DNA from: Candidatus Dormiibacterota bacterium
Lineage (GTDB): Bacteria; Chloroflexota; Dormibacteria; Dormibacterales; Dormibacteraceae
Length of the DNA: 64,000 nucleotides
Direction of reading: 5' to 3'
Assembly: GCA_036844615.1 (NCBI GenBank)
Contig: DAIUFK010000001.1
Location: forward strand, 9,694 to 73,693
In this document: piece by piece, positions 1-64,000 of the stretch
Layout: each line of letters opens with the position of its first letter
Numbering within the stretch: position 1 is the stretch's first letter
Made by a program: the position numbers and the translations under genes
The notes under the pieces: model-generated
Databases searched by the model: none
Told to the model about the DNA's origin: nothing
Seen by the model: the letters and a program-made list of their open reading frames with translations, nothing else

Positions 1-368
1 AGCACGGCGACATCGGTCACTGGTTCGGTGCTCCGATCGAGGAGCTGAAGCGAAAGAAGCAGATCTTCGAGGAGCATTGCGCGGCGGTGAATCGGGATCC
101 TTCGGAGGTGCTGCTGACCCTCGGGGTCTCCCTGGTCCTGGCGGAAAACGAAAAGGACGGCAAGGCAATCGTCGACAGCCTCACACCAGAGCGACGGGCG
201 ATGGCCAGGGTCGCCACCGTGCCCGAGGCTGCAGAGTTGATCGGCCAATACATGGATGCGGGCTTCGGCGGCTTCACTTTCAACAACAACGTCTATCAGA
301 CAGCCGAGTCGATAGCGCTTGTCGGCGAGCTGATCAAAGTCGTTCACGGCAGCGCGGTACCGAACTAA
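1..368 (+). CDS. LLM-class (luciferase-like) F420-dependent oxidoreductase, C-terminal fragment; 5' end lies outside the window
   Basis: Frame 3 is open from position 3 (HGDIGHWFGAPIEELKRKKQIFEEHCAAV...) and runs into the tracked ORF 87..368. The C-terminal shape (AAELIGQYMDAGFGGFTF...) resembles LLM-family oxidoreductases from memory. Confidence 0.5.
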   Translation, partial: HGDIGHWFGAPIEELKRKKQIFEEHCAAVNRDPSEVLLTLGVSLVLAENEKDGKAIVDSLTPERRAMARVATVPEAAELIGQYMDAGFGGFTFNNNVYQTAESIALVGELIKVVHGSAVPN

Positions 369-397
369 CTCAGTAAGAACGCTAAAGTCTGAAAACC

Positions 398-943
398 GTG
401 AGCGGTGTCTTGCTCGAGCTGTTCAGACACAAGACCTGGGCGACGCTGCGCCCGATCGAGTACTGCCAGCGCCTCGCTGACGAACACCTGGACGCCACGA
501 TCCCCGGCACCTTTGGCACGATCCGGGAGACGTTGCGGCACGTGGTCGAGGCCGAGCAGGGCTACCTCTCGATCCTGACGCGTGAGCCATTCAGTTCAAA
601 AGAAGCAGCCGAGGTTTTCGTATCGCCGGACCCCTTACATGAAGGGCCCGTGCCCCTGGATCAGCTCGCGGACAGCATTCGACGCATGGGCCCGCGCTGG
701 GAGGCCCTTGCCAAGGACGCCGACCTCGCAGCGCGCGAGGTCACCACCACTGACGGCTGGCGCGTGCCGGGGTCGGTGCCGATGGCGCAAGCCATCCACC
801 ACGCCGGCGACCACCGCAGCCACATCATGTCGATCCTTGGCGCACGCGGCTTGGAACTGCCCGGGCCCAATGACCTTGACGTGTGGGGCTACGCCGAGGC
901 AGAAGACCAGATGCAGGAGCTGAAAGAGACCTCCAGCGACTGA
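398..943 (+). CDS. DinB-family (DinB_2) metal-dependent protein
   Basis: 181-aa ORF with GTG start. N-terminal HKTWAT, central LRHVVEAEQGY and C-terminal HHAGDHRSH give the His-triad pattern of DinB-fold proteins. Confidence 0.7.
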   Translation: MSGVLLELFRHKTWATLRPIEYCQRLADEHLDATIPGTFGTIRETLRHVVEAEQGYLSILTREPFSSKEAAEVFVSPDPLHEGPVPLDQLADSIRRMGPRWEALAKDADLAAREVTTTDGWRVPGSVPMAQAIHHAGDHRSHIMSILGARGLELPGPNDLDVWGYAEAEDQMQELKETSSD

Positions 944-964
944 GAGCGGGGTGAGGGTGCTCGA

Positions 965-1390
965 CTAGTTGTTAGGTGGAGCTGCGCTGATCTCGGACAG
1001 GGCAGCACCCTCATCCTTCTCCTTGGCAAGATCACCAAGCGAGACGATCCCCACCAGCCGGCCCTTGTCGACCACCGGAACTCGGCGGATTGCCTTCTCT
1101 CGCATGAGGTTCGCCACCTCATCCACTGACTGGTCAGAGCTGACCGTCGTGACGTCACCGCTGCAGATGTCCCCGACCTTGACCAGCTTGGGGTCGCGGC
1201 CGTCCGCAACAGCCCGGACGACGATGTCGCGATCGGTGACAACTCCGCAAACCGAACCGTCCTGAGCGCGGAGGACGATTACGCTGCCGAAATCCTTCTC
1301 GCGCATCGCGCGAGCTGCGTCGACAAGCGTTGCGCTTTCATCGAGCCCGACTGGACTCGCACTCATGACGTCTTTGACTGTCCTTGTCAT
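965..1390 (-). CDS. CBS domain pair protein
   Basis: Two CBS repeats (VKDVMSASPVGL...GVVTDRDIV and ...RRVPVVDKGRLVGIVSLGDL). The internal ATG at 1390 (MTRTVKDVM) fits better than the track start at 1483. Confidence 0.85.
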   Translation of the reverse strand: MTRTVKDVMSASPVGLDESATLVDAARAMREKDFGSVIVLRAQDGSVCGVVTDRDIVVRAVADGRDPKLVKVGDICSGDVTTVSSDQSVDEVANLMREKAIRRVPVVDKGRLVGIVSLGDLAKEKDEGAALSEISAAPPNN

Positions 1391-1498
1391 CTCGCATCCC
1401 TCCGTGAATGGAACTCTGCAAGCGCCCATGGCGCTGAATGCCCCCAAGAACTGAACGCGATGGCGTCGCCGAAGTACCCACATGCGGAATCACCTTCG

Positions 1499-1726
1499 TC
1501 AGTGGCTCTTCTCCGCAACGGTGACCAGCAGGTCCAAGGTGTTGCGCACTGCGACGAGGAGCAGCACAAGGACTACCCCCACCAGCACGGCGAGCGCGGT
1601 TCCGGTGGAGCCCAAATAGAACAGAACGCCGATGACTCCGAGGGCAAGGCATCTGAGCATGCTCAACCCGAATCGCGAGATCAACAGCCGCAGACTCAGG
1701 GTTCGCGCGCGCCTTGCGCGACTCAT
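1499..1726 (-). CDS. small hypothetical membrane protein (two predicted TM helices)
   Basis: 75-aa ORF with a basic N-terminus followed by two hydrophobic stretches. No family recognised. Confidence 0.35.
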   Translation of the reverse strand: MSRARRARTLSLRLLISRFGLSMLRCLALGVIGVLFYLGSTGTALAVLVGVVLVLLLVAVRNTLDLLVTVAEKSH

Positions 1727-1778
1727 GTCGCGCTGATCCTAAAGCGGGCGATCCACCGAGAAGGGGTGCATCTGGACC

Positions 1779-2687
1779 CTAGGCCACCGTTGCACCGGCT
1801 GCGCGTTGCTGCAACCACTGCAGGATAGGTTCCGACAGCCTCACCGCGACATAGGTTGCGAACGCGAGAGAGGTTATGAAGAAGCTCACCGGGTGGGGCG
1901 AGAAGAAAGCGATGCTCAATCCGAGCCAGGTGAAGGCGAGGGCCAGCAGGACGCCGATGAGGATTGCGGTCGGCGGCCGGCTCGTGAACCTGACTGCGAT
2001 GGCGGCGGGGGTGACGATCAGGGCGAAGATCAACAGCACTCCCACCACCTGCACAGCCTCTGTCACCGCCACCGCCAGGATCGCCATGAAACCGATCGAC
2101 AGCGCGGTCACCGGAACTCCCTTGGCGCTGGCCAGCTCCTCGTCGACCGACGAGAACAATAGAGGTCGGTAGACGGCGACGAGGCCGACGACTGTCACGA
2201 TGCCCGCGACCAACGTGACTGCCACGTCGCCGGAGCTGATGCCGAGGATCTGGCCGAACAGGAGCGCATAGGCCTCGGTGGCGTACCCGCGATAAAGGGA
2301 GATGAACAGGACTCCGAGCCCAAGCGTCCAGGCGAGCACTATGCCAATCGTCACGTCGCGGCCGCGCACGCGATTGCCGAGAGCTCCGATCACGACCCCG
2401 CTCCCGAGCGTGAAGGCAAGGAGGCCGACTATCGGGTTGAGCGAAAGGACCACCGCTCCCGTCGCGCCGGCGAAGCCGATATGCGAGAGAGCATGCGCGG
2501 CGAAGGCGGATCCCCTCAGCACCACGAAGTAGCCGATGGCGCCGGCCACTATGGCGACGATGGTGCCGGCCTCGAAGGCGTGAACCATGAAGTCGTAGTG
2601 CAAGAGCATGGCCAGGTCTTCCAGCGGGTTCCAGCTTGGCTGCGATGAGGTGTTCGAGATGGTCAGCTGGACTGCGACGTCAACCAT
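1779..2687 (-). CDS. znuB: metal (Zn/Mn) ABC transporter permease, ABC-3/ZnuB family
   Basis: 302-aa polytopic membrane protein. It overlaps the upstream ATPase gene by 8 nt and sits in an operon with a TroA-type binding protein opposite a Fur-family gene. Confidence 0.8.
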   Translation of the reverse strand: MVDVAVQLTISNTSSQPSWNPLEDLAMLLHYDFMVHAFEAGTIVAIVAGAIGYFVVLRGSAFAAHALSHIGFAGATGAVVLSLNPIVGLLAFTLGSGVVIGALGNRVRGRDVTIGIVLAWTLGLGVLFISLYRGYATEAYALLFGQILGISSGDVAVTLVAGIVTVVGLVAVYRPLLFSSVDEELASAKGVPVTALSIGFMAILAVAVTEAVQVVGVLLIFALIVTPAAIAVRFTSRPPTAILIGVLLALAFTWLGLSIAFFSPHPVSFFITSLAFATYVAVRLSEPILQWLQQRAAGATVA

Positions 2688-3480
2688 GAGGGTGGCTTAC
2701 CTCCTCCTCGAGGCCGACGACGAAGATGCGACCACGACTGTCGGTCAGCACCTCAACTGGAGACGAATAGATCGCGGACAGCGACTCTGACGTGATGATT
2801 TCGGCCGGCTTTCCCATCGCCACCTTGCCGTGGGCGACATAAAGAACGTGGTCGATGTGCCTCAACAGCGGGTTGACGTCGTGGGCGATCAGCAGGATGG
2901 TCAGCTGGCGCATGCGCGCCACCTCGCTGATCAGCTGAACGATTGCCCCCTGGTTGCGGACGTCGAGGTGGGAGAGCGGTTCGTCCATGAGCAGCAGGCG
3001 CGGGTTGCCCACCAGCGCCTGCGCCAGGAGCAGCCGCTGCTGCTCGCCTCCCGACAGCCTTCCGAGCGGTCGGCCCGCATAGCCGGTTGCCCCCACTGCG
3101 TCAATGGCTGCAACGGCAGCTCGCTCCGCCTGTGCGCGACCTGCAACACGTACGCCCCAGCGATGGCCGTCGATTCCCAGGCCGACAAAATCAAGACCGC
3201 GGAGGGACAAGTCAGGATCGAAGCTCGAGCCCTGGGGGATGTAGCCGATCTGGGGATTGCCGCGGTGGGGCGGTTGGCCGAGCACCTCGAGGCGGCCGGC
3301 GGTGGCAGGCAGCTGGCCGAGGATCATCCTTATCAGCGTCGTTTTGCCACCGCCGTTGGGCCCGAGGATGGCGGTGAAAGAGCCTGTCGGGATCGAAAAG
3401 CCTGCGCCCGACCAGATCACCCGGCTTCCGTAGCCGGCGGACAGATCCCGTGCAACGACGGCTGCGGCGGGGTCTTTCAC
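2680..3480 (-). CDS. znuC: metal ABC transporter ATP-binding protein (ZnuC-like)
   Basis: Walker A GPNGGGKTT, signature LSGGEQQR and Walker B LLLMDEP. It overlaps the binding-protein gene by 4 nt. Confidence 0.9.
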   Translation of the reverse strand: MKDPAAAVVARDLSAGYGSRVIWSGAGFSIPTGSFTAILGPNGGGKTTLIRMILGQLPATAGRLEVLGQPPHRGNPQIGYIPQGSSFDPDLSLRGLDFVGLGIDGHRWGVRVAGRAQAERAAVAAIDAVGATGYAGRPLGRLSGGEQQRLLLAQALVGNPRLLLMDEPLSHLDVRNQGAIVQLISEVARMRQLTILLIAHDVNPLLRHIDHVLYVAHGKVAMGKPAEIITSESLSAIYSSPVEVLTDSRGRIFVVGLEEEVSHPHG

Positions 3481-4376
3481 GACGACCCGACGGTAAGGGC
3501 GTTTTCCAGGCTGACCAGCTGCCGCAGCTGCCAGTCCTGGAAGGTCGAGGTGTCAGGCTGAAGCGTCTCGGAAATACCCACCACTGGGATGTGGTTCGCG
3601 ATCGCCAGGTTCTTCATGTTCGTCGTGATCGAGGTTGCGGTCTGGACGTTGTACACGAGGACCTTGATCTGCCTGTTCGTGATCTGGTCCTGGAAGGCGG
3701 CAACTGCGCTCGCAGGTGGGTCGTTGCCCTCGGACACCGCCTGCATGAACTCGGCAGGAGAGATGAGGTTGAGGCCTGTCGCGTTCGCCGTGTAGGCAAA
3801 GACGCTCTCGGTTGAACCGACAGGCTTGACGACGAACTTGGCTTTGATCTCTGCGATCCGGTCGAGGTACGGCTTCACAGCGCTCGCAAAGGTCCCGCGC
3901 TGCTGGTCGAAGTAGGCAGCGTCCGCTGGATCGATCGATTTGTAGATAGCGGTGATCCGGTCGGCGACGTTGATCACGTAATCGGGGTAGTACCAGAAGT
4001 GGGGGTTGTCGCCAGGCTTCTTGCCGAGAAGGGCTGCAACTGTCAGCACCTGACGGTGGCTGCTCGGATTGGCGGCGAGAAGCTTCTGGCCCCAGTCGTC
4101 ATACCCCGCTCCATTCAGGATCACGAGCGCGGCGTCGGCGAACGCTCGGGCGTCGTTCGTGCTGCTCTCGTACTCATGGGGGTCGGCATTGGGGTCGGAG
4201 ACGACGCTTTGAACGTCCGCCTTGGCGCCACCGAGCTGGACCGCGATGCTGCCCCAGAAATTTTCAGCTGCCACCACTTTGACCAACCCGGACTGAGACT
4301 CCGCCGTGCTCTCCGCGCAGGCCGCACTTGCGAGCGCCAAGGCGACGGCGACCATCACCGACCCTGCCGTTCGCAT
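3477..4376 (-). CDS. znuA: metal ABC transporter substrate-binding lipoprotein (ZnuA/TroA family)
   Basis: Likely start MRTAGSVMVAVALALASAAC (lipobox-like) at 4376. The body matches TroA-like binding proteins (NPHFWYYP, DPHEYE). The upstream part of the track ORF is Cys/His/Arg-rich and looks like overextension. Confidence 0.8.
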   Translation of the reverse strand: MRTAGSVMVAVALALASAACAESTAESQSGLVKVVAAENFWGSIAVQLGGAKADVQSVVSDPNADPHEYESSTNDARAFADAALVILNGAGYDDWGQKLLAANPSSHRQVLTVAALLGKKPGDNPHFWYYPDYVINVADRITAIYKSIDPADAAYFDQQRGTFASAVKPYLDRIAEIKAKFVVKPVGSTESVFAYTANATGLNLISPAEFMQAVSEGNDPPASAVAAFQDQITNRQIKVLVYNVQTATSITTNMKNLAIANHIPVVGISETLQPDTSTFQDWQLRQLVSLENALTVGSS

Positions 4377-4387
4377 GCGCAACAGTA

Positions 4388-4418
4388 TTGCACAATGGCA
4401 TTGCGCATTGTGTGTGCA
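4388..4418. promoter_or_regulatory. candidate Zur/Fur operator in the divergent znuA / fur-family intergenic region
   Basis: TTGCACAATGGCATTGCGCATTGTGTGTGCA contains the palindrome CAATGgCATTG. It also has outer inverted arms TGCACAATG / CATTGTGtgTGCA, in a 60-bp divergent promoter region. Confidence 0.4.
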
Positions 4419-4436
4419 TATGGCTATAGTTGAGGT

Positions 4437-4844
4437 GTGGCCCCGCCAAGTCCGATCCGCGACAGAGTCAGGCTCCTGTTCGCAACCCCGGGCCGCCATG
4501 TCTGGTCGACCGAGGAGCTGCACGAAGCGGTAAGGGCTTCACTTGGCGGCGCCGACTACTCGAGCGTCTTCCGGGCGGTGGCGGGCATGGAGCGCGAAGG
4601 GTTGATCGACAGGATCGACCTGGCCGACGGAAAGGCGCACTACGAGCTGCGGGATAAGCACCACGACCATGTTCGTTGCGATTCGTGTGGCAGAGTCGCA
4701 GGGGTCACTGGGTGCATTCTGGAAAATGCGACCTCAGCCGTTGAGAGCGACACAGGGTTCAAGATCAGCAGCCACCAGCTGCTGTTCACGGGACTCTGTT
4801 CGGACTGCGCAAAAGGGAACGAGCCACCGTCGTGGCGGGGCTAG
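4437..4844 (+). CDS. zur: Fur-family transcriptional regulator, probably Zur
   Basis: 135 aa with a winged-helix N-terminus, HHDHVRCDSCGR and a C-terminal CSDC (C-x2-C pairs of Fur-family structural Zn sites). It is divergent from the Zn ABC uptake operon. Confidence 0.85.
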   Translation: MAPPSPIRDRVRLLFATPGRHVWSTEELHEAVRASLGGADYSSVFRAVAGMEREGLIDRIDLADGKAHYELRDKHHDHVRCDSCGRVAGVTGCILENATSAVESDTGFKISSHQLLFTGLCSDCAKGNEPPSWRG

Positions 4845-4907
4845 GAGAAAGTCAGCGGTCGCCTGACGCCGGCTCGTAGGTCTTGGGAGGGCGACGCATG
4901 CCAACTG

Positions 4908-5081
4908 TTGAGGAAGGGATTCAGTCGCAGCAGCACAACATCGAGAAGGCGTGGCCGGACCATCGATGAGCTCGTACGCATAATCGCCCTGTTCACGCAC
5001 CGCGTTCGAGTTTCAACCACCGCCGAGGTCGACTCAGAGCTCGAAACGTGGCTGCGCGCAGCCTACCTAGCTGCCGGCTGA
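4908..5081 (+). pseudogene. possible remnant of a small DUF5655/DUF4287-like gene
   Basis: 57-codon ORF ending ...THRVRVSTTAEVDSELETWLRAAYLAAG. A short ORF in another frame just upstream reads MPTVEEGIQSQQHNIEKAWPDHR. Together they resemble the N- and C-termini of one gene with the middle lost. Recognition is from memory only. Confidence 0.2.
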
Positions 5082-5168
5082 CGCCACCCGAGAGCATCCG
5101 TGCCCAACGTTGGCTACGATCCGCCCTCATGGCCCGGGGAGCCAGCGCGGCCAAGGTAATGGCGCAGA

Positions 5169-5969
5169 TCAATATGCCTCTTGAAGACCTCCGCGCCGGG
5201 CATACGCCTCCAGCAGCCTGAAGAGCGCGTAGCCGGCCAACGCGTAGAGCACGCCAACCACGACTTCGCCCGCGAGAAGGCCGCTGATGTGACTGAACGA
5301 GGCCCCGGCGGCGGCTTCGCGCGCGGCCTCGACGCCTCGGGTCAGAGGCAGTCCGTACGACACAAGCTGGATCACCTCGGGTAGGCGGCTGACCGGGAAG
5401 TTGATTCCGCAGACGACAAGCAGCAGGTAGTAGACGACGTTGGCGATGATTATCGCGTCGCGCATGATCAGCCCGATGCTGCCGAACAGCAGGCCGAGGC
5501 CCGCCGTGGTGAAGGAGATCACAAGCACGCATAGACCGAGCAACAGCAGGTTGCCGTGCTGAAGGTCGAGCCCGAAAAGAATCGCCGCCACCGCCAGGCC
5601 GACGATCACCGTCGCAATGCCGTCGATCACGTTCACCACTGCACGACTCAAAAAGGTCACGAGCCGGTTCGCGGGTGAGGCAAGGAGAATCGGCAACGTT
5701 CCAAATTGGCGTTCGTTCGCAACGGTGGCGATGACACCAAAGATGCCCGCGTTGGCAGTGAGCTGGAGGGCGTTGCCCAACGCGAAGTAGAGGGCATTCT
5801 GTCGGCCTGTGGCATACGTGCCGAGCTCGACGAAGAAAAGGATCTGCGTCACCGGCAGCAGCACCTTGTAAGCGATATAGCCTTGGACCGTCGCCCACTG
5901 GAACAGCGCCACGTACTGGAAATACGTCGAGCGCGCAAACACTCCGACCTCCGATTGAAGGCGCCTCAT
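5169..5969 (-). CDS. ABC-2 type exporter permease
   Basis: 266-aa, six-TM-like protein that overlaps the next permease gene by 4 nt. The Arg-rich 374-aa ORF 4993..6117 on the same strand, in another frame, is a shadow ORF. Confidence 0.8.
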   Translation of the reverse strand: MRRLQSEVGVFARSTYFQYVALFQWATVQGYIAYKVLLPVTQILFFVELGTYATGRQNALYFALGNALQLTANAGIFGVIATVANERQFGTLPILLASPANRLVTFLSRAVVNVIDGIATVIVGLAVAAILFGLDLQHGNLLLLGLCVLVISFTTAGLGLLFGSIGLIMRDAIIIANVVYYLLLVVCGINFPVSRLPEVIQLVSYGLPLTRGVEAAREAAAGASFSHISGLLAGEVVVGVLYALAGYALFRLLEAYARRGGLQEAY

Positions 5970-6751
5970 GCGAGGGCAAGCTCCCCTGAGACTCGCGCGC
6001 GCCTCTCAACCATCTGATAGAGGAAGAGCGCCCCCACCAGGTACGCGAGGCTGATGAGGATCGCGGCAAGCCACCACAGCGCGAAGTCATGCGGGCCTTC
6101 ATTCGTGGTGGCGGCATAGATGGCTCTGGTCGCCCATGTCGGTGAGAGGGACCCGGAGATCACCTGTGCCCAAGGCGCCAGCACCGTCACCGGGAACATG
6201 AATCCACAGAGCACGTAAACGCCAAGCTCGAACCCGTTGAGCATGCTGAAGGCCCAGCGCCACAGCGCGAACAGCGGAGTCAGGGTGATCGAGATGGTGA
6301 GGAAGGTGAAGCTCAGCACGCCAATCGAGATGGCCAAGCGCGCCGCGTCGACGCCAGGCAAGAGCGCATGGAAGCCGAAGTAGGCGAAAGCCACCGTGGG
6401 CAGGAAGGAAAGAATCCCAAACAGCAGGCTGCCGCAAGCCTTGCCGAGGACGATGACCCAGAGCGGAGTGGGCACCGCGAATATCTGCTCCAGCGTGCCG
6501 TTCCACCTCTCGTCCTGGATGCCGTTGCCACCGTCCAGGTACGCCACGCCCCAGTAGCCGATCAGGCCGCCGCCAAGGACTCCGTACGCGAGCTGCGTCG
6601 TGGTGGCGCCGGGGCGACTCAGGACGAACAGGCCGATCGCGGTGAAGATGGTGGGAAACAGAAGCCAGTTCAGATACGCCCATGGGCTGATCACCCGCAG
6701 GCGCATGCTCACGGCGAAAGCGCTGAACGCGGCGCGAACAAGCGAAATCAA
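5966..6751 (-). CDS. ABC-2 type exporter permease (second, non-identical subunit)
   Basis: 261-aa polytopic membrane protein, overlapping the ATPase gene by 4 nt. Confidence 0.8.
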   Translation of the reverse strand: MISLVRAAFSAFAVSMRLRVISPWAYLNWLLFPTIFTAIGLFVLSRPGATTTQLAYGVLGGGLIGYWGVAYLDGGNGIQDERWNGTLEQIFAVPTPLWVIVLGKACGSLLFGILSFLPTVAFAYFGFHALLPGVDAARLAISIGVLSFTFLTISITLTPLFALWRWAFSMLNGFELGVYVLCGFMFPVTVLAPWAQVISGSLSPTWATRAIYAATTNEGPHDFALWWLAAILISLAYLVGALFLYQMVERRARVSGELALA

Positions 6752-7734
6752 GTCGACTCTCCGATCAGCTGGACGTAAGCGTCCTCGAGCGTTGGCTCGC
6801 GCGAGCTTACCTTCCGAAGCGTGAGACCTTCGAGGATCACGCCGAGCTGCGTCATCACTTCGGCCGGACGCGTGCAGTGGACAGTTACCACCTGGGCGAG
6901 CTCCTGGTCCACTACGGTCACCGAGCTCACGCCCGCCAGGCCGCGCAAACCGGCGAGCCTGTCAGCGGGCATGCCGACCACCTCGAACTCCACGACCCCC
7001 TGGTTCTCGACCACGCGCTTGATGCTGCTCGGCGTGCCCTCGGCGACGATCGCGCCCTTCTTGATCACGGCGATCCTGTCGCAGATCGAGTCAGCTTCGA
7101 ACATGTAGTGAGTGGTCAGGAAGATTGTCTTGCCGGCGTCGGCAAGCTCCCTCACCAGCACTCGGAGCTCGCGCGCGCCGACCGGGTCGAGTCCGATGGT
7201 GGGCTCGTCAAGGAACAGGACCTCGGGGTCGTTGAGCAAGCCTCGAGCCAGGTGCAGGCGCTGCTTCATGCCACGGGAATACACCTCGACCTTGTCGTGC
7301 TCCCGACCCGCGAGACCGAGCCTTTCGAGAAGCTCGCCGATGCGCCTCTTGGAGACGTCAGGAGGGATTCTGTAGAGTTCGGCGAAGTATCGAAGGTTGT
7401 TGAGACCCGAAAGCCGCCAGTAGAGGCCGCGGTCCCCCCCAAACACAAAGCCGATACGGCTCCGCACCGCTGACGTCTGCTTGACGACATCGAGTCCGAG
7501 GACGCGCGCCTGGCCCGAGTCGGGCAGGAGCAGCGTGGTAAGGATCTTCGTAGTTGTCGTCTTGCCGGCTCCGTTCGGGCCCAGCAGCCCGAACAGCTCT
7601 CCAGGCCGAATGGCCAGGTCGATCCCCGCGAGCGCGACGTTTTCCACCTTCGTACGGCGGAAGGTGCCACGTTTGTTGACGTACTTCTTGCGGAGCCCGG
7701 TGATCTCGATCGCCGGTGCGGTTTGCATTGACAT
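6748..7734 (-). CDS. ABC exporter ATP-binding protein (DrrA-like, with C-terminal extension)
   Basis: Walker A GPNGAGKTT, signature YSRGMKQRL and Walker B LFLDEP. Start taken at MSMQTAPAIEITGL; the track start at 7833 adds an Arg-rich leader. Confidence 0.9.
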   Translation of the reverse strand: MSMQTAPAIEITGLRKKYVNKRGTFRRTKVENVALAGIDLAIRPGELFGLLGPNGAGKTTTTKILTTLLLPDSGQARVLGLDVVKQTSAVRSRIGFVFGGDRGLYWRLSGLNNLRYFAELYRIPPDVSKRRIGELLERLGLAGREHDKVEVYSRGMKQRLHLARGLLNDPEVLFLDEPTIGLDPVGARELRVLVRELADAGKTIFLTTHYMFEADSICDRIAVIKKGAIVAEGTPSSIKRVVENQGVVEFEVVGMPADRLAGLRGLAGVSSVTVVDQELAQVVTVHCTRPAEVMTQLGVILEGLTLRKVSSREPTLEDAYVQLIGEST

Positions 7735-7911
7735 CGGAGCGGCTGATTTTATTCGTGGCGGGGCTGGTCGAGCGTCGTCAATGATTGCGAACTCATCAGA
7801 TCGTTCAGATTCGCGTCGGCGCCGCGTGCGCATCAGCGGAGCGACCTACCCCAGCGAGTCCTACGCGCAGTCGCTCGAGTCAGCCCTGAAGAAGGCGCAC
7901 CTGGGCTAGCC

Positions 7912-9000
7912 TCAGCCTGCCTCCTGCTTGCGGTGAAAAATAAGCCAGGCCGCGAGAAAGAAGGCAACGGTCCACACGGCAAGCGTGGCGATCTGGAACC
8001 CGAACTCGTTCATGCCCGTCCCTGAGGGCCCCGCCGACCCATTTCCGAACACGGGGGTCAGTGCTGACACAGGCGCCAGCACATTGACGAACAGGTAGTT
8101 GAGAAAGTGAGCCTTGTTGGGGTTCTGGCTGATCGCGAAGATGATCCCGCCGACGACCGTGCTGACCAGCGGCGCTCCGAAGAGCACCGCCAGGGTGATG
8201 CCGATCGCCGCCCATCTGCCGAAGACTGCTGACACCAGCAGGCTCATGCCCTGAACGCACAGGACGCCGAGCATCGCGCCGCCGAGGCACATCAGAACAA
8301 AAAGCGGTATTGACATGACGACAAGGTTGTTGCCCGCGAGTGGCTTGCTCCCATCCACAGCGATGCCGACCTGCGCGGTCAGCGGCCCCACAGACCCCGT
8401 CACAAAGGCCCAGATCGCGTAGACGATCAGGAAGGTGACGACGACCACGGCGAGGCTGATCAGAAACGAGGCGACCGCTTTGGCCAGCAGAAGCTGGTCG
8501 CGGCTCATCGGGCGGCTGAGCAGAATGGCGATGGTGCGGTCCGATCGCTCTCCGGCGATCTGTTCGGATGCGAGCCACCCGAAGATGCGTACGAGGAGGA
8601 ACATGACGATCCCGCCGAGGGCGAACAGGGCGGCGAGGGTGATCGAGAAGGACTGCACAGGCGCGATGTCATGGTCGAGCAGGTATTGGTCGTCGTTGAT
8701 CTGCTGCTGGACCTGCGCAATCGCATCATCCAGACCGAATTGCCCGCCGCCCTGAGGGCCGTCACCCTGCTGCTTGATCTGCTCCAAAGAGTTCAGCTCC
8801 TGCTGGTTGTTGGCGATGTCCGCACGCACAGTTGTCTGCCATGCCACCGCCGCCGGCGGGCTCCAACGCCCCACTGTCACGACGTAGTAGGTGTAGAGGC
8901 CACCGGCGATCAGCAGGAATATGACCCCCATCACAGCGAATACGATCCACCGGCTGCGCCAGGTTTTCTGAAGCTCGTTGCGGACGAGGTTGAAGAACAT
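7912..9000 (-). CDS. ABC-2 family permease with a large extracytoplasmic loop
   Basis: 362 aa. An N-terminal TM helix is followed by a Gln-rich ~90-aa loop (QQELNSLEQIKQQGDGPQGGGQ...) and then five more hydrophobic segments. It lies 2 nt downstream of its ATPase gene. Confidence 0.75.
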   Translation of the reverse strand: MFFNLVRNELQKTWRSRWIVFAVMGVIFLLIAGGLYTYYVVTVGRWSPPAAVAWQTTVRADIANNQQELNSLEQIKQQGDGPQGGGQFGLDDAIAQVQQQINDDQYLLDHDIAPVQSFSITLAALFALGGIVMFLLVRIFGWLASEQIAGERSDRTIAILLSRPMSRDQLLLAKAVASFLISLAVVVVTFLIVYAIWAFVTGSVGPLTAQVGIAVDGSKPLAGNNLVVMSIPLFVLMCLGGAMLGVLCVQGMSLLVSAVFGRWAAIGITLAVLFGAPLVSTVVGGIIFAISQNPNKAHFLNYLFVNVLAPVSALTPVFGNGSAGPSGTGMNEFGFQIATLAVWTVAFFLAAWLIFHRKQEAG

Positions 9001-9002
9001 CG

Positions 9003-9980
9003 TCAGTTCCTGCCAATCGGTGATGGTGCTGGAGGCGGGCCGCCGGCCGATGCGCTGAGCGGGCTACCTGGCACCACGCCCGTGAGGTCGATATAGACGT
9101 CCTCGAGCCCTCGCCGCATATGCACAAGCTGGTCGACCCCAATGCCTGCCGCCACCAGCGCATGGTTGATGATCCGGCCGAGGTCCATGTCCGCAGTCAC
9201 CGTGATCGAATCCTTGATGGTGCCCCGCTCGGCTGTGGCGCCATTGACCGATCGCACCACGTCGATCGCTTTATCGACGTCGGAAACGTCGATGCGGTAC
9301 TGGAATCCCTTGAAGTTCATCAGCTCGCTCAACTCACCGGCCGCCTTCACCTCGCCCCGATGCAGAACGACCACTCGGTCACACAGCTCTTCGACCTCGG
9401 AGAGAAGGTGGCTGGAGAAGAAGATGGTCAGGCCCTGCTCGGTGGCAAGCTTGCGCAGGAGGATGCGAAGGCCGTGGATCCCATTGGGATCGAGGCCGTT
9501 CGTGGGCTCGTCAAGGATCAACAGGCGCGGCTTTCCGAGCATTGCCTGGGCGAGCGCCAGGCGCTGGCGCATACCCATCGAATAGCGCTTCACCTTGTCG
9601 TTTGCGCGCTCGGTCATACCGACTGTGTCAAGCAGCTCGGTTATCTGCTTCTCGTCCACCGGGCCGAGGGTGCGAGCGAAAAGGCGGAGGTTCTCGCGCC
9701 CGGAGAGGAAGCCATACAGGGCGGGCTGCTCGAGCGTGGCTCCGAACAGCCTCGCGGCTTTCGAGTGCTCGGTCCAGGAATCGAATCCGCCGATCCTGGC
9801 GGTGCCGCCGTCAGCACGCTGAAGCCCGAGAAGGATGCGGATTGTGGTTGTCTTGCCTGCCCCGTTGGGGCCCAGGAAACCGAATACCTCGCCCTCGGCG
9901 ACGCTGAGCGAGATCTGATTGAGGGCCCGGACCCGCCCAAACTTCTTTGAGAGCCCCTCGACCTCGACGATGGCGGGCAT
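9003..9980 (-). CDS. ABC transporter ATP-binding protein
   Basis: Walker A GPNGAGKTT, signature YSMGMRQRL and Walker B LILDEP. The ATG at 9980 is preceded by AAGGTG. Confidence 0.9.
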   Translation of the reverse strand: MPAIVEVEGLSKKFGRVRALNQISLSVAEGEVFGFLGPNGAGKTTTIRILLGLQRADGGTARIGGFDSWTEHSKAARLFGATLEQPALYGFLSGRENLRLFARTLGPVDEKQITELLDTVGMTERANDKVKRYSMGMRQRLALAQAMLGKPRLLILDEPTNGLDPNGIHGLRILLRKLATEQGLTIFFSSHLLSEVEELCDRVVVLHRGEVKAAGELSELMNFKGFQYRIDVSDVDKAIDVVRSVNGATAERGTIKDSITVTADMDLGRIINHALVAAGIGVDQLVHMRRGLEDVYIDLTGVVPGSPLSASAGGPPPAPSPIGRN

Positions 9981-10089
9981 TGCGTGCACCTTAGCGGCTC
10001 GGGCCACCTTGGGCGAGTCCTAGAGGAAGAACAAGGGCGGAGCCGCAACTCGTTCTCGACATCAGAGCAACCTCCGCCACAATCCCCTC

Positions 10090-10815
10090 ATGGGAAGGCT
10101 GTACAGCGAGCTCGCCGAGTGGTGGCCCACGTTCTCGGTCCCCGAGGAGTACCGCGAGGAAGCCGCCTTCTTCACGCGCGCCTTGAACGAGTCATGCGAT
10201 TCACGACCCCGCACGGTGCTCGAGCTGGGGTCGGGCGGAGGCAACAACGCGTCCCACCTCAAGGCGCACTTTGCGATGACGCTGGTGGACATGTCCCCTC
10301 AGATGCTCGCAGTCAGCCGCGCGCTGAATCCCGAGTGCGAGCACCTCGAAGGCGACATCCGGGCCGTCCGCCTCGGCCGGACCTTCGACGCGGTCTTCGT
10401 GCACGACGCGATCTGCCACATGACCACCGAGCTCGATCTGCGCGCCGTCATGGCGACGGCTTTCGAGCACTGCTGCGCTGGCGGCGCTGCCCTGTTCGCG
10501 CCCGATTTCGTGCGCGAGACCTTTGTCGAGAACACGGATCACGGAGGCAACGACACCGAACGCGGCAGCGTGCGCTTCTTGCAGTGGACCACCGACCCCG
10601 AACCGGCCGACACCGCATATTTCGTCGACTTCGCGATCCTCATTCGGGACCGGGAGGGCAACATGCGTGTGGAGCACGACCGTCACACGTACGGCCTGTT
10701 CTCACGCGCGGTGTGGCGACGCCTGCTGCGCGACGTAGGCTTCGAGCTCAACATGAAGCGCGCCTTGATCGACGGCTTCGGACGCGACGTCTTCGTGGGC
10801 AGGCGAGGACGTTAG
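10090..10815 (+). CDS. class I SAM-dependent methyltransferase
   Basis: Motif I VLELGSGGGNN followed by an acidic loop LVDMSPQML. 241 aa. Confidence 0.85.
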   Translation: MGRLYSELAEWWPTFSVPEEYREEAAFFTRALNESCDSRPRTVLELGSGGGNNASHLKAHFAMTLVDMSPQMLAVSRALNPECEHLEGDIRAVRLGRTFDAVFVHDAICHMTTELDLRAVMATAFEHCCAGGAALFAPDFVRETFVENTDHGGNDTERGSVRFLQWTTDPEPADTAYFVDFAILIRDREGNMRVEHDRHTYGLFSRAVWRRLLRDVGFELNMKRALIDGFGRDVFVGRRGR

Positions 10816-10863
10816 GTCCCGGAGCTCAAAGGGCCCTACCGTGCTCTGCTGGTCGCGCTCAGG

Positions 10864-11226
10864 CTAGGGGTTCGAGCTCGAGTCCGTCTCGTTTGCATCC
10901 TTCGCGCTGTTCTTATTGCCGTTCGCGGATGCGGCAGCGCTCACAGCCTTGCCGTGCTTGTTTGCGACGGCGCTCACGCACCTGCCGATCCCATGCTGCC
11001 CGGCGGCCAGAGCAGCCTTGCACTTAGCGACTGCTGCTGTCACGTCGGCGCCATGCCCTTTCGCCTGCCCCTGATTGTCAGGCGCCGAATTGGATGGAGT
11101 CTGCTGAGTCGTGGTCGACGCGAGGTGGATCGTGGTCGCGGCCAAGCCCCCGCCCGCGACGAGCCCGACCAGGCCCGCTACCAGGCCCAAGGCCAATTTG
11201 GATTGAAGCGCTGACATGAAGTGCAT
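10864..11226 (-). CDS. small secreted/anchored protein with a C-x13-C HGIG module; paralog of the ectodomain of the 11973..12422 product
   Basis: Start taken at MHFMSALQSKLALGLVAGLVGLVAGGG (signal or anchor). The core GADVTAAVAKCKAALAAGQHGIGRCVSAVANKHG matches the neighbouring anti-sigma candidate. Confidence 0.5.
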   Translation of the reverse strand: MHFMSALQSKLALGLVAGLVGLVAGGGLAATTIHLASTTTQQTPSNSAPDNQGQAKGHGADVTAAVAKCKAALAAGQHGIGRCVSAVANKHGKAVSAAASANGNKNSAKDANETDSSSNP

Positions 11227-11368
11227 CGTGGGTCCCTCCTGGGTTTGGTTGATCCAACGGCCGTCTCTGGATACATCAACTCGCGACCGGCCTCGACTAA
11301 CGACGGGACGGGCAACTTTGATCTGAGGGCAGGAAGCGTGCTCCGCGGGCGTCATACGGTAGTTACCT

Positions 11369-11965
11369 ATGTCTAATCAGGACTACAAGCCCGGATCGGT
11401 CGAGGATTTCGACCGCCTCTATCAATCGAGCTTTAACAGAATCCTCTACACGATCTACGGCATCCTGGGCGACCGGGCCGCGGCCGAGGACTGCACGCAG
11501 GACGCCTTCGTCAGAGCGTTCAAGGCCTGGAAGACCTGGAAACCGGATTCTCCTGCCGAAGCCTGGCTTCACAGGATCGCAATCAACGTCGCCTACAGCC
11601 ATCTGCGCCAAGGGCGCATCCGCGAGGTCGGTGAGCTGGTGCGAAGGCTCGGCCGCCCCGGGCCTGGCCAGGATCCTGCCAAGGTGGCTGAAAGCGGCGA
11701 CCTTTTTCGCGCCCTTCGCAAGCTTCCACCCGACCAGGCGGCCGCGATCGTCCTCCGTCACCACCACGGCTACACGAACCGGGAGATCGCGATCGCACTG
11801 GGCGCGCCCGAGAGCACTATCGCCTCGCGTCTCGCGAAAGCCAAGGAGCGCCTGCGCGCCGAGCTGAGGTGGGCCGAACCTCAAGAACAAGACACGGCCG
11901 CAGCCGCGCCCTTCGTTAGTCCGGCCAACAAGCGAGTTGTACTTAGCGATGGCCCAATCAAGTGA
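11369..11965 (+). CDS. ECF-type RNA polymerase sigma-70 family factor
   Basis: Region 2 (DCTQDAFVRAFKAWKTW...AWLHRIAINVAYSHLR) and region 4 (LPPDQAAAIVLRHHHGYTNREIAIALGAPESTIASRLAKAKERL). Confidence 0.9.
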   Translation: MSNQDYKPGSVEDFDRLYQSSFNRILYTIYGILGDRAAAEDCTQDAFVRAFKAWKTWKPDSPAEAWLHRIAINVAYSHLRQGRIREVGELVRRLGRPGPGQDPAKVAESGDLFRALRKLPPDQAAAIVLRHHHGYTNREIAIALGAPESTIASRLAKAKERLRAELRWAEPQEQDTAAAAPFVSPANKRVVLSDGPIK

Positions 11966-11972
11966 GCACGGG

Positions 11973-12422
11973 ATGAATGACGAATTCGACCGCCGGCTGA
12001 AAGATGAGCTCGGCAAAGGCTACGTCCCATTCAGCGCGACCTCAATACCGGCCGGCGCGCCATATCGTTCATCGGTGGGACGCGCCCGTCCATCGCTGGG
12101 ACGCAGCGCCCGGACTGCGATCGTGGTCGCAGCCATCGCGAGCGGCCTCATGGGGACCACCGCGCTTGCTGCCACTGCCGTCACGGGTAGCGCGAACCCT
12201 CAGGCCTGGGGCCAGTACGTCAGCGATGCGGTGAACACTTGCAAGAGAGAGCTCGGAGCCGGCGAGCACGGAATCGGGGGGTGCGTTCGCGCGATTGCAA
12301 ACCAGAAGGGAGTGCAAGAGCGCGACAAGCATTCAAATGGAAACGGGGCAAGCCACGCTCAACCGAGCGCGAAGGGGCGACCCAGCGGCGTGCCGAGCGG
12401 GCCGCCAAGCAGCAGACCGTAG
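11973..12422 (+). CDS. putative single-pass anti-sigma factor with a C-x13-C HGIG ectodomain
   Basis: It starts 8 nt after the ECF sigma gene. It has a ~47-aa cytoplasmic N-terminus, a TM helix TAIVVAAIASGLMGTTALAATAV, then GQYVSDAVNTCKRELGAGEHGIGGCVRAIANQKG. No ZAS motif is present. Confidence 0.5.
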   Translation: MNDEFDRRLKDELGKGYVPFSATSIPAGAPYRSSVGRARPSLGRSARTAIVVAAIASGLMGTTALAATAVTGSANPQAWGQYVSDAVNTCKRELGAGEHGIGGCVRAIANQKGVQERDKHSNGNGASHAQPSAKGRPSGVPSGPPSSRP

Positions 12423-12447
12423 CCGAGAGTCAATATCTCGGAGTCAG

Positions 12448-13809
12448 ATGGTCGACCCCGAGGAGGTTTACCGGCGCACGACCCCCGCCTCGCGGGCGCT
12501 GCACGAGCGCGCTGTCAAGGCGATGCCCGGCGGCACCACAAGAACCACCACCTACTTCCATCCCTACCCCATCTACATCGATCGCGGCGAGGGGTGCAGG
12601 ATCTGGGACGCCGACGGCGCCGAGCGCATCGACATGCTCGGCAACTACACAGCGATGATCCTCGGGCACGCGCATCCGAAGGTGGTGGAGGCGATCAACA
12701 GGCAGGCCGCCCGCGGCACTGCCTTCGCGGCGGCCAACCCGATCGAGGTGGAGCTCGCGACTCTCTTATGTGAGCGAGTCCCGAGCCTGGACCTCGTGCG
12801 TTTCTGCAACTCGGGGACCGAGGCCACCATGTTTGCGATGCGGTTGGCTCGGGCCTTCACTGGACGGCCGAACATTGCCCGGATCGAGGGCGGCTACCAC
12901 GGCACCCACGACTACGCCGAGGTCAGCACGCATCCAGCGCCGGCTGAGGCAGGCCCGCCCGAACGCCCTAATGCCACGCCCGACTCGATAGGCACGCCTC
13001 AGTGGGCATTGGAAGGCAGCGTTGTCCTCCCGTTCAACAACCCAGACGCTGCCGAGCGGATTCTTCGCGAGGAAGGTCACCGCGACAGCGTGGCGGCGGT
13101 GATCCTCGAGCCGATCATCGGAGCCGGTGGCGTGATCGCGGCGACGAACGAGTTCATACAGCGACTCAGGTCGGTGACCAGCGAGCTCGGAATTCTTCTC
13201 ATCTTTGACGAGGTGATCTCGATGCGTGTCGCGCCAGGCGGCGCTCAGCAGCTCTACGGCGTCACCCCTGACCTCACGACGATGGGGAAGATCATCGGCG
13301 GCGGCCTGCCGGTGGCCGCCTTTGGCGGGCGCGCCGATGTGATGGAGCTGATGGACCCGCGACGCCGGCCCAATCTCCCGCAGGGCGGGACCTACAACGG
13401 CAACCCACTCGGTATGGCAGCCGGCGTTGCGGCAATGAAAGAGCTGACGCCAGACGTCTACGAGGACCTGAATCGAAAGGGCGCAAGGGTCAAGGACCAG
13501 CTGACCGAGGTGTTCGCCTCGCACGGCATGCCGGCCCAGGTGAATTGCGCAGGCTCCCTGCTCGCGATTCACTTCACCGACGTGCCCGTCACCGACTACA
13601 GGAGCAAGGCAACTTCGAACGATGCCATCGCCCATGACTTCTTCCTCGCCCTGGTCAACCATGGCGTCCTGATGGCGCCACGCGCCATGGGCGCCCTCTC
13701 GACGCCGATGGCCGAGCCCGACATCCAGGAGTTCGTGGACGCGGTGGACGCAGTCATCACAGAGCAGCTGCCGAGATGGCGCGCGAACGGCTCGGTGATG
13801 GATCGTTAA
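12448..13809 (+). CDS. class III PLP-dependent aminotransferase (glutamate-1-semialdehyde aminomutase-like)
   Basis: GNYTAMILGHAHP, FDEVISMR and the PLP-Lys context TTMGKIIGGGLPVAAFGG. Start taken at MVDPEEVYRR, since the track start at 12295 overlaps the previous gene. Confidence 0.9.
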   Translation: MVDPEEVYRRTTPASRALHERAVKAMPGGTTRTTTYFHPYPIYIDRGEGCRIWDADGAERIDMLGNYTAMILGHAHPKVVEAINRQAARGTAFAAANPIEVELATLLCERVPSLDLVRFCNSGTEATMFAMRLARAFTGRPNIARIEGGYHGTHDYAEVSTHPAPAEAGPPERPNATPDSIGTPQWALEGSVVLPFNNPDAAERILREEGHRDSVAAVILEPIIGAGGVIAATNEFIQRLRSVTSELGILLIFDEVISMRVAPGGAQQLYGVTPDLTTMGKIIGGGLPVAAFGGRADVMELMDPRRRPNLPQGGTYNGNPLGMAAGVAAMKELTPDVYEDLNRKGARVKDQLTEVFASHGMPAQVNCAGSLLAIHFTDVPVTDYRSKATSNDAIAHDFFLALVNHGVLMAPRAMGALSTPMAEPDIQEFVDAVDAVITEQLPRWRANGSVMDR

Positions 13810-13939
13810 GGACGGGTAAACGGGTTCGTTTCCGGCGAAAAATCAGCTGACTAAGCCGTTGCTGGCTGCTCCTGAGGGGTGTAGGCTCTGACGGTCGATT
13901 CATCGACTTTCAGTGGGTTGGGAAGAGGACTGAGCGACT

Positions 13940-14872
13940 GTGAGGGCTTTTAAGCAGCAGGGTTCCGATGCTCCTGACGAGGAGCCGCAGGACGAACACG
14001 CCCGGATGGATGCCGTGAGGTCATGGCTGGCCAACGGCAACCACATCTTTGGCGTCGATCCTCGCCGCCGGCACGGGCATCACGGCCACGCGCGGCAGCT
14101 TTTGGCCGAGGATCTCCGGGCAGACAAGGCGACGTCAGGCGAATGGCAGGCGCTGGCCTCCGCGCTGGATAGGCACACGGTCCGGGGCGGCATGGCCGAG
14201 CTGAGCGCCGAGGAGCGCCAGGTGATCACTCTCGCCTACCTCGAAGGCAGGACCAACCGCGAGATCGCGGCGATGCTTGGTGTATCGGTAAGCACTGTCA
14301 GGCGACGCCTTTGGGTCGCCCTCAAGCGGCTCGAGGCTTACATCGGCCGCACCCGGAGCTGGGTGTCGGCAGTCCTCGTGCTCGGCGCCGGCTATGTGGT
14401 CGAGCGAACCTCGAAGCTTGCTCACTCTCTTGACGCCGATTGGACTCACAAAGTTGCTTCGACAGTGGCGGTTGGTGCAGTGGCCGTGGCGGCCATCGGC
14501 CTGACTGCGATGAGCCCCGACTCAACCAGGCCCCATGCGACGACCGCGCCGGCCGCTGCGGCGCTCGTTTCCAGGGCGGGTGTCGGCGACCGGGTGCTTC
14601 CAGCGGACATGTCGAACGTCCGACCGGTCCCGGTCCAGGTAGCGAGGGTAGTAATCCCTGACATTTCGCACAGCGCCATCCCGACGGCCGAAGTGATCCC
14701 CCTCGTGCACATAACCCAAAGCAAGCCCGCCGATGGCGATGGTTCTCTCCCAGGCCAAGGCTGCCTCGGCAACCCGACGAGCGCGCCACCGCCCGTTCCT
14801 GTCGGGTCGCACGCCAACCATCCGACTGGGCCTCCGGTGACTCACCCGACAGCAGGGGGCTGCCGGGCCTAA
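13940..14872 (+). CDS. membrane-anchored protein with only a sigma-70 region 4 HTH domain
   Basis: LSAEERQVITLAYLEGRTNREIAAMLGVSVSTVRRRLWVALKRLE is a sigma region 4 / LuxR-type HTH; no region 2 lies upstream. Hydrophobic segments WVSAVLVLGAGYVV and VASTVAVGAVAVAAIGLTAM follow, then a Pro-rich tail. Confidence 0.6.
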   Translation: MRAFKQQGSDAPDEEPQDEHARMDAVRSWLANGNHIFGVDPRRRHGHHGHARQLLAEDLRADKATSGEWQALASALDRHTVRGGMAELSAEERQVITLAYLEGRTNREIAAMLGVSVSTVRRRLWVALKRLEAYIGRTRSWVSAVLVLGAGYVVERTSKLAHSLDADWTHKVASTVAVGAVAVAAIGLTAMSPDSTRPHATTAPAAAALVSRAGVGDRVLPADMSNVRPVPVQVARVVIPDISHSAIPTAEVIPLVHITQSKPADGDGSLPGQGCLGNPTSAPPPVPVGSHANHPTGPPVTHPTAGGCRA

Positions 14873-14923
14873 CCGCCGCTCGACTTCGCCGCCGCGGCGA
14901 ATCGACAGTGCCCTTGGCGGCGT

Positions 14924-15883
14924 GTGGGTGCCCGGTTCGACCCGGCGCATAATCCAAAGGTGGCCACCGCCCTGTCGCTCTCTCATCTCGGCTCGCTGAT
15001 GCGCGGTGTGCGCAGCGTCGACGAGGTGGGGGCGGATGAGCGGGCAGCTTCGCTGGCCAAGCGTTCGATCAAGAAGTCTTCCAAGCTTTGGGCGCTCGAC
15101 CTCGCCATCCGCTGCATGGACCTGACCACCCTCGAGGGCTCCGACACCCCCGGCAAGGTTGCTGCCCTCTGCGCGAAAGCGATCCGGCCGAAGCCCGGCG
15201 ACGCCTCCATCCCATCGGTGGCGGCGATCTGTGTCTATCCCGCGCGTATCGCGGATGCAAAAGAGCACCTGCGTGGGAGCGGAGTGAAGGTCGCCTCGGT
15301 GGCGACAGCATTTCCCTCCGGGCAGAGCTTCACCTCGATCAAGGTGGCCGAGACAAAGGAGGTCGTGGCCGCCGGCGCGGACGAGGTCGACATGGTCATC
15401 GACCGTGGCGCCTTCCTCTCCGGCGACTACCAGCGGGTGTACGACGAGATAGTCGAAATCAAAGAGGCCTGCGGACCGGTGCACCTGAAGGTGATCCTCG
15501 AGACGGGCGAGCTCGGCACCTACGACGGCGTGCGGAGGGCCAGCATCCTCGCCATGGCTGCCGGCGCCGATTTCATCAAGACGTCCACCGGCAAGATCCA
15601 GCCCGCGGCGACCTTGCCCGTGAGCCTTGTGATGATGGAGTCGATCCGCGATTTCATGCGCGAGACGGGGCGACCTGTCGGTTTCAAGGCGGCTGGGGGC
15701 ATTCGCACCTCCAAGCAGGCGATCGCATATCTGGTGATCACCTACGAGACGCTCGGACCCGACTGGATGACCCCAGACCGGCTGCGCCTAGGCGCCTCGA
15801 CGCTGCTCAACGATGTCCTTATGCAGATCGACAAGGAGCGCACCGGCGCCTACCAGTCGGCCGACTACTTCACCATCGATTGA
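14924..15883 (+). CDS. deoC: deoxyribose-phosphate aldolase, long actinobacterial-type form
   Basis: DLTTLEGSDTPGKV, ICVYPARI, ADEVDMVIDRG and FIKTSTGK (Schiff-base Lys context). The GTG start at 14924 is uncertain; an alternative ATG lies at 14999. Confidence 0.9.
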   Translation: MGARFDPAHNPKVATALSLSHLGSLMRGVRSVDEVGADERAASLAKRSIKKSSKLWALDLAIRCMDLTTLEGSDTPGKVAALCAKAIRPKPGDASIPSVAAICVYPARIADAKEHLRGSGVKVASVATAFPSGQSFTSIKVAETKEVVAAGADEVDMVIDRGAFLSGDYQRVYDEIVEIKEACGPVHLKVILETGELGTYDGVRRASILAMAAGADFIKTSTGKIQPAATLPVSLVMMESIRDFMRETGRPVGFKAAGGIRTSKQAIAYLVITYETLGPDWMTPDRLRLGASTLLNDVLMQIDKERTGAYQSADYFTID

Positions 15884-17355
15884 TGGCAATCACAAAGCGC
15901 CAAGCCACCGAGCTGGCGAAGCAAACCTTCGACTACGCCCCAGCGCCCGAGGCGACCGACCACGTTCGCATCCAGCCGCGCTACGGCCTGTTCGTGGGCG
16001 GCAAGATGCTCGAGCCGCACAGCAAGAAGCGATTTCCCACCATCAATCCCGCCACCGAGCGACAGCTCTCAGAGGTGGCTGAGGCGGATGCAACCGACGT
16101 CGGCAAGGCGGTCGACGCGGCCGACAAGGCCTTCGCCTCCTGGTCGCGCATGGCGCCGTCGCGGCGGTCGCGCTACCTGTTCCGAATCTCCAGGCTGATC
16201 CAGGAGCGCGCCCGCGAGCTGGCGGTGGTCGAGACGATGGACGGCGGCAAGCCGATCAAGGAGTCCCGCGACGTCGACATCCCGCTGAGCGCGGCGCATT
16301 TCTTCTACTACGCGGGCTGGGCGGACAAGCTCGAGTGGGCGTTCCCCAACCGAAGGCACCGCCCGCTTGGGGTGGCTGGCCAGGTCATCCCGTGGAACTT
16401 CCCCCTTCTGATGCTCGCCTGGAAGATCGCTCCAGCGCTGGCCGCCGGCAACACTGTGGTGCTCAAGCCTGCTGAAACTACGCCGCTGTCGGCCCTGCTG
16501 TTCGCCGAGATCTGCCAGCAGGCGGAGCTGCCGCCTGGAGTCGTGAACATAATCACGGGCGCCGGCAAGACAGGTTCGCTCCTGGTGGCGCATCCGGCGG
16601 TCAAGAAGGTCGCGTTCACAGGTTCGACCGAGGTCGGCAAGCTGATTCAGCGGACGCTTGCCGGCTCAGGCAAGCGGCTCACGCTCGAGCTTGGCGGCAA
16701 GGCGGCCAACATCGTCTTCGAGGACGCCCCGCTCGACCAGGCGGTCGAGGGCATCGTCAACGGCATCTACTTCAACCAGGGCCACGTCTGCTGCGCCGGC
16801 AGCCGGTTGCTGGTGCAGGAGTCGATCGCGAAGCCCCTGCTCGAGAAGCTGAAACAGCGCGTCTCCACTCTGCGGCTTGGCGATCCGCTCGACAAGAACA
16901 CGGACATCGGCGCCATCAACTCGAAGGCGCAGCTGGAGAAGATCCAGGGTCTCGTCGAGTCGGGGGTAGAAGAGGGCGCCGAGATGTTCCAGCCGGAGTG
17001 CAAGATCCCCGACCGAGGTTTCTGGTTCCCGCCGACGATCTTCACCAACGTCTCGCAGTCGTATCGAATCGCGCGCGAGGAGATCTTCGGACCGGTGCTC
17101 TCCGTGCTCACGTTCCGCACCCCGGCAGAGGCGGTTGAGAAGGCTAACAACACGCCCTACGGCCTCTCGGCAGGCGTGTGGACCGACAAGGGATCGCGCA
17201 TCCTCTGGATGGCGGAACGCATGCGCGCCGGCGTGGTGTGGGCGAACACGTTCAACCGCTTCGACCCGACGTCTCCCTTCGGCGGCTACAAGGAATCCGG
17301 GTACGGCCGCGAAGGCGGGGTGCACGGCCTGCTTCCATACCTGGAGCTCAGCTGA
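15883..17355 (+). CDS. NAD(P)-dependent aldehyde dehydrogenase
   Basis: Start MAITKRQATE; the ATG shares one nucleotide with the deoC TGA. It has VIPWNFPLLM, LELGGKAANIVF (catalytic Glu) and FNQGHVCCAGSRL (catalytic Cys). The 755-aa track ORF is an upstream overextension. Confidence 0.9.
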   Translation: MAITKRQATELAKQTFDYAPAPEATDHVRIQPRYGLFVGGKMLEPHSKKRFPTINPATERQLSEVAEADATDVGKAVDAADKAFASWSRMAPSRRSRYLFRISRLIQERARELAVVETMDGGKPIKESRDVDIPLSAAHFFYYAGWADKLEWAFPNRRHRPLGVAGQVIPWNFPLLMLAWKIAPALAAGNTVVLKPAETTPLSALLFAEICQQAELPPGVVNIITGAGKTGSLLVAHPAVKKVAFTGSTEVGKLIQRTLAGSGKRLTLELGGKAANIVFEDAPLDQAVEGIVNGIYFNQGHVCCAGSRLLVQESIAKPLLEKLKQRVSTLRLGDPLDKNTDIGAINSKAQLEKIQGLVESGVEEGAEMFQPECKIPDRGFWFPPTIFTNVSQSYRIAREEIFGPVLSVLTFRTPAEAVEKANNTPYGLSAGVWTDKGSRILWMAERMRAGVVWANTFNRFDPTSPFGGYKESGYGREGGVHGLLPYLELS

Positions 17356-17356
17356 G

Positions 17357-18190
17357 ATGCCCGCAAAGAACGGGAGCGAGCGCATCGAGGTCCGCAAGAC
17401 CTACAAGCAGTACGTAGGCGGCGAGTTCGTGCGCTCCGAGTCGGGCCGCGCCTACCGGCCCGACGGCTCAATCAATGTCCCGCGCGGCTCGCGCAAAGAC
17501 CTGCGGGACGCCGTGCGAGCCGCTCGCGGAGCTTTCATGGGATGGTCCTCTCGCACCGCGATGAATCGCGGTCAGATTCTGTACCGCGCGGCGGAGATGC
17601 TTGACGGCAGGCGTACGCAGTTCGTCGAGCTGCTCGGCGGCGGCAGGCAGGGTCGCAACGAGCTGGACGACGCAGTCGAGACACTCGTCTGGTACGCGGG
17701 CTGGACCGACAAGCTGGCGCAGGTCACCGGGACTGTCAACCCGGTTGCGGGGCCTTACTTCAACTTCACGATTCCCGAGCCGACAGGCGTCGTCGGGATC
17801 GTGGCGCCCGAGTCGCCCGCCCTGGCGGGGCTCGTGAGGCGGCTCGCGCCGGCATTGTGCGGAGGCAACGTTGTGGTCGCTCTCGCGCCCGAGTCAAGAC
17901 CGCTGCCTGCCCTCACTCTCGCCGAGGTGCTCGCGACGAGCGATTTTCCATCCGGCGTGATCAACGTGCTCAGCGGCCAGCGCAAGGAGCTGCTGCCGTG
18001 GCTCGCCGCACACATGGACGTGAACGCGATTGATGTCGGCGGCTGCACCGCCCACGAGGTCGCGGAGATTGAGAAGGCCGCCGCGGACAACGTGAAGCGC
18101 GTGGTGAAGATGCCGCCCGGCGAGCTCAGCCCGCACCTGATCACAGCCTTCATGGAGATGAAGACGATCTGGCACCCGATAGGGGTGTGA
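17357..18190 (+). CDS. truncated aldehyde-dehydrogenase-family protein (NAD-binding half only, catalytic residues absent)
   Basis: 277 aa starting 1 nt after the ALDH stop. It aligns by eye to the N-terminal and cofactor-domain half of ALDH (YVGGEFV..., GVVGIVAPESPAL, GVINVLSG). WNFP, ELGG and the Cys loop are replaced or missing. Confidence 0.7.
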   Translation: MPAKNGSERIEVRKTYKQYVGGEFVRSESGRAYRPDGSINVPRGSRKDLRDAVRAARGAFMGWSSRTAMNRGQILYRAAEMLDGRRTQFVELLGGGRQGRNELDDAVETLVWYAGWTDKLAQVTGTVNPVAGPYFNFTIPEPTGVVGIVAPESPALAGLVRRLAPALCGGNVVVALAPESRPLPALTLAEVLATSDFPSGVINVLSGQRKELLPWLAAHMDVNAIDVGGCTAHEVAEIEKAAADNVKRVVKMPPGELSPHLITAFMEMKTIWHPIGV

Positions 18191-18214
18191 GAGGAGCCAC
18201 TAAGCTGTAAGCGC

Positions 18215-18772
18215 ATGCCCGAGGTCGTGACCAAGACGAAGGCGATTTCAGGGCGCGGCACCGCCAAGGCGATGATCTCGTCGTCGCGTATCGCAAAGCG
18301 GGTACAGGAGCTCGGCAAGCAGATCTCGGACGTCTATGCCGACATCGATACGCCACTCGTCATGGTGGTCATCCTCAAAGGCGCGACTGTTTTCGCCGCG
18401 GACCTCCTCCGCAGCTTGAGCATTCCGGCAGAGCTCGAGTTCATGCGTGCAGCAAGCTACGGTTCGGGCACCTCCCATGGGCGCCTCCGTCTCGCCCACA
18501 TGGTCGAGGGACCGCTGGTCGGCCGCCACGTGCTGCTCGTCGAGGACATCGTCGACTCCGGCCGCACCGTGAACGCCATCGCCGACCGCCTCCGCAAGCT
18601 TGGACCTGCATCGGTTCGCCTTGCCGCGCTACTCGATCGCCCGGCCCGGCGCGAGGTCGAGGTGAAGATCGACTTCACAGGTTTCGTCATCCCCGACAAG
18701 TTCGTGATCGGCTACGGCCTCGACTACGCCGGCCTGTATCGCGAGCTCCCAGGCATCTACTCACTGACATAG
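18215..18772 (+). CDS. hpt: hypoxanthine phosphoribosyltransferase
   Basis: VLLVEDIVDSGRT (PRPP loop), VILKGA and FVIGYGLDY. Confidence 0.9.
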   Translation: MPEVVTKTKAISGRGTAKAMISSSRIAKRVQELGKQISDVYADIDTPLVMVVILKGATVFAADLLRSLSIPAELEFMRAASYGSGTSHGRLRLAHMVEGPLVGRHVLLVEDIVDSGRTVNAIADRLRKLGPASVRLAALLDRPARREVEVKIDFTGFVIPDKFVIGYGLDYAGLYRELPGIYSLT

Positions 18773-18778
18773 GGCCAC

Positions 18779-19702
18779 ATGTCCCAGTACAAGGACTGGC
18801 GTAAGGCAGAGCTGCACTGCCACCTTGATGGTGCGGTGCGCGCCTCAACTGCAGAGGAGCTTGCGACCCAGCAAGGCTTGGACCTACGTCGGCCTCTGCG
18901 CATGGTGGCCCCTGAGGACTGTCCTTCTCAGGCCGTTTACATCTCCTACTTCGACGATGCGATCGCCGTGCTTCAGACAGCAGCCGCGCTGGAACGTGCC
19001 GCGCTAGAGCTCTGCCTCGACTCTGCGGCTGAGAACATCGACTACCTCGAGGTGCGATGGGCCCCGCGGCTTCATTTGCGCGACGGACTCACGGTGGCAG
19101 AGGTGATCCAGGCAGTCCTGGGAGGTCTCGCGGCCGCGCCTCTGAATGCCGTCGCGATCGTCTGCGCGATGCGCCACCACACAGTCGAGGACAACATCGC
19201 CCTTGCCAGAGAGGCTGGGAGGTTTGCTGGGGCCGGCGTGGTGGGCTTCGACCTTGCAGGCGACGAGGTCCGCTACCCTGCCGCGCCCCAGCGTCCGGCG
19301 TTCGAGGCGGCGCGCGCTGCGGGTCTAAGGCTCACCTGTCACGCGGGCGAGGCGGGTGAGCCGTCAAACGTCGAGGAGGGGCTGGCGTTGGGGGTGGAGC
19401 GGATCGCGCATGGTGTGATTGGGGCTCGCGACCCCCGAATCGTTGAGCTCCTGCGCTCGGAGGGTGTGGTTCTCGACCTCTGTCCGACCGCCAATTGGAA
19501 GTGCAAGGCAGTTTCGAGCCTCACACGGCATCCTCTCCCGGCGCTGGTGCGCGCCGGCGTGCGCTGCACCATCAGCACCGACTCCCGAACGGTGGCCGAC
19601 ACCACGTTGAGCCACGAGTTCGAGCTGGCCTCCGAGATGGGCCTCAGCGACGAGGAGCTGAAGCGGTGCAACGAAGTCGCGTACGAAGCGAAGTTTGGCT
19701 AG
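18779..19702 (+). CDS. add: adenosine deaminase
   Basis: AELHCHLDG at the N-terminus, HAGE in the middle and a C-terminal ISTDS-type motif (TISTDSR). Confidence 0.9.
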   Translation: MSQYKDWRKAELHCHLDGAVRASTAEELATQQGLDLRRPLRMVAPEDCPSQAVYISYFDDAIAVLQTAAALERAALELCLDSAAENIDYLEVRWAPRLHLRDGLTVAEVIQAVLGGLAAAPLNAVAIVCAMRHHTVEDNIALAREAGRFAGAGVVGFDLAGDEVRYPAAPQRPAFEAARAAGLRLTCHAGEAGEPSNVEEGLALGVERIAHGVIGARDPRIVELLRSEGVVLDLCPTANWKCKAVSSLTRHPLPALVRAGVRCTISTDSRTVADTTLSHEFELASEMGLSDEELKRCNEVAYEAKFG

Positions 19703-19705
19703 GGT

Positions 19706-19743
19706 CCCTCTCCCCGCAGGGGGGGAGGGGTCGGGCAGGGGGG
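19706..19743. terminator. C-run/G-run hairpin and G-quadruplex-type motif between convergent add and upp
   Basis: CCCTCTCCCCGCAGGGGGGGAGGGGTCGGGCAGGGGGG. The C-rich arm can pair with the first G runs. There are four G runs of 7, 4, 3 and 6 with 1-2 nt loops. Confidence 0.4.
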
Positions 19744-19756
19744 CGTTAGCCGGGAC

Positions 19757-20377
19757 TTAGCCGGTCCCAAACAGCCGATCGCCGAAGTCACCAAGGCCAG
19801 GCACGATGAATGCTTTGTCGTTCAGGCCCTCGTCAAGGGCCGCGGTGTAGATCTTCACCTCGGGGTGGCGCTCCTCGAGCACCTTCACCCCTTCCGGCGC
19901 GGCAACTATGCAGATCATGCGAGGGTCGCGGCCGCCTGCCTCTTTGATCAAATCGAGGGCCTGGGACGCCGAGCCCCCTGTCGCCAGCATCGGGTCCAGC
20001 AGCAGCGGCACCTTGCCCACCAGGTTGGGCAGCTTCTGGTAGTAGATGCGAGCCACCGCAGTGTCTTCATCCCGCTCCAGACCGATATAGCCGACGCTGA
20101 CGCGAGGCAGCAGCTCCAGCGCGGGCCCAAGGATGCCGAGGCCCGCCCGAAGCACAGGGATCGCGACGACCTCCCGCTCGACCAGCGTCGCGAGCGCCTC
20201 CTTGAGCGGTGTCTGCACAGTGGTATGGCGGACGGGCAGGTCGGCAGTGGCCTCGTACAGGAGAAGCGTGATCACCTTACGTGCCAGCTCGCGGAACTCT
20301 TCGGGCTCCGTCAGACGGTCGCGAAGACCGGCGAGGCTGTCCGCCACCAGCGGGTGCCTACTTACCTTTAGCGGCAC
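19757..20377 (-). CDS. upp: uracil phosphoribosyltransferase
   Basis: LLDPMLATGGSA (PRPP loop) and the C-terminal IVPGLGDFGDRLFGT. Confidence 0.9.
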   Translation of the reverse strand: MPLKVSRHPLVADSLAGLRDRLTEPEEFRELARKVITLLLYEATADLPVRHTTVQTPLKEALATLVEREVVAIPVLRAGLGILGPALELLPRVSVGYIGLERDEDTAVARIYYQKLPNLVGKVPLLLDPMLATGGSASQALDLIKEAGGRDPRMICIVAAPEGVKVLEERHPEVKIYTAALDEGLNDKAFIVPGLGDFGDRLFGTG

Positions 20378-21131
20378 GGTCCTTCTCGATCAAGATCCTT
20401 ATTGCGTCGACAGCGACCTTGAGCATGCGGTCCATGAACGACTGGTCGAGGTGGTGGATCTCACCGGCGCCGAGCTCGTCGACGCACAGGTTGATGGTTC
20501 CAGCCCGCAGCTTCCGCAGGCGTGCGACCACGAACAGCGTCGACGTCTCCATGTCGCTGCTCAAGATCCCGGCTCGCGACCACATGGCGAGGTCCTCGTG
20601 CAGGTGCTGTGGTCGCGGCATCTTGTCAGGCATCAGGTCCGAGTAGAGCGCGTCCACCGAACGGATGACGCCAACGTGATGAGGAGCGCCGGCCTTTTGC
20701 GCCGCCTTCACCAAAGCATTGACGACGTCGAGCGACGCGACAGCCGGATATTCGAGCGGCACGTACCCGTTAGGTGTGCCCTCGCTCCGAACCGACCCGA
20801 TGGCGATGACCAGATCGCCCATCTTGATCTCCGGTTGGGCAGCTCCGCACGTGCCTACCCGCAGGAAGGTGTGGACTCCCAGCTCGTTCAGCTCCTCCAC
20901 GGCGATTGCCACGGAGGGCCCGCCCATTCCGGACGAGATGGTCGACACGGGCACCCCATCGAGGCTGCCCGTGAACGTGCGATATTCGCGGCTGAACGCG
21001 ACCTCACGGGCGTTGTCCAGGAATTTGGCGACCATCGGCGTTCGGCCAGGGTCGCCAGGGACGAGTACGTAATTCCCAACGTCGCCCTTGGCGAGCCCTA
21101 TGTGGTACTTCTTCGCGTCAGTCGCCGCCAC
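20358..21131 (-). CDS. PNP/UDP-family nucleoside phosphorylase (uridine phosphorylase-like)
   Basis: VLVPGDPGR, STISSGMGGPS, LRVGTCG and SSDMETS. Confidence 0.85.
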   Translation of the reverse strand: MAATDAKKYHIGLAKGDVGNYVLVPGDPGRTPMVAKFLDNAREVAFSREYRTFTGSLDGVPVSTISSGMGGPSVAIAVEELNELGVHTFLRVGTCGAAQPEIKMGDLVIAIGSVRSEGTPNGYVPLEYPAVASLDVVNALVKAAQKAGAPHHVGVIRSVDALYSDLMPDKMPRPQHLHEDLAMWSRAGILSSDMETSTLFVVARLRKLRAGTINLCVDELGAGEIHHLDQSFMDRMLKVAVDAIRILIEKDRAAKGK

Positions 21132-21143
21132 CGGATCGAAAGT

Positions 21144-22436
21144 CTATCCCGCCCCGGTGACGCCGTCCTTGTCGACCCGGGCGAGCACGTGCGGCGGCCG
21201 CGCGACCTCGCGATCGCTCAATCGCCATGCCTGGCGAAGGCGATCGGTGACCTTTGCGACAAGCTCATCGGAGCGGGCATGGACCACCACCAGGGGTTCG
21301 CCGGCGCGTACGCGGGCGCCGACCGGCGCCTGGATAACCAGGCCCGCGGCATGGTCGACCTTGTCCTCTTTGCGAGCGCGCCCAGCCCCTAGCTCGAGGG
21401 ACGCAAGGCCTACTGCGAGTGCGTCTATCGACTCGACGTACCCGTCGGCGAGCGCCAAGATCGCCCGCTGAACCAGCGCTACCGGAAGGCCGTTCCGGAG
21501 GCTCCCGCCCTGGGCGGCAAGCATCTTGACGAATGTCTCGCGGCCGGCTCCGGAGCGAAGGGCGCGCTCCGGATCGCCCGACACTCCCGCCAGCGCGCAC
21601 ATCTCGCGAGCGACCTGGAGCGAAACCTGCAAGAGCTCGTCGTCCGCCTGGCCGGCAAGCGCGTCCAGCGCCTCCCTGACCTCGAGCGCGTTGCCGACCG
21701 AGCGTCCGAGCGGGTTGTCCATCGCCGTCACCAGCGCGACGGTCCGCCTGCCTGCGCCCTCGCCCAGCAGCACCATCTCGGACGCGAGGCGCTCCGCGGA
21801 TGGGATGTCGGCCATGAAAGCACCACGGCCGAACTTGACGTCGAGCACTATGGCGTCGGCACCTGCCGCGATCTTCTTGGACATGATGCTTGAGGCGATG
21901 AGCGGCACCGAGGGCACGGTCGCGGTGACGTCCCTCAACGCATAGAGAGCCTTGTCGGCAGGCACCATGTGCGGCGATTGGGCGGCGATGGCGATCCCCA
22001 CCTCGCGGACCTGTTTGATGAATCGGTCCGGCTCGAGGTCGACAGTGAGGCCCGGCACCGACTCCAGCTTGTCCAGCGTCCCGCCGGTGTGAGCGAGAGC
22101 GCGCCCGCTGAGCTTGGGCACCTTCACGCCACAGGCGGCGGCCAGCGGCGCCGCAATCAGGGTGACCTTGTCCCCGACACCGCCTGTCGAGTGCTTGTCT
22201 ACCTTGATTCCTTCGATGCCGCTGAGATCCAGCACCTCACCGCTGCGGACCATCGCCTCCGTGAGCGCCAGCGTCTCGGCGCGCGTCATACCCCGGATGG
22301 TGACTGCCATCAGCCAGGCAGCCATCTGATAGTCGGCGACCTGCCCGCCGAGAAAGGCGGTAAGGAGGAATTCGATCTCGCTCGCCGTGTGCTCGCCACC
22401 GTCTCGCTTGCGACCGATCACCTCGAGGGCCTGCAC
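21144..22436 (-). CDS. deoA: thymidine / pyrimidine-nucleoside phosphorylase
   Basis: VDKHSTGGVGDK, QMAAWLMAV and 430 aa, typical of the family. Confidence 0.9.
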   Translation of the reverse strand: MQALEVIGRKRDGGEHTASEIEFLLTAFLGGQVADYQMAAWLMAVTIRGMTRAETLALTEAMVRSGEVLDLSGIEGIKVDKHSTGGVGDKVTLIAAPLAAACGVKVPKLSGRALAHTGGTLDKLESVPGLTVDLEPDRFIKQVREVGIAIAAQSPHMVPADKALYALRDVTATVPSVPLIASSIMSKKIAAGADAIVLDVKFGRGAFMADIPSAERLASEMVLLGEGAGRRTVALVTAMDNPLGRSVGNALEVREALDALAGQADDELLQVSLQVAREMCALAGVSGDPERALRSGAGRETFVKMLAAQGGSLRNGLPVALVQRAILALADGYVESIDALAVGLASLELGAGRARKEDKVDHAAGLVIQAPVGARVRAGEPLVVVHARSDELVAKVTDRLRQAWRLSDREVARPPHVLARVDKDGVTGAG

Positions 22437-22537
22437 GCGCCTAAATTACCCCTCGAAGCGGCCGTGGGCTACAATCGCGCGCACCGGGAGCGGTTATCGC
22501 TTCAGTGATCATTTATCGAGTGAAGGGGGCTGGAAGT

Positions 22538-23563
22538 ATGGGCATTTCGAGGCTTCGGTTCCTGGGTGTGGCGATCGCCACACTGCTGGTGCTCACAGCG
22601 TGTGGCAGCAGTCCCGGCACCACGAAGGTGATCAAAGTAGGCCTGGTGACGGACACCGGCGGGCTTAACGACAAGAGCTTCAACCACCTCGCCGACGTCG
22701 GGCTTGAGAAGGCGAAGACCGAATTTCACGTCCAGGGCGACGTGGTCGAGTCGCACAGCGGCGGCGACTACATCCCAAACCTGACCCACTTCGCCTCATT
22801 GAACTATGACCTCGTCATCGGCGTCGGATTCCTCATGGCGGAAGCCGTGGGTACCGTGTCCGGGACCTTCCCCAACATTCACTTCGCAATCATCGACGGC
22901 GCCGGAACCGACGCTAAGGGCAACGACCTGAAGCACCCCAACGTCCAGTCCCTCTTCTTCAAGGAGCAAGACGCTGGCGCGATGGTCGGCGTTATCGCCG
23001 GCATGCTTGAAAAGGATTCAAAGGCGCCGAAGAACAATCACGTGATCAGCGCGGTGGGAGGCATCAGCATTCCGCCGGTGAACCACTACATCGCCGGCTA
23101 TAAGTGGGCCGCCAAGATGGAGGATCCGTCGATCAAGGTCCTCGTGGGCTACTCGAACGACTTCAGCGACCCCGCGAAGTGCAAGGGTGTCGCCAACAGC
23201 CAGATCGCCCAGAAGTCGGACATCCTGTTCCAGGTCGCCGGCGGCTGCGGTCTCGGTGTTCTGCAGGCGGCAGGGCAGGCGAAGGTCTTCAGCATTGGCG
23301 TTGACGCGGACCAGAAGGACGCCGATGCGTCGGTTATCGCCAGCGCCCTCAAGAAGGTCGATGTGGCGACCTACACTGCAATCAAGAACGTGGTCAACGG
23401 TCAGTTCCAGGGTGGAGCGTTGACCTTCAGCCTCGCAAACGATGGAGCCGGCTACGCGTTGGACAACCTCACTCTGCCGGCCGATATCCAGACGGAGCTC
23501 GACAGCGTCAAGGCCAAGATCGCTTCGGGCGCGCTGACGCCGCCCGCCGACATCCCGGCGTAA
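22538..23563 (+). CDS. BMP-family (PnrA/Med-like) nucleoside ABC transporter substrate-binding lipoprotein
   Basis: MGISRLRFLGVAIATLLVLTACGSS lipobox, GLVTDTGGLNDKSFN and FQVAGGCGLGV. Confidence 0.9.
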   Translation: MGISRLRFLGVAIATLLVLTACGSSPGTTKVIKVGLVTDTGGLNDKSFNHLADVGLEKAKTEFHVQGDVVESHSGGDYIPNLTHFASLNYDLVIGVGFLMAEAVGTVSGTFPNIHFAIIDGAGTDAKGNDLKHPNVQSLFFKEQDAGAMVGVIAGMLEKDSKAPKNNHVISAVGGISIPPVNHYIAGYKWAAKMEDPSIKVLVGYSNDFSDPAKCKGVANSQIAQKSDILFQVAGGCGLGVLQAAGQAKVFSIGVDADQKDADASVIASALKKVDVATYTAIKNVVNGQFQGGALTFSLANDGAGYALDNLTLPADIQTELDSVKAKIASGALTPPADIPA

Positions 23564-23571
23564 TGAACTTG

Positions 23572-23596
23572 GAGGCGGGCGCGCTGCGCCCGCCTC
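23572..23596 (+). other. perfect 11-bp GC stem-loop between the binding-protein and permease genes (intra-operon attenuator/stabiliser candidate)
   Basis: GAGGCGGGCGC-gct-GCGCCCGCCTC lies 9 nt after the stop codon and has no U tail. Confidence 0.5.
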
Positions 23597-23627
23597 TACT
23601 CGGCTCTCTTATCCAATAGGAAGGCCA

Positions 23628-24845
23628 GTGGCAGCATCATCGGCCACCGTTCCGGAGCGTCCCCGCCCGAGGTTGCAAGCTGCAGCGCGTCGGGCCGCCG
23701 GCGGTTTTGCGGTTCCGCTGGGTTCTGTCGTCTTCGCCTTCGTCATTGGAGCGGTCATCGTCGCCGTCACGGGTGGCGATCCCCTGGCGGCCTACGAAGG
23801 CTTGGTATGCGGCGGGTTCGGCTTGGCCTGCAGCGGAGGAGAGAACAGCGCTCTCCAGATCTCCAACTCGATTGTGTTCCTGACCCCTTTGCTCCTGGCG
23901 GGCGTGGCAGTCGCGCTCCCGTTCAGGGCCGGTCTGTTCAACATCGGCGCCGAGGGTCAGTTCCTCGCCGGCGCCGTCGCCTGCACCACCATCGGCATCA
24001 GGTTCAGTGACTGGCCCGCTCCGGTTCTCATACCAATGGTCCTTGTTGGTGGCATGGTTGCCGGCGCTCTGTGGGCCGGCATCGCCGGCGTGCTCAAGGC
24101 CACCATCGGCGCCCACGAGGTAGTCACCACGATCATGCTCAACTACATCGCGCAGTGGCTCGTCCGCTTCCTCATCGTGGGCGGACCGCTGCAGCTGCCT
24201 GGCGGCTTTTCAGTCTCGTCCCCAATCGGTCCGGGTGCTCAGCTGCCTACCCTGCTGCCGCACGATGACAAGCTCTTCCTGTTCGGCCTGCCCTCGAGCG
24301 TGTACAGGGTCCATGCCGGTTTGCTAATCGCACTCGTGGCAGTCGGCATATTCGCCTTCCTCCTCTGGCGAACGTCTCTCGGCTACGAGATCCGCGCTGT
24401 CGGACAGAGCCAGCGTGCCGCTCGCTATGCCGGTGTGAGCGTGCGTCGAACCATCATCGTGACGATGCTTATCGCAGGCGCGTTCTCCGGCCTCGCGGGG
24501 GCTATCGAGATCGCAGGAGTCGACCACAACCTCACGGACAAGTATTTCAACGACACGACAGGCTTCGACGCTATCGCGGTGGCCCTGTTGGGCCTGGGCA
24601 GCGGGGTCGGCATTGTGTTGTCTTCGGTCTTGTTTGGCGCCCTCCACGCAGGCGGGTCGGTGATGCAAGCGGATGCAGGGATCTCCAGCAGCCTCGTGCA
24701 GATCCTGCAGGCACTGATCCTGTTCAGCATCGCCGCCAACTTCCTGAGGACGTTCAAGCTGCGCCTCCCGACGCTCGGCCGGGCAAGCCCGACCAATGCA
24801 GCACCCCAGCCGCCAACCGGCGCCGGTGAGGCGAGGGTCCAGTGA
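23628..24845 (+). CDS. nucleoside/sugar-type ABC transporter permease
   Basis: 405-aa polytopic protein downstream of the BMP gene, overlapping the next permease by 4 nt. Confidence 0.85.
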   Translation: MAASSATVPERPRPRLQAAARRAAGGFAVPLGSVVFAFVIGAVIVAVTGGDPLAAYEGLVCGGFGLACSGGENSALQISNSIVFLTPLLLAGVAVALPFRAGLFNIGAEGQFLAGAVACTTIGIRFSDWPAPVLIPMVLVGGMVAGALWAGIAGVLKATIGAHEVVTTIMLNYIAQWLVRFLIVGGPLQLPGGFSVSSPIGPGAQLPTLLPHDDKLFLFGLPSSVYRVHAGLLIALVAVGIFAFLLWRTSLGYEIRAVGQSQRAARYAGVSVRRTIIVTMLIAGAFSGLAGAIEIAGVDHNLTDKYFNDTTGFDAIAVALLGLGSGVGIVLSSVLFGALHAGGSVMQADAGISSSLVQILQALILFSIAANFLRTFKLRLPTLGRASPTNAAPQPPTGAGEARVQ

Positions 24846-25792
24846 CAGGCATCTCGGACATCCTCCACCTGCTGGTCACCGCAGACCTGTGGCACGCGAC
24901 GCTGGCTGCCGCAATCCTGTTCCTCCTCCCCGCCCTCGGGGGCGTCATCTCAGAGCGAAGCGGTGTTGTCAACATCGCCATGGAAGGCATGATGCTGTCA
25001 GGCGCCTTCTTCGCTGTCGTTGCCGACCTTGCCTGGCATAACCCATTGCTGGCCACGCTTGTCGCGATGCTTGCGGGAGGGATGATGGCCCTCATCCACG
25101 CAGTGGTCTCGATCAGGTTTCGCGCGGATCAGATCGTGAGCGGCATCGCCATCAATATCTTTGCCGCCGGCCTGACCCTCTTCCTGGTCAACAGGATCTA
25201 TGGACTGCAGGACGTCGGCCACGTGGGTCAGGCTGCGCTTTTGCCGAACATCACAATCCCGATCCTGGATCAGGTCCCATTTCTGGGCGCCGTCCTTTCG
25301 CAGCAGAACGTGGTCGTGTACGTGGCGCTGGTCTTGCTCGTCGTTATTCAGATAGTTTTATTCAGAACGCGTCTCGGCCTCCGAATTCGCGCTGTGGGAG
25401 AGCATCCGCAGGCGGCGGACACAGCGGGCATCAACGTCTACGCGATCCGCTATGGCGCGGTTATCACCAGCGGCCTGCTTTCCGGTCTCTCAGGCGCTTT
25501 CCTGGCGATCGGAGTTTCCAACACGTTCGTGCCCAACATGACGGACGGCAGGGGCTACATCGCGCTTGCGGCAATGATCTTCGGCAAGTGGAGGCCGCTT
25601 GGCGCCTTCGTTGCCTGCCTGATATTTGGACTCGGCCAGGCCATCTACGACAACAACTCGATAATCCACGTGTCCCCGTACTTTCTGAGCATGCTGCCCT
25701 ACATCCTCACCCTGATCGTCCTCGCGGGGGTGGTTGGTCGCAGCATCCCTCCGGCCGCCGACGGCATTCCTTACTCCCCGGGGACCGAATGA
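24842..25792 (+). CDS. nucleoside/sugar-type ABC transporter permease (second subunit)
   Basis: 316-aa polytopic protein with an ATGA overlap onto the ATPase gene. Confidence 0.85.
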   Translation: MTGISDILHLLVTADLWHATLAAAILFLLPALGGVISERSGVVNIAMEGMMLSGAFFAVVADLAWHNPLLATLVAMLAGGMMALIHAVVSIRFRADQIVSGIAINIFAAGLTLFLVNRIYGLQDVGHVGQAALLPNITIPILDQVPFLGAVLSQQNVVVYVALVLLVVIQIVLFRTRLGLRIRAVGEHPQAADTAGINVYAIRYGAVITSGLLSGLSGAFLAIGVSNTFVPNMTDGRGYIALAAMIFGKWRPLGAFVACLIFGLGQAIYDNNSIIHVSPYFLSMLPYILTLIVLAGVVGRSIPPAADGIPYSPGTE

Positions 25793-27330
25793 ACGCGCAA
25801 ACGCCTGACGCTCTCGCCGTCGACATGAGGGCCATCACCAAGGCCTGGCCGGGTGTGGTCGCCAACGATCATGTCGACTTCTCGGTACGCGCCGGCGAGA
25901 TCCACGCCCTCGTGGGCGAGAACGGCGCCGGCAAGAGCACCTTGATGAACATCCTGTATGGATTGATCAACGCGGACTCGGGCGAAATCCTGATCAATGG
26001 CAGGCCCGCCCGAATCGGCGGACCGCGCGACGCGATTGCGCAGGGGATCGGGATGGTGCACCAGCACTTCATGCTCATCCCTGTCTTCACGGTGGGGGAG
26101 AACGTGATGCTCGGCCGTGAACCTGTGGCGGCCGGCGGCTTCTATGACCATGGTAAGGCGAGGCAGGAGATCGCCGAGCTCACGCGACGTTACGGCCTCG
26201 CCCTCGACCCCGATGCGCGGACTGGCGACCTGCCGGTAGGCCTCCAGCAGCGAGCCGAGATCGTCAAAGTCCTGTACCGCGGCGCCAAGATCCTCATCCT
26301 CGATGAACCGACCGGGGTGCTGACGCCTCAGGAGACGACTGAGCTGTTCGTAGTCCTCCGGGGCCTGGTCAAAGAGGGCAGGACGATCATCTTCATCAGC
26401 CACAAGCTGCGCGAGGTGCTTCAGATCTCTGACCGCATCACAGTGATGAGGCGAGGGAAGGTGGTCGGCCACCTCGTCACCAAAGAGACGAACGAGCAGG
26501 AGATCGCTACCCACATGGTCGGGCGGGAGGTCCTGCTTCGAGTGGACAAGAAGCCGGCGACGCCGGGACCAGTCACGTTTCGAGTCGAAGACCTGACAGC
26601 CGTCTCCGATCGTGGAGTACCTGCGCTTCGAGGCATATCCTTCGAGCTCCATCAGGGAGAGATCCTCGGCATCGCAGGGGTGGAGGGCAACGGCCAGAGC
26701 GAGCTTGTCGAGGTCCTGGCGGGGACACGACGCGCTTCTGGCGGGCGGGTCCTCCTCGGAGACCGGGACGTGACTGCCGCCAATGCTCGTGAGGAGCGGG
26801 AGCTTGGCGTGGGCCACATTCCGGAGGATCGCCGGAGCGTCGGCCTCGTCCTGCACTACACAGTCGCCGAAAACCTGGTGCTCGGCCGCCAGCGCTCGCC
26901 CGCGTTTTCCTGGCGAGGGATGCTGTTGCGACTTCGCGCGATACTCGATTGGGCAAGGCGGCTGGTCAAGGAATTCGACATTCGCACCCCGAGCATCGAG
27001 ACAGCGGCGAGCGCGCTGTCTGGCGGCAACCAGCAGAAGATCGTTGTCGCTCGCGAGATGGGCACCCGGCCCAGCGTGCTGCTTGCGTCCCAGCCGACGC
27101 GAGGGGTCGACATCGGCGCCATCGAGTTCATCCATCGGCGCCTGGTCGCTCAGCGGGATGAGGGCACAGCGGTCCTTCTCGTCTCGGCCGAGCTGGAGGA
27201 GATCACGTCGCTGTCCGATCGCATTGCGGTTCTCTACGAGGGCCGGATAGTGAGCATCGAGCCGGCCAACACCCCTGAGGAGCGCCTCGGCCTTCTCATG
27301 ACAGGTGGCGGCAGCGCCGCGCGTGCCTAG
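25789..27330 (+). CDS. tandem-domain ABC transporter ATP-binding protein
   Basis: Start [13 protein letters not shown]. Two ATPase halves: GENGAGKST ... ILILDEP, and LSGGNQQK ... [11 protein letters not shown]. The track ORF start at 25588 is overextended. Confidence 0.9.
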
Positions 27331-28031
27331 TCTCGGGCGAACGACTCCAGCAGCCGGCTCAGCTCGACGATCGTATCGAGGCGATGCCAGCCTTCCTGTG
27401 GCAGCGCTTCGTCCGGCACGTGCTCGTGGTGCCAGGTCACGTGATAGGGGATGTGCACCGCGCGCGCGCCAAGGGCGACCACAGGCACGACGTCCGACCG
27501 CAGCGAGTTGCCGACCATGAGGAACTCTTCCGCCTTGATGTCGCGCCGCTTCAACAGCGATCGGTATGAATCGACAGTCTTGTCGCTCAGGATCTCGACG
27601 CCTGAGAACATCTCCGCAAGGCCCGAGCGCGCCAGCTTGCTCTCCTGGTCGAACAGATCTCCCTTGGTGATGAGCAGCAGCGAATAGCGCGAGCTGAGCT
27701 CGAGCAGCATCTCCCTGACTCCGTCTAGGAGCTCAGTCGGCTCGGTGAGCATGCGTTTCCCCCAGCCGAGAATCACCTGGAGGTCTGTCGCCGGGATCCG
27801 TCCCTCGGTGAGCTGGATCGCAGTCTCGAGCATGGAAAGCGTGAAGGCCTTGACCCCGTATCCATAGAGGCTGAGGTTGCGCATCTCGACCTCGAAGAGG
27901 TGGTTGTCGACGTCGGCATCGGGGACGTGGCGGCGCACCAGGTCGCGCAGCGAGGTTTGGGTGAGGTGAAAACGCGACTCGTTGTGCCACAGCGTGTCGT
28001 CGCCGTCGAACGCCAGCACCCTTATCGCCAA
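27327..28031 (-). CDS. HAD-superfamily hydrolase
   Basis: Motif I LAFDGDDTLW, then LLLITKGD and MVGNSLRSD. Confidence 0.8.
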   Translation of the reverse strand: MAIRVLAFDGDDTLWHNESRFHLTQTSLRDLVRRHVPDADVDNHLFEVEMRNLSLYGYGVKAFTLSMLETAIQLTEGRIPATDLQVILGWGKRMLTEPTELLDGVREMLLELSSRYSLLLITKGDLFDQESKLARSGLAEMFSGVEILSDKTVDSYRSLLKRRDIKAEEFLMVGNSLRSDVVPVVALGARAVHIPYHVTWHHEHVPDEALPQEGWHRLDTIVELSRLLESFARD

Positions 28032-28177
28032 TCTCGCTCGATGATAGGGAATTGGGTCCGGCCTGAAGCCGGAGCGAACACTGCCGGGTGGGGGAGCCGG
28101 CGCTCACCATTACCGGTCACCATGTTTCGGTGGTTCAGGCAGTTGAGGTTCCGCCACTAGGACAGACAGGCGGTCGC

Positions 28178-29296
28178 GTGATCTTGCCAAAGACCGCGCT
28201 GGCCGCGATCGCCGCCTGCTTCCTGCTCATAGGCGCACTGGCAGGCGCCTACGGCCCTCTGCTCGAACACCTCGTGCGGCGTTTCGGTATCAGCCTGCCC
28301 GTCGCCGGCGAGGTGTTCAGCGCTCACTTCGCCGGCGCCCTGGTCGGCGTGTTCGTGTCCATGTGGGCAGTGGAGCGCGTCTCCGGCCGACTTTCGATCT
28401 GGGTGTCCCTGGGATCTCTAGGCGTGGGCTGCGCCGGAGTGGCGCTGGCTCCGACGTGGCCCGCATTTCTCGCGGCGGCGTTCGTGGTCGGCCTCGGCTT
28501 CGGCGGCCTGGACCTTGGCCTGAACCTGCTCGTCGCTCACAGCGCGGGCCGCGGGAGGTCGGCCCAGCTGAACGCTCTTAACGGTGCTTACGGCTTCGGC
28601 GCCGTTGCCGGGCCCCTACTCATCTCGAGACTCGGCCAGGACCATCTCGCCGTGCTCTATGGCGGGGCGGCATTTCTTGCCGTCGCGCTCGTCCCCGCCG
28701 CCGCAGGCATCTCCGGACGCTTGCCGGTCACGCCACGCGACGCCGCAAGGCCTCGTGGAGGCGGTGCGCTCGTGCTCATCTTCCTTGTCGCGTTCGCTTT
28801 CTATGTCGGCACCGAGACCGGCGTCGGCGGCTGGATGACCTCGCACCTCGAATCGGCAGGCTTCGGGTCTGTCGACGCTGCCTCGCTCACATCGGGCTTC
28901 TGGCTGGCGATGGCGATAGGCAGGGTGCTGGCGGCGTTCATCCCGGAAAGAGTGCCCCCGCCGACTGTCGTCATCTCGGGCTCGGCGGTGGGTGCAATCG
29001 CGCTTCTCGTGGCGCTGAGCGGCCACGCCGCTCCGATCGCATACATCGTCGCCGGGTTGGCGATCGCACCAATCTTCCCGACCGCGATTGTCTGGCTTGC
29101 GAAGCTGAGACCTGGCGATTCCCGCTCGACTTCCTGGCTGTTCCCGGCGACAATGGTCGGCGGTGGGATCATCCCGCCAGCCATCGGAGTGGCGATCGGT
29201 GTGGTCGGTATCGCTTGGGCGCCTGCAGTCCTGTCGGCGGTTGCGATCATGACCCTGGCTGCATTCGTGCTTGCCGGACTCCAGGGCCGGGAATAG
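28178..29296 (+). CDS. MFS transporter
   Basis: About 12 hydrophobic segments. Start uncertain: GTG at 28178 just before TM1, or GTG at 28088 as in the track. Confidence 0.8.
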   Translation: MILPKTALAAIAACFLLIGALAGAYGPLLEHLVRRFGISLPVAGEVFSAHFAGALVGVFVSMWAVERVSGRLSIWVSLGSLGVGCAGVALAPTWPAFLAAAFVVGLGFGGLDLGLNLLVAHSAGRGRSAQLNALNGAYGFGAVAGPLLISRLGQDHLAVLYGGAAFLAVALVPAAAGISGRLPVTPRDAARPRGGGALVLIFLVAFAFYVGTETGVGGWMTSHLESAGFGSVDAASLTSGFWLAMAIGRVLAAFIPERVPPPTVVISGSAVGAIALLVALSGHAAPIAYIVAGLAIAPIFPTAIVWLAKLRPGDSRSTSWLFPATMVGGGIIPPAIGVAIGVVGIAWAPAVLSAVAIMTLAAFVLAGLQGRE

Positions 29297-29303
29297 CGAG
29301 GCT

Positions 29304-29825
29304 GTGCGCCGGCTTCTTGATTACGTGAGCCAGACCACACAGCGAACCATCCACGACATCGAGCTCCCCACGCTGAGTGGAAAGCCCGAAAGCCTGGCCG
29401 CATACGCGGGCAAGGTGATCCTCGCAGTCAACGTCGCATCGAAGTGCGGTCTGACGCCTCAGTACACAGGCCTTCAGGCCCTCCAGGACAAATACTCGGC
29501 GAGAGGCTTCACTGTGCTCGGGTTTCCCTCCAACCAGTTCTTCAACCAGGAGCCCGGAAACGCTGACCAGATCCAGTCCTTCTGCAGCGTCAACTACGGG
29601 GTGACGTTTCCACTGTTCGCAAAGCTCGATGTGAAGGGCTCAAAGCAGCATCCGCTGTACGCGATCCTCAGCGACTTTCCTGACGACGCCGGCAAGGCCG
29701 GCAACGTGACCTGGAACTTCGAGAAGTTCCTTGTCGGCAGGGATGGGCGCGTCGTCCGGCGCTTCAGGCCCAAGGTGGTGCCCGAGGACCAAAGAGTCGT
29801 GGAAGCGATCGAGTCACTGCTCTAG
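29304..29825 (+). CDS. glutathione peroxidase family protein (Cys type)
   Basis: GKVILAVNVASKCGLTPQY with a TGC codon at 29445..29447, plus GFPSNQF and WNFEKFLV. Start uncertain (29271, 29304 or 29325). Confidence 0.85.
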   Translation: MRRLLDYVSQTTQRTIHDIELPTLSGKPESLAAYAGKVILAVNVASKCGLTPQYTGLQALQDKYSARGFTVLGFPSNQFFNQEPGNADQIQSFCSVNYGVTFPLFAKLDVKGSKQHPLYAILSDFPDDAGKAGNVTWNFEKFLVGRDGRVVRRFRPKVVPEDQRVVEAIESLL

Positions 29826-29838
29826 CATCTTCCGGAGG

Positions 29839-30423
29839 ATGAGCGTCCCCGGAATCCGGCTCGAGTCGATACGGCGCAAGAGCGGAGGGCGCATTCACCT
29901 CACCCCGCGAGTGCCGAAGAGCGGCCCGGTCACCACCCTGTGCGGACAGATCCTTGCGGCGGGCTCCTATGCGGGCGTCGACTCTGACGCCGACTGCGCC
30001 AACTGCATACGCCGTTCGCGTGACGCGAGCCGCATCTCCTCGGCCTTCTTCGAACAGGAGGAGGGCTCTGAGCTCTTGCGGCTCTCGCTGGAGCAGGCGC
30101 GCTTCCGAAAGCCGGCGCCGCGACCGACGAGCCCGCCGGCCAAACCGGTCAGCCGGCCCACCGTGGTGCAGCCCGCCGCCGTCCCGGAAAGGGCCGGCGA
30201 GCTGCTTACCGCCGGGTTCAAGGCAGCGGGCAACGGAGTGTGGCGAAGCGCCGGAGGGGTCGTCGTACGGATGGCAGGCAAAGGGCGGGAGCAGTTTGCC
30301 GAGCTCGTCTACGAAGGCTCCATCGTTGCCACGCGTCTCGAGGATGGAATGAGACTTCGCGCGGGCGATGTCGAGGTCACGTTCGCCGACGGCGAGGTTC
30401 AGGTTCGGGTGAAGCGACCCTGA
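29839..30423 (+). CDS. hypothetical protein (Cys-x...-CANC N-terminus, Pro-rich linker, beta-rich C-terminus)
   Basis: Start taken at MSVPGIRLESI, since the track start overlaps gpx. No family recognised. Confidence 0.4.
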   Translation: MSVPGIRLESIRRKSGGRIHLTPRVPKSGPVTTLCGQILAAGSYAGVDSDADCANCIRRSRDASRISSAFFEQEEGSELLRLSLEQARFRKPAPRPTSPPAKPVSRPTVVQPAAVPERAGELLTAGFKAAGNGVWRSAGGVVVRMAGKGREQFAELVYEGSIVATRLEDGMRLRAGDVEVTFADGEVQVRVKRP

Positions 30424-30838
30424 CGTGACATACGGCCGGAGGGCCGGCCGAGAGATTTGGAGATCCAGGGGCCGCTCCCACGGCTTCGCCATGGGGACCC
30501 CAGTGGAAGGGGTGGCCCGGCTAGGAGCGCGTTCCTTATGGGGTCCCCGCGTCGTGGTCGCGGGGGCAGCGACGACGGGTCGGGCCCCCTAACGCCCGGA
30601 TCGGGCCGCATGGGCTCCAAAGATCCGGCTGGCATCTCCGGCCGCATGTCAGGGCGGTGTACGGTTGGGGCATGCGCAGACGCAAGCCAAAGACAACCGA
30701 AACGCAGCCGACCGCGAAACCGAAGACCAGCGATCAAGCGCCAGGTGAAGAGGTGGTCCAGGTCAACGACCAGTACGCAGGCGGCGGCCCTGCACCCGAG
30801 GTGGAACCGTCGGAGCACGCGCAGCACCCGACCGGCGG

Positions 30839-31963
30839 TTAGGTAGCCGCGCTCACAACTCTGACGTCCTTTCGCCGGGCATCCGCCGCGAGGAAGTCCA
30901 GGAGAGCAGAACCCTCGGCGGCGACCGCTGCAGCGTCTTTTCTGGAGATGCGTTTCAGGGTCTCGACGACAAGGGTGGCTGCCCCAGCTTCGCGGGTGAG
31001 CTTCCAGAAACCACTCGCGAAGCCGTCGACGAGCACTGTCGGCCGGCCGACCAGTTTGCGATGCTCGTGCGCGAGGATGCGACTCCTATCGTCGTGACCT
31101 AAAAGCGCGTTGTCGTAGTCGGGGAGAAAACGCGGTGGCACCTCGATCTCGGGGTCGGGCAGGAGGCCGCGAGGAACGTCGAAAAGCTCCCTTCCCTTGT
31201 CGTCGCGAAAGGTGCGCAGTCGCGGCCGCAGTCGCTCGGTCACCTCACGCACCTTGACCAACCCCGACCATGACTGGATGTCTGCCACCGTCGCCGGACC
31301 AAACGACGCGAGGTACCGCATGACCATCGCGTCAGGCGACGGCCCTGTCTCGAATGACCTGCCGAGCCAGGCTTCGCAGGTCGTGAAGGTGGGGAGACCG
31401 CGTCCTGCCCACAGGCCGCGTGGCGGTATCTGCACCATCGGCACCAGGTAATGGACGGCGTAGGCAAGTGAATCGGCGTCATAGTCGGGCCACCACTGGG
31501 TCAGCAGCTTGCGCAGCTCCGCGGTTGTAATCGGCTTTTCTTCCAGAGCCGCCCGACCGATGTCGAGTAAAGCTTTGATGTCAATGCCTTTGATCTGCCG
31601 CCCGAACGGGCTGCCCACGTAGAGGCCGCGCTCCAGGACGGGCTGCAACACCGGGCGCAGCGCAAGGCAGTCACGGTCGGTGACAAGGTGGATGGTGCAG
31701 CGCATCAATGACATGCGTACTGCACGCCGCGAGCTGATGAGCCGGCTGAGCTCATCAGGGCGGAAGCCTTCCAGGCGCGCCCACAACCCCGTGTACGGCG
31801 AGCTGGGCACCTGCGCTTGCATGCCGACCAGGCGCTCGATCGCGTTTGCTGCGGACATCTTTGCCCGCTTCAGCAACAGCTGACGCGCGAGCAGCGCGCG
31901 ATTGAGGGCGCGCTCTCCGAGAAGAGGCGCTTGACGGGACTTACGACCGATGATCAGGGGCAC
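30839..31963 (-). CDS. winged-helix DNA-binding domain protein, YcaQ/AlkZ-like (DUF1006) putative crosslink-repair glycosylase family
   Basis: LLARQLLL..., ERLVGMQAQ, LWARLEGF and RCTIHLVTDRD match the N-terminal signature remembered for this family. Confidence 0.75.
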   Translation of the reverse strand: MPLIIGRKSRQAPLLGERALNRALLARQLLLKRAKMSAANAIERLVGMQAQVPSSPYTGLWARLEGFRPDELSRLISSRRAVRMSLMRCTIHLVTDRDCLALRPVLQPVLERGLYVGSPFGRQIKGIDIKALLDIGRAALEEKPITTAELRKLLTQWWPDYDADSLAYAVHYLVPMVQIPPRGLWAGRGLPTFTTCEAWLGRSFETGPSPDAMVMRYLASFGPATVADIQSWSGLVKVREVTERLRPRLRTFRDDKGRELFDVPRGLLPDPEIEVPPRFLPDYDNALLGHDDRSRILAHEHRKLVGRPTVLVDGFASGFWKLTREAGAATLVVETLKRISRKDAAAVAAEGSALLDFLAADARRKDVRVVSAAT

Positions 31964-31974
31964 GGCCAGAGGAA

Positions 31975-32268
31975 TTAAAGAGCTTCGACGAACATCCCTG
32001 CGAGCACCGCCTCGCCCTCGTCTTGCGCGGTCATGGTCACGACAGACCCTTCAGTGACTTCGAAATCGATCCATGCGCAGCATTCGCGCTCGAGGTCGAT
32101 GAGCTCGATCAGAGCGGCGGCTGCGCCCGGAGAAGCGGTGAGACGAAGCCCACCCGCCACGATCTCGCGTTGCACCAGGCCGCTTCCCATCAGCTTTTTC
32201 CACGCACCCTCACGATCCTTAAGGTCGGATGCTGACAGCGTGCAGGCGATCGGCGGTGAGTCGGCCAT
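31975..32268 (-). CDS. conserved hypothetical small protein with CTL and ECC cysteine motifs
   Basis: MADSPPIACTLSASDLKDREGAWKKL...LERECCAWIDFEV. Start taken at the internal ATG; the upstream part of the track ORF is Arg-rich. Confidence 0.45.
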   Translation of the reverse strand: MADSPPIACTLSASDLKDREGAWKKLMGSGLVQREIVAGGLRLTASPGAAAALIELIDLERECCAWIDFEVTEGSVVTMTAQDEGEAVLAGMFVEAL

Positions 32269-32321
32269 CGCACATTGACAAACGCGCAGGTGGCTCGCGT
32301 ATTCCAGACTAAGGTTGCCTC

Positions 32322-32996
32322 GTGAACCCGGTCGCCGCGTCGTTCGCCTGGCCCTTTCGCGGCGATCGTCTGGCCAGATGGTTGGTTGGCATGGTGATGG
32401 TCGTGCTGCTGCCAATCGCTTTCATACCTCTGCTGGGGTATGCGGTGGCTGCCACGCGCGCGGCCTCAGCCGATCCATCAGCCGCGCCGCCGCGCTGGGA
32501 GCTCTCCGCGCGCCTGCTGAGCGACGGCGTCTGGGTTGCGCTCGCTGTGGTTCTCGTCACGGCGCCCTTCGTGCTGCTCGCGGGCCCTATCGCGACGCTT
32601 GTCGACAACGCTCACCTCTGGCGCGTAAGCGACCCGACGCTTTCGCACCTCTACTCAAGCCTTGCAGCCGGCTTCGCTCTTGCACTGCCTTGGGGGATCG
32701 TGCTGCTGCTCTTGATGCCGCATGCGACAGTCCGCTTTGCAGCCACAGGGCGCCCGCTCGACCTGTTCGATTTTCCGTCTGCACTTCGTGGTATCGGCAG
32801 CGATTTCGGAACGTGGAACCTTGCGGCAGCCGCGATCGTCACCGCGTGGGCGGTCGCGCTCGCATGCGTCGGACTGCTCTGCGTCGGCATCGTGCCAGGT
32901 GTTTTCTACGCCATCCTTGTCAGCGCACATGCCTGCGCCGCGCTCGACCATAGGAGCCGCCAAGGGACCCAGGTTGAAAGTCCAACCGCTAGGTGA
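32322..32996 (+). CDS. DUF4013-like integral membrane protein
   Basis: FAWPFRGDRLARWLVGMVMVVLLPIAFIPLLGYAV...PPRW, then further TM segments. GTG start. Confidence 0.6.
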   Translation: MNPVAASFAWPFRGDRLARWLVGMVMVVLLPIAFIPLLGYAVAATRAASADPSAAPPRWELSARLLSDGVWVALAVVLVTAPFVLLAGPIATLVDNAHLWRVSDPTLSHLYSSLAAGFALALPWGIVLLLLMPHATVRFAATGRPLDLFDFPSALRGIGSDFGTWNLAAAAIVTAWAVALACVGLLCVGIVPGVFYAILVSAHACAALDHRSRQGTQVESPTAR

Positions 32997-33600
32997 CAGC
33001 GCGCTGCTGGCTGAGCTCGGCACGCGACTCGATACCGCTCTGAACACACGCGCCATCGCGCTGGCAGCCGCGCTGAAAAAGCGGCGCGACGTGCGGCAAG
33101 CCCTGGCGGGCTATGCAAGCGTGACAGTGCAGTTCGATCCCGACCAGGCGACTCATGCCTCGCTGGCTGCGGCGATCAAGAGGCTCGCCGTCAAGCGCCC
33201 GCCGATGGCTGAGCCCGGAAGGCTGCACCGCATCCCTGTGACCTATGACGGCCCTGACATGGTGGAGGTCGCCGACCGGCTCAAGCTCTCACGCGAGGAG
33301 ATCATCGAGCTCCACACACGGCCTATCTACCGCGTCTTCCTGGTGGGCTTCGTGCCCGGATGGGCTTACCTCGGTCCCTTGCCGGAGGAGCTCGAGCTGC
33401 CCAGGCGCCATGTGCCGCGAACGCAGGTGCCCGCGGGGTCGGTGGCCATCGCCGGCAGGCAGTCAGGAATTTACCCGCTGCCCACGCCAGGCGGCTGGCA
33501 CCTGATCGGCCGCACCCCCGTGAAGCTCTTCCTTCCGGACTCAGACCCGCCTTGCCTGTTCCGCGCCGGAGACCGCGTCAAGTTCTTCGCGACGCGTTGA
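32974..33600 (+). CDS. pxpB: 5-oxoprolinase subunit B (PxpB; KipI/allophanate hydrolase subunit 1 family)
   Basis: LKVQPLGDSALLAEL..., YRVFLVGFVPGWAYLG and IAGRQSGIYPLPTPGGWHLIG. Start is TTG at 32974, or ATG at 32929. Confidence 0.85.
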   Translation: MKVQPLGDSALLAELGTRLDTALNTRAIALAAALKKRRDVRQALAGYASVTVQFDPDQATHASLAAAIKRLAVKRPPMAEPGRLHRIPVTYDGPDMVEVADRLKLSREEIIELHTRPIYRVFLVGFVPGWAYLGPLPEELELPRRHVPRTQVPAGSVAIAGRQSGIYPLPTPGGWHLIGRTPVKLFLPDSDPPCLFRAGDRVKFFATR

Positions 33601-34532
33601 CCGCGGTCCTAAACGTCAGGGAACCAGGACTCTTCACGACGATCCAGGACCTCGGGCGCCCGAGCGCGGTCAGCGCCGGCGTGCAGCCAGGCGGCGCGAT
33701 GGATCGTTTCGCCCATGCTGCAGCGAACCTGCTGGTGGGCAACGACCCTGGTCACGCGACCCTGGAGTGCACGTTCAGCGGACCGCAGCTCATCGCTGAG
33801 CACGCATGTCTTATCGCCATCACCGGGGCGGACTTCGATCCCCACGTCAACGGCGCGCCGGTTCCCGCATGGACCAGCCTGTTCCTCGGCGCTGGCGCCA
33901 ACCTCACCTTCGGCGCCAGGCGATCGGGTGCGCGGACTTACATCGCAGTGGCAGGTGGAATCGAGGCCGACCGCTGGCTTGGATCGATGTCCACCAACGT
34001 GATGGCGGCGCGCGGAGGCAAGCACGGCAGGCAGCTCAGATCAGGCGACACCATCTCGGTCGCAGGCGAGCCGAGAAAGCCTGCAGTGTCAGGCCGGCGG
34101 CTGCCTGAAGCGCTCCTTCCCGCGTACGGCGACCACACGCTTCAGGCGATCGCCGGCCCCCACGTCAAGCGCCTTTCCCTTGAGGGTCGCAGGCTGCTCT
34201 TCGGCGCGCCCTACAGGCTCAGCCGAGACGCCGACAGAATGGGCTACAGGCTCGAAGGGCCGCACCTCGGCATGTCAGGCGAGGAGCTGTTGTCGTTCGG
34301 CCTTGTGCAGGGAGCGGTCCAGGTGCCGCAGAGCGGCCAGCCGATCCTGCTGATGGCGGACCACCAGACCGCCGGCGGGTACCCCGTTGTCGCTACTGTC
34401 GTCAGCGCGTCGCTGCCAGTCGCCGCCCAGCTGCTGCCCGGCGACGAGCTGCGTTTTGCCGAAGCCACCATCGAACGCGCGAACGCCATGCGCAAGGCTC
34501 TCGAGGCGGCTCTCAGCTCGCTGCGGCTATGA
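33597..34532 (+). CDS. pxpC: 5-oxoprolinase subunit C (PxpC; KipA/allophanate hydrolase subunit 2 family)
   Basis: GLFTTIQDLGR, RMGYRLEG and LMADHQTAGGYP. The TTG start overlaps the pxpB stop (TTGA). Confidence 0.85.
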   Translation: MTAVLNVREPGLFTTIQDLGRPSAVSAGVQPGGAMDRFAHAAANLLVGNDPGHATLECTFSGPQLIAEHACLIAITGADFDPHVNGAPVPAWTSLFLGAGANLTFGARRSGARTYIAVAGGIEADRWLGSMSTNVMAARGGKHGRQLRSGDTISVAGEPRKPAVSGRRLPEALLPAYGDHTLQAIAGPHVKRLSLEGRRLLFGAPYRLSRDADRMGYRLEGPHLGMSGEELLSFGLVQGAVQVPQSGQPILLMADHQTAGGYPVVATVVSASLPVAAQLLPGDELRFAEATIERANAMRKALEAALSSLRL

Positions 34533-34998
34533 CTTTGCGCGCTTCATCGAGCACCAGGTCGTAGTCAGGCAGCGGCTGGTCTTTCGATCGCTCCCAAACC
34601 CACCGCACGGTGCCTGAGCTGTCGATCACGTAGACGACGCGCTTGGCCATTCCCGAGTAGCCCGCGACATCGTCGCGCCTCACTCCGTAATCGGTGACCA
34701 TGGTGCGCTCGAAATCCGCGATCAGCTCGAATGGCAGACCGCCAAGCTCCTTGGCGAAGGCCTCGTGGGAGAACACAGAATCCACGCTGATTCCATAGAT
34801 GCCGATTCCATCAGCCGCCGCCGCTTCATGCCTGGACCGAAACTCGGTCAGCTCTGACCTTCAACCACCTGTGAAATCGAGCACATAGAACAGGAACACC
34901 AGCGCCTTGTGCTTTTCGAGGGCCTCGGCGAGGGTGAGGTCGTGGCCTCCGGTGGTGGGAAGCTTGAACTCTGGCGCCTGGTCTCCAACCGACAGCAT
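34513..34998 (-). CDS. AhpE/BCP-type peroxiredoxin with in-frame TGA (34861..34863) at the peroxidatic Cys position; probable selenocysteine enzyme
   Basis: A single 162-codon frame runs from ATG 34998: MLSVGDQAPEFKLPTTGGHDLTLAEALEKHKALVFLFYVLDFTGG-TGA-RSELTEFR...ISVDSVFSHEAF... . The track reports only the part after the TGA (34513..34785). Confidence 0.6.
34832..34851 (-). promoter_or_regulatory. candidate bacterial SECIS hairpin
   Basis: The minus-strand RNA CUGACCG-AGUUU-CGGU(C)CAG starts 12 nt after the U of UGA. It has a 7-bp stem with one bulged C and an apical loop with GU about 20 nt from the UGA. Confidence 0.4.
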
Positions 34999-35012
34999 AA
35001 GAAGGAGTTTAC

Positions 35013-35819
35013 CTAGCGCTCGAGCACGTACCAGCCGGCCCGCGTGGCGCCGGTCACCCTGTAGCCCTCGGTGAATGCATCGCCAAGCGCCCGGCGAAGC
35101 GCGAGTCTCCAGGAGCGCGCCATCGCGGCGTCAGAGCGCCGCAGCTCGACGACATCCTCCGGGACCTGGCACATAAGGACGCGCGCAGATGACGGCACCT
35201 CCACCGGCTCACCCGCTGGACCCACTGAAAGCACGGCCCCCGCGCCGGCGCGGAGCAGCTCCTCGACATCAGGCTCGGAAGCGTGGCCGGCGGCGGCCAC
35301 CACTGCCGATGTTGAGTCGAGCCGCCAGCTGATGAGCAGGCGATCCGATTCCTCGCCGGCGTTGAGCCCGTCGGACATCACGCCATAGAAGTTGACGAGG
35401 TATTCCATGGCGCTCGCCCCAAGCTTGTAGAGATTGAAGTAGGCATTGCGGCGGACCAGCGGGTCGGTTGTCCATTCCACGACCTTCACGTCGCGCTCGA
35501 GGCACCAACCGCGCTGGTGCTGCTTGAGCTCGAAGCCGAGGCCCTGCACCTGGCTGTCAGCCACGATGCCAAGGATGTGGGAGTGCATGTGGAGGCCGTG
35601 CGCTGGCGTGCCGCCGAGCCACCCGACGAGCCCTCCCACCATCCGCGCCCCGACGCGGGCGGCGACCACGTAGTTGCCTGAATGCGAAAGGGCTCGAAGG
35701 ATGTCGGTGTTGACTGGCGGTTCCTCGGGGCTCTCCCAGATCGCGGTGAACAGCTCCTCCAGCTCGCGCAGCTCCTCCAGCTCGCGCAGCTCGGAGAGGA
35801 CGACTTGTGTCCGCGTCAC
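35013..35819 (-). CDS. GNAT-fold acetyltransferase-like protein (COG3375-like)
   Basis: HILGIVADSQVQGLGFELKQHQR, VVEWTTDPLVRRNAYFNLYKLG. It overlaps the pxpA stop by 4 nt. Confidence 0.6.
   Translation of the reverse strand: MTRTQVVLSELRELEELRELEELFTAIWESPEEPPVNTDILRALSHSGNYVVAARVGARMVGGLVGWLGGTPAHGLHMHSHILGIVADSQVQGLGFELKQHQRGWCLERDVKVVEWTTDPLVRRNAYFNLYKLGASAMEYLVNFYGVMSDGLNAGEESDRLLISWRLDSTSAVVAAAGHASEPDVEELLRAGAGAVLSVGPAGEPVEVPSSARVLMCQVPEDVVELRRSDAAMARSWRLALRRALGDAFTEGYRVTGATRAGWYVLER
35751..35786. repeat. perfect 18-bp tandem duplication inside the GNAT gene
   Basis: CAGCTCCTCCAGCTCGCG occurs twice, followed by a partial third copy. It encodes LRELEE-LRELEE near the N-terminus. Confidence 0.9.
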
Positions 35820-36496
35820 CTCTGAACCAGGGGTCGCGTCTCAATGCCCGCGTCGCGCAGCGCTTGCCGCACACTCGACGCCATCTTCGCAGCGCCCTTG
35901 CCGTCTCCGTGAACACAGATGGTGTCGTAGCGCCCCGACTGGGCCAAGCGGACCGCCTGCCTCGCGGCCGCAAGCGGGGTCAGCAGCGCGCCGGGCCAGC
36001 TGCGTGGGGCGAGACTGCCATCCGGCATTGCGAGCCTGTCGGCGAACCCTTCGCGGTAGGCGGGGATTCCCGCCCGGCCAGCGGCGGCAACGATCTCGAA
36101 TCCCGGCTGCCCAAGCAGGCCAACCCCGTGCGCCTTGGCGACTCGAGCCACGGCGTCAGCCGCATCGGAGTCGCGCTGGCATCGGTGGTAAAGGGCGCCG
36201 TGCGGCTTGACGTACGCGATGGGGACCACCGCCGCCAGGCCCGCCACCTGGTACGCGACAAGAGCCTCGATTTCGGCAGGTGTCAGCGCCTTCTCGATGC
36301 GGCCGAACCCTGCACTGTCGTCGTATCCGGGATGCGCACCAACCTCGACTCCTAACTGCCTGCACCGCCACGCGGTCGCGATCGAGATCGAGACCGAGCC
36401 TGCATGCGCACCACAAGCCACGCTCGCGCTGTCGACGAAACCGAGGATTAGCTCGTCGGCCCCGGCGCCTTCGCCGATGTCCGAGTTCAGGTTCAT
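35816..36496 (-). CDS. pxpA: 5-oxoprolinase subunit A (PxpA; LamB/YcsF family)
   Basis: MNLNSDIGEG, VACGAHAG, AHPGYDD and VKPHGALY. Confidence 0.9.
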   Translation of the reverse strand: MNLNSDIGEGAGADELILGFVDSASVACGAHAGSVSISIATAWRCRQLGVEVGAHPGYDDSAGFGRIEKALTPAEIEALVAYQVAGLAAVVPIAYVKPHGALYHRCQRDSDAADAVARVAKAHGVGLLGQPGFEIVAAAGRAGIPAYREGFADRLAMPDGSLAPRSWPGALLTPLAAARQAVRLAQSGRYDTICVHGDGKGAAKMASSVRQALRDAGIETRPLVQR

Positions 36497-36511
36497 TTCA
36501 GGTAGGCGACG

Positions 36512-37018
36512 TCAGTGGGCGGTGTCGCCATGCAGGAGCTGGAGGGCGTGATCGAGGGTCGCCATTACGGCCTCAAGCGATTCCGTCGCCCCCTTCACGC
36601 TGCCTGGCACGTTGATGATCAGCGTCCGTCCCCGCACCCCTGCCATGGAGCGCGATAGCAACGCCATCGGCGTGCTCGCGCCGCCGGCCCGCCTCATCTC
36701 TTCTCCGATGCCGGGCACCGTGTAGTCGAGCAGCGGCGCGGTCGCCTGCGGTGTCACGTCGCGAGGACCGAGACCAGTCCCCCCCGTCGTCACGACAAGG
36801 TCTGCGCCGCGAGCGATGGCAATTTCGATCGCTTCAGCGATTTGCGCGATCTCGTCAGGCACCACCACAGGCCCGCTTACCTCGAGGCCGCCTGCACGCA
36901 GCAGGGCGACCAGCGCCACACCACTTTTGTCCTCGCGGGTTCCGTGGAAGACACCGTCGCTGACGGTGACGACGTGAGCCTTGCTCAACGGGCGGCTTTG
37001 GCTCTCGGTCGCTTCCAT
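36512..37018 (-). CDS. mogA: molybdopterin adenylyltransferase / MoaB-MogA family protein
   Basis: [31 protein letters not shown] and INVPGS. Confidence 0.85.
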
Positions 37019-37482
37019 TCTCCTGACCGGCCGCCCGACTTCTCCAGCAGCTTCACCGATTCGAGATACACGCCGCGCTCAATTCCCTTGGTCATGTCGA
37101 TGAGCGTCAGGCCCGCGACGGCGGCGGCTGTCAACGCCTCCATCTCTACGCCGGTCTGGCCCACGACCCTGGCTCTGGCCAGCACACGCACGGCGCCGCG
37201 AACGAACTCGAAGTCCAGCGCCACGCTGGTCAGCGGCAGCGGGTGGCAGAGGGGGATCAGCTCGGAAGTGCGTTTGGCGGCCATGATGCCGGCCACCCTC
37301 GCCACCTGCAGCGCATCACCCTTCGCGGTGCCCTCTTTGACTGCACGCAGGGTGGCGGGTGCCATTCGCACAAGGCACTCGGCAAGGGCTTCGCGCACTG
37401 TGGCGGCCTTGTCGGCGACGTCGATCATCCGCGCCGCTCCGCGCTCGTCGAGGTGCGTCAACCGCGAGATCCCGCGTGCCAC
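36985..37482 (-). CDS. moaC: cyclic pyranopterin monophosphate synthase accessory protein MoaC
   Basis: [44 protein letters not shown] and GVEMEALTA. Confidence 0.9.
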
Positions 37483-37499
37483 ACGATCAGGATATGCGG

Positions 37500-38207
37500 A
37501 TGTCCGACATCGATGCCGTCCTCTTTGATTACGGTCGGACGCTTGTCACGTTCGCATATCCGACCGAGGACCTGCTCGAGGTGCTCCGGCGCTTTCGCCC
37601 GCGCATCGCGGAGCTGCTTGGGGCACCGCCGCCTGAGGCGGACACGATCCTGCGGGACGTTCTCCTGCCGCTGGAGGAACACATCGAGAGCCCCGGCGAG
37701 AATGAGGTGAAGTGGATCGAGGTGTACGGCGCAGCGTGGCGACGCGCCGGGCTGGATCTTCCCGCTGACCTGCTGTACGAGATCCTCGACGCGGACCAGC
37801 AGTGCTGGGATCGCGCGGTGCGCGTGGACGCGGACGCCCTGCAGGTCCTGTCGTGGCTTGGCGCGCGGGGCATCAAGCGCGCCGTGTGCTCGAACGCGCC
37901 GTTTCCGCCTGAGATGATGCGGCGCCAGGTGGACGCCAACGGAATCGGAGAGCTGACGGAGGCTGTGCTGTTCTCGAGCGAGGTCGGCAGCCGCAAACCG
38001 GCGCCGGAGATGTATCGCGCCGCGCTTGCGGCGGTCGGGGTCAAGGCAGAAAGAGCGCTCTTCGTCGGGGATCGCGTGCGCGAGGACTATGAAGGCCCAC
38101 GCTCGGTAGGCATGCGCGCAGTGATCTGCACCGCTCACGCGGCCGAACCGCCGCCTGACGGGATCCCGATCATCGCCACGCTGAGCGACCTGCCTGGGCT
38201 GCTGTGA
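37500..38207 (+). CDS. HAD-superfamily hydrolase (subfamily IA-like)
   Basis: [25 protein letters not shown] and [12 protein letters not shown]. Start is ATG at 37500 or 37494. Confidence 0.75.
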
Positions 38208-38452
38208 GCGAACCGAAGAAACGACCAGGACTGCTGTGGCGCCTCTTTTACGGCCGTCAGCGCAAAGGCTTCCCCTGGCTGCTTGTGGTGGTGATCATCG
38301 CGATCGCCGCGCTTGCTTTGTCCTTTGCCATCCCAGGCGGCGCCGACATGTGGAGGACGGTCGCGCCTGTCGCTTTCGGCGTATTTATCCTTTTTGCCCT
38401 GGCCGCCGCGATCGTCGCGGCGCTGCGGCCCCGACGGCGGCGCCGGCGCTGA
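38204..38452 (+). CDS. small hypothetical two-TM protein with a poly-Arg tail
   Basis: The GTG start overlaps the HAD stop (GTGA). Two hydrophobic helices. The 3' 68 nt overlap the convergent larB tail, so one of the two ends may be miscalled. Confidence 0.35.
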   Translation: MSEPKKRPGLLWRLFYGRQRKGFPWLLVVVIIAIAALALSFAIPGGADMWRTVAPVAFGVFILFALAAAIVAALRPRRRRRR

Positions 38453-39221
38453 TGCCACGAGCTCGCGCCGCGCGTGATGCGATGAGCACCGCTGCGGCAC
38501 CGGCTCCGACACCGTTGTCGATGTTGACGACCACCAGCCCCGTCGAGCACGACTGGAGCATCGTCGTGAGGGCCGCCTCACCGGCTCCGCCGCGACCGTA
38601 ACCCGTCGAGACCGGTAGCCCGATGACCGGGAGGTCGATGAGGCCGCACACCAGCCCGGGGAGCACGCCGTCCATGCCCGCGGCGACGACTATCACGTCA
38701 GCGCCCCATTCGAGGGTTGCCGAAAGCGGGCCGACAAAGCGGTGCAGCCCCGCCACGCCGAGGTCAGCTTCCAGCCTCGCTTCGAGACCGCACGCCTCGA
38801 CGACCATTCGCGCTTCGTCGGCGACACGCACGTCGGAGGTGCCCGCCGTGAGGAGGCCTACCTTGCCGGCGATGGGTTCCGGGCTGAAGCCGGTGCGGAC
38901 GACGCGGGCCGAGTCCGCGTACGCAACCACCTGCATATCCGCACCGTCGGCGGCATCCACCAGCGCCGCGCGATGGGCATCGGACATGCGGCTGATAAGG
39001 CCCTGGCCCTGGCGTTCGGCCATCGCCACCGCCAGCCTTGCCGCTTCGGCGGGAGTCTTGCCGGTGGCGAGGACCACCTCCGGAATGCCGCGACGCAAGA
39101 AGCGGCCAAGGTCCAGCCGAGCACGACCGTCGAGCTCCTTCAGCTGCAGCGTGCGGAGCTCGGCGAGCGCCTCGTCCTCGGTGAGCTCGCCGGACAGCAA
39201 CCTGCGCAGAACGTCCCTCAC
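38385..39221 (-). CDS. larB: LarB-type (PurE-like) nickel-pincer cofactor biosynthesis carboxylase/hydrolase
   Basis: N-terminal helical domain (LLSGELTEDEALAEL), then GLLTAGTSDVRVADEA, DLGVAGLHR, VAAGMDGVLPG and VVNIDNG. The GTG start overlaps the stop of the upstream Mut7-C gene. Confidence 0.8.
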   Translation of the reverse strand: MRDVLRRLLSGELTEDEALAELRTLQLKELDGRARLDLGRFLRRGIPEVVLATGKTPAEAARLAVAMAERQGQGLISRMSDAHRAALVDAADGADMQVVAYADSARVVRTGFSPEPIAGKVGLLTAGTSDVRVADEARMVVEACGLEARLEADLGVAGLHRFVGPLSATLEWGADVIVVAAGMDGVLPGLVCGLIDLPVIGLPVSTGYGRGGAGEAALTTMLQSCSTGLVVVNIDNGVGAGAAAVLIASRAARARGISAGAAVGAAAPRRSRRPGQKG

Positions 39222-39682
39222 AGGCCGGCCAGGACCTCGCGCATGCGCTGCCAGTGGGTGCCCGCCCAATAGATGCGGCCGCAGGAGGGACACTCGGAGT
39301 AGCGGGACTGGGTGAGGCGCACATACGGAGGCACGCGCTCGGCGACGGTCGCAGGGACGCGTGACTCCAGCTCGGCGTTGCACTCGATGCATCGAGTAAG
39401 CGCTTCCTTCAGCTCGAGGTCGAGCTCCGCGAACACCTGGCGTAGCTGCTGGGTCACCTCGTCGTCGCGGATGAGGATCGCGCGGACCACGCCGGTCTGG
39501 ATGACCCGTCGCTTGGTGAGGTCCCTGTCGCGAGTCAACAGCACGCGGCTTTCAGCGGCGGCCTCACGGACCAGCTCGGCGTCGCCGATGCGCGAGTGGT
39601 AGGAGGCGTCATAGCCCAGAGCGCGCAGCCAGCGGGCGAGGCGCCCGACGTTGCAGTCGGCGAGGAAGCGGGGCTTCACCAC
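39218..39682 (-). CDS. Mut7-C (DUF82) PIN-like RNase domain protein with C-terminal zinc ribbon
   Basis: FLADCNVGRLARWLRALGYD, LLTRDRDL, RCIECNAEL ... CPSCGRIYWAGTHW. Start is GTG at 39682 or ATG at 39718. Confidence 0.75.
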   Translation of the reverse strand: MVKPRFLADCNVGRLARWLRALGYDASYHSRIGDAELVREAAAESRVLLTRDRDLTKRRVIQTGVVRAILIRDDEVTQQLRQVFAELDLELKEALTRCIECNAELESRVPATVAERVPPYVRLTQSRYSECPSCGRIYWAGTHWQRMREVLAGL

Positions 39683-39703
39683 TGCAATCTTAGAATCGCA
39701 TGG

Positions 39704-39982
39704 ATGGGGACCCAGCAAGAGCTAATGGCCAGGTTGAGCGCCGAGGCCGAGGGCTGCTACTCATGGTCGAATGGGCCTGGAGATCGCTACGCGCCCCACA
39801 GCCACGGTTACGAGAAGGTCCTGTATTGCGTCGAGGGCTCGATCACTTTCGTCCTCGAAACGGAGGCCAGGCGACTCGAGCTGGCCGCCGGTGATCGAAT
39901 GGTGCTGCCCGCCGGCACTGTCCATTCCGCCACGGTGGGACCTGGTGGCTGCACGTGCATCGAGGGGCGGCGCGAGCGCTGA
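39704..39982 (+). CDS. small cupin domain protein
   Basis: 92 aa with YAPHSHGYEKVLYCVEGS...VLPAGTVHSA, a cupin motif 1/2 pattern. Confidence 0.7.
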   Translation: MGTQQELMARLSAEAEGCYSWSNGPGDRYAPHSHGYEKVLYCVEGSITFVLETEARRLELAAGDRMVLPAGTVHSATVGPGGCTCIEGRRER

Positions 39983-39997
39983 TTCCCGCGGCGTAAT

Positions 39998-40354
39998 ATG
40001 GGCGACGCGATGAGCATCATCGAGTTCATCCGCGACCGGGCGCGGTTTTACAACTGCCCGGTGTGCGGGCGCAGCCTCAAGGGCTGCGATGTACAGGTCC
40101 TCAGTCATGAGGAGGAGCGCTTTCACCTCCAGGTCACCTGCGCGCAATGCCAGGTGACGTTCATCGTCGTGCTCGCGATCGCGGGTGCCGGCGTCGAGGA
40201 GATCGAGGGCGTCGCGGCCGAGCCCGCTGCAGAGCCGGTGGCGGCCCGCGAGCCTATAAGCGTGGACGAGATCATCGATCTTCACCTGATGCTCAAAGGC
40301 TTTCAGGGCACCCTCTCAGAGCTCATCCAGCAGCCCGACCACAGCCGCGGCTGA
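39998..40354 (+). CDS. hypothetical zinc-ribbon protein
   Basis: CPVCGR ... CAQCQ, then an Ala/Glu/Pro linker and a conserved-looking C-terminus ISVDEIIDLHLMLKGFQGTLSELI. Confidence 0.45.
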   Translation: MGDAMSIIEFIRDRARFYNCPVCGRSLKGCDVQVLSHEEERFHLQVTCAQCQVTFIVVLAIAGAGVEEIEGVAAEPAAEPVAAREPISVDEIIDLHLMLKGFQGTLSELIQQPDHSRG

Positions 40355-40519
40355 CGCACGGAGCGCACGGGTGCGCGTCCTTAACAGCCTGGGTTGTCAT
40401 CCCCAACTGCGATCGATAACGTTGGCCGTGGTCGGCAGGTTGGGGGCACTCAATAAGTCCCATCCTGCTCGCCGCGTTGGCGCGCAGGGAACTTGCCTGG
40501 AGGATGGTGGGCCCGGACC

Positions 40520-41620
40520 GTGAAGCGAATCTATCTCGACGATGCAGGATCGGCGCCTCTTCTGAGCGAGGCTGCCGACGCGCTCCGCGACCTTCCGCAG
40601 GGCAATCCATCGAGTCTCCACGCAGAGGGGCGCGCCGCCCGTTCCGCGCTCGACCGCGCGCGTGACACAGCAGCGCGCGCTCTTGGCGCCGACCGCACCG
40701 AGATCACCTTCACCTCGTCAGGCACCGAGGCCGTCAACCTCGCCATCTTCGGCGCCGGTCGCCGCATCCCCAAGCAAGGGCTGATCGTGACGTGGTCGGC
40801 CGAGCACCAATCGGTCCTGGGGCCGGTCCGGCGCCTCGAATCCGAGGGCCACGCCGTCGAGATCGCAGACGTCGACCAGGATGCCCGCGCCGACCCTGAT
40901 GCCATCCCGCGCGGTGCCGCGCTGGTCTCGATCGGGCTCGCCAACAATGAGGTCGGGACCATCCAGCCCGTGACCGAGGTGATCGCCCGCGCGCACGAGC
41001 TCGGCGCCATCGTGCACATCGACGCATGCGCGGGCCCGCGGTGGATTCCGATTCCGAACGGCGCCGACCTCGTCTCGTTCAGTGGACGCAAGCTCGGCGC
41101 GGATCGCGGCGGAATGCTTTTCGTGAAAGAGGGCATTCGCCTCGACCCTCTTCTTTATGGCGGGCCGCAGGAATGGGGTCGCCGGGCCGGAAGCGAGGAC
41201 GTATCGGCGGCAGCCGCCGTCGCCACAGCGCTGGCGGTGTGCACACAAGATCGCGACCTGCGGTCACAGATCGCGAACCGTCAAGCCGCTTGGTTGCGCG
41301 AGCTCCTTCGAGAGCTTGGTGGGCGCCTGACCGGGTCCGCTCCGCAGCTGCCCAACTTCGCCACCTGTGCGTTCGCGGACCGTCGCGGTGAGGACCTCCT
41401 GCTCGCCCTCGACCTCGCAGGCGTCGCCGCTTCGAGCGGGTCGGCATGCGCCTCGGGGTCGCTGGATCCGTCGCATGTGCTGCTCGCGATGGGGCTCGGC
41501 CTGGACGAGGCGCTCGGCAGCCTGCGGCTGACGACTGGTTACTCGACGACCGACGACGAGCTCTCCAGTGCGTCCGCGATCCTCTCTTCGGTCCTGACTC
41601 GTGCCGGCGCCAGCGCGTAG
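40520..41620 (+). CDS. class I (NifS/IscS-like) cysteine desulfurase family protein
   Basis: IYLDDAGSAP, NPSSLHAEG, FTSSGTEAVNLAI, the Lys context SFSGRKLG and the active-site loop SSGSACASG. GTG start at 40520. Confidence 0.85.
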   Translation: MKRIYLDDAGSAPLLSEAADALRDLPQGNPSSLHAEGRAARSALDRARDTAARALGADRTEITFTSSGTEAVNLAIFGAGRRIPKQGLIVTWSAEHQSVLGPVRRLESEGHAVEIADVDQDARADPDAIPRGAALVSIGLANNEVGTIQPVTEVIARAHELGAIVHIDACAGPRWIPIPNGADLVSFSGRKLGADRGGMLFVKEGIRLDPLLYGGPQEWGRRAGSEDVSAAAAVATALAVCTQDRDLRSQIANRQAAWLRELLRELGGRLTGSAPQLPNFATCAFADRRGEDLLLALDLAGVAASSGSACASGSLDPSHVLLAMGLGLDEALGSLRLTTGYSTTDDELSSASAILSSVLTRAGASA

Positions 41621-42395
41621 CGTCGAGGAGGAGCTTGCCAGGCGCCTCTCCCTCGGGGAAGAGGTGGTGCTGGCGACTGTGATCAAGCTCGACGGCGAGC
41701 CGCCGTCGCAACCTGGCGCGAAGCTTCTTCTTTCGCGCAGCGCGACGCTCGCCGGCACGCTGGGGTGCAGCGAGTTCGATTCGGCCGCCATGGCAGATGC
41801 CGGCGCCATCGCTGGAGCAGGCGCTCCCGTGCTGCGCACTTACAAGCATGAGCTTGGTTCCATCGACGTCTACATCGAGCCCCATGCGCCGGCGCCGACG
41901 CTTGTCGTCTTCGCCGCGACGCCTGTGGCGAGGGCCCTGCTGCGCTGGGCCCCCGAGGTTGGTTTCCGGACCGTGCTGGTGGAGACCCGGCCGGAACGGC
42001 TCAAAGGCGCTGAGTGGCCTGGCGCGATCGGATCGCTGAGCGATCTTGCCGCCGCCTTGGGATCAGACGTCTACGCCGTGCACACCGACCACGACGCCGA
42101 AGACCTGGTCCCTGCACTAGAAGCTCTCCTGCCGAGCGAGCCTCGATTCATCGGGCTAGTGGGCAGTCGCCGCCACACCGGCCACCACCTCGAAGCCCTT
42201 CGTGCGAAGGGAGTGCCGGAGGAGGTCATCGCGCGAATCCAGAGCCCGGTCGGCCTGGACCTCGGGTCGGTCACGCCCGGCGAGATCGCTCTCTCGATCC
42301 TTGCGGGTGTAGTGGCGGTGCGGAGGCATGGGCTCGGAGGGTGGAAGCGCGACGTGGACCGGGCCGAGTTGGATCAGCCCGACCGAACCTCATAA
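41601..42395 (+). CDS. XdhC/CoxI-family molybdenum cofactor insertion/sulfuration chaperone
   Basis: VVLATVIKLDGEPPSQPGAKLLL, LVVFAATPVARAL and IGLVGSRRH...SPVGLDLG. It overlaps the desulfurase gene by 20 nt. Confidence 0.8.
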   Translation: MPAPARSVEEELARRLSLGEEVVLATVIKLDGEPPSQPGAKLLLSRSATLAGTLGCSEFDSAAMADAGAIAGAGAPVLRTYKHELGSIDVYIEPHAPAPTLVVFAATPVARALLRWAPEVGFRTVLVETRPERLKGAEWPGAIGSLSDLAAALGSDVYAVHTDHDAEDLVPALEALLPSEPRFIGLVGSRRHTGHHLEALRAKGVPEEVIARIQSPVGLDLGSVTPGEIALSILAGVVAVRRHGLGGWKRDVDRAELDQPDRTS

Positions 42396-42404
42396 TCAGG
42401 CCCC

Positions 42405-44072
42405 GTGCCGATCGAGCCTGGAACCAAGCTGGGGCAGTACGAGGTCAAAGAGTTCATGGGCGAGGGCGCTATGGGCACGGTCTACCGCGCCTATCACGAG
42501 CAACTCGCTCGTACCGGGGCCGTCAAAGTCATGCACGCGATCTCGCCTGACAAGGACTCGATAGCGCGCTTCCGGCACGAGGCACAGGCAATTGCGCGGA
42601 TGCGCCATCCAAACATCCTCAACGTCTTCGATTTCGGCGAGTACCAGGGGGCGCCATACATGATCGTCGAGTACGTTCCAGGAGGCAATCTGGCCGGACG
42701 AATGAGCCAGGGGCCCCTGGACCGGGCCACCGCGTTGAGGTTCCTCCGCGGCATCGCCGCCGGGCTCGACTACGCACACTCGCAGGGCATCGTCCACCGC
42801 GACGTCAAGCCCGCCAACGTGCTCCTGGAGAAGGACGAGACCCCGGTCCTCGCCGACTTCGGACTGGCCAAAATGCTCCAGGGCTCCTCGTTGAAGTCGC
42901 TGACGGGTGTCACCACTGGCACGCCGGCTTACATGGCGCCAGAGCAGGTGACCGGCCACCAGGTCGGTCCAGCCGCAGATCGCTACTCGTTGGCGACGAT
43001 CGCCTACGAGATGCTCACTGGATCAATTCCATTTGAAGGCTTGGGCGTGCTCGAAGTGATGTACGCGCACGTCCACCTCGATCCAGCACGGCCGAGCTCA
43101 CTGAAGTCGGAGCTGAACGAGAGCGTCGATGCAGTCATCATGCGCGGGCTGGCGAAGGAGCCCGCATCACGGTGGGGCAACTGTGAGGCATTCGTGACCG
43201 CCCTGGCCTTGGCTCTTGGAGCCAAGGCGCCACCCGGAGTCGAGCGAACTGTCGCGTTTTCACCTCCTGTCGCCAGCTTCGAGACCACTGACGCATTCGC
43301 TCCTCCTCCGACAACGGTTCCGAGCCCGGTTTGGCCTCCACCGGCGGAGGCGGCCCTCATCCGAAGGTCGCGTACAAAGCGCTACGTGATCGCCGCGATT
43401 GCGGTCCCGGTGCTCTTAGCCCTGGTCGTCGGAGTTGTCGCCTACTTCTTGGCGGACGCATTCAAGCCAACTCTTTCACTTTCCACCCAGACCGTTCGCG
43501 CCGGCGAGAGCTTGACGGTGAGCGCGAGCCATCTGCCGGCTAACCAGGGCGGCGAGATCCAGCTTCATAGCGTCCTGCAGGCATTCCCATTCACAGCCGA
43601 CACCAACGGCAACGTCAAAGTGGAGATCACAGTGCCGCCGGACAGTGGGGTCGGCGATCACATTGTGCAAATCTGTTGGAACGGCTCCTGCCCCGTCGAG
43701 ACGGTGCTCCAGGTGACCAATGCCCTCCCCTCCCCGATCCCCTCATCAACGCCAAGCGCGTCTCCCGCAACCCGGCCGTCGATCACTCTGTCGACAACCT
43801 CGGCCAGGATAGGTGGGCCGGTGACGATCTCGGGACGGGACTTCGACTCAGGCAAGCTCGCGACGATTGCCATCTACCAGAACGCGAAGCCACACCTCCT
43901 GGTCAGCCCTCCGATCGACGTCCGCTCGAACGGCACTTTTGTCGTCACGGTAACGATTCCATCCGATCTGATCCCGGGCGCTGCCGAGATCGTTGCGTGC
44001 ATCTACAGCGGAATAACCGTCCAGCCAACCTCCAGTCAGTGCACGGCGAAGCCGTTACGCGTGCAGCGGTAG
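42405..44072 (+). CDS. transmembrane Ser/Thr protein kinase with a duplicated extracellular beta-domain
   Basis: GEGAMGTVY, HRDVKPANVLL, DFGLAK and GTPAYMAPE. The TM helix is YVIAAIAVPVLLALVVGVVAYFLA, followed by two ~85-aa repeats, each with a Cys pair. Confidence 0.9.
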   Translation: MPIEPGTKLGQYEVKEFMGEGAMGTVYRAYHEQLARTGAVKVMHAISPDKDSIARFRHEAQAIARMRHPNILNVFDFGEYQGAPYMIVEYVPGGNLAGRMSQGPLDRATALRFLRGIAAGLDYAHSQGIVHRDVKPANVLLEKDETPVLADFGLAKMLQGSSLKSLTGVTTGTPAYMAPEQVTGHQVGPAADRYSLATIAYEMLTGSIPFEGLGVLEVMYAHVHLDPARPSSLKSELNESVDAVIMRGLAKEPASRWGNCEAFVTALALALGAKAPPGVERTVAFSPPVASFETTDAFAPPPTTVPSPVWPPPAEAALIRRSRTKRYVIAAIAVPVLLALVVGVVAYFLADAFKPTLSLSTQTVRAGESLTVSASHLPANQGGEIQLHSVLQAFPFTADTNGNVKVEITVPPDSGVGDHIVQICWNGSCPVETVLQVTNALPSPIPSSTPSASPATRPSITLSTTSARIGGPVTISGRDFDSGKLATIAIYQNAKPHLLVSPPIDVRSNGTFVVTVTIPSDLIPGAAEIVACIYSGITVQPTSSQCTAKPLRVQR

Positions 44073-44076
44073 CCGC

Positions 44077-45360
44077 CTAGAAAACCTCCGCCGCGACGAG
44101 GTCGTCCAGGGTTTCCCTACGCCGCATCACACGCGCCGCGCCATCGCTCACCATCAGCACCTCCGGGCGTGGCATACCGTTGTAGTTGCTTGCCATCGCC
44201 AGGCAATAAGCGCCCGCGGCTGGCACGCAGAGGATGTCGCCGGCCTTCAGCGCAGGCATCTCGATGTCCGTGATGAGGATGTCGGTGGACTCGCAGTACT
44301 TGCCTGCGATGGTCACCTTGCCGTCAGGCGCGCGGTCGGGCGCTGAAGCAAGGACCGCCTCATATCGCGCGCCGTAGAGCTTCGGCCGGATGTTGTCGCC
44401 CATGCCACCGTCGACCGCGACATAGCGGCGCACGCCCGGGATGTCCTTGATCGAGCCGACTGTGTAAAGCGCGACTCCCGCCGGTCCCGCGATCGACCTT
44501 CCAGGCTCGACCACGAGATCAGGAACCTTCAGCCCCCGCGACGAGCAACCCGACTCGAGCGCATGGCGGACCGTCTCGACGAAGTGACGAGGCGTCGGCG
44601 GATCGTCCTGGTGCGTGTACGCGATTCCGAGCCCTCCGCCCGCCCCCAACTTGCGCGGCTCGAACTTCAGCTCATCGCGTAGCTCGACAAGGAGGTCGAG
44701 CATGATCGCCATCGCCTTCTCGTAAGCACCAAGCGCGAATATCTGCGAGCCGATGTGCGAGTGGAGGCCGACAAGCTCGAGGCGCGGGTGGCCGAGCGCT
44801 TCTTCGACTGCCCTTCGCGCGGCGCCGGATTCAATCGAAAAGCCGAACTTCGAATCGAGCTGCCCTGTCGAGATGTGATCGAGCGTGTCGGGCTTGACGC
44901 CAGGCGAGATGCGCAGCATCACCGGCGTCCGCATGCCTTCAGGGACAACGTGACTCAGAAGATCGAACTCGTGGGCGCCATCAATGACGATCACTGCGCC
45001 GGCCTCGTAAGCGGCCTGAAGATCCTCGTGGCTCTTGTTGTTGCCGAGGAAGTGGATGCGGTCCTTCGGAAATCCAGACCTCAGGGCGAGGTCAAGCTCG
45101 CCCGCGGAGACGACGTCCAGGCCCAGGCCCTCGTCGGCGACAACCCTCAGGAACTGGGGTGAGGCGAACGCCTTTGCCGAATAAAGGACCTGGCCGCCGG
45201 AGCCCATGGCCGCGACATACTCGGAGGATCGCTGTCGGACTGTCGCTTCGTCGTAGACGTAAAGCGGGGTCCCGTGCTCCCGTGCCAGCCCGACGAGGTC
45301 ACAGCCGCCCACCTCCATGTGGCCGGCGGCATTGACCCGGTACGTGACCGGGTAAAGCAA
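44077..45360 (-). CDS. lysA: diaminopimelate decarboxylase
   Basis: LYVYDEATVR, YSAKAF, HSHIGSQ, EPGRSI, CESTD and the overall 427-aa layout. Confidence 0.9.
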   Translation of the reverse strand: MLYPVTYRVNAAGHMEVGGCDLVGLAREHGTPLYVYDEATVRQRSSEYVAAMGSGGQVLYSAKAFASPQFLRVVADEGLGLDVVSAGELDLALRSGFPKDRIHFLGNNKSHEDLQAAYEAGAVIVIDGAHEFDLLSHVVPEGMRTPVMLRISPGVKPDTLDHISTGQLDSKFGFSIESGAARRAVEEALGHPRLELVGLHSHIGSQIFALGAYEKAMAIMLDLLVELRDELKFEPRKLGAGGGLGIAYTHQDDPPTPRHFVETVRHALESGCSSRGLKVPDLVVEPGRSIAGPAGVALYTVGSIKDIPGVRRYVAVDGGMGDNIRPKLYGARYEAVLASAPDRAPDGKVTIAGKYCESTDILITDIEMPALKAGDILCVPAAGAYCLAMASNYNGMPRPEVLMVSDGAARVMRRRETLDDLVAAEVF

Positions 45361-45369
45361 GCTAGGGCT

Positions 45370-45615
45370 CTAGTTCGGGCCGGAGCCGCAGGAGCCGCAC
45401 GAGCCTCCGCAGCAGCCGCCGGCGCTCTCTCCGCCCCCGAAGTCGAGAGACGAAGACGAATCGTCGGCGCCCGCGAAGGCGAAGCTCGACACCAGGACGC
45501 GGGTCTTCGTCGACTCGCATGCCGGGCACATCTGCGCCTGGTCGCGCTCCGCGAACCTTGTCAGAAGGTCGAACTTCTCAGAGCAGCTCTCGCACCGATA
45601 CTCATAGATGGGCAT
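45370..45615 (-). CDS. FmdB-family zinc-ribbon protein
   Basis: MPIYEYRCESCSEKFD...CPACES, then a Gly/Cys/Ser tail. The 250-aa track ORF is an overextension. Confidence 0.8.
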   Translation of the reverse strand: MPIYEYRCESCSEKFDLLTRFAERDQAQMCPACESTKTRVLVSSFAFAGADDSSSSLDFGGGESAGGCCGGSCGSCGSGPN

Positions 45616-45618
45616 CTC

Positions 45619-46239
45619 GTGAACGATTCTAAGCTGGATCAGCTCGCAAAAATGATCTCGGAGTGGCCGGGCCTCGTGGCCCGCCCCGACCGGGCGCTGA
45701 TCGAAGACTGCCTGGTCCTCGTCGAGCACCTCGGGGTCGCCAGGACCGTCGTTGACGTCGGCTCGGGCGGCGGCCTGCCGGGCATCCCCCTCAAGATCGC
45801 CAGGCCCGACCTCGAGATGACCTTGATCGAGGCTGACCAGGCCAAGGCCGCCTTCCTCGTCCACGCATGCGCCGAGCTCGGCCTGCAAGGGGTCGCGGTC
45901 GTGGCCACGCGAGCAGAGGAGGCTGGACACGATCCACGTTTTCGAGAGGCATTTGACGTGGCAGTGGCCCGGGCGCTGGCACCTATGCCCGTCCTGGCGG
46001 AGCTCTGCCTTGGCCTCGTGAGGGTCGGCGGCAGGCTCCTGGCACAGAAGACGGAGAGCGAGGACCTCGACGCGGCACGCAATGCCGTGGAGGTCATGGG
46101 CGGAGCCCTCGACAGCGTCCACGCCTCACCGTCGGCGGCGCGAAGGGGCGGCACGGTCGTCGTGATTAACAAGGTCGGCCCGACTCCGGCCGGCTACCCC
46201 AGGCGGCCGGGCGTGCCAAGCCGCAAACCCCTCCAATAG
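45619..46239 (+). CDS. rsmG: 16S rRNA (guanine527-N7)-methyltransferase RsmG
   Basis: VVDVGSGGGLPGIPLKIARPDLEMTLIEADQAKAAFL and VVATRAEE. Start is GTG at 45619 or ATG at 45652. Confidence 0.8.
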   Translation: MNDSKLDQLAKMISEWPGLVARPDRALIEDCLVLVEHLGVARTVVDVGSGGGLPGIPLKIARPDLEMTLIEADQAKAAFLVHACAELGLQGVAVVATRAEEAGHDPRFREAFDVAVARALAPMPVLAELCLGLVRVGGRLLAQKTESEDLDAARNAVEVMGGALDSVHASPSAARRGGTVVVINKVGPTPAGYPRRPGVPSRKPLQ

Positions 46240-46242
46240 AAA

Positions 46243-46269
46243 ACGGCGCGGGCCCAACACCCGCGCCGT
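46243..46269. terminator. bidirectional stem-loop between convergent rsmG and pstS
   Basis: ACGGCGCGGG-cccaaca-CCCGCGCCGT is a perfect 10-bp stem. The A run on its 5' side supplies a U tail for the minus-strand pstS transcript. Confidence 0.55.
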
Positions 46270-46290
46270 CGAATCGCTGTGGTTGGTTGC

Positions 46291-47367
46291 CTAGCTCAGG
46301 ACGGCAGTCCCTCCAGCCTTGATCAGTTTGAGGTTCGTGAGTGCGAGGTTCTGCACTGGCGTGGGCAGCGGCGCGTACTGAAGGCTGGTGCCGACGGTCT
46401 GTCCATCGGTGACCAGCCACTTGAAGAGGTACGCGATCGCCTTGCCCTGGTTGGCATCGGTGTACGAGGTGTGAAGGATGATCCAGCTGAATCCGGCAAT
46501 CGGATAGGTGGTGTCGCCTGGCTCGTCGGTGATTGAGAAGTTGGTCGGGCTGACGCTGGTGTTCTGGGCCGCTGCAGCGGTCGCGCCGTCCACGCTTGCC
46601 TGCACGAACTTTCCGTTCTTGTTCTTCAGGTAAGCCTGGGTCATGTTGGCGGACACGACAAACGCGAGCTCGACGTAGCCGATCGCGCCTGCAGTCGACT
46701 GCACAGCCTGCGCCACGCCCTGGTTGCCGCTGCCGCCGATTCCGGCAGGCCAGCTGACAGCCTTGGCAACGCCCACCTTCGTCTTCCACTCGTCCGACAC
46801 CTTGCCGAGGTAATCGGTGAAGTGATAGGAGGTGCCGCTCGAGTCGGATCGATGAACGACCTGGATTTCGGTGTTCGGCAGGTTGACGCCTGCGTTCAGC
46901 GCCGCCAGCGCAGGGTCGTTCCACTTCTTGATGTGGCCGAGGTAGATATTGGCCAGTGTCGGACCGTCCAGCTGCAGCTTGCCGACGCCCGAAAGGTTGT
47001 ATGCGATCGCGATGACGCCAAGCGTTGCCGGGATCTGCGTGAGGCTGTCAGCGCCGCCCGCCGAGGTGATGTCCGCCGATCCCATCGGCACATCGCTCGC
47101 ACCGAACTCGACCGTTCCCTTGATGAACTGCTGGATACCGGCGCCGGAACCGACCGATTGGTAGTTCACGGTGACCGACGGATACTGCTGCGAATACGTA
47201 TAGAAGGCCTTCGTATAGAACGGTGCAGGGAAAGTAGCCCCGGCGCCGGTCAGCGCCCCGCTGCCGACGGCCGACGAGGCGGGTGTTGTGCTACCACACG
47301 CGGTAGCGAAGACGGCGCCTGCCAACCCGACAAGCAACGTTCGACCCAAAGGTCTCACTGAAAACAT
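46291..47367 (-). CDS. pstS: phosphate ABC transporter substrate-binding lipoprotein PstS
   Basis: Lipobox VFATACGS, then GAGATFPAPFY and YQSVGSGAGIQQF. AGGAGG lies upstream of the ATG. Confidence 0.9.
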   Translation of the reverse strand: MFSVRPLGRTLLVGLAGAVFATACGSTTPASSAVGSGALTGAGATFPAPFYTKAFYTYSQQYPSVTVNYQSVGSGAGIQQFIKGTVEFGASDVPMGSADITSAGGADSLTQIPATLGVIAIAYNLSGVGKLQLDGPTLANIYLGHIKKWNDPALAALNAGVNLPNTEIQVVHRSDSSGTSYHFTDYLGKVSDEWKTKVGVAKAVSWPAGIGGSGNQGVAQAVQSTAGAIGYVELAFVVSANMTQAYLKNKNGKFVQASVDGATAAAAQNTSVSPTNFSITDEPGDTTYPIAGFSWIILHTSYTDANQGKAIAYLFKWLVTDGQTVGTSLQYAPLPTPVQNLALTNLKLIKAGGTAVLS

Positions 47368-47423
47368 CGAACCCCTCCTGATTGATCCAACTGGATGACC
47401 AGCTTCACGTTATGGATCGCCAA

Positions 47424-47456
47424 TTAAGTGGGGGTTAACCGCGCCTTAAGCGTCAG
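47424..47456. promoter_or_regulatory. candidate PHO box: three TTAA cores phased at exactly 11 bp
   Basis: TTAAGTGGGGG / TTAACCGCGCC / TTAAGCGTCAG, with TTAA at 47424, 47435 and 47446. The site is 57-82 bp upstream of the pstS ATG, in the divergent pstS/kinase region. Confidence 0.35.
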
Positions 47457-48511
47457 TGCCGTCGAACCGCTCATATACTCCGGCGGTGATCTGGGACCGC
47501 AGGCGTCGCGTCGACGATGTCAAACCTGCGGCGCCACCTGTGAACTCGTTCGCGGAAATTCTCGAGGACGCTCCTGTCATGGCTTTGCTGATCCATGAAG
47601 GCCGCGGCGTGGTCGCCGCCAACGACGCTGCGCGCGAATTCTTTGACATCGATCCGTCGCGCCTGCCGGCGAGCCTTGTCGAGGTGACGCTCGAAGGTCG
47701 CCTGGTTGAGGTGCTGGCCGCTGGAGAGCCGCACGTCGAGGCTCAGCTGGTCCACCATCGACGCGTCGTTCGATGCTCGCTGGTCGCAGGGCCAGGGCGA
47801 GGCCAGACCCTCATGTTCCTCACCGATATCACCGAGCTGCGCCACCTGGCGACCGTGCGTCAGGAGTTCGTCGCCAACCTGGTGCATGAGCTGAAGACAC
47901 CACTTACATCCATGCGTCTGGCCGCCGAAAGCCTGATGGGTGATCCGCCGGCGACCAATCGCAAGCGTTTCGCGGAGAGAGTGGTCAAAGAGGCCGACCT
48001 CCTTACGAAGATCATCGACAACCTCCGCCACCTTGGTGACATCGAAGCCAAGTCGTTGGCCCTCGAAACCACGTCTTTCGATCTCGGCGAGCTGGTGCGT
48101 GAGAGCGTGACGCGGCTCAGCATTGACAGGCCGGTGAATGCGGACATTCCGGCGCCCCTGACCATCACGACCGACCGGCCGAAGCTCGTACAGGCGATCG
48201 ACAACCTGCTCGACAACGCGGCGAAGTTCTCGCCCCCGGGCACGCCCATTGACGTGCATGCCGAAACCGCGGGCGACGAAGTTCGGATCAGCGTTCGCGA
48301 CCACGGCCCGGGCATCTCGCCCGAGCACTGGAGCCGAATTTTCGAGCGCTTCTACAAGGTGGATCGCGCGCGGCCGCGCGAGGCTGGCGGATTCGGTCTC
48401 GGCCTGGCGATCACCAAGCACCTCGTGCAGGTGCTCGGCGGACGGATCTGGACCGAGGCTGCGCGCGACGGTGGCCAGGTGTTCACCATCGCCATTCCAA
48501 GAGAGTCTTAA
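47456..48511 (+). CDS. soluble PAS-domain sensor histidine kinase (PhoR/SenX3-like)
   Basis: H-box FVANLVHELKTPL, N-box LLDNAAKFS, G-boxes DHGPGI and GGFGLGLAI. No hydrophobic segment is present. The true start may be the GTG near 47540. Confidence 0.85.
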   Translation: MPSNRSYTPAVIWDRRRRVDDVKPAAPPVNSFAEILEDAPVMALLIHEGRGVVAANDAAREFFDIDPSRLPASLVEVTLEGRLVEVLAAGEPHVEAQLVHHRRVVRCSLVAGPGRGQTLMFLTDITELRHLATVRQEFVANLVHELKTPLTSMRLAAESLMGDPPATNRKRFAERVVKEADLLTKIIDNLRHLGDIEAKSLALETTSFDLGELVRESVTRLSIDRPVNADIPAPLTITTDRPKLVQAIDNLLDNAAKFSPPGTPIDVHAETAGDEVRISVRDHGPGISPEHWSRIFERFYKVDRARPREAGGFGLGLAITKHLVQVLGGRIWTEAARDGGQVFTIAIPRES

Positions 48512-48540
48512 CGAGCACATAAACGGCCCTTAACCCGGCC
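48508..48540. promoter_or_regulatory. second candidate PHO box upstream of pstB
   Basis: TTAACGAGCAC / ATAAACGGCCC / TTAACCCGGCC, with cores at 48508, 48519 and 48530 (11-bp phasing). It overlaps the kinase stop codon and ends about 20 bp before the pstB start. Confidence 0.3.
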
Positions 48541-48560
48541 GTGAATATCCTTGGGTTGGG

Positions 48561-49403
48561 GTGGCTGACTACAAGCCCATGATTCAAACCATGGCCCAGA
48601 TCGGCAGGCCGGATCTCAGACGTGTGCCCGGCGCGGCCCCAGCCAAGTTCATTGTCGACGCCCTTTCCTTCTTCTACGGCAAGACGCAGGCGCTCAAGGA
48701 CGTCACCTTTGAGATCCCTGAAAACCGCATTACTGCGATCATCGGACCCTCGGGCTGCGGCAAAACCACCTTGCTCCGGGTCTTCAACCGCATGTACGAC
48801 CTGGTTCCGAACGCTCGAGCGCAGGGTTCTGTCGTCCTCGACGGCGAGGACATCCTCAAGACGACCAAGCTGCTCCTGCTGCGCCAGAAGGTGGGCATGG
48901 TGTTTCAGCGCCCTAGCCCGTTCCCCATGTCGATTCGGGACAACGTCGCTTTCGCGCCGCGGCTGCTCGGGTGGAGCTCGACCAGGATCACGGAAACAGT
49001 CCGCCGCAGCCTGGAGAGCGCGGCGCTCTGGGACGAAGTGTCGGACCGGCTCGACGCGCCGGCCACCTCACTGTCGGGCGGCCAGCAGCAGCGGCTTGTC
49101 ATCGCACGATGCCTCGCGGTGAGCCCCGAGGTGATCCTGATGGACGAGCCCTGCTCCGCCCTCGACCCCGTGGCAACGCTGAAGATCGAGGACCTCATGG
49201 TGCAGCTCGCCCGTGACTACACGATAGTCATCGTCACCCACAACATGCAGCAAGCGGCACGCGTGTCCGATTTCACTGCCTTCATGCTCATGAACTCCGA
49301 CCACCGCTATGGCGAGTTGATCGAGTTCGCCGCGACGGCTGACCTGTTCAACCAGCCCCACGACAGCCGGACAGAGGCCTACATCACCGGACGCTTCGGG
49401 TAG
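48561..49403 (+). CDS. pstB: phosphate ABC transporter ATP-binding protein PstB
   Basis: [30 protein letters not shown] and the C-terminal [10 protein letters not shown]. Confidence 0.9.
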
Positions 49404-49410
49404 CGATCGC

Positions 49411-50073
49411 ATGCCTCGACTGACTTTCGAGAAGGAGCTGGCGAGCCTGCGCGAGTCCGTGGTTCGAATGGGAACGCTTGTCGAATCGCAGATCGAATCC
49501 GCCCTCGATGCTCTCCGGAGGCGCGACGGGAGCGCTGCCGAGAAGGTTCGCACCCAGGACCGTTACCTCAATGAGCTCTTGAAGCAGATACGCGAGCAGG
49601 TCTTCATGGTCATCTCGACACAGCAGCCGGTGGCTCGCGACCTCCGCCATCTCATGGGCATCCAGTACATCGCCACTGAGCTCGAGCGAATGGGCGATTA
49701 CGCGGTCCGGATCTCCCGAATGACGGGTACCCTGGTCGGCCTTCCTGACCAGCCGCTACGCGCCGAGTTCGGAATCATGGGCGAGCTCGCGATCGGACAG
49801 GTGCACGACATCCTCGAAGCGCTCATCGAGGAGAACGAGCTCCACGCTCGCGAGGTCGCCGGTCGGGACAACGAGATCGACCGCCTGTACCACAGGGTTT
49901 TCGAGGAACTGGTGGCCGAGATGGGCAACGGCAAGACCGACTCCGACGGCGCTCTGCGCTGCGTCACCCTGCTGCTGGTGGCACACAACCTGGAACGCAT
50001 TGCGGATCGCGTCACCAACGTCGCCGAGGACATCGTCTTTCTCGAAACGGGCCAGGTCGTCGAGCTGGGATGA
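49411..50073 (+). CDS. phoU: phosphate signalling complex protein PhoU
   Basis: Duplicated helical repeats with ELERMGDYA and NLERIADR motifs. Confidence 0.9.
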   Translation: MPRLTFEKELASLRESVVRMGTLVESQIESALDALRRRDGSAAEKVRTQDRYLNELLKQIREQVFMVISTQQPVARDLRHLMGIQYIATELERMGDYAVRISRMTGTLVGLPDQPLRAEFGIMGELAIGQVHDILEALIEENELHAREVAGRDNEIDRLYHRVFEELVAEMGNGKTDSDGALRCVTLLLVAHNLERIADRVTNVAEDIVFLETGQVVELG

Positions 50074-50819
50074 GCCGCGGAATCCACGAAGGTACGTCGG
50101 GGCGCGTGCTGGTCGTTGAAGACGACGAGGGGATCCGCGAAATGCTCAAGTACAACCTGGTCACTGCAGGCTTCTCCGTCCAGGAAGCAAGCGACGGCGC
50201 CTCGGGACTTCGCACAGCACGGACCTCACGGCCCGACCTGATCCTCCTCGACCTGATGCTGCCGGGCATGAGTGGCTTCGACTTTTGTCGGGCGCTTCGC
50301 AAGAGCAGCCGGGTGCCCGTCATCATGATCACGGCCAAAGACGCGGAGGTCGACAAGATCGTAGGCCTCGAGCTTGGCGCCGACGACTACATCACCAAGC
50401 CTTTCTCGATCCGCGAAGTGCTCGCGCGCGTCAATGCTGTTCTCAGGCGCGCGCAGCCCGAGGCCAACGAGCCCAGATCAACACCCGAGCACGATGCCAT
50501 CGGCACGTTCAGCATCGACCGCGCCGCGAGGCGCGTGATGCTGGGTGCGGCGGAGATCAAGCTCACGGCTCGCGAGTTCGATCTCCTTTCCTATCTGCTG
50601 GCACATCCGGGCAGGGTGCATACCCGAGACACCCTGCTCGAGAACGTATGGGGCCATGAATTCAATGGCGATCGCAAGACTGTTGACGTCCACATTCGCT
50701 GGCTGCGCGAGAAGTTCGAGACGAGGGCGCCTTTCGAGATCGTCACTGTCCGCGGCATCGGCTACCGCATGGATCGCCTGGCTCCCGCCGAATCGACCTC
50801 CGCACCTGCAGGGACGTAG
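50070..50819 (+). CDS. OmpR/PhoB-family response regulator (PhoP/RegX3-like)
   Basis: VLVVEDDEGIRE, DLILLDLMLPGMSG (canonical Asp), ITKPF and a winged-helix C-terminus RGIGYRM. Confidence 0.9.
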   Translation: MSRGIHEGTSGRVLVVEDDEGIREMLKYNLVTAGFSVQEASDGASGLRTARTSRPDLILLDLMLPGMSGFDFCRALRKSSRVPVIMITAKDAEVDKIVGLELGADDYITKPFSIREVLARVNAVLRRAQPEANEPRSTPEHDAIGTFSIDRAARRVMLGAAEIKLTAREFDLLSYLLAHPGRVHTRDTLLENVWGHEFNGDRKTVDVHIRWLREKFETRAPFEIVTVRGIGYRMDRLAPAESTSAPAGT

Positions 50820-50822
50820 ACC

Positions 50823-51770
50823 GTGGGCGCCGTAACGGAGTCCAAGCTCACGGTGCCTGCCGTGCTGAGGTCACCCGACAGATACCGCGCCTTCACCGCA
50901 TTTGTGAGCTGCGCGGCGCCCGCCTCCCTGATCGTGATAGTGCTCACCCTTCTCCAACAGGGGGCGCCGGCCATCAGCAGGTACGGGCTCGCATTCCTGG
51001 TGCGATCGACCTGGAATCCCGTCACGCTCGACTTCGGGGCGCTTCCTTACATCTACGGAACCGTCCTCACCAGCGCCATCGCCATCGTCATCGCGCTTCC
51101 CGTCGGCCTGGCGGTCTCCCTGTTCCTCGCCGAGCCGGGCGCGAGGGGAATCCGTGGAGCGATTGGAACTGGCATCGAGCTCCTTGCCGCCATTCCAAGC
51201 GTCGTCTACGGGATATGGGCCCTTTACGTCCTTGCCCCATTCTCCCTTCAAAACCTCGAAGGCCCGATCACCCTGCACTTCGGATTCATCGGATTCCTGT
51301 CCGGTCCCCCGCGGCAGACGAGCCTCTTCACAGCCTCGTTGGTGCTGTCGATCATGGTCCTGCCCACCCTCTCGGCAGTCTCCCGCGATGTGATCCGGGC
51401 GGTGCCACGCGGGCTCCGCGAGTCGGCTGTCGCGCTGGGCGCCACCTGGTGGGAGACGACGTGGCGCGTGGTGCTGCCCACGGCGCGCGCCGGAATCTTC
51501 GGCGCGACTGTGCTCGGGCTCGGCCGCGCGCTGGGCGAGACCATCGCGGTGACGATGGTGATCGGCAACCGGGACGAGATCCCGCCTTCAATCTTCTCGC
51601 CTGGCTACACCCTCGCTAGCAAGATCGCCAACGAGTTTTCTGAGGCCACCGGAAGCCTTTACCCATCAGCGCTCATCGAGCTCGGCCTGGTGCTGATCCT
51701 CGTCACTCTGACTGTCAACCTCGCCGCCCTGCTGCTGGTTCGGTCGGCACAGGCTCGGATCGCGGCATGA
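50823..51770 (+). CDS. pstC: phosphate ABC transporter permease PstC
   Basis: Polytopic protein with the EAA-type loop ESAVALGATWWETTWRVVLP. GTG start. Confidence 0.9.
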   Translation: MGAVTESKLTVPAVLRSPDRYRAFTAFVSCAAPASLIVIVLTLLQQGAPAISRYGLAFLVRSTWNPVTLDFGALPYIYGTVLTSAIAIVIALPVGLAVSLFLAEPGARGIRGAIGTGIELLAAIPSVVYGIWALYVLAPFSLQNLEGPITLHFGFIGFLSGPPRQTSLFTASLVLSIMVLPTLSAVSRDVIRAVPRGLRESAVALGATWWETTWRVVLPTARAGIFGATVLGLGRALGETIAVTMVIGNRDEIPPSIFSPGYTLASKIANEFSEATGSLYPSALIELGLVLILVTLTVNLAALLLVRSAQARIAA

Positions 51771-52621
51771 ACAGGAACCTGTGGCGAAACTCAAAGAATG
51801 CTGCTGCGCTGACAGCGACGTATTTGCTCACCGGCCTCGCGCTGGTGCCCTTGGGCCTTGTGCTCTGGTACACGATTCTCAAGGGACTTCCCGCGGCCGG
51901 CCACCTCGACTTCTTTCTCAACGTCGAACGGCCCGTCGGAATCCCCGGCTCGGGAATCTCCAACGCCATCGTCGGCACAGCGATGATGGTTGGAATGGCG
52001 TCCTTGGTCGCCATACCAGTCGGCGTCATCAGTGGCGTCTACCTGGCGGAATACAACCAGGCTCGCTGGGCAACATGGGTGAGGCTCGCGAGCGACGTGC
52101 TCGTCGGTGCGCCGTCCATCGCCCTCGGCCTCTTCGCATACGCGATCCTGGTGGTCCCGCTCCATCACTACTCGGCGATCTCCGCATCCGCCGCCCTTTC
52201 GATCCTGATGCTGCCGGTGGTGATCCGCACGACCGAGAGCGCGGTAAGCCTCATCCCAGGTGGCCTTCGCGAATCGGGACTTGCGCTCGGCCTGCCCCGC
52301 TGGCGCGTATCCCTGCAGCTGATAGTGCCCGCTGCCGCCCCCGGTGTCATCACCGGCGCTCTTCTTGCTGTCGCGCGCGCGGCCGGCGAGACCGCGCCGC
52401 TTCTATTCACAGCCTTCGGCAACCCGTTGGCCAGCGCCGATCCCACCCACGCGATGTCAGCACTGCCGCTCATCGTGTTCCGCGACGCGCTGACTCCTTA
52501 CAGGGAGCTCCAGGACCAGGCATGGGGCGCAGCCCTGGTGCTCGTGACGATGGTGCTTTTGATAAACCTGGCGAGCCGGTGGGTCCTGCGCCGCCAGATC
52601 CGCCTGGCCGGCCAGCTTTAG
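51767..52621 (+). CDS. pstA: phosphate ABC transporter permease PstA
   Basis: ESGLALGLPRWRVSLQLIVP. It overlaps pstC by 4 nt. Confidence 0.9.
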   Translation: MNRNLWRNSKNAAALTATYLLTGLALVPLGLVLWYTILKGLPAAGHLDFFLNVERPVGIPGSGISNAIVGTAMMVGMASLVAIPVGVISGVYLAEYNQARWATWVRLASDVLVGAPSIALGLFAYAILVVPLHHYSAISASAALSILMLPVVIRTTESAVSLIPGGLRESGLALGLPRWRVSLQLIVPAAAPGVITGALLAVARAAGETAPLLFTAFGNPLASADPTHAMSALPLIVFRDALTPYRELQDQAWGAALVLVTMVLLINLASRWVLRRQIRLAGQL

Positions 52622-52682
52622 CGGTGCCCTAAAACGGACGGACGACTGCCTGACTTACTCTTAGCCGCCGGGAGGTGACCGC

Positions 52683-53294
52683 ATGAAGCTGAGCCTGATT
52701 CCGCGTGAGCGGCGTTTCTACGACCTGTTCAAGCGGCAGGGATCGCTCGTGAGTGAGACGCTCACCGAGCTGAGCAAATCACTGCTCGAAGGGCGCAGCC
52801 GGCATTCCCGCCTGCGGGATCTCGAGCACATCTGCGACGACGTAACGCACGAGATCTACAACCTGACCAACCGCACTTTCAGCGCGCCGATGGAACAGGA
52901 AGACATCCTCCTGCTGGCGCATTCGCTTGACGAGGTAGTGGACCTGGCCGAAGAGGTCGCGGACAAGATCGATCTCTACGGCATCGCCACGATCACGGAC
53001 TCTGCCAAGGAGTTTGGTGAGTGCCTCGCCAAGGCAGGTATCGAGCTGGCCAAGGCGCTCGCCTTGCTCGAGGATTTCAAGGGGCTCGAACCCGTGCTGC
53101 AAAATGTTCACAGGCTTGAGAACGAAGGTGACCAGATCACGCGGGTTGCCCTGGGAAAGCTGTTCGCCGGCAACCATCCGACTCCGGCGGACCTGATCAA
53201 GTGGAAGGATATCTACGCACTGCTTGAGTCGACGCTCGATGAGTGCGAATCGGTCGCCGAGATAATGGAGACGATCTCAATCAAGAACGCCTGA
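52683..53294 (+). CDS. DUF47 (PhoU-like, Pit-accessory type) protein, copy A
   Basis: MKLSLIPRERRFYDLF...HRLENEGDQI...METISIKNA. Confidence 0.85.
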   Translation: MKLSLIPRERRFYDLFKRQGSLVSETLTELSKSLLEGRSRHSRLRDLEHICDDVTHEIYNLTNRTFSAPMEQEDILLLAHSLDEVVDLAEEVADKIDLYGIATITDSAKEFGECLAKAGIELAKALALLEDFKGLEPVLQNVHRLENEGDQITRVALGKLFAGNHPTPADLIKWKDIYALLESTLDECESVAEIMETISIKNA

Positions 53295-53298
53295 CAGC

Positions 53299-53703
53299 TC
53301 AAATTCTCAGCTGCGACGCCAAAGAAAGAACCCGGCGGTCGATATCGTCGCGAATCTCCCTGACCACCTCAAGCGGTTGGCCGCTCGGGTCCGGAAGGGC
53401 CCAGTCCTCGACCGGGACGCTAAGGACGGGGCACTCGTCACCACATCCCATCGTGATGGCTCGCACAACACCCTTCGCAAGGGCAACTGTCAGAAGCCGC
53501 GGCTTCGTGTCTGTAAGGTCGATTCCGATCTCACGCATCACCTCGATTACTTCGGGGTGGACGTGGGTCGACGGTCGGGTCCCGGCTGAATCCGCACTGG
53601 CTCGACCTGCCGCATATCGATTGAACAGCGCTGCGGCCATCTGACTGCGGCCCGCGTTGCGGACGCAGACGAACAGGACGCGCGGCGCGTTGTCGCCCAC
53701 CAT
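53299..53703 (-). CDS. arsC: LMW-PTP-fold arsenate reductase
   Basis: VLFVCVRNAGRSQMA (C-x5-R-S P-loop), SAGT and MGCGDEC. Confidence 0.8.
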   Translation of the reverse strand: MVGDNAPRVLFVCVRNAGRSQMAAALFNRYAAGRASADSAGTRPSTHVHPEVIEVMREIGIDLTDTKPRLLTVALAKGVVRAITMGCGDECPVLSVPVEDWALPDPSGQPLEVVREIRDDIDRRVLSLASQLRI

Positions 53704-53773
53704 CAGAATGTTAGATGCCGCGTTGACGACGCCCGAACCCCAGCCTGTTTAGGCTTCAAGCCGGAGGATGTGG

Positions 53774-54377
53774 ATGAAACTCAGCTTCGTACCTCAGGGC
53801 GGGCAGCGTTTCTACGATCTTTTCCGCAAGCAGGGAGAGCTCGTGAGCGAAACCTTGTCCGAGTTGAGCAAGTCGCTTCTCGAAGGCAAGAGCCGCCACG
53901 CAAGGTTGCGCGATCTCGAGCACCAGTGCGATGAGGTCACTCACCAGATCCACAACCTCGTCCACAGCACGTTCGTGACCCCGATCGAGCAGGAAGACAT
54001 CCTCCTTCTCGCCTCGAGCCTGGATGACGTCGTCGACCTGGCAGAGGAGACAGGTGACAAGATCGACCTCTACGAGATCGGTGTGATCTCGGACGCCGCC
54101 AAAGCGATGGGGGAGCAATTGGCCAAGGCAGGCACCGAGGTGGCGGGCGCTCTCGATCGTTTGGAAGGCTTCGCCGAGCTCAAACCCCACCGCCTGGAGA
54201 TCCACCGCCTCGAGAACGAGGGTGATCGGATCACCCGCGAGGCGATCGGAGAGTTGTTCTCGAAAGTCAGCGATGCCACCGAGCTGGTCAAGTGGAAGGA
54301 CATCTACGACCTGCTGGAGGCCACCATGGACGCATGCGAGCATGCTGCCAACGTGATGGAGACGATCTCGATCAAGA

Positions 54378-54385
<8 letters not shown>
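53774..54385 (+). CDS. DUF47 (PhoU-like, Pit-accessory type) protein, copy B
   Basis: MKLSFVPQGGQRFYDLF...HRLENEGDRI...METISIKNA. It is roughly two-thirds identical to copy A by eye and overlaps the PiT gene by 8 nt. Confidence 0.85.
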
Positions 54386-55397
<1,012 letters not shown>

Positions 55398-55513
55398 TGT
55401 TCTCGCAACTCAAATAAAAGTATCGATGCGGGGGTCAGTTCGGTAAACTCACACGCAACGCGCCGATTTAGCAAGAGACGTAACACAGCGTTCCAGCAGA
55501 GGAAGGAGCAACG

Positions 55514-55939
55514 TTGGCAACAAAGATCCTGGATGTTATCGATGTGACTGCGATCAGGGCAGCGGGCGGCGTGGTCTGCCGGACTGGTCCATCTGACGAG
55601 ACCGAGATTGCAGTCATCCACCGCCCAGCCTATGACGACTGGTCGCTGCCGAAAGGCAAGGTCGAGCCTGATGAATCCCCCGAGGACTGCGCGCTTCGCG
55701 AGGTCCGGGAAGAGACAGGCTTCAAGTGCGAGCTCGTGCGCCAGTTGGGTTGTACCGCGTACGTGGACCGCAGAGGCCGCGACAAGGTCGCGTGCTATTG
55801 GGTCATGCAGGTAAGCAGCGGCCGCTTCCGCCCCGGCATCGAAGTCGACAAGCTGGTCTGGCTCCCCGTCGCCCAGGCGGTCAAGCGCCTGACGTATGCG
55901 CGCGACAAGACCCTCGTCGTCCAGCAAGGCCTCCCTTAG
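55514..55939 (+). CDS. NUDIX hydrolase
   Basis: Nudix box LPKGKVEPDESPEDCALREVREETG. TTG start preceded by GAAGGAG. Confidence 0.8.
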   Translation: MATKILDVIDVTAIRAAGGVVCRTGPSDETEIAVIHRPAYDDWSLPKGKVEPDESPEDCALREVREETGFKCELVRQLGCTAYVDRRGRDKVACYWVMQVSSGRFRPGIEVDKLVWLPVAQAVKRLTYARDKTLVVQQGLP

Positions 55940-55990
55940 TCGCTGCGGAGGCGCACTCTGAGCGGGCCCAGCACTCGGTAAGCTGAGCCC

Positions 55991-56800
55991 ATGCAGACGG
56001 TCTCTGCCGTCGACAGGTTGGTGATCGCCGGCGTCGAGCTGCGATCGAGGCTCTTCCTGGGAACCGGCAAGTACCCCAGCGACGCAGCGATGCTTGCCGC
56101 CCTCGAGGCGTCGGGCTGTGAGCTCGTCACTGTCGCGCTCCGGCGCCTCGACCTCGACGATCCGAAGAAGAAGACGATTCTCGATGTCATCGACTGGAAG
56201 CGCTATCGGATCCTGCCGAACACCGCGGGGTGCCGCACCGCAGACGAGGCGATTCGGATCGCCAGGCTCGCGCGGTCGATGGGCCTGTCGGATTGGGTCA
56301 AGCTCGAGGTCATCCCCGATCCGCGCTATCTCTTCCCCGACCCGGAGGAGACGTTGAAGGCCGCCCGGGTTCTCGTCAGCGAAGGGTTCAAGGTTCTGCC
56401 ATACATCAACGCGGACCCTGTCCTGGCGAAGAAGCTGGAGGAGCTTGGCACGGTGACGGTGATGCCGCTTGGCTCGCCCATCGGCTCGGGTCAAGGGCTC
56501 CAGACGCTGGAGCAGATCCGCATCATCATCGAGGAGGCGAAGGTCCCGGTTGTAGTTGACGCGGGGATCGGCGCGCCCTCGGATGCCGCGCTCGCAATGG
56601 AGATTGGCGCCGACGCTGTCCTCGTCAACAGCGCAGTCGCGCTGGCTCGAGATCCGGCGCTGATGGCCGAAGCGATCAAAGAAGGTGTCGAGGCCGGACG
56701 CAAGGCATACGTCGCCGGCCGCATCCCCAGGCGCGACCAGGCCAGCGCAAGCTCACCCACCGAGGGCGTCTCGCGGCCAGGGGCCGCGGCCCTCGACTGA
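55991..56800 (+). CDS. thiG: thiazole synthase ThiG
   Basis: [35 protein letters not shown] and [12 protein letters not shown]. Confidence 0.9.
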
Positions 56801-56814
56801 TCACTCCGGCGGCG

Positions 56815-57321
56815 ATGGCTGTCGTCGCGACTGCAGGCGCAGGCTTGCGCGCCGCCAAGCGAGCCACCATCCTCCAGCTCCGCGCTCCCGGTATCAGCAC
56901 CCGCGAGCTGGAAGCCAACGCTATGGAGCTTGTCGCCTCGTCGCCGGTGCCTGTCCTGATCAGCTCGCGATGCGACGTTGCGCTGGCGGTCGGCGCTGCG
57001 GGTGTGAACCTTCCCGAGCGCGACATCTCGGTTGCCGACGCGCGCGCTCTCCTCGGTCAGCGCCTCATCGGCCGCTCGGTCCATTCATTGCAGAGCGCGC
57101 GTGAGGCAGAGGAGGAAGGCGCTGATTTCGTCATCTTCGGTCCGGTCTGGGCGAGCCAGAGCCACGCGTATTCCGCTCCTGCCGGCATCGATGCGCTCAA
57201 GGAGGTCGCTGCGGCCTTGCGCATTCCGGTGCTGGCAATAGGCGGCGTCACGGAGAACCGCATCGCTGAATGCCACGCAGCGGGCGCCGCGGGCTATGCG
57301 GCGATCGGGCTCTTTCAATGA
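56815..57321 (+). CDS. thiE: short thiamine-phosphate synthase family protein (ThiE/TenI-like)
   Basis: LQLRAPG..., DVALAVGAAGVNLP, GRSVHS, ADFVIFGPV and LAIGGV. At 168 aa it lacks the usual N-terminal strand. Confidence 0.65.
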   Translation: MAVVATAGAGLRAAKRATILQLRAPGISTRELEANAMELVASSPVPVLISSRCDVALAVGAAGVNLPERDISVADARALLGQRLIGRSVHSLQSAREAEEEGADFVIFGPVWASQSHAYSAPAGIDALKEVAAALRIPVLAIGGVTENRIAECHAAGAAGYAAIGLFQ

Positions 57322-57521
57322 TCGTCCTGCAGATCAACGGCAAGGAGGTCCACCTCGATGGACCAACGGCGCTGCTCGCCTACCTCGAGAAGCTCGGTGT
57401 GAGCCCGCGCGCCGTAGCGGTCGAGCACAACGGCGTCATCATCGAGCGGGACGAGTACGCGAGGACGACTCTCGGCGAAGGCGATGCAGTGGAGATCGTG
57501 AGGATGGTCGGAGGCGGCTAG
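57318..57521 (+). CDS. thiS: sulfur carrier protein ThiS
   Basis: 67 aa ending VRMVGGG. ATGA overlap with thiE. Confidence 0.85.
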   Translation: MIVLQINGKEVHLDGPTALLAYLEKLGVSPRAVAVEHNGVIIERDEYARTTLGEGDAVEIVRMVGGG

Positions 57522-57559
57522 TTGCCTGCGGGGCGCCCCCTCCGGCGCTGCGACCACCA

Positions 57560-57578
57560 CCCGCGCGTACCGCGCGGG
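57560..57578. terminator. GC stem-loop between convergent thiS and murE
   Basis: CCCGCGCG-tac-CGCGCGGG is a perfect 8-bp stem. It is flanked by further small hairpins (GCGCC..GGCGC and CCCC..GGGG). Confidence 0.45.
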
Positions 57579-57600
57579 GACCCCAAAGGAGTGGGGAGGA

Positions 57601-59097
57601 TTAGCCGGCCAGCCCTAACTTCTCCCTGATAGCCGCCTCGGCTTCGGCCCGCTCGTCCCACGGCTCGGAGCCGGCAGCTGTCTGCATCGAGCGTTCGTGG
57701 CCTTTGCCGGCGAGGAGGACGCAGTCGCCAGGCCTTGCGATCTCGATGGCCCGGCGGATCGCGGCGCGGCGGTCGATGACCACTTCGAAATCGTGCCCAG
57801 GAGCCTTTCCCACCGCGCCCGACTGCACCTCCCGGGCGATCTCGGTGGGGTCCTCGCCGAGCGGATCGTCAGTGGTGATGATGAAGAAGTCGGCGAACTC
57901 GGCAGCTGCTCGACCCATGCCCGGCCTGTCGTGGTCAGAGCGAGCGGTCGAGCCGAAAACCGCGATCAAGCGACCTGGCGTGAACGGCCGCAGCTCCGCA
58001 AGCGCGCTGGCGAGCGCCCCCGATGAGTGGGCGAAGTCGATGAAAACGCGAAAGTCCTGGCCGAGGTCCACCGGCTCGAGCCTGCCGCGAACCCCCTCGA
58101 AACCCGCGAGGCCCCTGCCTATCGCATCCAGCGGCACGCCGAGCGCAAGGCAGACCCCCGCGGCGCACAGCGCGTTGTAGATGTTGAATCGGGCCGGCAC
58201 GATGAGCGTCACGTCGGTCTCCCCCACTGGGGTCACCAGCCGGAAATGTGACCCCGAACCGCTCACCGTGAGTTCGAGAGGATGCAGGTCGGCAGCTGTC
58301 GTCAGGCCATAGGACCAGCGCCGCGAGATCGGCCTGCGAGACAACCTCTCGTAGCTCGGATCGTCACGATTGAGGACTGCGGTCTTCTCGATTCCCTTGT
58401 CAGCCCCGGCTGCAGTGAGGTCGATGAGCCGTGCCTTTGCAGCGAGATAGTCGTCCCAGGTTGCGTGATAGTCGAGATGGTCGTGACCGACGTTGGTGAA
58501 TGCGGCCACGTCGAAGTCGCAGGCTCGCACGCGTTCCTGGACGAGCGCATGTGATGTGGTCTCGATCACCGCGCACTGCACGCCGGCTTCGACCATGCGC
58601 TGGAGCCAGGCCTGCACCTGGGGTGCCTCGGTGGTGGTCTGCCCGCTCAAGTTGTCGGTCTCGTTGCCACTCACGGTAAAAGCGACGGTGCTCATGGCGC
58701 CGGCCTGGATTCCGCTCGCCTGCAAGACGTGCTCGGCCATGTGGGTGGTCGTCGTCTTGCCGTCAGTTCCAGTGATGCCTGCGACCTTGAGCCTGCGCGA
58801 CGGCCGGCCATAGAACTCCGCCGCGATCTCCGCGAGCCCGAGGCGTGTCGACGGAACCAGCAGAACAGGCGTGCCGGCGGGCACCGGTCCGGGGCGCTCG
58901 AGTGCCACTGCCACCGCGCCCTTGGCCACCGCGTCGGCGGCGAATGCGTGACCGTCCTCGTGCAGGCCTGAGACGGCAACGAATAGATCACCTGGCTTGA
59001 CGCGACGCGAGTCGTAGGCGATCCCGGTCACCTCCACGTCGCCGCCACCTTCCAGCGTTGCGCCGGGCACGCCTCTGGCTAAATCCGCGAGCTTCAT
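57601..59097 (-). CDS. murE: UDP-N-acetylmuramoyl-L-alanyl-D-glutamate--2,6-diaminopimelate ligase MurE
   Basis: DSRRVKPGDLFVA, GITGTDGKTTT and the DNPR-like region NRDDPS. Start taken at MKLADLARG. Confidence 0.9.
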   Translation of the reverse strand: MKLADLARGVPGATLEGGGDVEVTGIAYDSRRVKPGDLFVAVSGLHEDGHAFAADAVAKGAVAVALERPGPVPAGTPVLLVPSTRLGLAEIAAEFYGRPSRRLKVAGITGTDGKTTTTHMAEHVLQASGIQAGAMSTVAFTVSGNETDNLSGQTTTEAPQVQAWLQRMVEAGVQCAVIETTSHALVQERVRACDFDVAAFTNVGHDHLDYHATWDDYLAAKARLIDLTAAGADKGIEKTAVLNRDDPSYERLSRRPISRRWSYGLTTAADLHPLELTVSGSGSHFRLVTPVGETDVTLIVPARFNIYNALCAAGVCLALGVPLDAIGRGLAGFEGVRGRLEPVDLGQDFRVFIDFAHSSGALASALAELRPFTPGRLIAVFGSTARSDHDRPGMGRAAAEFADFFIITTDDPLGEDPTEIAREVQSGAVGKAPGHDFEVVIDRRAAIRRAIEIARPGDCVLLAGKGHERSMQTAAGSEPWDERAEAEAAIREKLGLAG

Positions 59098-59122
59098 TCC
59101 CGAGGGGCAGCATAATCGGCGC

Positions 59123-59932
59123 GTGATCGCCGACATCGGTGGCCGCCGATTCGAGTGGGGCACCCGTACCTACGTGATGGGAATCGTCAACGTCACGCCT
59201 GACTCTTTCAGCGGCGACGGCCTCGGCGCGGACCACGAAGGCGCTGTCGCGCAGGGCGTGCGCATGGTGAAGGAAGGAGCCGATTTTCTGGATGTGGGCG
59301 GTGAGTCGACCCGCCCGGGCCACGTGCCGGTCAGCACCGAGGAAGAGATCAACCGCACCGAAGCGGTCGTTCGAGACCTCGCGCGGAGGTCAGGCGTGCC
59401 CGTGTCGATCGACACTTACAAGCTCGAGGTCGCAAAGGTTGCCGTTGCGGTAGGGGCGACCATTCTCAACGATGTCTGGGGACTCACCCGTTCGCCGGCC
59501 CTTGCCGACCTCGCCGCGAAGCATGGTTGCGCCCTCGTCGTGATGCACAACCAGGACGGCACCGCCTACGCGGGCGACATCATGAGCGAGATCAAACGCT
59601 TCCTGAAGGTTGCCGCGACTCTCGCGATCGCCGCAGGCGTGCCGCGTGAGCGTGTGCTGATCGACCCCGGTATCGGCTTCGGCAAAACAGCCGAACAGAA
59701 TTGGGAAGTGATGCGCAGGCTGGATGAGCTGAAGGAGGTCGGGCTGCCGATCCTCATCGGGACGTCGCGTAAGTCGTTCATGGGAAGGCTTCTCGACCTA
59801 CCCGTCACCCAACGGCTCGAGGGAACGGCTGCGACGGTCACAGCCGCAGTGCTACGCGGAGCCGATGTCGTCCGCGTCCACGACGTCGAGGCGATGACGC
59901 GGGTCGTGCGCACCGCCGACCACTTGCGGTGA
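59123..59932 (+). CDS. folP: dihydropteroate synthase
   Basis: GIVNVTPDSFSGDG, DVGGESTRPG, ISIDT, DPGIGFGK and GTSRKSF. Confidence 0.9.
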   Translation: MIADIGGRRFEWGTRTYVMGIVNVTPDSFSGDGLGADHEGAVAQGVRMVKEGADFLDVGGESTRPGHVPVSTEEEINRTEAVVRDLARRSGVPVSIDTYKLEVAKVAVAVGATILNDVWGLTRSPALADLAAKHGCALVVMHNQDGTAYAGDIMSEIKRFLKVAATLAIAAGVPRERVLIDPGIGFGKTAEQNWEVMRRLDELKEVGLPILIGTSRKSFMGRLLDLPVTQRLEGTAATVTAAVLRGADVVRVHDVEAMTRVVRTADHLR

Positions 59933-60348
59933 CGTCGAGAAGGACTGTCGCATACCTCGGCCTCGGCTCCAACGTCGGCCGGCGGGCTCGCAACCTCAGC
60001 GCCGCACGCAGGCGGCTGCGTCAAAAGGGTGCGCGAATCTTGCGTCAAAGTAGCGTCATTGAGACCGAGCCTTGGGGAGACCTCGACCAGCCGCGCTTCT
60101 TGAACCAGGTGGTTGAGGTCGAATGGACTGGCGAGCCGCGAGAGCTGCTGCACACGGTCAAGGAGGTAGAGCGCGAGGGTGGGCGCAAACCGACCCGTCG
60201 CTGGGGCCCGCGAGCCATAGACGTCGACATCCTGCTATTCGGCGACGAGCGCATCTCCGAGCTGGACCTTGAGGTTCCCCATCCGGGGATACCGCAGCGG
60301 CCGTTTGTTCTCGAATCGCTGCGCGAGCTGGGTATTACACCGCCCTAG
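59929..60348 (+). CDS. folK: 2-amino-4-hydroxy-6-hydroxymethyldihydropteridine diphosphokinase
   Basis: YLGLGSNVG, IETEPWG, RWGPRAIDVDILLFG, VPHP and RPFVL. Confidence 0.9.
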   Translation: MTSRRTVAYLGLGSNVGRRARNLSAARRRLRQKGARILRQSSVIETEPWGDLDQPRFLNQVVEVEWTGEPRELLHTVKEVEREGGRKPTRRWGPRAIDVDILLFGDERISELDLEVPHPGIPQRPFVLESLRELGITPP

Positions 60349-60366
60349 CCGGGTCGCGCGTTGGTG
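60346..60366. repeat. direct repeat copy 1 (20/21 identical to 60451..60471)
   Basis: TAGCCGGGTCGCGCGTTGGTG begins at the folK stop codon. Confidence 0.9.
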
Positions 60367-60390
60367 TTTGGAAATGGAAGGCTGGGTGAC

Positions 60391-60409
60391 GGCCGGAGTA
60401 AATCCGGCC
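60391..60409 (+). terminator. stem-loop between the two direct-repeat copies (folK terminator candidate)
   Basis: GGCCGGA-gtaaa-TCCGGCC followed by TT. Confidence 0.45.
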
Positions 60410-60449
60410 TTGAGCTCCACTTAAACTGCCCGCGTCTAGAGCCGCGTGG

Positions 60450-61169
60450 TTAGCCGGGGCGCGCGTTGGTGAAGCGGTAGCCGATGCCCGGCACGGCGAG
60501 GATGTAGTAGGGCCTCGAGGGCTGGGTTTCGACCTTCCGTCTCAGGTTCCGGATGTGGACGTCGATGACGCGCGTCTCGATGGGGTACTCGTAGCCCCAG
60601 ATCGAGTTCAGGATCTTCTCTCGGCTGAGGACCTTACCCGCGTTGCTGGCGAGGAAGTTCAGCAGGTCGAACTCGGTGTGGGTCAGCTCCACTTCCTTGC
60701 CGGACTTGTAGATGCGGCGCTCGTTGACGTCGATGAGCAGGTCGCGGAACTCGAGCCGGGTCCGCGTCGCCTCAACCGACTCGAGGCGAGTCCGGCGCAG
60801 GTGTGCGGCCATTCGAGCCACCAGCTCCCTGATGCGTAGGGGCTTGGTGACGTAATCGTCGGCACCGATCTCGAGAGCGACGACGACGTCTATCTCGTCT
60901 GAACGGGTGCTCATCATGATCACCGGCACCGAAGCGTCAACCTTGCGGAGCTCGCGGCAAAAGTCGAAGCCCGAGCCGTCTGGAAGAGCGACTTCGAGCA
61001 GCACCAGGCTCGGGTGCCCGGTTCCAAGCTCGCGCAGCCCGTCGGCGCCGCTCTCGGCCTCCAGCACCTGGTAGCCGTCCTGGGCGCATGCGGTCCTGAC
61101 CTCGCGACGGCTGTTCGCGTCGGAGTCGACGATGAGGACCTTGCGGGTGGATTCGGTGGCGCTGATCAC
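60450..61169 (-). CDS. orphan OmpR-family response regulator with Glu at the phospho-acceptor position
   Basis: KVLIVDSDANSR, SLVLLEVALPDGSGFDFC (GAA codon at 60993..60995 where the PhoP-like paralog has DLILLDLMLPGMSGFDFC), VTKPL and the winged helix GIGYRF. Confidence 0.85.
   Translation of the reverse strand: MISATESTRKVLIVDSDANSRREVRTACAQDGYQVLEAESGADGLRELGTGHPSLVLLEVALPDGSGFDFCRELRKVDASVPVIMMSTRSDEIDVVVALEIGADDYVTKPLRIRELVARMAAHLRRTRLESVEATRTRLEFRDLLIDVNERRIYKSGKEVELTHTEFDLLNFLASNAGKVLSREKILNSIWGYEYPIETRVIDVHIRNLRRKVETQPSRPYYILAVPGIGYRFTNARPG
60451..60471. repeat. direct repeat copy 2; forms the last codons and stop of the response-regulator gene
   Basis: TAGCCGGGGCGCGCGTTGGTG. On the minus strand it encodes ...TNARPG-stop. 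Confidence 0.9.
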
Positions 61170-61198
61170 GCCAACATACTAACTGAATTGAAGGATTG

Positions 61199-62170
61199 TT
61201 AGGAGATGTTGCGTTTCAAGCCCCGAACGCCACGCCTCGCCCTGCTTTCGAGATCGAGCAGCCGCGACCCAGTGGATGACAGGACGAGCTCCCAGGCGCC
61301 GGCGTACGCCACCTCCTCGCCGCCGAACTCGGCCTTGAAGAAGCCGAGGCCGTGCCATGGATGTTTCGGTCCTGCGCCTGGCGGAGGCACGCCCCACAGG
61401 TCGTAGTCCCGGAGACCGGCTTCGGCGGCGGATCGAATGCCCGACCACCACGCCAGGTCGTTCGCCATGAGCTCAGGGTGTGCCCCGCTCCTCCCGGCGA
61501 ACAGGTGGTAGGCGCGTCCGGCGTGCCTGGCGACGAGGACGGCTGACAGGGCCTCGTGAGTCTCGGGGTGGTAGCCGACGTAGGTGCGGCACCACGGCAG
61601 CAGCTCGAGAAGGAGCTCGTAGTAGCGCTGGGTCGGCAGGTTTATCGATGCCCTTCGCTCGACGGCTGCCGACTGGCGGCCAAGCTCCGCCGCGTCCTTG
61701 CCCTCTTCGACGACGACTCCCCGCCTCAGGCCGGCCCGAATGTTGTAGCGCCTGCCTTGCTTGAAGGAGGCGAGCATCTCGTCCGGCGGGCGCATGGTGA
61801 GGATCCGCGTGTGCTCAGGCTGGGTCGGCGCAATCTTGGCAAAACCACGTTCGGCGAGAACCGCGCCGAACTCAGGCGGGGCCTCGGGCTCGAGCCGAAG
61901 CTTGGCGATCTTCGCCGCACGGGCCCAATCGACGAGTGAGTCGATCGAGCCGGCGGAGACAGGGACAGGTCCGCGCGGAACGTACGCCTCGCGCACCGGA
62001 CCGACGCCGCGCAGTTGAACGCTCGCCATCGCGCCGCCCGCAAGCTTTACACGCTCCACGGTCCAGCCGGCGTGCGATTGCACCTCGCCCCAGCCCCATG
62101 TCTGGAGCAGAGGTGACGGCGAGGCCTGCTCTTCGAGGTCGCGGTCCCAGCTCGCTGCGCCCGCGCTCAT
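61199..62170 (-). CDS. FemAB-family peptidoglycan interpeptide-bridge aminoacyltransferase-like protein
   Basis: LLQTWGWGEV, RRYNIRAG, and YHLFAGRS...DLWGV...GLGFFKAEFGG at the C-terminus. Confidence 0.75.
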   Translation of the reverse strand: MSAGAASWDRDLEEQASPSPLLQTWGWGEVQSHAGWTVERVKLAGGAMASVQLRGVGPVREAYVPRGPVPVSAGSIDSLVDWARAAKIAKLRLEPEAPPEFGAVLAERGFAKIAPTQPEHTRILTMRPPDEMLASFKQGRRYNIRAGLRRGVVVEEGKDAAELGRQSAAVERRASINLPTQRYYELLLELLPWCRTYVGYHPETHEALSAVLVARHAGRAYHLFAGRSGAHPELMANDLAWWSGIRSAAEAGLRDYDLWGVPPPGAGPKHPWHGLGFFKAEFGGEEVAYAGAWELVLSSTGSRLLDLESRARRGVRGLKRNIS

Positions 62171-62793
62171 CCGATCTCCAGGCCCCCTAAGGTGCCTACC
62201 TCGAGGTGCCCTATGTCGTTGACGCCGCTGACGACAAGCCTGCCGTTGCGCTTCTCGATCACCGACATGGAGGTGTTCTGGATCCTGAACGGGAAGATGC
62301 CGCGGCCGGGCCGGCCCACCACGTGATGAAGCGCAATCTGGATGACGCCCCCATGCGTCACCGCCAGCACGTCGCCCTGCTGGTGGCTGTCAAACAGCGA
62401 ATCGAGGGCAACCTTCACCCTCGCTTCGAACGGCGCGGAGCCTTCGCCGCCCGGGACGAGGTCCCAGTCTGGCTCCTCCGTCCAGCCTGCCCATGCCTTC
62501 GGATACCGGACCGCGAGCTCTTCAGCGAGCAGGCCCTCCCATTCGCCGAGGTAGATCTCCCGAAGTCCTGCCATCGGAGTGGGCTCAATCCCGACAGCCT
62601 CGCCGATAACCCTCGATGTCTCGAGCGCCCGCTTCAGGTCGCTCGAGTAAAAGCCGCTGAACTTGCGTCCGGCCAGGCGGCGACCGAGCCGCGCAGCCTG
62701 GCGGCGCCCCTCGTCTGAAAGCGGGGGATCGAGCTGGCCCTGGATGCGGTGCTCATGGTTCCACGTCGACTGGCCGTGGCGAACGAGCAGCAA
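62167..62793 (-). CDS. histidine phosphatase (phosphoglycerate mutase-like) family protein
   Basis: LLVRHGQSTWN (RHG motif), WEG and VTHGGVI. It overlaps the FemAB-family gene by 4 nt. Confidence 0.85.
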   Translation of the reverse strand: MLLVRHGQSTWNHEHRIQGQLDPPLSDEGRRQAARLGRRLAGRKFSGFYSSDLKRALETSRVIGEAVGIEPTPMAGLREIYLGEWEGLLAEELAVRYPKAWAGWTEEPDWDLVPGGEGSAPFEARVKVALDSLFDSHQQGDVLAVTHGGVIQIALHHVVGRPGRGIFPFRIQNTSMSVIEKRNGRLVVSGVNDIGHLEVGTLGGLEIG

Positions 62794-62937
62794 GCGTGCT
62801 GAAGTTGGCTGGGGTGGGTTCGCAACGGCTTCGCCGGCCTCGGGCTGCTCTGGGCGCGCGGATCTGATACCGATATCTATACTAACTTTCTCGTAATCCC
62901 ACGATCGGAGAGCTGGGCCGATCTCAGGAGATGACGC

Positions 62938-64000
62938 TTGCAGTCACACGGCTCGTTGGCCGAAACGCCTCTTCGCTCGCTGCTGGAAGCCGCTCAAGGC
63001 GAGCGGTCCACCGGTACGCTTACGCTCAGGAATGGTTCAGGCGAACCGACTTCGCTGTACTTCCTGTTCGGCCACCTTTTCCACGCCCAGGGAGACGGTT
63101 TGGCCGGTGACGACGCGGTCGTCCGCGCACTCACCTGGAGCAAGGGCGAGTTCGAGTTCGACGCGAAGGCTAAGCTACCCGCCGATGAGACAGTCAAGGC
63201 CGGCATCCCCGAGCTGGTCCACGCAGCCGAGGCCGCGCCGAAGCACGGCGATACCGAACCCCCCAAGGTCGAGAAGGCCGAAGCGCGAGGGGAGCGCCGA
63301 GACAATCCTGAACCGGAGAGAAAGGTGGAAGCACCCCAGCCAAGACGCGGCGTGAAGCACCGACCGCAGCCCAAGCACGGCCGTGAGCCGATACCTGTAC
63401 CTGCCGGGCAGGTCATCTACGACTCGCTCAAGACGTCGTTCGTCGATTTCCCGCGCCTGATCACCACGCTCGAGAAGGAGGGGTACACCGGTTACGTGCG
63501 CCTGCTCACCGACGACGCGACAGGATTGATCCTTTTTCGCGAGGGCTCGGCGCTCGAGTGCATGTACGACGGGGCTGCCGAACCAGGCGGCCTGATGCTC
63601 GGCAAGACCGCGCTGCACCAGTTCAATGAGGACGTCACCACAGGACACGGAGTCCTCGACGTGGTAGGCCTGTCGCCTGAGCTCATCGATGGCCTCTACG
63701 AGCTCACCGTCTCGAAGCCGATGTACACCGAGCTTTACGCGGCCTGGGTCGACATGAAGGCGCTTCTCAAGTTCCTAAGCGATCGCAAGCTGAGCGGCAG
63801 CGTGATGATTCGAGCCGCTTCAGGCACCGGCGTGATCATCCTTTCCGACGGCGAGCTCGCGGGCGCCTACACCAGCGAGTCGCGCGACATCTCTGACAAG
63901 CCCGACCGCGCGCTGGCCCTCTGCGACGACCCCAACGCGATGATCGAGGTCAAGTCTGCTGACGCGACCAAGCACCCGCCGCTCGACGTCGACGAGGTGG
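62938..64000 (+). CDS. DUF4388 (PATAN-like) repeat protein, 3' end outside the window
   Basis: This frame is open from TTG 62938 (AGGAG lies 8 nt upstream) to the window end, so it is absent from the track. It reads TPLRSLLEAAQGERSTGTLTLRNGSGEPTSLYFLFGHLFHAQGDGLAGDDAVVRALTWSKGEFEF, then a basic Pro/Lys linker and two more similar modules. Confidence 0.6.
   Translation, partial: MQSHGSLAETPLRSLLEAAQGERSTGTLTLRNGSGEPTSLYFLFGHLFHAQGDGLAGDDAVVRALTWSKGEFEFDAKAKLPADETVKAGIPELVHAAEAAPKHGDTEPPKVEKAEARGERRDNPEPERKVEAPQPRRGVKHRPQPKHGREPIPVPAGQVIYDSLKTSFVDFPRLITTLEKEGYTGYVRLLTDDATGLILFREGSALECMYDGAAEPGGLMLGKTALHQFNEDVTTGHGVLDVVGLSPELIDGLYELTVSKPMYTELYAAWVDMKALLKFLSDRKLSGSVMIRAASGTGVIILSDGELAGAYTSESRDISDKPDRALALCDDPNAMIEVKSADATKHPPLDVDEV

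Follow-up and report, generated by a model that had tools for sequence, protein, structure and literature searches.

ECF sigma/anti-sigma pairs rank third among the major modes by which bacteria transduce signals, and for many ECF groups the input domains are unknown. Two well-described systems add a third protein to the pair. In E. coli, the ECF sigma factor RpoE and the single-pass anti-sigma RseA are co-expressed with the extracytoplasmic partner RseB, which binds the outer domain of RseA and modulates RseA proteolysis. In Cupriavidus metallidurans, the ECF sigma factor CnrH and the anti-sigma CnrY are accompanied by the membrane-anchored, helical CnrX, a periplasmic sensor that is encoded beside CnrY and is presumed to act on its outer part. 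Anti-sigmas of class II, to which CnrY gives its name, bear a short (<50 aa) two-helix cytoplasmic peptide that wraps sigma2 and sigma4. CnrY itself is small and crosses the membrane once, with less than about 55 aa on the cytoplasmic side and a very short stretch outside, and the length of class I anti-sigma domains (ASDI) averages 101 ± 33 aa (PMC7406223).

We compared these systems with a locus of Candidatus Dormiibacterota bacterium. The analyzed window is a stretch of 64,000 nt (GCA_036844615.1, contig DAIUFK010000001.1, positions 9,694–73,693 of the forward strand). Dormibacteria are abundant in soil and uncultured, and to our knowledge their regulation is essentially unstudied. As the preliminary description of this DNA had stated, the locus contains three open reading frames, which encode an ECF sigma factor, a downstream protein that we regard as its putative anti-sigma, and a divergently encoded protein, here called the free copy, that shares a module, predicted to be extracytoplasmic, with the anti-sigma. 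The layout thus resembles both known systems, with an ECF sigma, a putative single-pass anti-sigma and a presumably co-expressed extracytoplasmic partner as in RpoE/RseA/RseB, and a third protein that is membrane-anchored and helical as in CnrYXH. However, the window anti-sigma differs from RseA, in which a class I anti-sigma domain is combined with a large periplasmic one. In addition, the third component is paralogous to the outer domain of the anti-sigma itself, unlike CnrX and unlike RseB, a soluble protein with a lipoprotein-carrier-like fold that is unrelated to RseA. There is no sequence similarity to CnrYXH, as neither CnrY nor CnrX came up in a PDB search with the profile of the anti-sigma alignment, and no homology to RseA or RseB was detected by Pfam, NCBIfam or PDB profile searches. 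We propose, with roughly even chances of being right as a whole, that the locus encodes a three-component, Dormibacteria-specific ECF switch composed of a sigma factor, an anti-sigma with an outer hairpin, and a paralogous free hairpin.

The sigma gene (11369–11965, plus strand) encodes 198 aa, and its start is fixed by an in-frame TAG at 11360. Pfam recognized Sigma70_r2 at residues 17–82 (E 7e-16) and Sigma70_r4_2 at residues 112–162 (E 1e-13), and a C-terminal tail of about 30 aa follows. Neither Pfam nor NCBIfam returned any further domain, so that regions 1.1 and 3 are lacking. Since regions 2 and 4 are present and nothing else, the product is an ECF-type sigma; with about 200 aa it has the makeup of group 4, in line with the identity first assigned to it. 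The TIGR02937 model (sigma70-ECF) scored 83.4 bits, with a cut-off of 42.9. The top NCBIfam model was TIGR02983 (SigE family; 106.6 bits, E 1e-30); as this score lies below the curated cut-off of 141.55, membership in the SigE family was rejected. The closest solved structure in the PDB is likewise the ECF sigma factor SigE (E 3e-17). The SigE-family ECF sigmas of actinobacteria are therefore the top-scoring relatives of the window sigma, but their system differs in that the partner protein is not the same. All sigmas encoded beside module proteins were similar to the window sigma (42–83% identity), and single-linkage clustering at 62% identity placed everything in one cluster, which gave no one-to-one pairing of sigma clades with helix types.

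The gene 3′ of sigma (plus strand, ending at 12422) had been described as starting at 11973, 8 nt behind the sigma gene. An in-frame ATG at 11949 is kept in every orthologue examined, the second Met at which the 11973 start would lie is absent from three anti-sigma orthologues, and a metagenomic gene call identical to the window anti-sigma (P0001) comprises 157 aa. Most likely, translation starts at ATG 11949 and yields 157 aa (149 aa from 11973; residue numbers below refer to the 149-aa form), in which case the sigma and anti-sigma genes overlap by 17 nt. Both small genes of the locus are under coding selection, since the differences among orthologues favor third codon positions by about 3:1 in each. 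The downstream protein consists of an amphipathic helix (DEFDRRLKDEL), an Arg-rich linker, a transmembrane segment (TM), the outer module and a low-complexity tail rich in Pro, Gly and Ser. AF2 places helices at residues 2–16, 76–93 and 101–121, with block-mean pLDDT values of 79 and 69 over residues 1–20, below 50 over residues 31–71, TM included, and 80–86 over residues 81–110 of the module. Both this protein and the free copy contain a hydrophobic stretch of 20–23 aa after Arg/Lys, modeled with low confidence in the anti-sigma TM; by the positive-inside rule the module is predicted to be extracytoplasmic.

The downstream protein had been noted to lack a ZAS motif and any recognized domain, and indeed neither Pfam nor NCBIfam gave a match at E ≤ 1. 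Assignment to the class I ZAS subclass (H-x3-C-x2-C) was rejected because the cytoplasmic part contains no Cys, both Cys residues lying in the outer module. Class I in general was also rejected, as there is no ASDI match and the cytoplasmic part spans about 55 aa with one confident helix. The size fits class II. Some 20 residues behind the single confident helix of the model (residues 2–16), an A.Y motif is conserved. We consider the product to be a probable anti-sigma that resembles the short, CnrY-like class II in size rather than class I or ZAS proteins. It could in principle be a co-transcribed target or envelope protein instead, with the sigma controlled otherwise, for example by the product of 13940–14872, a membrane-tethered protein that contains only region 4 and is a conserved neighbor of the unit. 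The lack of a detectable anti-sigma domain and the very short cytoplasmic region would agree with such a role, which we nevertheless regard as highly improbable. All 62 helix-bearing module copies that could be evaluated lie directly 3′ of an ECF sigma gene, with the probable 17-nt overlap in the window. This gene order, together with an amphipathic helix and an Arg-rich stretch that precede a single TM on its cytoplasmic side, is the canonical build of ECF anti-sigmas. Moreover, class II anti-sigmas have cytoplasmic parts just as short (PMC7406223), and the N-terminal helix appears to diversify together with the sigma, as the similarity of the two correlates with a Spearman coefficient of 0.58 over data points that are not independent.

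The module shared by the anti-sigma and the free copy was recovered by BLASTP as an ungapped alignment with 19 of 34 residues identical and 23 of 34 positive (E 4e-10), a similarity well above what chance would produce. This is exactly the 34-aa stretch with C-x13-C and HGIG that had been aligned by eye, with Lys behind the first Cys in both proteins, and the ORF translations also show the NGN-containing, low-complexity tails reported for both proteins. The stretch itself stands, but not its length, as anti-sigma-type copies start earlier, at TGSxNPxxWG. We therefore used TGSxNPxxWG..V...V..CK..L..G.HGIG.CVS..A..HG as a working definition. In the anti-sigma, column conservation and the AF2 model delimit the module to 12180–12320 on the plus strand (residues 70–116, VTGSANPQAWGQYVSDAVNTCKRELGAGEHGIGGCVRAIANQKGVQE). 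The core in the free copy, defined by BLASTP and alignments A1, A2 and A5, covers 10951–11052 on the minus strand (GADVTAAVAKCKAALAAGQHGIGRCVSAVANKHG); it is of the HG type and lacks TGSxNP. In the unbiased alignment A2 (34 sequences), both Cys, V83, L94, G100, G102 and V105 are invariant, and K91, H99 and I101 are conserved in at least 90%. The module gave no match in Pfam or NCBIfam (E ≤ 1) or, with a profile from the anti-sigma-type alignment A3, in the PDB, which agrees with the earlier remark that it could not be assigned to a named family.

To describe its distribution we searched protein libraries and genomes. The window genome holds four module copies, two in addition to the window proteins. 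The module forms 31 representative clusters in a library of 1.84 billion proteins, and 87 metagenomic orthologues of the anti-sigma carry it. The module pattern was found at 96 loci in species-representative genomes, whose titles are almost only Dormibacterota or the mislabeled 'Chloroflexi CF_'; these loci were picked by a DNA pattern for the motif from related genomes, which inflates both their invariance and their counts. Of 41 related genomes, 27 gave matches. When the phylum was sampled, the module was present in 14 of the 34 Dormibacteria genomes included, and about 267 genomes outside the class gave only two weak matches. One of these (G161) is an acetolactate synthase and thus spurious, and the other (G066), which contains GCKEF...SHGIGHCVS and is secreted, could be a distant relative. 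Among the genomes and libraries searched, no class other than the uncultured Dormibacteria was found to have the module. The preliminary description had made its proposal depend on conservation of the module and on its linkage to ECF sigma genes in other genomes; both were observed, the linkage being tight (62 of 62 helix-bearing copies).

AF2 predicts a helix-loop-helix hairpin in both module proteins; in the free copy the helices span residues 59–72 and 80–106, with a block-mean pLDDT of 66–76 over residues 61–100. In the anti-sigma, Cys90 and Cys104 (Cys69 and Cys83 in the free copy) flank a loop of seven residues, each three residues from a loop end, and conservation shows a heptad periodicity (V83, V87, C90, L94 and I101, C104, V105, F108). 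Helix geometry suggests that the two Cys are close, facing each other across the hairpin and lying equally far from the loop. In a divergent subclade of free copies (L080 and L122), the canonical Cys and the CK...HGIG.C motif are lost and a Cys pair is found at the hairpin ends. Both the core position of the Cys, equidistant from the loop, and this shifted pair favor a structural disulfide. The models are most likely explained by a disulfide staple in a helical hairpin with an exposed hydrophobic face. The same subclade implies that mechanisms requiring CK...HGIG.C in both partners are not universal. Foldseek found no significant fold match in the PDB; the best hits (E ~9), Tim9/Tim10 and a vicilin leader, are disulfide-stapled helical hairpins. 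Small Tim, CHCH proteins and plant alpha-hairpinins share with the predicted fold of the module an antiparallel helix pair with Cys opposed near the turn. They differ from it in having two disulfides (twin CX3C or CX9C) instead of a single C-x13-C pair, and they are eukaryotic, soluble and without sequence relation to the module.

In the 87%-complete MAG we found no DsbB, VKOR or Thioredoxin_4 gene, and the only DSBA-family genes found lack an evident signal peptide, so that the capacity to form disulfides outside the membrane is a presumption of our proposal. If extracytoplasmic thiols might thus stay reduced and reactive, the Cys pair could act as a reversible thiol/disulfide redox sensor whose state alters the conformation or stability of the anti-sigma, with the free copy serving as a redox relay or buffer by exchange. 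The pair is indeed invariant in A2 and flanks the loop in both models, and the genome invests in thiol redox enzymes, including UPWC DsbA-like genes. We still consider redox sensing rather unlikely, as a structural bond buried in the core would suit the a/d positions better than a bond open to exchange, and the hairpin-end Cys of L080 and L122 preserve a staple while a shared reactive site is lost. Furthermore, many paralogous anti-sigmas of one genome share the module, which would be odd for one specific signal.

Alternatively, Cys90, His99 and Cys104, with or without His112, could form a small metal site and the unit a metal-responsive ECF switch. The C, H and C positions vary little or not at all, 56% of the sequences have H112, and the three-component layout resembles that of CnrH/CnrY/CnrX (PMC7406223). 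Nevertheless, His99 is replaced by Arg in several members (L009 with TRGIG, P0090, P0111), position 112 is Lys in the window anti-sigma and its orthologues, and the L080 and L122 free copies lack the C/H/C set altogether. No conserved metal transporter or resistance gene lies beside the unit, whose conserved neighbor is a TadG-like surface protein, and the A3 profile is similar to no metal sensor in the PDB, CnrX included. A metal switch is therefore very unlikely. The window system also departs from CnrYXH in these respects, with ligand residues that are not conserved as a metal site, no metal-efflux operon and a TadG-like partner.

The free copy (10864–11226, minus strand, 120 aa) is encoded by an ORF divergent from the sigma gene, with a GGAGGG ribosome-binding site 7 nt 5′ of the ATG. 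Its orthologues are 55–79% identical, with changes mainly at third codon positions. The protein consists of a signal-anchor (about residues 11–33), a linker rich in Ser, Thr and Gln, the hairpin (59–106) and a low-complexity tail. The idea that it is a co-regulated partner gains from the recurrence of free copies beside sigma/anti-sigma pairs, since helix-less copies of this type are sigma-linked in three ways: divergent, upstream in the operon, or in tandem after the anti-sigma. HG-type copies are sigma-linked in six of seven evaluable cases, with divergent genes in L046, L068, L089 and L107 and a place ahead of sigma within its operon in L052 and L078. Copies of the FG type likewise precede sigma in the same operon at L043 and L116, while at L039 the anti-sigma is followed in tandem by one of the WG type. 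Only two of nine evaluable anchor-only copies of the WG type are sigma-linked, which counts against our proposal. Six orthologues in metagenome assemblies (eight loci, L118–L125) all show the order TadG-like gene and free copy on one side, sigma and anti-sigma on the other. A TadG-like gene follows the free copy in most orthologous loci and has been lost from the window genome, where the free copy is still intact; in L045 both the free copy and the TadG-like gene are kept, with no sigma gene adjacent. The TadG-like partner is a large, Cys-rich surface protein.

These arrangements bear on whether the module is a sensor at all. It might be a generic structural, dimerization or protease-recognition element, with input through proteolysis of the tail or through another protein, and free copies would then be envelope proteins unconnected with the switch that have taken over the fold, such as accessories of the TadG-like protein. 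The presence of the same module in every paralogous sigma/anti-sigma pair, the long and variable tails 3′ of it, the seven of nine evaluable WG-type anchor-only copies that are not near any sigma gene, and the presumed co-transcription of the free copy with TadG-like genes, including the L045 pair without an adjacent sigma, would all be compatible with such a role. We judge it unlikely, because the sigma linkage of HG-type copies holds at six of seven evaluable loci in two gene orders, other helix-less types also occur in sigma operons (L039, L043, L116), and the window genome retained an intact free copy after loss of the TadG-like gene. Sigma linkage across types and gene orders is hard to explain other than by functional coupling of the free copy to the sigma.

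The free copy and the sigma gene are separated by a bidirectional control region of 142 bp. We aligned 12 orthologous intergenic regions to find candidate promoters, whose function is deduced from this conservation. The putative autoregulated sigma promoter (11329–11357, plus strand) consists of GCAGG (11329–11333), a 16-nt spacer and CGTCATAC (11350–11357), and ends 11 nt before the ATG. CGTCATAC occurs in 12 of 12 regions, as does GCAGG or CAAGG, and the spacing is constant at 16 nt; CGTCATAC was found in L039 as well. An ECF promoter had been anticipated with AAC at −35 and CGT at −10; the aligned regions show a CGTC-containing −10-like block, with GCAGG in place of AAC. Both strands were also inspected by eye for AAC-N16-17-CGT. 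A semi-conserved plus-strand alternative, GAAC-N19-GTC, was set aside in favor of the strictly conserved GCAGG-N16-CGTCATAC, although it may still be the promoter in use. On the minus strand, a candidate free-copy promoter (11297–11326) reads TCAGA-N16-CGTCGTTAG, with the −10-like block at 11297–11305, and is mainly GCAAG-N16-CGTCGTTAG in orthologues. CGTCGTTAG is present in 10 of 12 regions and CATCGTTAG in the other two. Six of the 12 regions have GCAAG or GCAAT as the −35-like pentamer. In the window it is degenerate (TCAGA), which counts against our proposal. L045, a locus that no longer has the sigma gene, retains the promoter element.

A further conserved block, GATACATCAACyCGCGA (11270–11285), would be located in the 5′ leader of the free copy. 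In orthologues it is followed by a GGGCC...GGCCC hairpin, at the site of which the window lacks about 10 nt, a further point against our proposal. The block has no Rfam match, the search of 10700–12600 giving only a chance snoRNA (E 0.98), and a promoter scan of the same interval found no sigma-70-like promoter. Genome-wide, GCA[AG]G-N16-CGTC[AG]T[AT] matched only the sigma promoter and one other site, while a looser pattern gave 23 scattered sites and no regulon, which also weighs against our proposal.

For the mechanism we infer the following course. The sigma would probably be coupled in translation to the single-pass anti-sigma, whose N-terminal helix (DFDRxLxxEL) may bind it and whose outer hairpin of about 45 aa may be held by a disulfide. 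The free copy would possibly be transcribed from a GCA(A/G)G-N16-CGTC promoter like that of the sigma operon. Outside the membrane, the free hairpin could pair with that of the anti-sigma as a hetero four-helix bundle and stabilize or destabilize the anti-sigma, as RseB and CnrX act on RseA and CnrY. If the partner is sigma-dependent, this would close a feedback loop. Since the free copy is presumably co-transcribed with TadG-like genes in most relatives, a surface structure related to the Tad pilus is probably what the circuit controls or reports on. In a bolder version, which we hold to be quite unlikely, the outer hairpin would associate with its free paralogue as a homotypic sensor-partner pair, possibly with thiol-disulfide exchange, that gates the ECF sigma and monitors assembly of the TadG-like pilus or surface protein. 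If true, this would be a design undescribed for ECF systems, since the third component copies the sensor domain itself.

The system is a lineage-specific, three-part version of a well-known gene switch and not a new kind of switch. Because its parts are small (proteins of 198, 157 and 120 aa and a 142-bp region), it could be tested directly in a laboratory host and might serve as an orthogonal switch. For the Dormibacteria, a compact domain of about 45 aa without a Pfam or NCBIfam family marks a whole lineage-specific ECF group, which is unusual in the very short cytoplasmic part of its anti-sigmas, its recurrent paralogous third component and its link to TadG-like proteins.

The locus comprises three small genes in window positions 10700-12600. 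The central gene (11369-11965, + strand), whose start is fixed by an in-frame TAG at 11360, encodes a 198-aa member of the ECF sigma class. Pfam recognized Sigma70_r2 and Sigma70_r4_2 only, the general ECF model TIGR02937 was passed, and the closest solved structure is the ECF sigma factor SigE (E 3e-17). The best specific model was TIGR02983 (SigE family), and membership in it was ruled out by a score of 106.6 bits, below the cut-off of 141.55. A 120-aa protein, hereafter the free copy, is encoded divergently (10864-11226, - strand) behind a strong GGAGGG ribosome-binding site, and a small membrane protein, the putative anti-sigma, is encoded downstream on the + strand and ends at 12422. As noted in the preliminary description, the two flanking proteins share a two-cysteine module (C-x13-C, HGIG), which BLASTP aligned without gaps at 19/34 identical positions (E 4e-10). 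Neither Pfam nor NCBIfam gave a model for them at E <= 1, in agreement with the statement that the module could not be assigned to a named family. Both small genes are under coding selection, as differences from their orthologues fall approximately 3:1 toward third codon positions.

The anti-sigma start had been placed at 11973, 8 nt past the sigma stop. Our comparison favours an in-frame ATG at 11949, which falls within the last codons of the sigma gene (GAT GGC CCA ...). This ATG is kept in all orthologues read (MAQSSEHGM-, MGQSSEQAM-, MGRSGDYAM-, MARSSEYGM-), three more distant orthologues (P0080, P0083, P0085) do not possess a second Met ahead of the conserved FD motif, and P0001, a metagenomic gene call identical to the window's anti-sigma, is 157 aa long. 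Therefore, 11949 is the most likely start, which gives a 17-nt overlap with the sigma gene. An overlap of such layout usually means translational coupling.

The window's genome, a MAG of 2.44 Mb and 87% completeness, encodes four module proteins: two in the window, a third on contig 41, where it immediately follows another ECF sigma gene, and a fourth, stand-alone and anchored, on contig 52. Their alignment lengthened the motif to TGSxNPxxWG..V...V..CK..L..G.HGIG.CVS..A..HG. For the anti-sigma, a word-indexed search returned 87 metagenomic orthologues at 43-100% identity; each is either unnamed or called 'hypothetical', and Pfam domains were absent from all. An exhaustive HMMER search of 1.84 billion representative proteins with the 120-aa query gave only 31 clusters at E <= 1e-3. 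In an unbiased alignment of 34 module sequences both cysteines, V83, L94, G100, G102 and V105 are invariant (149-aa anti-sigma numbering), and conservation reaches at least 90% at K91, H99 and I101. Scanning 185,579 species-representative genomes with a degenerate DNA pattern for CK..L....HGIG.CV located 96 loci, nearly all titled Candidatus Dormibacterota or, in older usage, 'Chloroflexi bacterium CF_' soil MAGs. A few carry odd SMAG labels, which we consider unreliable because the sigma factor of one 'Limnocylindria' locus shares 83% identity with the window's. When whole genomes were searched, 27 of 41 close relatives yielded the module. A phylum-level sample included 34 genomes from within the class, 14 of which contained it, and about 267 from outside it, which gave two weak hits, one spurious (acetolactate synthase) and the other a secreted protein with a partial motif. 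These results indicate a genuine module family confined to a single lineage; its conservation across genomes, on which the preliminary description depended, is evident from the clusters, the loci and the close relatives alike. Two proteins of the representative library, P0094 and P0102, have other architectures: in one a partial module comes after a full one (SCKRELAPGQHGIGRCVS ... DCKQNLPAGHHGIGRCVR), and the other fuses sigma region 2 directly to the module. Artefacts of assembly or frameshift may explain them, or the fusions may be real.

To score linkage, every module ORF was taken from the 96 loci, ECF sigma genes were located by phmmer, and a sigma gene within 1.3 kb was counted. The expected association with ECF genes in other genomes was found: all 62 evaluable copies whose transmembrane (TM) segment is preceded by an N-terminal amphipathic helix ([DE]F[DE]RxLxxEL) are linked, with sigma always directly upstream, a count that, like those given below, measures consistency rather than independent events since the loci were chosen by motif from related genomes. 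Two further hits of the helix pattern, in L022 and L035, are anchor-only proteins and stand outside the 62. Among helix-less copies, linkage was observed for 6/7 evaluable of the HG type, to which the window's free copy belongs (signal anchor, Ser/Thr/Pro/Gln linker, HG for WG), 2/9 of the WG type (anti-sigma-like, with no cytoplasmic helix) and 2/4 of the FG type. Sigma-linked free copies occur in three gene orders: divergent from sigma (L046, L068, L089, L107; HG type in each case), next to and upstream of sigma within one operon (L052 and L078, HG type; L043 and L116, FG type), and in tandem after the anti-sigma (L039, WG type). At the four loci with the upstream order the protein after sigma also bears the module, degenerate in L043, L052 and L078. 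The adjoining sigma genes all resemble the window's (42-83% identical), and sigma similarity correlates with that of the anti-sigma N-terminus (Spearman 0.58, on data that are not independent). The sigma genes appear to be paralogues within a single ECF group, duplicated together with their partners.

In metagenome assemblies, the six orthologues that were looked up (eight loci, L118-L125) all display one core order, also present in the GTDB loci L068, L089 and L080: a gene for a Cys-rich TadG-like protein (PF13400, ~720 aa) follows the small module gene, which is divergent from the ECF sigma gene and its downstream anti-sigma gene. Genes further downstream vary. No TadG-like gene occupies that place in the window. 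As L068 and L089 have the counterpart of the window's methyltransferase gene (10090-10815) right next to the far side of the TadG-like gene, the comparison indicates a clean loss in this lineage between methyltransferase and free copy, at a gap of 10816-10863 with synteny kept on both sides. The window's genome retains two TadG-like paralogues on contigs 52 and 92, within tad operons of the ordinary kind. These operons (C52:847-5769 and C92:1686-6611; L126, L127) are near-identical, each with two TadE-like genes and then a ~780-aa Cys-rich TadG-like protein. Another conserved neighbour of the sigma/anti-sigma unit is a membrane-tethered protein with sigma region 4 only (Pfam r4/r4_2, no r2), encoded at 13940-14872 (+) in the window and at L089 3-386, L118 4980-5888, L121 4964-5878 and L045 2872-3783. 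Its gene directly follows the anti-sigma gene in L089 and L012, follows an aminotransferase gene in the window, L118 and L121, and is divergent to the free-copy/TadG operon in L045, a locus that has no sigma, anti-sigma or aminotransferase gene. This protein may be part of the same circuit.

Alignment of 12 orthologous intergenic regions revealed four conserved blocks. On the sigma strand, GCAGG (CAAGG in three regions) stands 16 nt before CGTCATAC, which is present in 12/12 regions and ends 9-15 nt before the sigma start codon, implying a very short leader. The free-copy strand carries CGTCGTTAG in 10/12 regions and CATCGTTAG in two, preceded by 16 nt by GCAAG or GCAAT in 6/12; the window has TCAGA there. 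Suggestively only, a GCA(A/G)G-N16-CGTC promoter may be common to both genes. Of the ECF-type promoter sought (-35 AAC, -10 CGT), this candidate resembles the -10 in its CGTC block and lacks the usual AAC. L045 keeps GCAAG-N16-CGTCGTTAC before its free copy after losing sigma, so the block belongs to the free-copy gene. No sigma-70-type promoter or Rfam match was present in the region, a genome-wide motif scan was uninformative, and the window lacks ~10 nt of the GGGCC...GGCCC hairpin that is conserved in the leader of the free copy. The candidate promoter pair would fit expression of both units under the sigma factor. The idea of a co-regulated partner is favoured by the three gene orders. 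Other sigma paralogue groups have their own, different upstream motifs. In one of them (L030, L033, L037, L057, L062, L085 and others; anti-sigma N-terminus MSDLERELEQELHRVLDP), a highly conserved element, ACATATGTTCGGGGAGGTTAGACGAACATTCGTTTGCAGTCAATAG, with the inverted repeat ATGTTCG/CGAACAT, lies ~60-110 nt upstream of the sigma start.

The AlphaFold2 prediction for the anti-sigma (141-sequence alignment, mean pLDDT 61) has an N-terminal helix spanning residues 2-16 (pLDDT block means of 79 and 69 across residues 1-20), a linker and TM segment of low confidence, and an outer helix-loop-helix with helices 76-93 and 101-121 (block means of 80-86 across residues 81-110). A matching hairpin, at 59-72 and 80-106, was predicted for the free copy (66-76 across residues 61-100). 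Helix 1 extends 3 residues past Cys90, helix 2 begins 3 residues ahead of Cys104, and conserved hydrophobics follow a heptad pattern (83, 87, 90, 94 / 101, 104, 105, 108). Given these positions near the loop of an antiparallel hairpin, the cysteines would oppose one another inside the core, an arrangement typical of a structural disulfide staple. Foldseek returned no significant match; its top three include Tim9/Tim10 and a vicilin leader, both disulfide-stapled helical hairpins, a non-significant likeness at E ~9. The cysteines could instead be part of a metal sensor. In two more distant orthologous loci, L080 (~1640-1960, +) and L122 (1945-2277, -), the free copy has no CK...HGIG.C and places its cysteines before helix 1 and after helix 2 (HPC-NHGFYVSQAAH.HKGGAYVSAIAQSDLGKNGSC), while the adjoining anti-sigma retains the canonical module. 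A movable staple on a retained hairpin argues for a structural role. It disfavours a fixed Cys2His metal site, and so do the His99-to-Arg change in some members and the Lys that the window's anti-sigma has at position 112. A redox sensor is a further alternative. Of the machinery for disulfide formation in the envelope, DSBA-family genes were found in the 87%-complete MAG, and DsbB, VKOR and Thioredoxin_4 were not. Two DSBA-family genes there (C37:18531-19100, -, and C10:37892-38458, +), FrnE-like and with no evident signal peptide, carry an in-frame TGA precisely where CxxC has its first Cys (FSDYV*PWCY). They are probably selenocysteine UPWC oxidoreductases, which gene callers would split.

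The gene layout points to an ECF switch, in which the sigma factor would be held by the single-pass anti-sigma. The ~55-aa cytoplasmic part of the latter has one clear amphipathic helix and a conserved A.Y motif. Class I anti-sigma domains are much longer (101 +/- 33 aa; PMC7406223), and with this size and no Pfam/NCBIfam match we rejected a class I/ZAS assignment. Class II CnrY, with its two helices contacting sigma4 and sigma2 (PMC7406223), resembles it in cytoplasmic size only. Alternatively, the downstream protein may not be an anti-sigma. As an anti-sigma, its predicted outer hairpin would expose a hydrophobic face; because of this face and the repeated, presumed co-expression of a paralogous hairpin, we propose that it pairs with the free copy's hairpin outside the membrane. 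Pairing would set anti-sigma stability, as RseB does on RseA or CnrX on CnrY, and a partner under the same sigma factor would close a feedback loop. We infer sigma binding, hairpin pairing, the disulfide and the signal alike; the module could also be a non-sensing structural or protease-recognition element. The switch itself is conventional. Our literature search found no paper tying Dormibacterota or Dormibacteraeota to ECF systems, and we found no annotation or published description of the outer module, the minimal cytoplasmic part or the paralogous third component. For the switch proposed here, the TadG-like gene of the core order suggests that the output or input of the circuit concerns a Tad-type surface structure.

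Follow-up and report, generated by a model that had tools for sequence, protein, structure and literature searches.

A conserved UGA codon at the catalytic position of a Dormibacterota peroxiredoxin gene, a probable selenoprotein

Introduction

In a contig from a Dormibacterota genome, a peroxiredoxin reading frame is interrupted by UGA at the codon for its catalytic residue. Does this UGA end translation, does it mark a decayed or misread gene, or is it read as an amino acid, and if so, which? A preliminary description of the window (the whole stretch of DNA analyzed, 64,000 nucleotides) proposed a selenoprotein split by ORF calling. We followed up that proposal with homology searches, comparison with relatives, RNA folding, and structure prediction. 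We conclude that positions 34998..34513 of the minus strand form one gene, which very probably encodes a 161-residue BCP/PrxQ-like peroxiredoxin with selenocysteine (Sec) as its peroxidatic residue.

One intact frame with UGA at the catalytic position

The gene, here called prx, and the codons discussed first are located as follows.

34513..34998, minus strand: complete prx(U) gene, with start ATG 34996-34998, encoding a probable 161-residue 1-Sec peroxiredoxin and ending at stop TGA 34513-34515
34861..34863, minus strand: in-frame UGA, codon 46, in the motif T-G-G-U; proposed Sec codon, from conservation and alignment with Cys
34870..34872, minus strand: codon for Thr43, the active-site Thr of the TxxU motif; T in 81/81 sequences
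34639..34641, minus strand: codon for Arg120, the conserved peroxiredoxin active-site Arg; R in 81/81 sequences, an invariant alignment column

Read from ATG 34998, the frame runs for 162 codons with a single internal stop, the TGA at codon 46, which agrees with the 486-nt frame of the preliminary description; the read-through product has 161 residues. The ORF listing cuts this frame in two, at 34861..34998 (45 aa) and 34513..34785 (90 aa). The read-through product matches the Pfam AhpC-TSA profile (PF00578) over positions 1-123 of 124 (E = 1.3e-31), a full-length family match at 109.6 bits against a curated cut-off of 26, and its best matches in a PDB sequence search are BCP peroxiredoxins (E = 8.8e-22). 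The two flanks had been taken for intact peroxiredoxin sequence, and the nearly complete profile match and the absence of other lesions bear this out. The locus is one intact peroxiredoxin gene in which UGA specifies the catalytic residue.

Codon 46 aligns with Cys49 of Aeropyrum pernix BCP (2cx3), which we take to be the peroxidatic cysteine. Those full-length homologues that are nearest to the window protein (31-41% identity) mostly have Cys at this position, and two have Ser. The alignment thus places U46 where the preliminary description had put it. TGA occupies the same codon in 80 of 80 species-level relatives (67-91% amino acid identity), nearly all of them Dormibacterota metagenome-assembled genomes, which together with the window sequence make up the set of 81 used throughout. 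A metagenome scan with a degenerate pattern returned at least 120 contigs with the TGA form and none with TGC or TGT (TGY). Some database entries appear full-length with Trp at position 46, but their DNA carries TGA, and translation of that DNA under table 11 does not give the database protein sequence. A close Cys-type orthologue is lacking; clade member P0001 shares at most 43% identity with the nearest Cys-type protein. The conservation pattern at codon 46 is far beyond chance. Both halves of the gene are under purifying selection in the same frame, with pN/pS values of 0.20 upstream and 0.24 downstream of the UGA.

Active site, fold, and relation to known peroxiredoxins

Both the active-site Thr (T43) and the conserved Arg (R120) of peroxiredoxins are present. 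The canonical Pro of PxxxTxxC is replaced by Val39 in 81/81 sequences, and several Cys-type relatives likewise have no Pro in the motif (FYLLDW/FYVLDF). None of the 81 proteins contains a single cysteine, and the enzyme is therefore described as "1-Sec"; the second Cys of the atypical 2-Cys BCP/PrxQ arrangement (CxxxxC) is replaced by Thr51 in 80/81 and by Ala in one. An AF2 model of homologue P0001 (pLDDT 76, pTM 0.78, with low confidence in the active-site loop, residues 41-48) was searched against the PDB with Foldseek, and all top matches were peroxiredoxins (TM up to 0.71); the model predicts a thioredoxin-like peroxiredoxin fold.

The best sequence and structure matches are the Cys-type BCP/PrxQ proteins (A. 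pernix 2cx3/4gqf; Sulfolobus Bcp1/Bcp4, 3drn/3hjp), with TM values of 0.67-0.71, the same size of ~160 aa, and the same active-site Thr and Arg, but with a catalytic Cys where the window gene has the proposed Sec codon. The second Cys of 2cx3, Cys54, which lies five residues past Cys49 and is presumably the resolving cysteine, aligns with Thr51. AhpE of Mycobacterium tuberculosis (1-Cys, 1xxu; TM 0.67-0.70) also has a single redox-active residue and no resolving Cys, but that residue is Cys rather than Sec, and the sequence match is weaker (E = 9e-10, versus 1e-21 for the BCPs). The earlier assignment to an AhpE/BCP type thus holds for the peroxiredoxin motif, with BCP/PrxQ nearer in sequence than AhpE.

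Sec-containing peroxiredoxins with a TxxU motif are an established selenoprotein family, "Prx" (PF00578), with COG1225-type sequences in the Sargasso Sea metagenome (PMC13188914 Table 1; PMC1088965), in line with the remark in the preliminary description that such proteins are already known in bacteria. The window gene is a further member of this known type. It shares with the family the AhpC/TSA fold, the T-x-x-U placement of the peroxidatic Sec, widespread Cys-containing homologues, and a small hairpin directly after the UGA with G in the apical loop. It differs in three respects: the family motif is given as PxxxTxxU (PMC13188914), whereas all 81 members of the window clade have Val for Pro; the clade, as sampled, is confined to soil Dormibacterota, unlike the marine and anaerobic lineages of the family; and it has neither any Cys nor a Cys-type orthologue above ~43% identity.

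Two other Sec-containing groups can be set apart. PrxU of Eubacterium acidaminophilum, a strict anaerobe, is cited in PMC13188914 as an experimentally verified Sec-peroxiredoxin (Sohling et al. 2001) and shares the TxxU motif, but its model NF040737 (peroxi_PrxU) has 233 positions, and at 46.6 bits the window protein falls short of its cut-off of 270 and is therefore not a PrxU member. Prx-SUH (NF045827, thiol peroxidase) likewise belongs to the peroxiredoxin superfamily and contains Sec, but in a CxxU motif; the window protein, with TGGU and no Cys, scores 32.7 bits against a cut-off of 298, which places it outside this group as well.

A bSECIS-like hairpin downstream of the UGA

Three further elements lie in or around the RNA that follows codon 46.

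34835..34849 (loop 34840-34844), minus strand: bSECIS-like hairpin core, stem GACCG/CGGUC, apical loop AGUUU
34830..34852, minus strand: extended hairpin, with a lower stem of 2-3 further pairs and a 1-2 nt bulge, in an ambiguous register
34831..34866, minus strand: zone of suppressed synonymous variation, codons 45-56, from synonymous entropy and third-position divergence

The core begins 11 nt past the UGA, and its loop has G at position 2, followed by U. In the register used by the preliminary description the extended hairpin occupies 34832-34851; this position stands, but the distance of "twelve nt downstream" is counted from the first base of the UGA and is 9 nt from its last. The core stem is identical in 80/81 sequences, the lone A-to-G change retaining a G-U pair, and the loop varies only at its last base (AGUUU in 70, AGUUC in 11), giving the consensus GACCG-AGUUY-CGGUC. 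Across the 81 sequences nothing else in the core changes, even at four-fold degenerate sites. The same core, the last loop base aside, recurred in 118 of 118 independent metagenome matches, although the search pattern permitted every synonymous codon.

The published bSECIS model (PMC13188914 Fig. 2A) specifies a loop of 3-9 nt on a stem of 4-16 bp, a G at loop position 1 or 2 with G or U after it, a spacing of 16-37 nt between UGA and loop, and an MFE of -7.5 kcal/mol or lower. The prx hairpin agrees with all four specifications in 81/81 sequences: in every sequence the loop is 5 nt (3 nt if A32 and U36 pair) and the stem has 5 bp or more; both loop forms, AGUUU and AGUUC, place the G correctly; the apical loop lies 16 nt from the UGA (alignment columns 16-31); and the MFE ranges in all 81 from -7.6 to -10.5 kcal/mol for the 23-nt hairpin and from -8.0 to -14.7 kcal/mol for the 40 nt from the UGA. 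The bacterial SECIS geometry ascribed to this hairpin in the preliminary description is found in all 81 sequences. Like characterized bSECIS elements, those of E. coli fdhF, fdnG, and fdoG, it lies inside the coding region just 3' of the UGA and combines a small G-U apical loop with a stable local stem. Unlike bSECIS elements in general, it is very short, with an invariant core of 5 bp, and its binding by SelB is putative.

Constraint on this stretch is visible at synonymous sites. Relative synonymous entropy is 0.21-0.23 over codons 45-56, versus about 0.5-0.7 elsewhere, and third-position divergence is 0.17, versus 0.43-0.44; three codons within the zone are fixed or nearly so (GGT45 in 81/81, ACC51 in 80/80, CGG54 in 81/81). 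Such suppression points to an RNA-level constraint on the coding sequence. Compensatory changes were essentially absent from the 81 sequences, by RNAalifold and by explicit pair counts in two lower-stem registers; the hairpin has no covariation support because the core stem never varies. In the two lower-stem registers, 97.0% and 94.4% of cells are paired, a level that column shuffles also reach. Folded individually, the 67-nt region is no more stable than its shuffled versions (z = -0.64), and the 23-nt hairpin is only marginally more stable, with 4.2% of shuffles folding equally well. There was no Rfam match in the window, nor at a permissive threshold over the hairpin element.

The proposed Sec reading of the UGA and its alternatives

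If the UGA is decoded as Sec, translation would start at ATG 34998, Sec would be inserted at UGA46 in place of termination, presumably by SelB and tRNA-Sec, and the ribosome would read on until the normal stop, TGA 34513-34515. With Thr43 and Arg120 activating it, the selenolate of residue 46 would then reduce peroxides and become a selenenic acid. Recycling of this acid would call for an external thiol reductant, since the protein itself has no cysteine.

The same hairpin might instead direct insertion of a residue other than Sec, in a lineage that may lack part of the canonical Sec pathway. Cys might arrive on a specialized tRNA with a UCA anticodon, together with a SelB-like factor, or be loaded on tRNA-Sec, or the residue might be a different one. 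The conserved UGA, the hairpin, and the selection pattern would fit any hairpin-dependent recoding equally well, Sec machinery was not observed in the sampled loci around prx, and we found no literature tying Dormibacterota to Sec. We nevertheless regard this reading as unlikely: a TGY codon would give Cys with no special machinery, yet TGY was found in none of the contigs and TGA in at least 120; the hairpin fits the SelB-type bSECIS model; and TxxU Sec-peroxiredoxins are an established family (PMC13188914).

The search for Sec machinery covered the window, which holds only the prx neighborhood, with ARAGORN and Rfam, and 1.25 Mb of related genome loci plus 0.63 Mb of metagenome loci with ARAGORN and with tblastn using E. 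coli SelA, SelB, and SelD. Neither tRNA-Sec nor selA, selB, or selD was found in any of these. All of the loci sample the same neighborhood, so that this absence is uninformative rather than negative. A plasmid collection, examined for a SelD query closer to this phylum, offered SelD from proteobacteria, actinobacteria, and firmicutes only. In the literature searched, no paper connected Dormibacterota with selenium or selenocysteine, and the phylum is mentioned neither in BSepDB nor in the Secmarker paper.

Termination at the UGA would yield a 45-residue peptide and a separate truncated Prx-domain protein of ~100 residues starting downstream, and gene callers output exactly these two ORFs. The two parts, however, always share one frame and meet at the catalytic residue, and no restart codon is conserved: the callers' starts differ, with products of 90-122 aa, codon 50 is CTG in 56/81, and codon 48 is Met in only a minority. 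Neither fragment has a peroxidatic residue, nor any Cys, and purifying selection on the N-terminal part matches that on the remainder. This makes independent products very improbable.

In-frame stops within conserved domains usually mark pseudogenes. A recent nonsense mutation, or a sequencing or assembly error in the window, is nevertheless refuted: codon 46 is TGA in 80/80 independent species genomes and in at least 120 contigs from metagenomes, and purifying selection acts on both sides (pN/pS about 0.2). The lack of other lesions and of a close Cys-type orthologue (the nearest being no more than 43% identical to P0001) further opposes this reading. The preliminary description had held that TGC in relatives, together with further lesions in this copy, would speak for a pseudogene; neither was found, and the 80 other species all carry TGA with the same hairpin.

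A reassigned code such as table 4 or 25, in which UGA would be a sense codon genome-wide, is suggested by the database entries that have Trp at codon 46, but is refuted by stop usage and by a screen for in-frame TGA, and the Trp in those entries is itself at variance with a table 11 translation of their DNA. Among normal stops in the window TGA is the most frequent, ending 23 of 47 long high-GC3 ORFs, and among the 80 sequences whose extracted 600 nt contain a second in-frame stop, it terminates prx itself in 58. In 1.25 Mb of related loci, no conserved in-frame TGA other than that of prx had coding sequence on each side. Recoding at codon 46 is therefore site-specific.

Annotation and implications

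In public records (NCBI, ENA, JGI), prx is divided between two ORFs, one of 45 aa and one of 90-122 aa; this holds for all related genomes examined and extends to several hundred protein clusters in our searches. The preliminary description was right that the gene is broken up in annotation, although the records show two small ORFs where a gap or pseudogene had been expected. The clade lies outside the NCBIfam selenoprotein models, and automated pipelines will consequently keep mis-annotating it.

Members of the Dormibacterota are abundant in soils, permafrost, and polar deserts, and the phylum is generally regarded as aerobic. If the Sec reading is correct, they use selenocysteine in translation and depend on selenium for a conserved antioxidant enzyme, which could offer a hint for the design of cultivation media for its uncultured members. 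It would also be at odds with the generalization that aerobes rarely keep selenoproteins; prx might be the main or only reason that an aerobic soil phylum keeps Sec machinery. Fixation of the codon is complete, with at least 120 TGA forms, no Cys forms, and a protein devoid of cysteine, so the clade would provide a clean natural case of what Sec offers beyond Cys in a 1-Cys-type peroxiredoxin.

According to PMC13188914, aerobes rarely have selenoproteins, and for an aerobic phylum this rarity counts against the Sec reading.

Genomic neighborhood and other candidate sites

One neighboring gene accompanies prx throughout.

35013..35819, minus strand: GNAT-like gene directly upstream of prx and co-directional with it, with a weak Pfam Acetyltransf_1 match

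It keeps this position and strand in 80/80 loci, and its stop falls 14 nt before the prx start, making it a probable operon partner. As a clue to the reductant it gave no NCBIfam or PDB match. The moaC-mogA-pxpA-GNAT context had been correctly described.

In the sampled DNA, neither the screen for conserved in-frame TGA codons nor a search for the hairpin sequence revealed a second selenoprotein gene; the latter gave only three matches elsewhere, each with two mismatches, which is at chance level. A stricter, single-sequence screen of the window raised two candidates, 18188-18190 and 39980-39982, both of which look like ordinary gene ends; its thresholds also missed prx itself. The neighboring glutathione peroxidase uses TGC for its catalytic Cys (29445-29447), as the preliminary description had stated.

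A conserved peroxiredoxin frame interrupted by UGA

The minus-strand frame of prx(U), the peroxiredoxin gene at 34513-34998 of the window, runs from an ATG at 34998 to a TGA at 34513-34515 (162 codons), and its sole interruption is a TGA at 34861-34863, codon 46. Mechanical ORF listing cuts it into pieces of 45 amino acids (34861-34998) and 90 amino acids (34513-34785). The 161-residue read-through product, with Cys put in place of the stop for searches, matched Pfam AhpC-TSA over profile positions 1 to 123 of 124 (E = 1.3e-31) and BCP-type peroxiredoxins of solved structure from end to end. In the alignment with 2cx3 (E = 8.8e-22), codon 46 falls on Cys49, which we take to be the peroxidatic Cys, and Thr51 on Cys54, presumably the resolving Cys. 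Frame reading, Pfam and this alignment confirm the single frame with UGA at the catalytic position that the preliminary description had proposed. Of the 81 sequences (the window and 80 related loci), 65 start with GTG and 16 with ATG; in the window, the stretch leading into the start codon (GGTAAACTCCTTCTT-ATG, 34996-35012) shows no evident Shine-Dalgarno motif.

A protein search with the product returned 650 relatives. Among the best 120, 117 were fragments of 90 to 122 amino acids comprising only the part after the stop, and the three "full-length" entries had W at position 46; in P0001 and P0002, the two of these whose DNA was examined, that position is TGA. The N-terminal part alone gave 292 matches, and the 120 listed were nearly all 45-amino-acid fragments with the same endpoint, with no full-length Cys-containing form among them. 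A scan of genome collections confirmed 123 loci; the best 80, each from a different species-level genome, were kept. Their amino acid identity is 67 to 91%, and nearly all are labeled Dormibacterota or carry older "Chloroflexi bacterium" names. The preliminary description had called for inspection of codon 46 in relatives: it is TGA in 80/80 loci. Metagenomes were scanned with a fully degenerate DNA pattern for D-F-T-G-G-x-R-x-E-L-T-E-F-R; at least 120 contigs have TGA at the x of G-G-x and none has TGY. An exhaustive search of representatives with P0001 showed a gap after the Sec clade, the nearest full-length proteins beyond it being at most 43% identical to P0001 and 31 to 41% to the window protein; their aligned column 46 is mostly Cys, with Ser in two.

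Between pairs of sequences, codon positions 1, 2, and 3 differed on average by 0.10, 0.07, and 0.44 before the UGA and by 0.14, 0.12, and 0.43 after it, with pN/pS values of 0.20 and 0.24, respectively. The two halves evolve as coding sequence in one shared frame. A pseudogene or sequencing error is refuted by these ratios and by the TGA in all 80 loci and in the metagenome contigs. Production of two separate proteins from the locus is very unlikely, since no restart codon is conserved, the two parts share one frame in every case, and both pieces would lack a catalytic residue.

Recoding is site-specific

Of the 47 long, high-GC3 ORFs of the window, 23 end in TGA, more than in any other stop, and TGA ends prx(U) itself in 58 of the 80 sequences with a second in-frame stop inside the extracted 600 nt; global reassignment of UGA is thereby refuted. 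We screened the window and the 80 loci (1.25 Mb) for conserved in-frame TGAs with coding-like flanks in register. The screen recovered prx(U) in 78 loci and otherwise just ordinary gene ends and off-frame noise (at most 29 loci). UGA recoding in prx(U) is thus site-specific.

A coarse screen of the window also returned plus-strand TGAs at 18188-18190 and 39980-39982 with coding-like GC3 on both sides; judging by their flanking peptides, these look like normal ends of genes, with another gene following in the same frame.

An RNA element downstream of the UGA

The nucleotides 3' of the UGA read AGG-ACC-GAG-YTG-ACC-GAG-TTY-CGG-TC and, from GAG (codon 49) on, are near-invariant, four- and six-fold degenerate positions included. 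Thr51 is ACC in 80/80, and Arg54 (CGG) and Gly45 (GGT) are fixed in 81/81; Thr43, in contrast, uses all four codons. Over codons 45 to 56, relative synonymous entropy is 0.21 to 0.23, against roughly 0.5 to 0.7 elsewhere, and third-position divergence is 0.17, against 0.43 to 0.44. Although the metagenome pattern let L50, T51, E52, F53, and R54 take any synonymous codon, GACCGAGTT[T/C]CGGTC was present in 118/118 matches listed, which is an independent check, and the 1.25 Mb of window and loci contains no further copy of it. The coding sequence after the UGA is therefore constrained at the RNA level. A hairpin lies where the preliminary description had put it:

34849-34835, minus strand: hairpin core beginning 11 nt 3' of the UGA; stem GACCG/CGGUC (5 bp), loop AGUUY

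The stem can be lengthened by two or three more pairs plus a small bulge, for which there are two possible registers. As a yardstick we used a model of the bacterial SECIS (bSECIS), the hairpin that directs Sec insertion at UGA, with four constraints (PMC13188914, Fig. 2A). All 81 sequences agree with all four: loop and stem size conform, G and then U stand near the loop start, the UGA-to-loop spacing is 16 nt, and the minimum free energy ranges from -7.6 to -10.5 kcal/mol. This supports the earlier reading of the hairpin as a bacterial SECIS-like element. The core pairs do not vary except for one A-U to G-U change, and so yield no covariation evidence; pairing in the lower-stem registers was no better than in column shuffles, the 67-nt region as a single sequence did not exceed shuffles in stability (z = -0.64), and Rfam gave no match. 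What speaks for the element is therefore its nucleotide conservation beyond the protein's need, its position, and its geometry.

Codons 42 to 45 (34864-34875, minus strand) are also constrained. The Gly codons before the UGA are near-fixed as GGT-GGT (GGT44 in 73/81, besides GGT45), Phe42 is TTC in 80/81, and 98 of the 118 metagenome matches listed have GGTGGTTGA here. RNAalifold proposed a candidate 4-bp mini-helix, UUCA/UGAA, enclosing the UGA itself. What constrains these codons may be their context for Sec insertion or another small structure.

A predicted selenolate peroxidase

Cysteine is absent from the product in all 81 sequences. Thr43, U46, and Arg120 are invariant, and Val replaces the Pro of the canonical PxxxTxxC motif in 81/81. 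An AlphaFold2 model of P0001 was of moderate quality (pLDDT 76, pTM 0.78), with a poorly defined active-site loop. Its PDB matches were peroxiredoxins only, BCP/PrxQ types being best (TM 0.67 to 0.71) and AhpE comparable (TM 0.67 to 0.70). The product is a 1-Cys-type enzyme of the BCP/PrxQ-like kind, and its single redox residue is predicted to be Sec.

The best explanation, in which we have high confidence, is that SelB carrying Sec-tRNA(Sec) would bind the hairpin and Sec would be inserted at UGA46; the selenolate would then reduce peroxides and be regenerated by an external thiol system. Hairpin-dependent insertion of another residue would also account for a conserved UGA followed by this element, but fits poorly with the total lack of variants carrying a Cys codon. 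The frame split by ORF calling that was first described is a real feature, its interpretation as a selenoprotein is supported, and reading it so corrects a systematic misannotation. No selA, selB, selC, or selD was found in the window or the fetched loci, all of which sample one same neighborhood.

Sec-peroxiredoxins with a TxxU motif form a recognized family of selenoproteins, and the prx(U) clade would work in a like mode. It differs in lacking the motif Pro and any Cys and in its host lineage, and the product belongs to neither NCBIfam PrxU (46.6 bits; cutoff, 270) nor Prx-SUH (32.7 bits; cutoff, 298). The literature searched held no link between Dormibacterota and selenocysteine, nor does the phylum appear in two recent selenoproteome resources. 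Dormibacterota are abundant in soils; pending confirmation of the machinery, our reading implies that this uncultured phylum uses selenocysteine.

Genomic neighborhood

The same-strand neighbors of prx(U) are MoaC, MogA, PxpA (LamB/YcsF), and a GNAT-like protein, which bears out the gene string described previously; PxpB and PxpC converge from the other side. The TGC codon noted earlier in the nearby glutathione peroxidase is confirmed too.

35013-35819, minus strand: GNAT-like gene, 268 amino acids, 14 nt from prx(U) in the window
29304-29825, plus strand: Cys-type glutathione peroxidase, catalytic TGC at 29445-29447

Gene order is virtually constant: in 80/80 loci the GNAT gene immediately precedes prx(U). 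The GNAT match of the window protein is marginal (22 bits), and it has no NCBIfam or PDB relative. In 20 loci a homologue of the glutathione peroxidase is present no more than 6 kb from prx(U), so that a predicted Sec-type and a Cys-type thiol peroxidase share one neighborhood.

In L084, on the same contig as the window locus, an XdhC/CoxI-family gene adjoins an Aminotran_5 gene (cysteine desulfurase/selenocysteine lyase superfamily) at 3425-5300, about 5 to 6 kb upstream of prx. Given the moaC/mogA context, the pair probably serves molybdenum-cofactor maturation; a NifS-like enzyme close to a selenoprotein gene may merit attention. The mechanical PxpB ORF (32722-33600, plus strand) encodes 292 amino acids, its Pfam match begins at residue 86, and public calls give 208 amino acids; the true start is probably internal.

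Twelve loci (L009, L021, L025, L034, L035, L045, L047, L049, L057, L063, L076, and L078) carry prx(U) at 71 to 84% identity under non-Dormibacterota labels: Micrarchaeaceae archaeon, Nitrosotalea, Nitrosopolaris, Eisenbacteria, Verrucomicrobiia, Gemmatimonadales, Vicinamibacterales, Acidoferrum, or Baltobacterales. Each has the GNAT gene directly upstream, and these contigs look like misbinned or mislabeled Dormibacterota in SMAG TPA assemblies rather than horizontal transfer.
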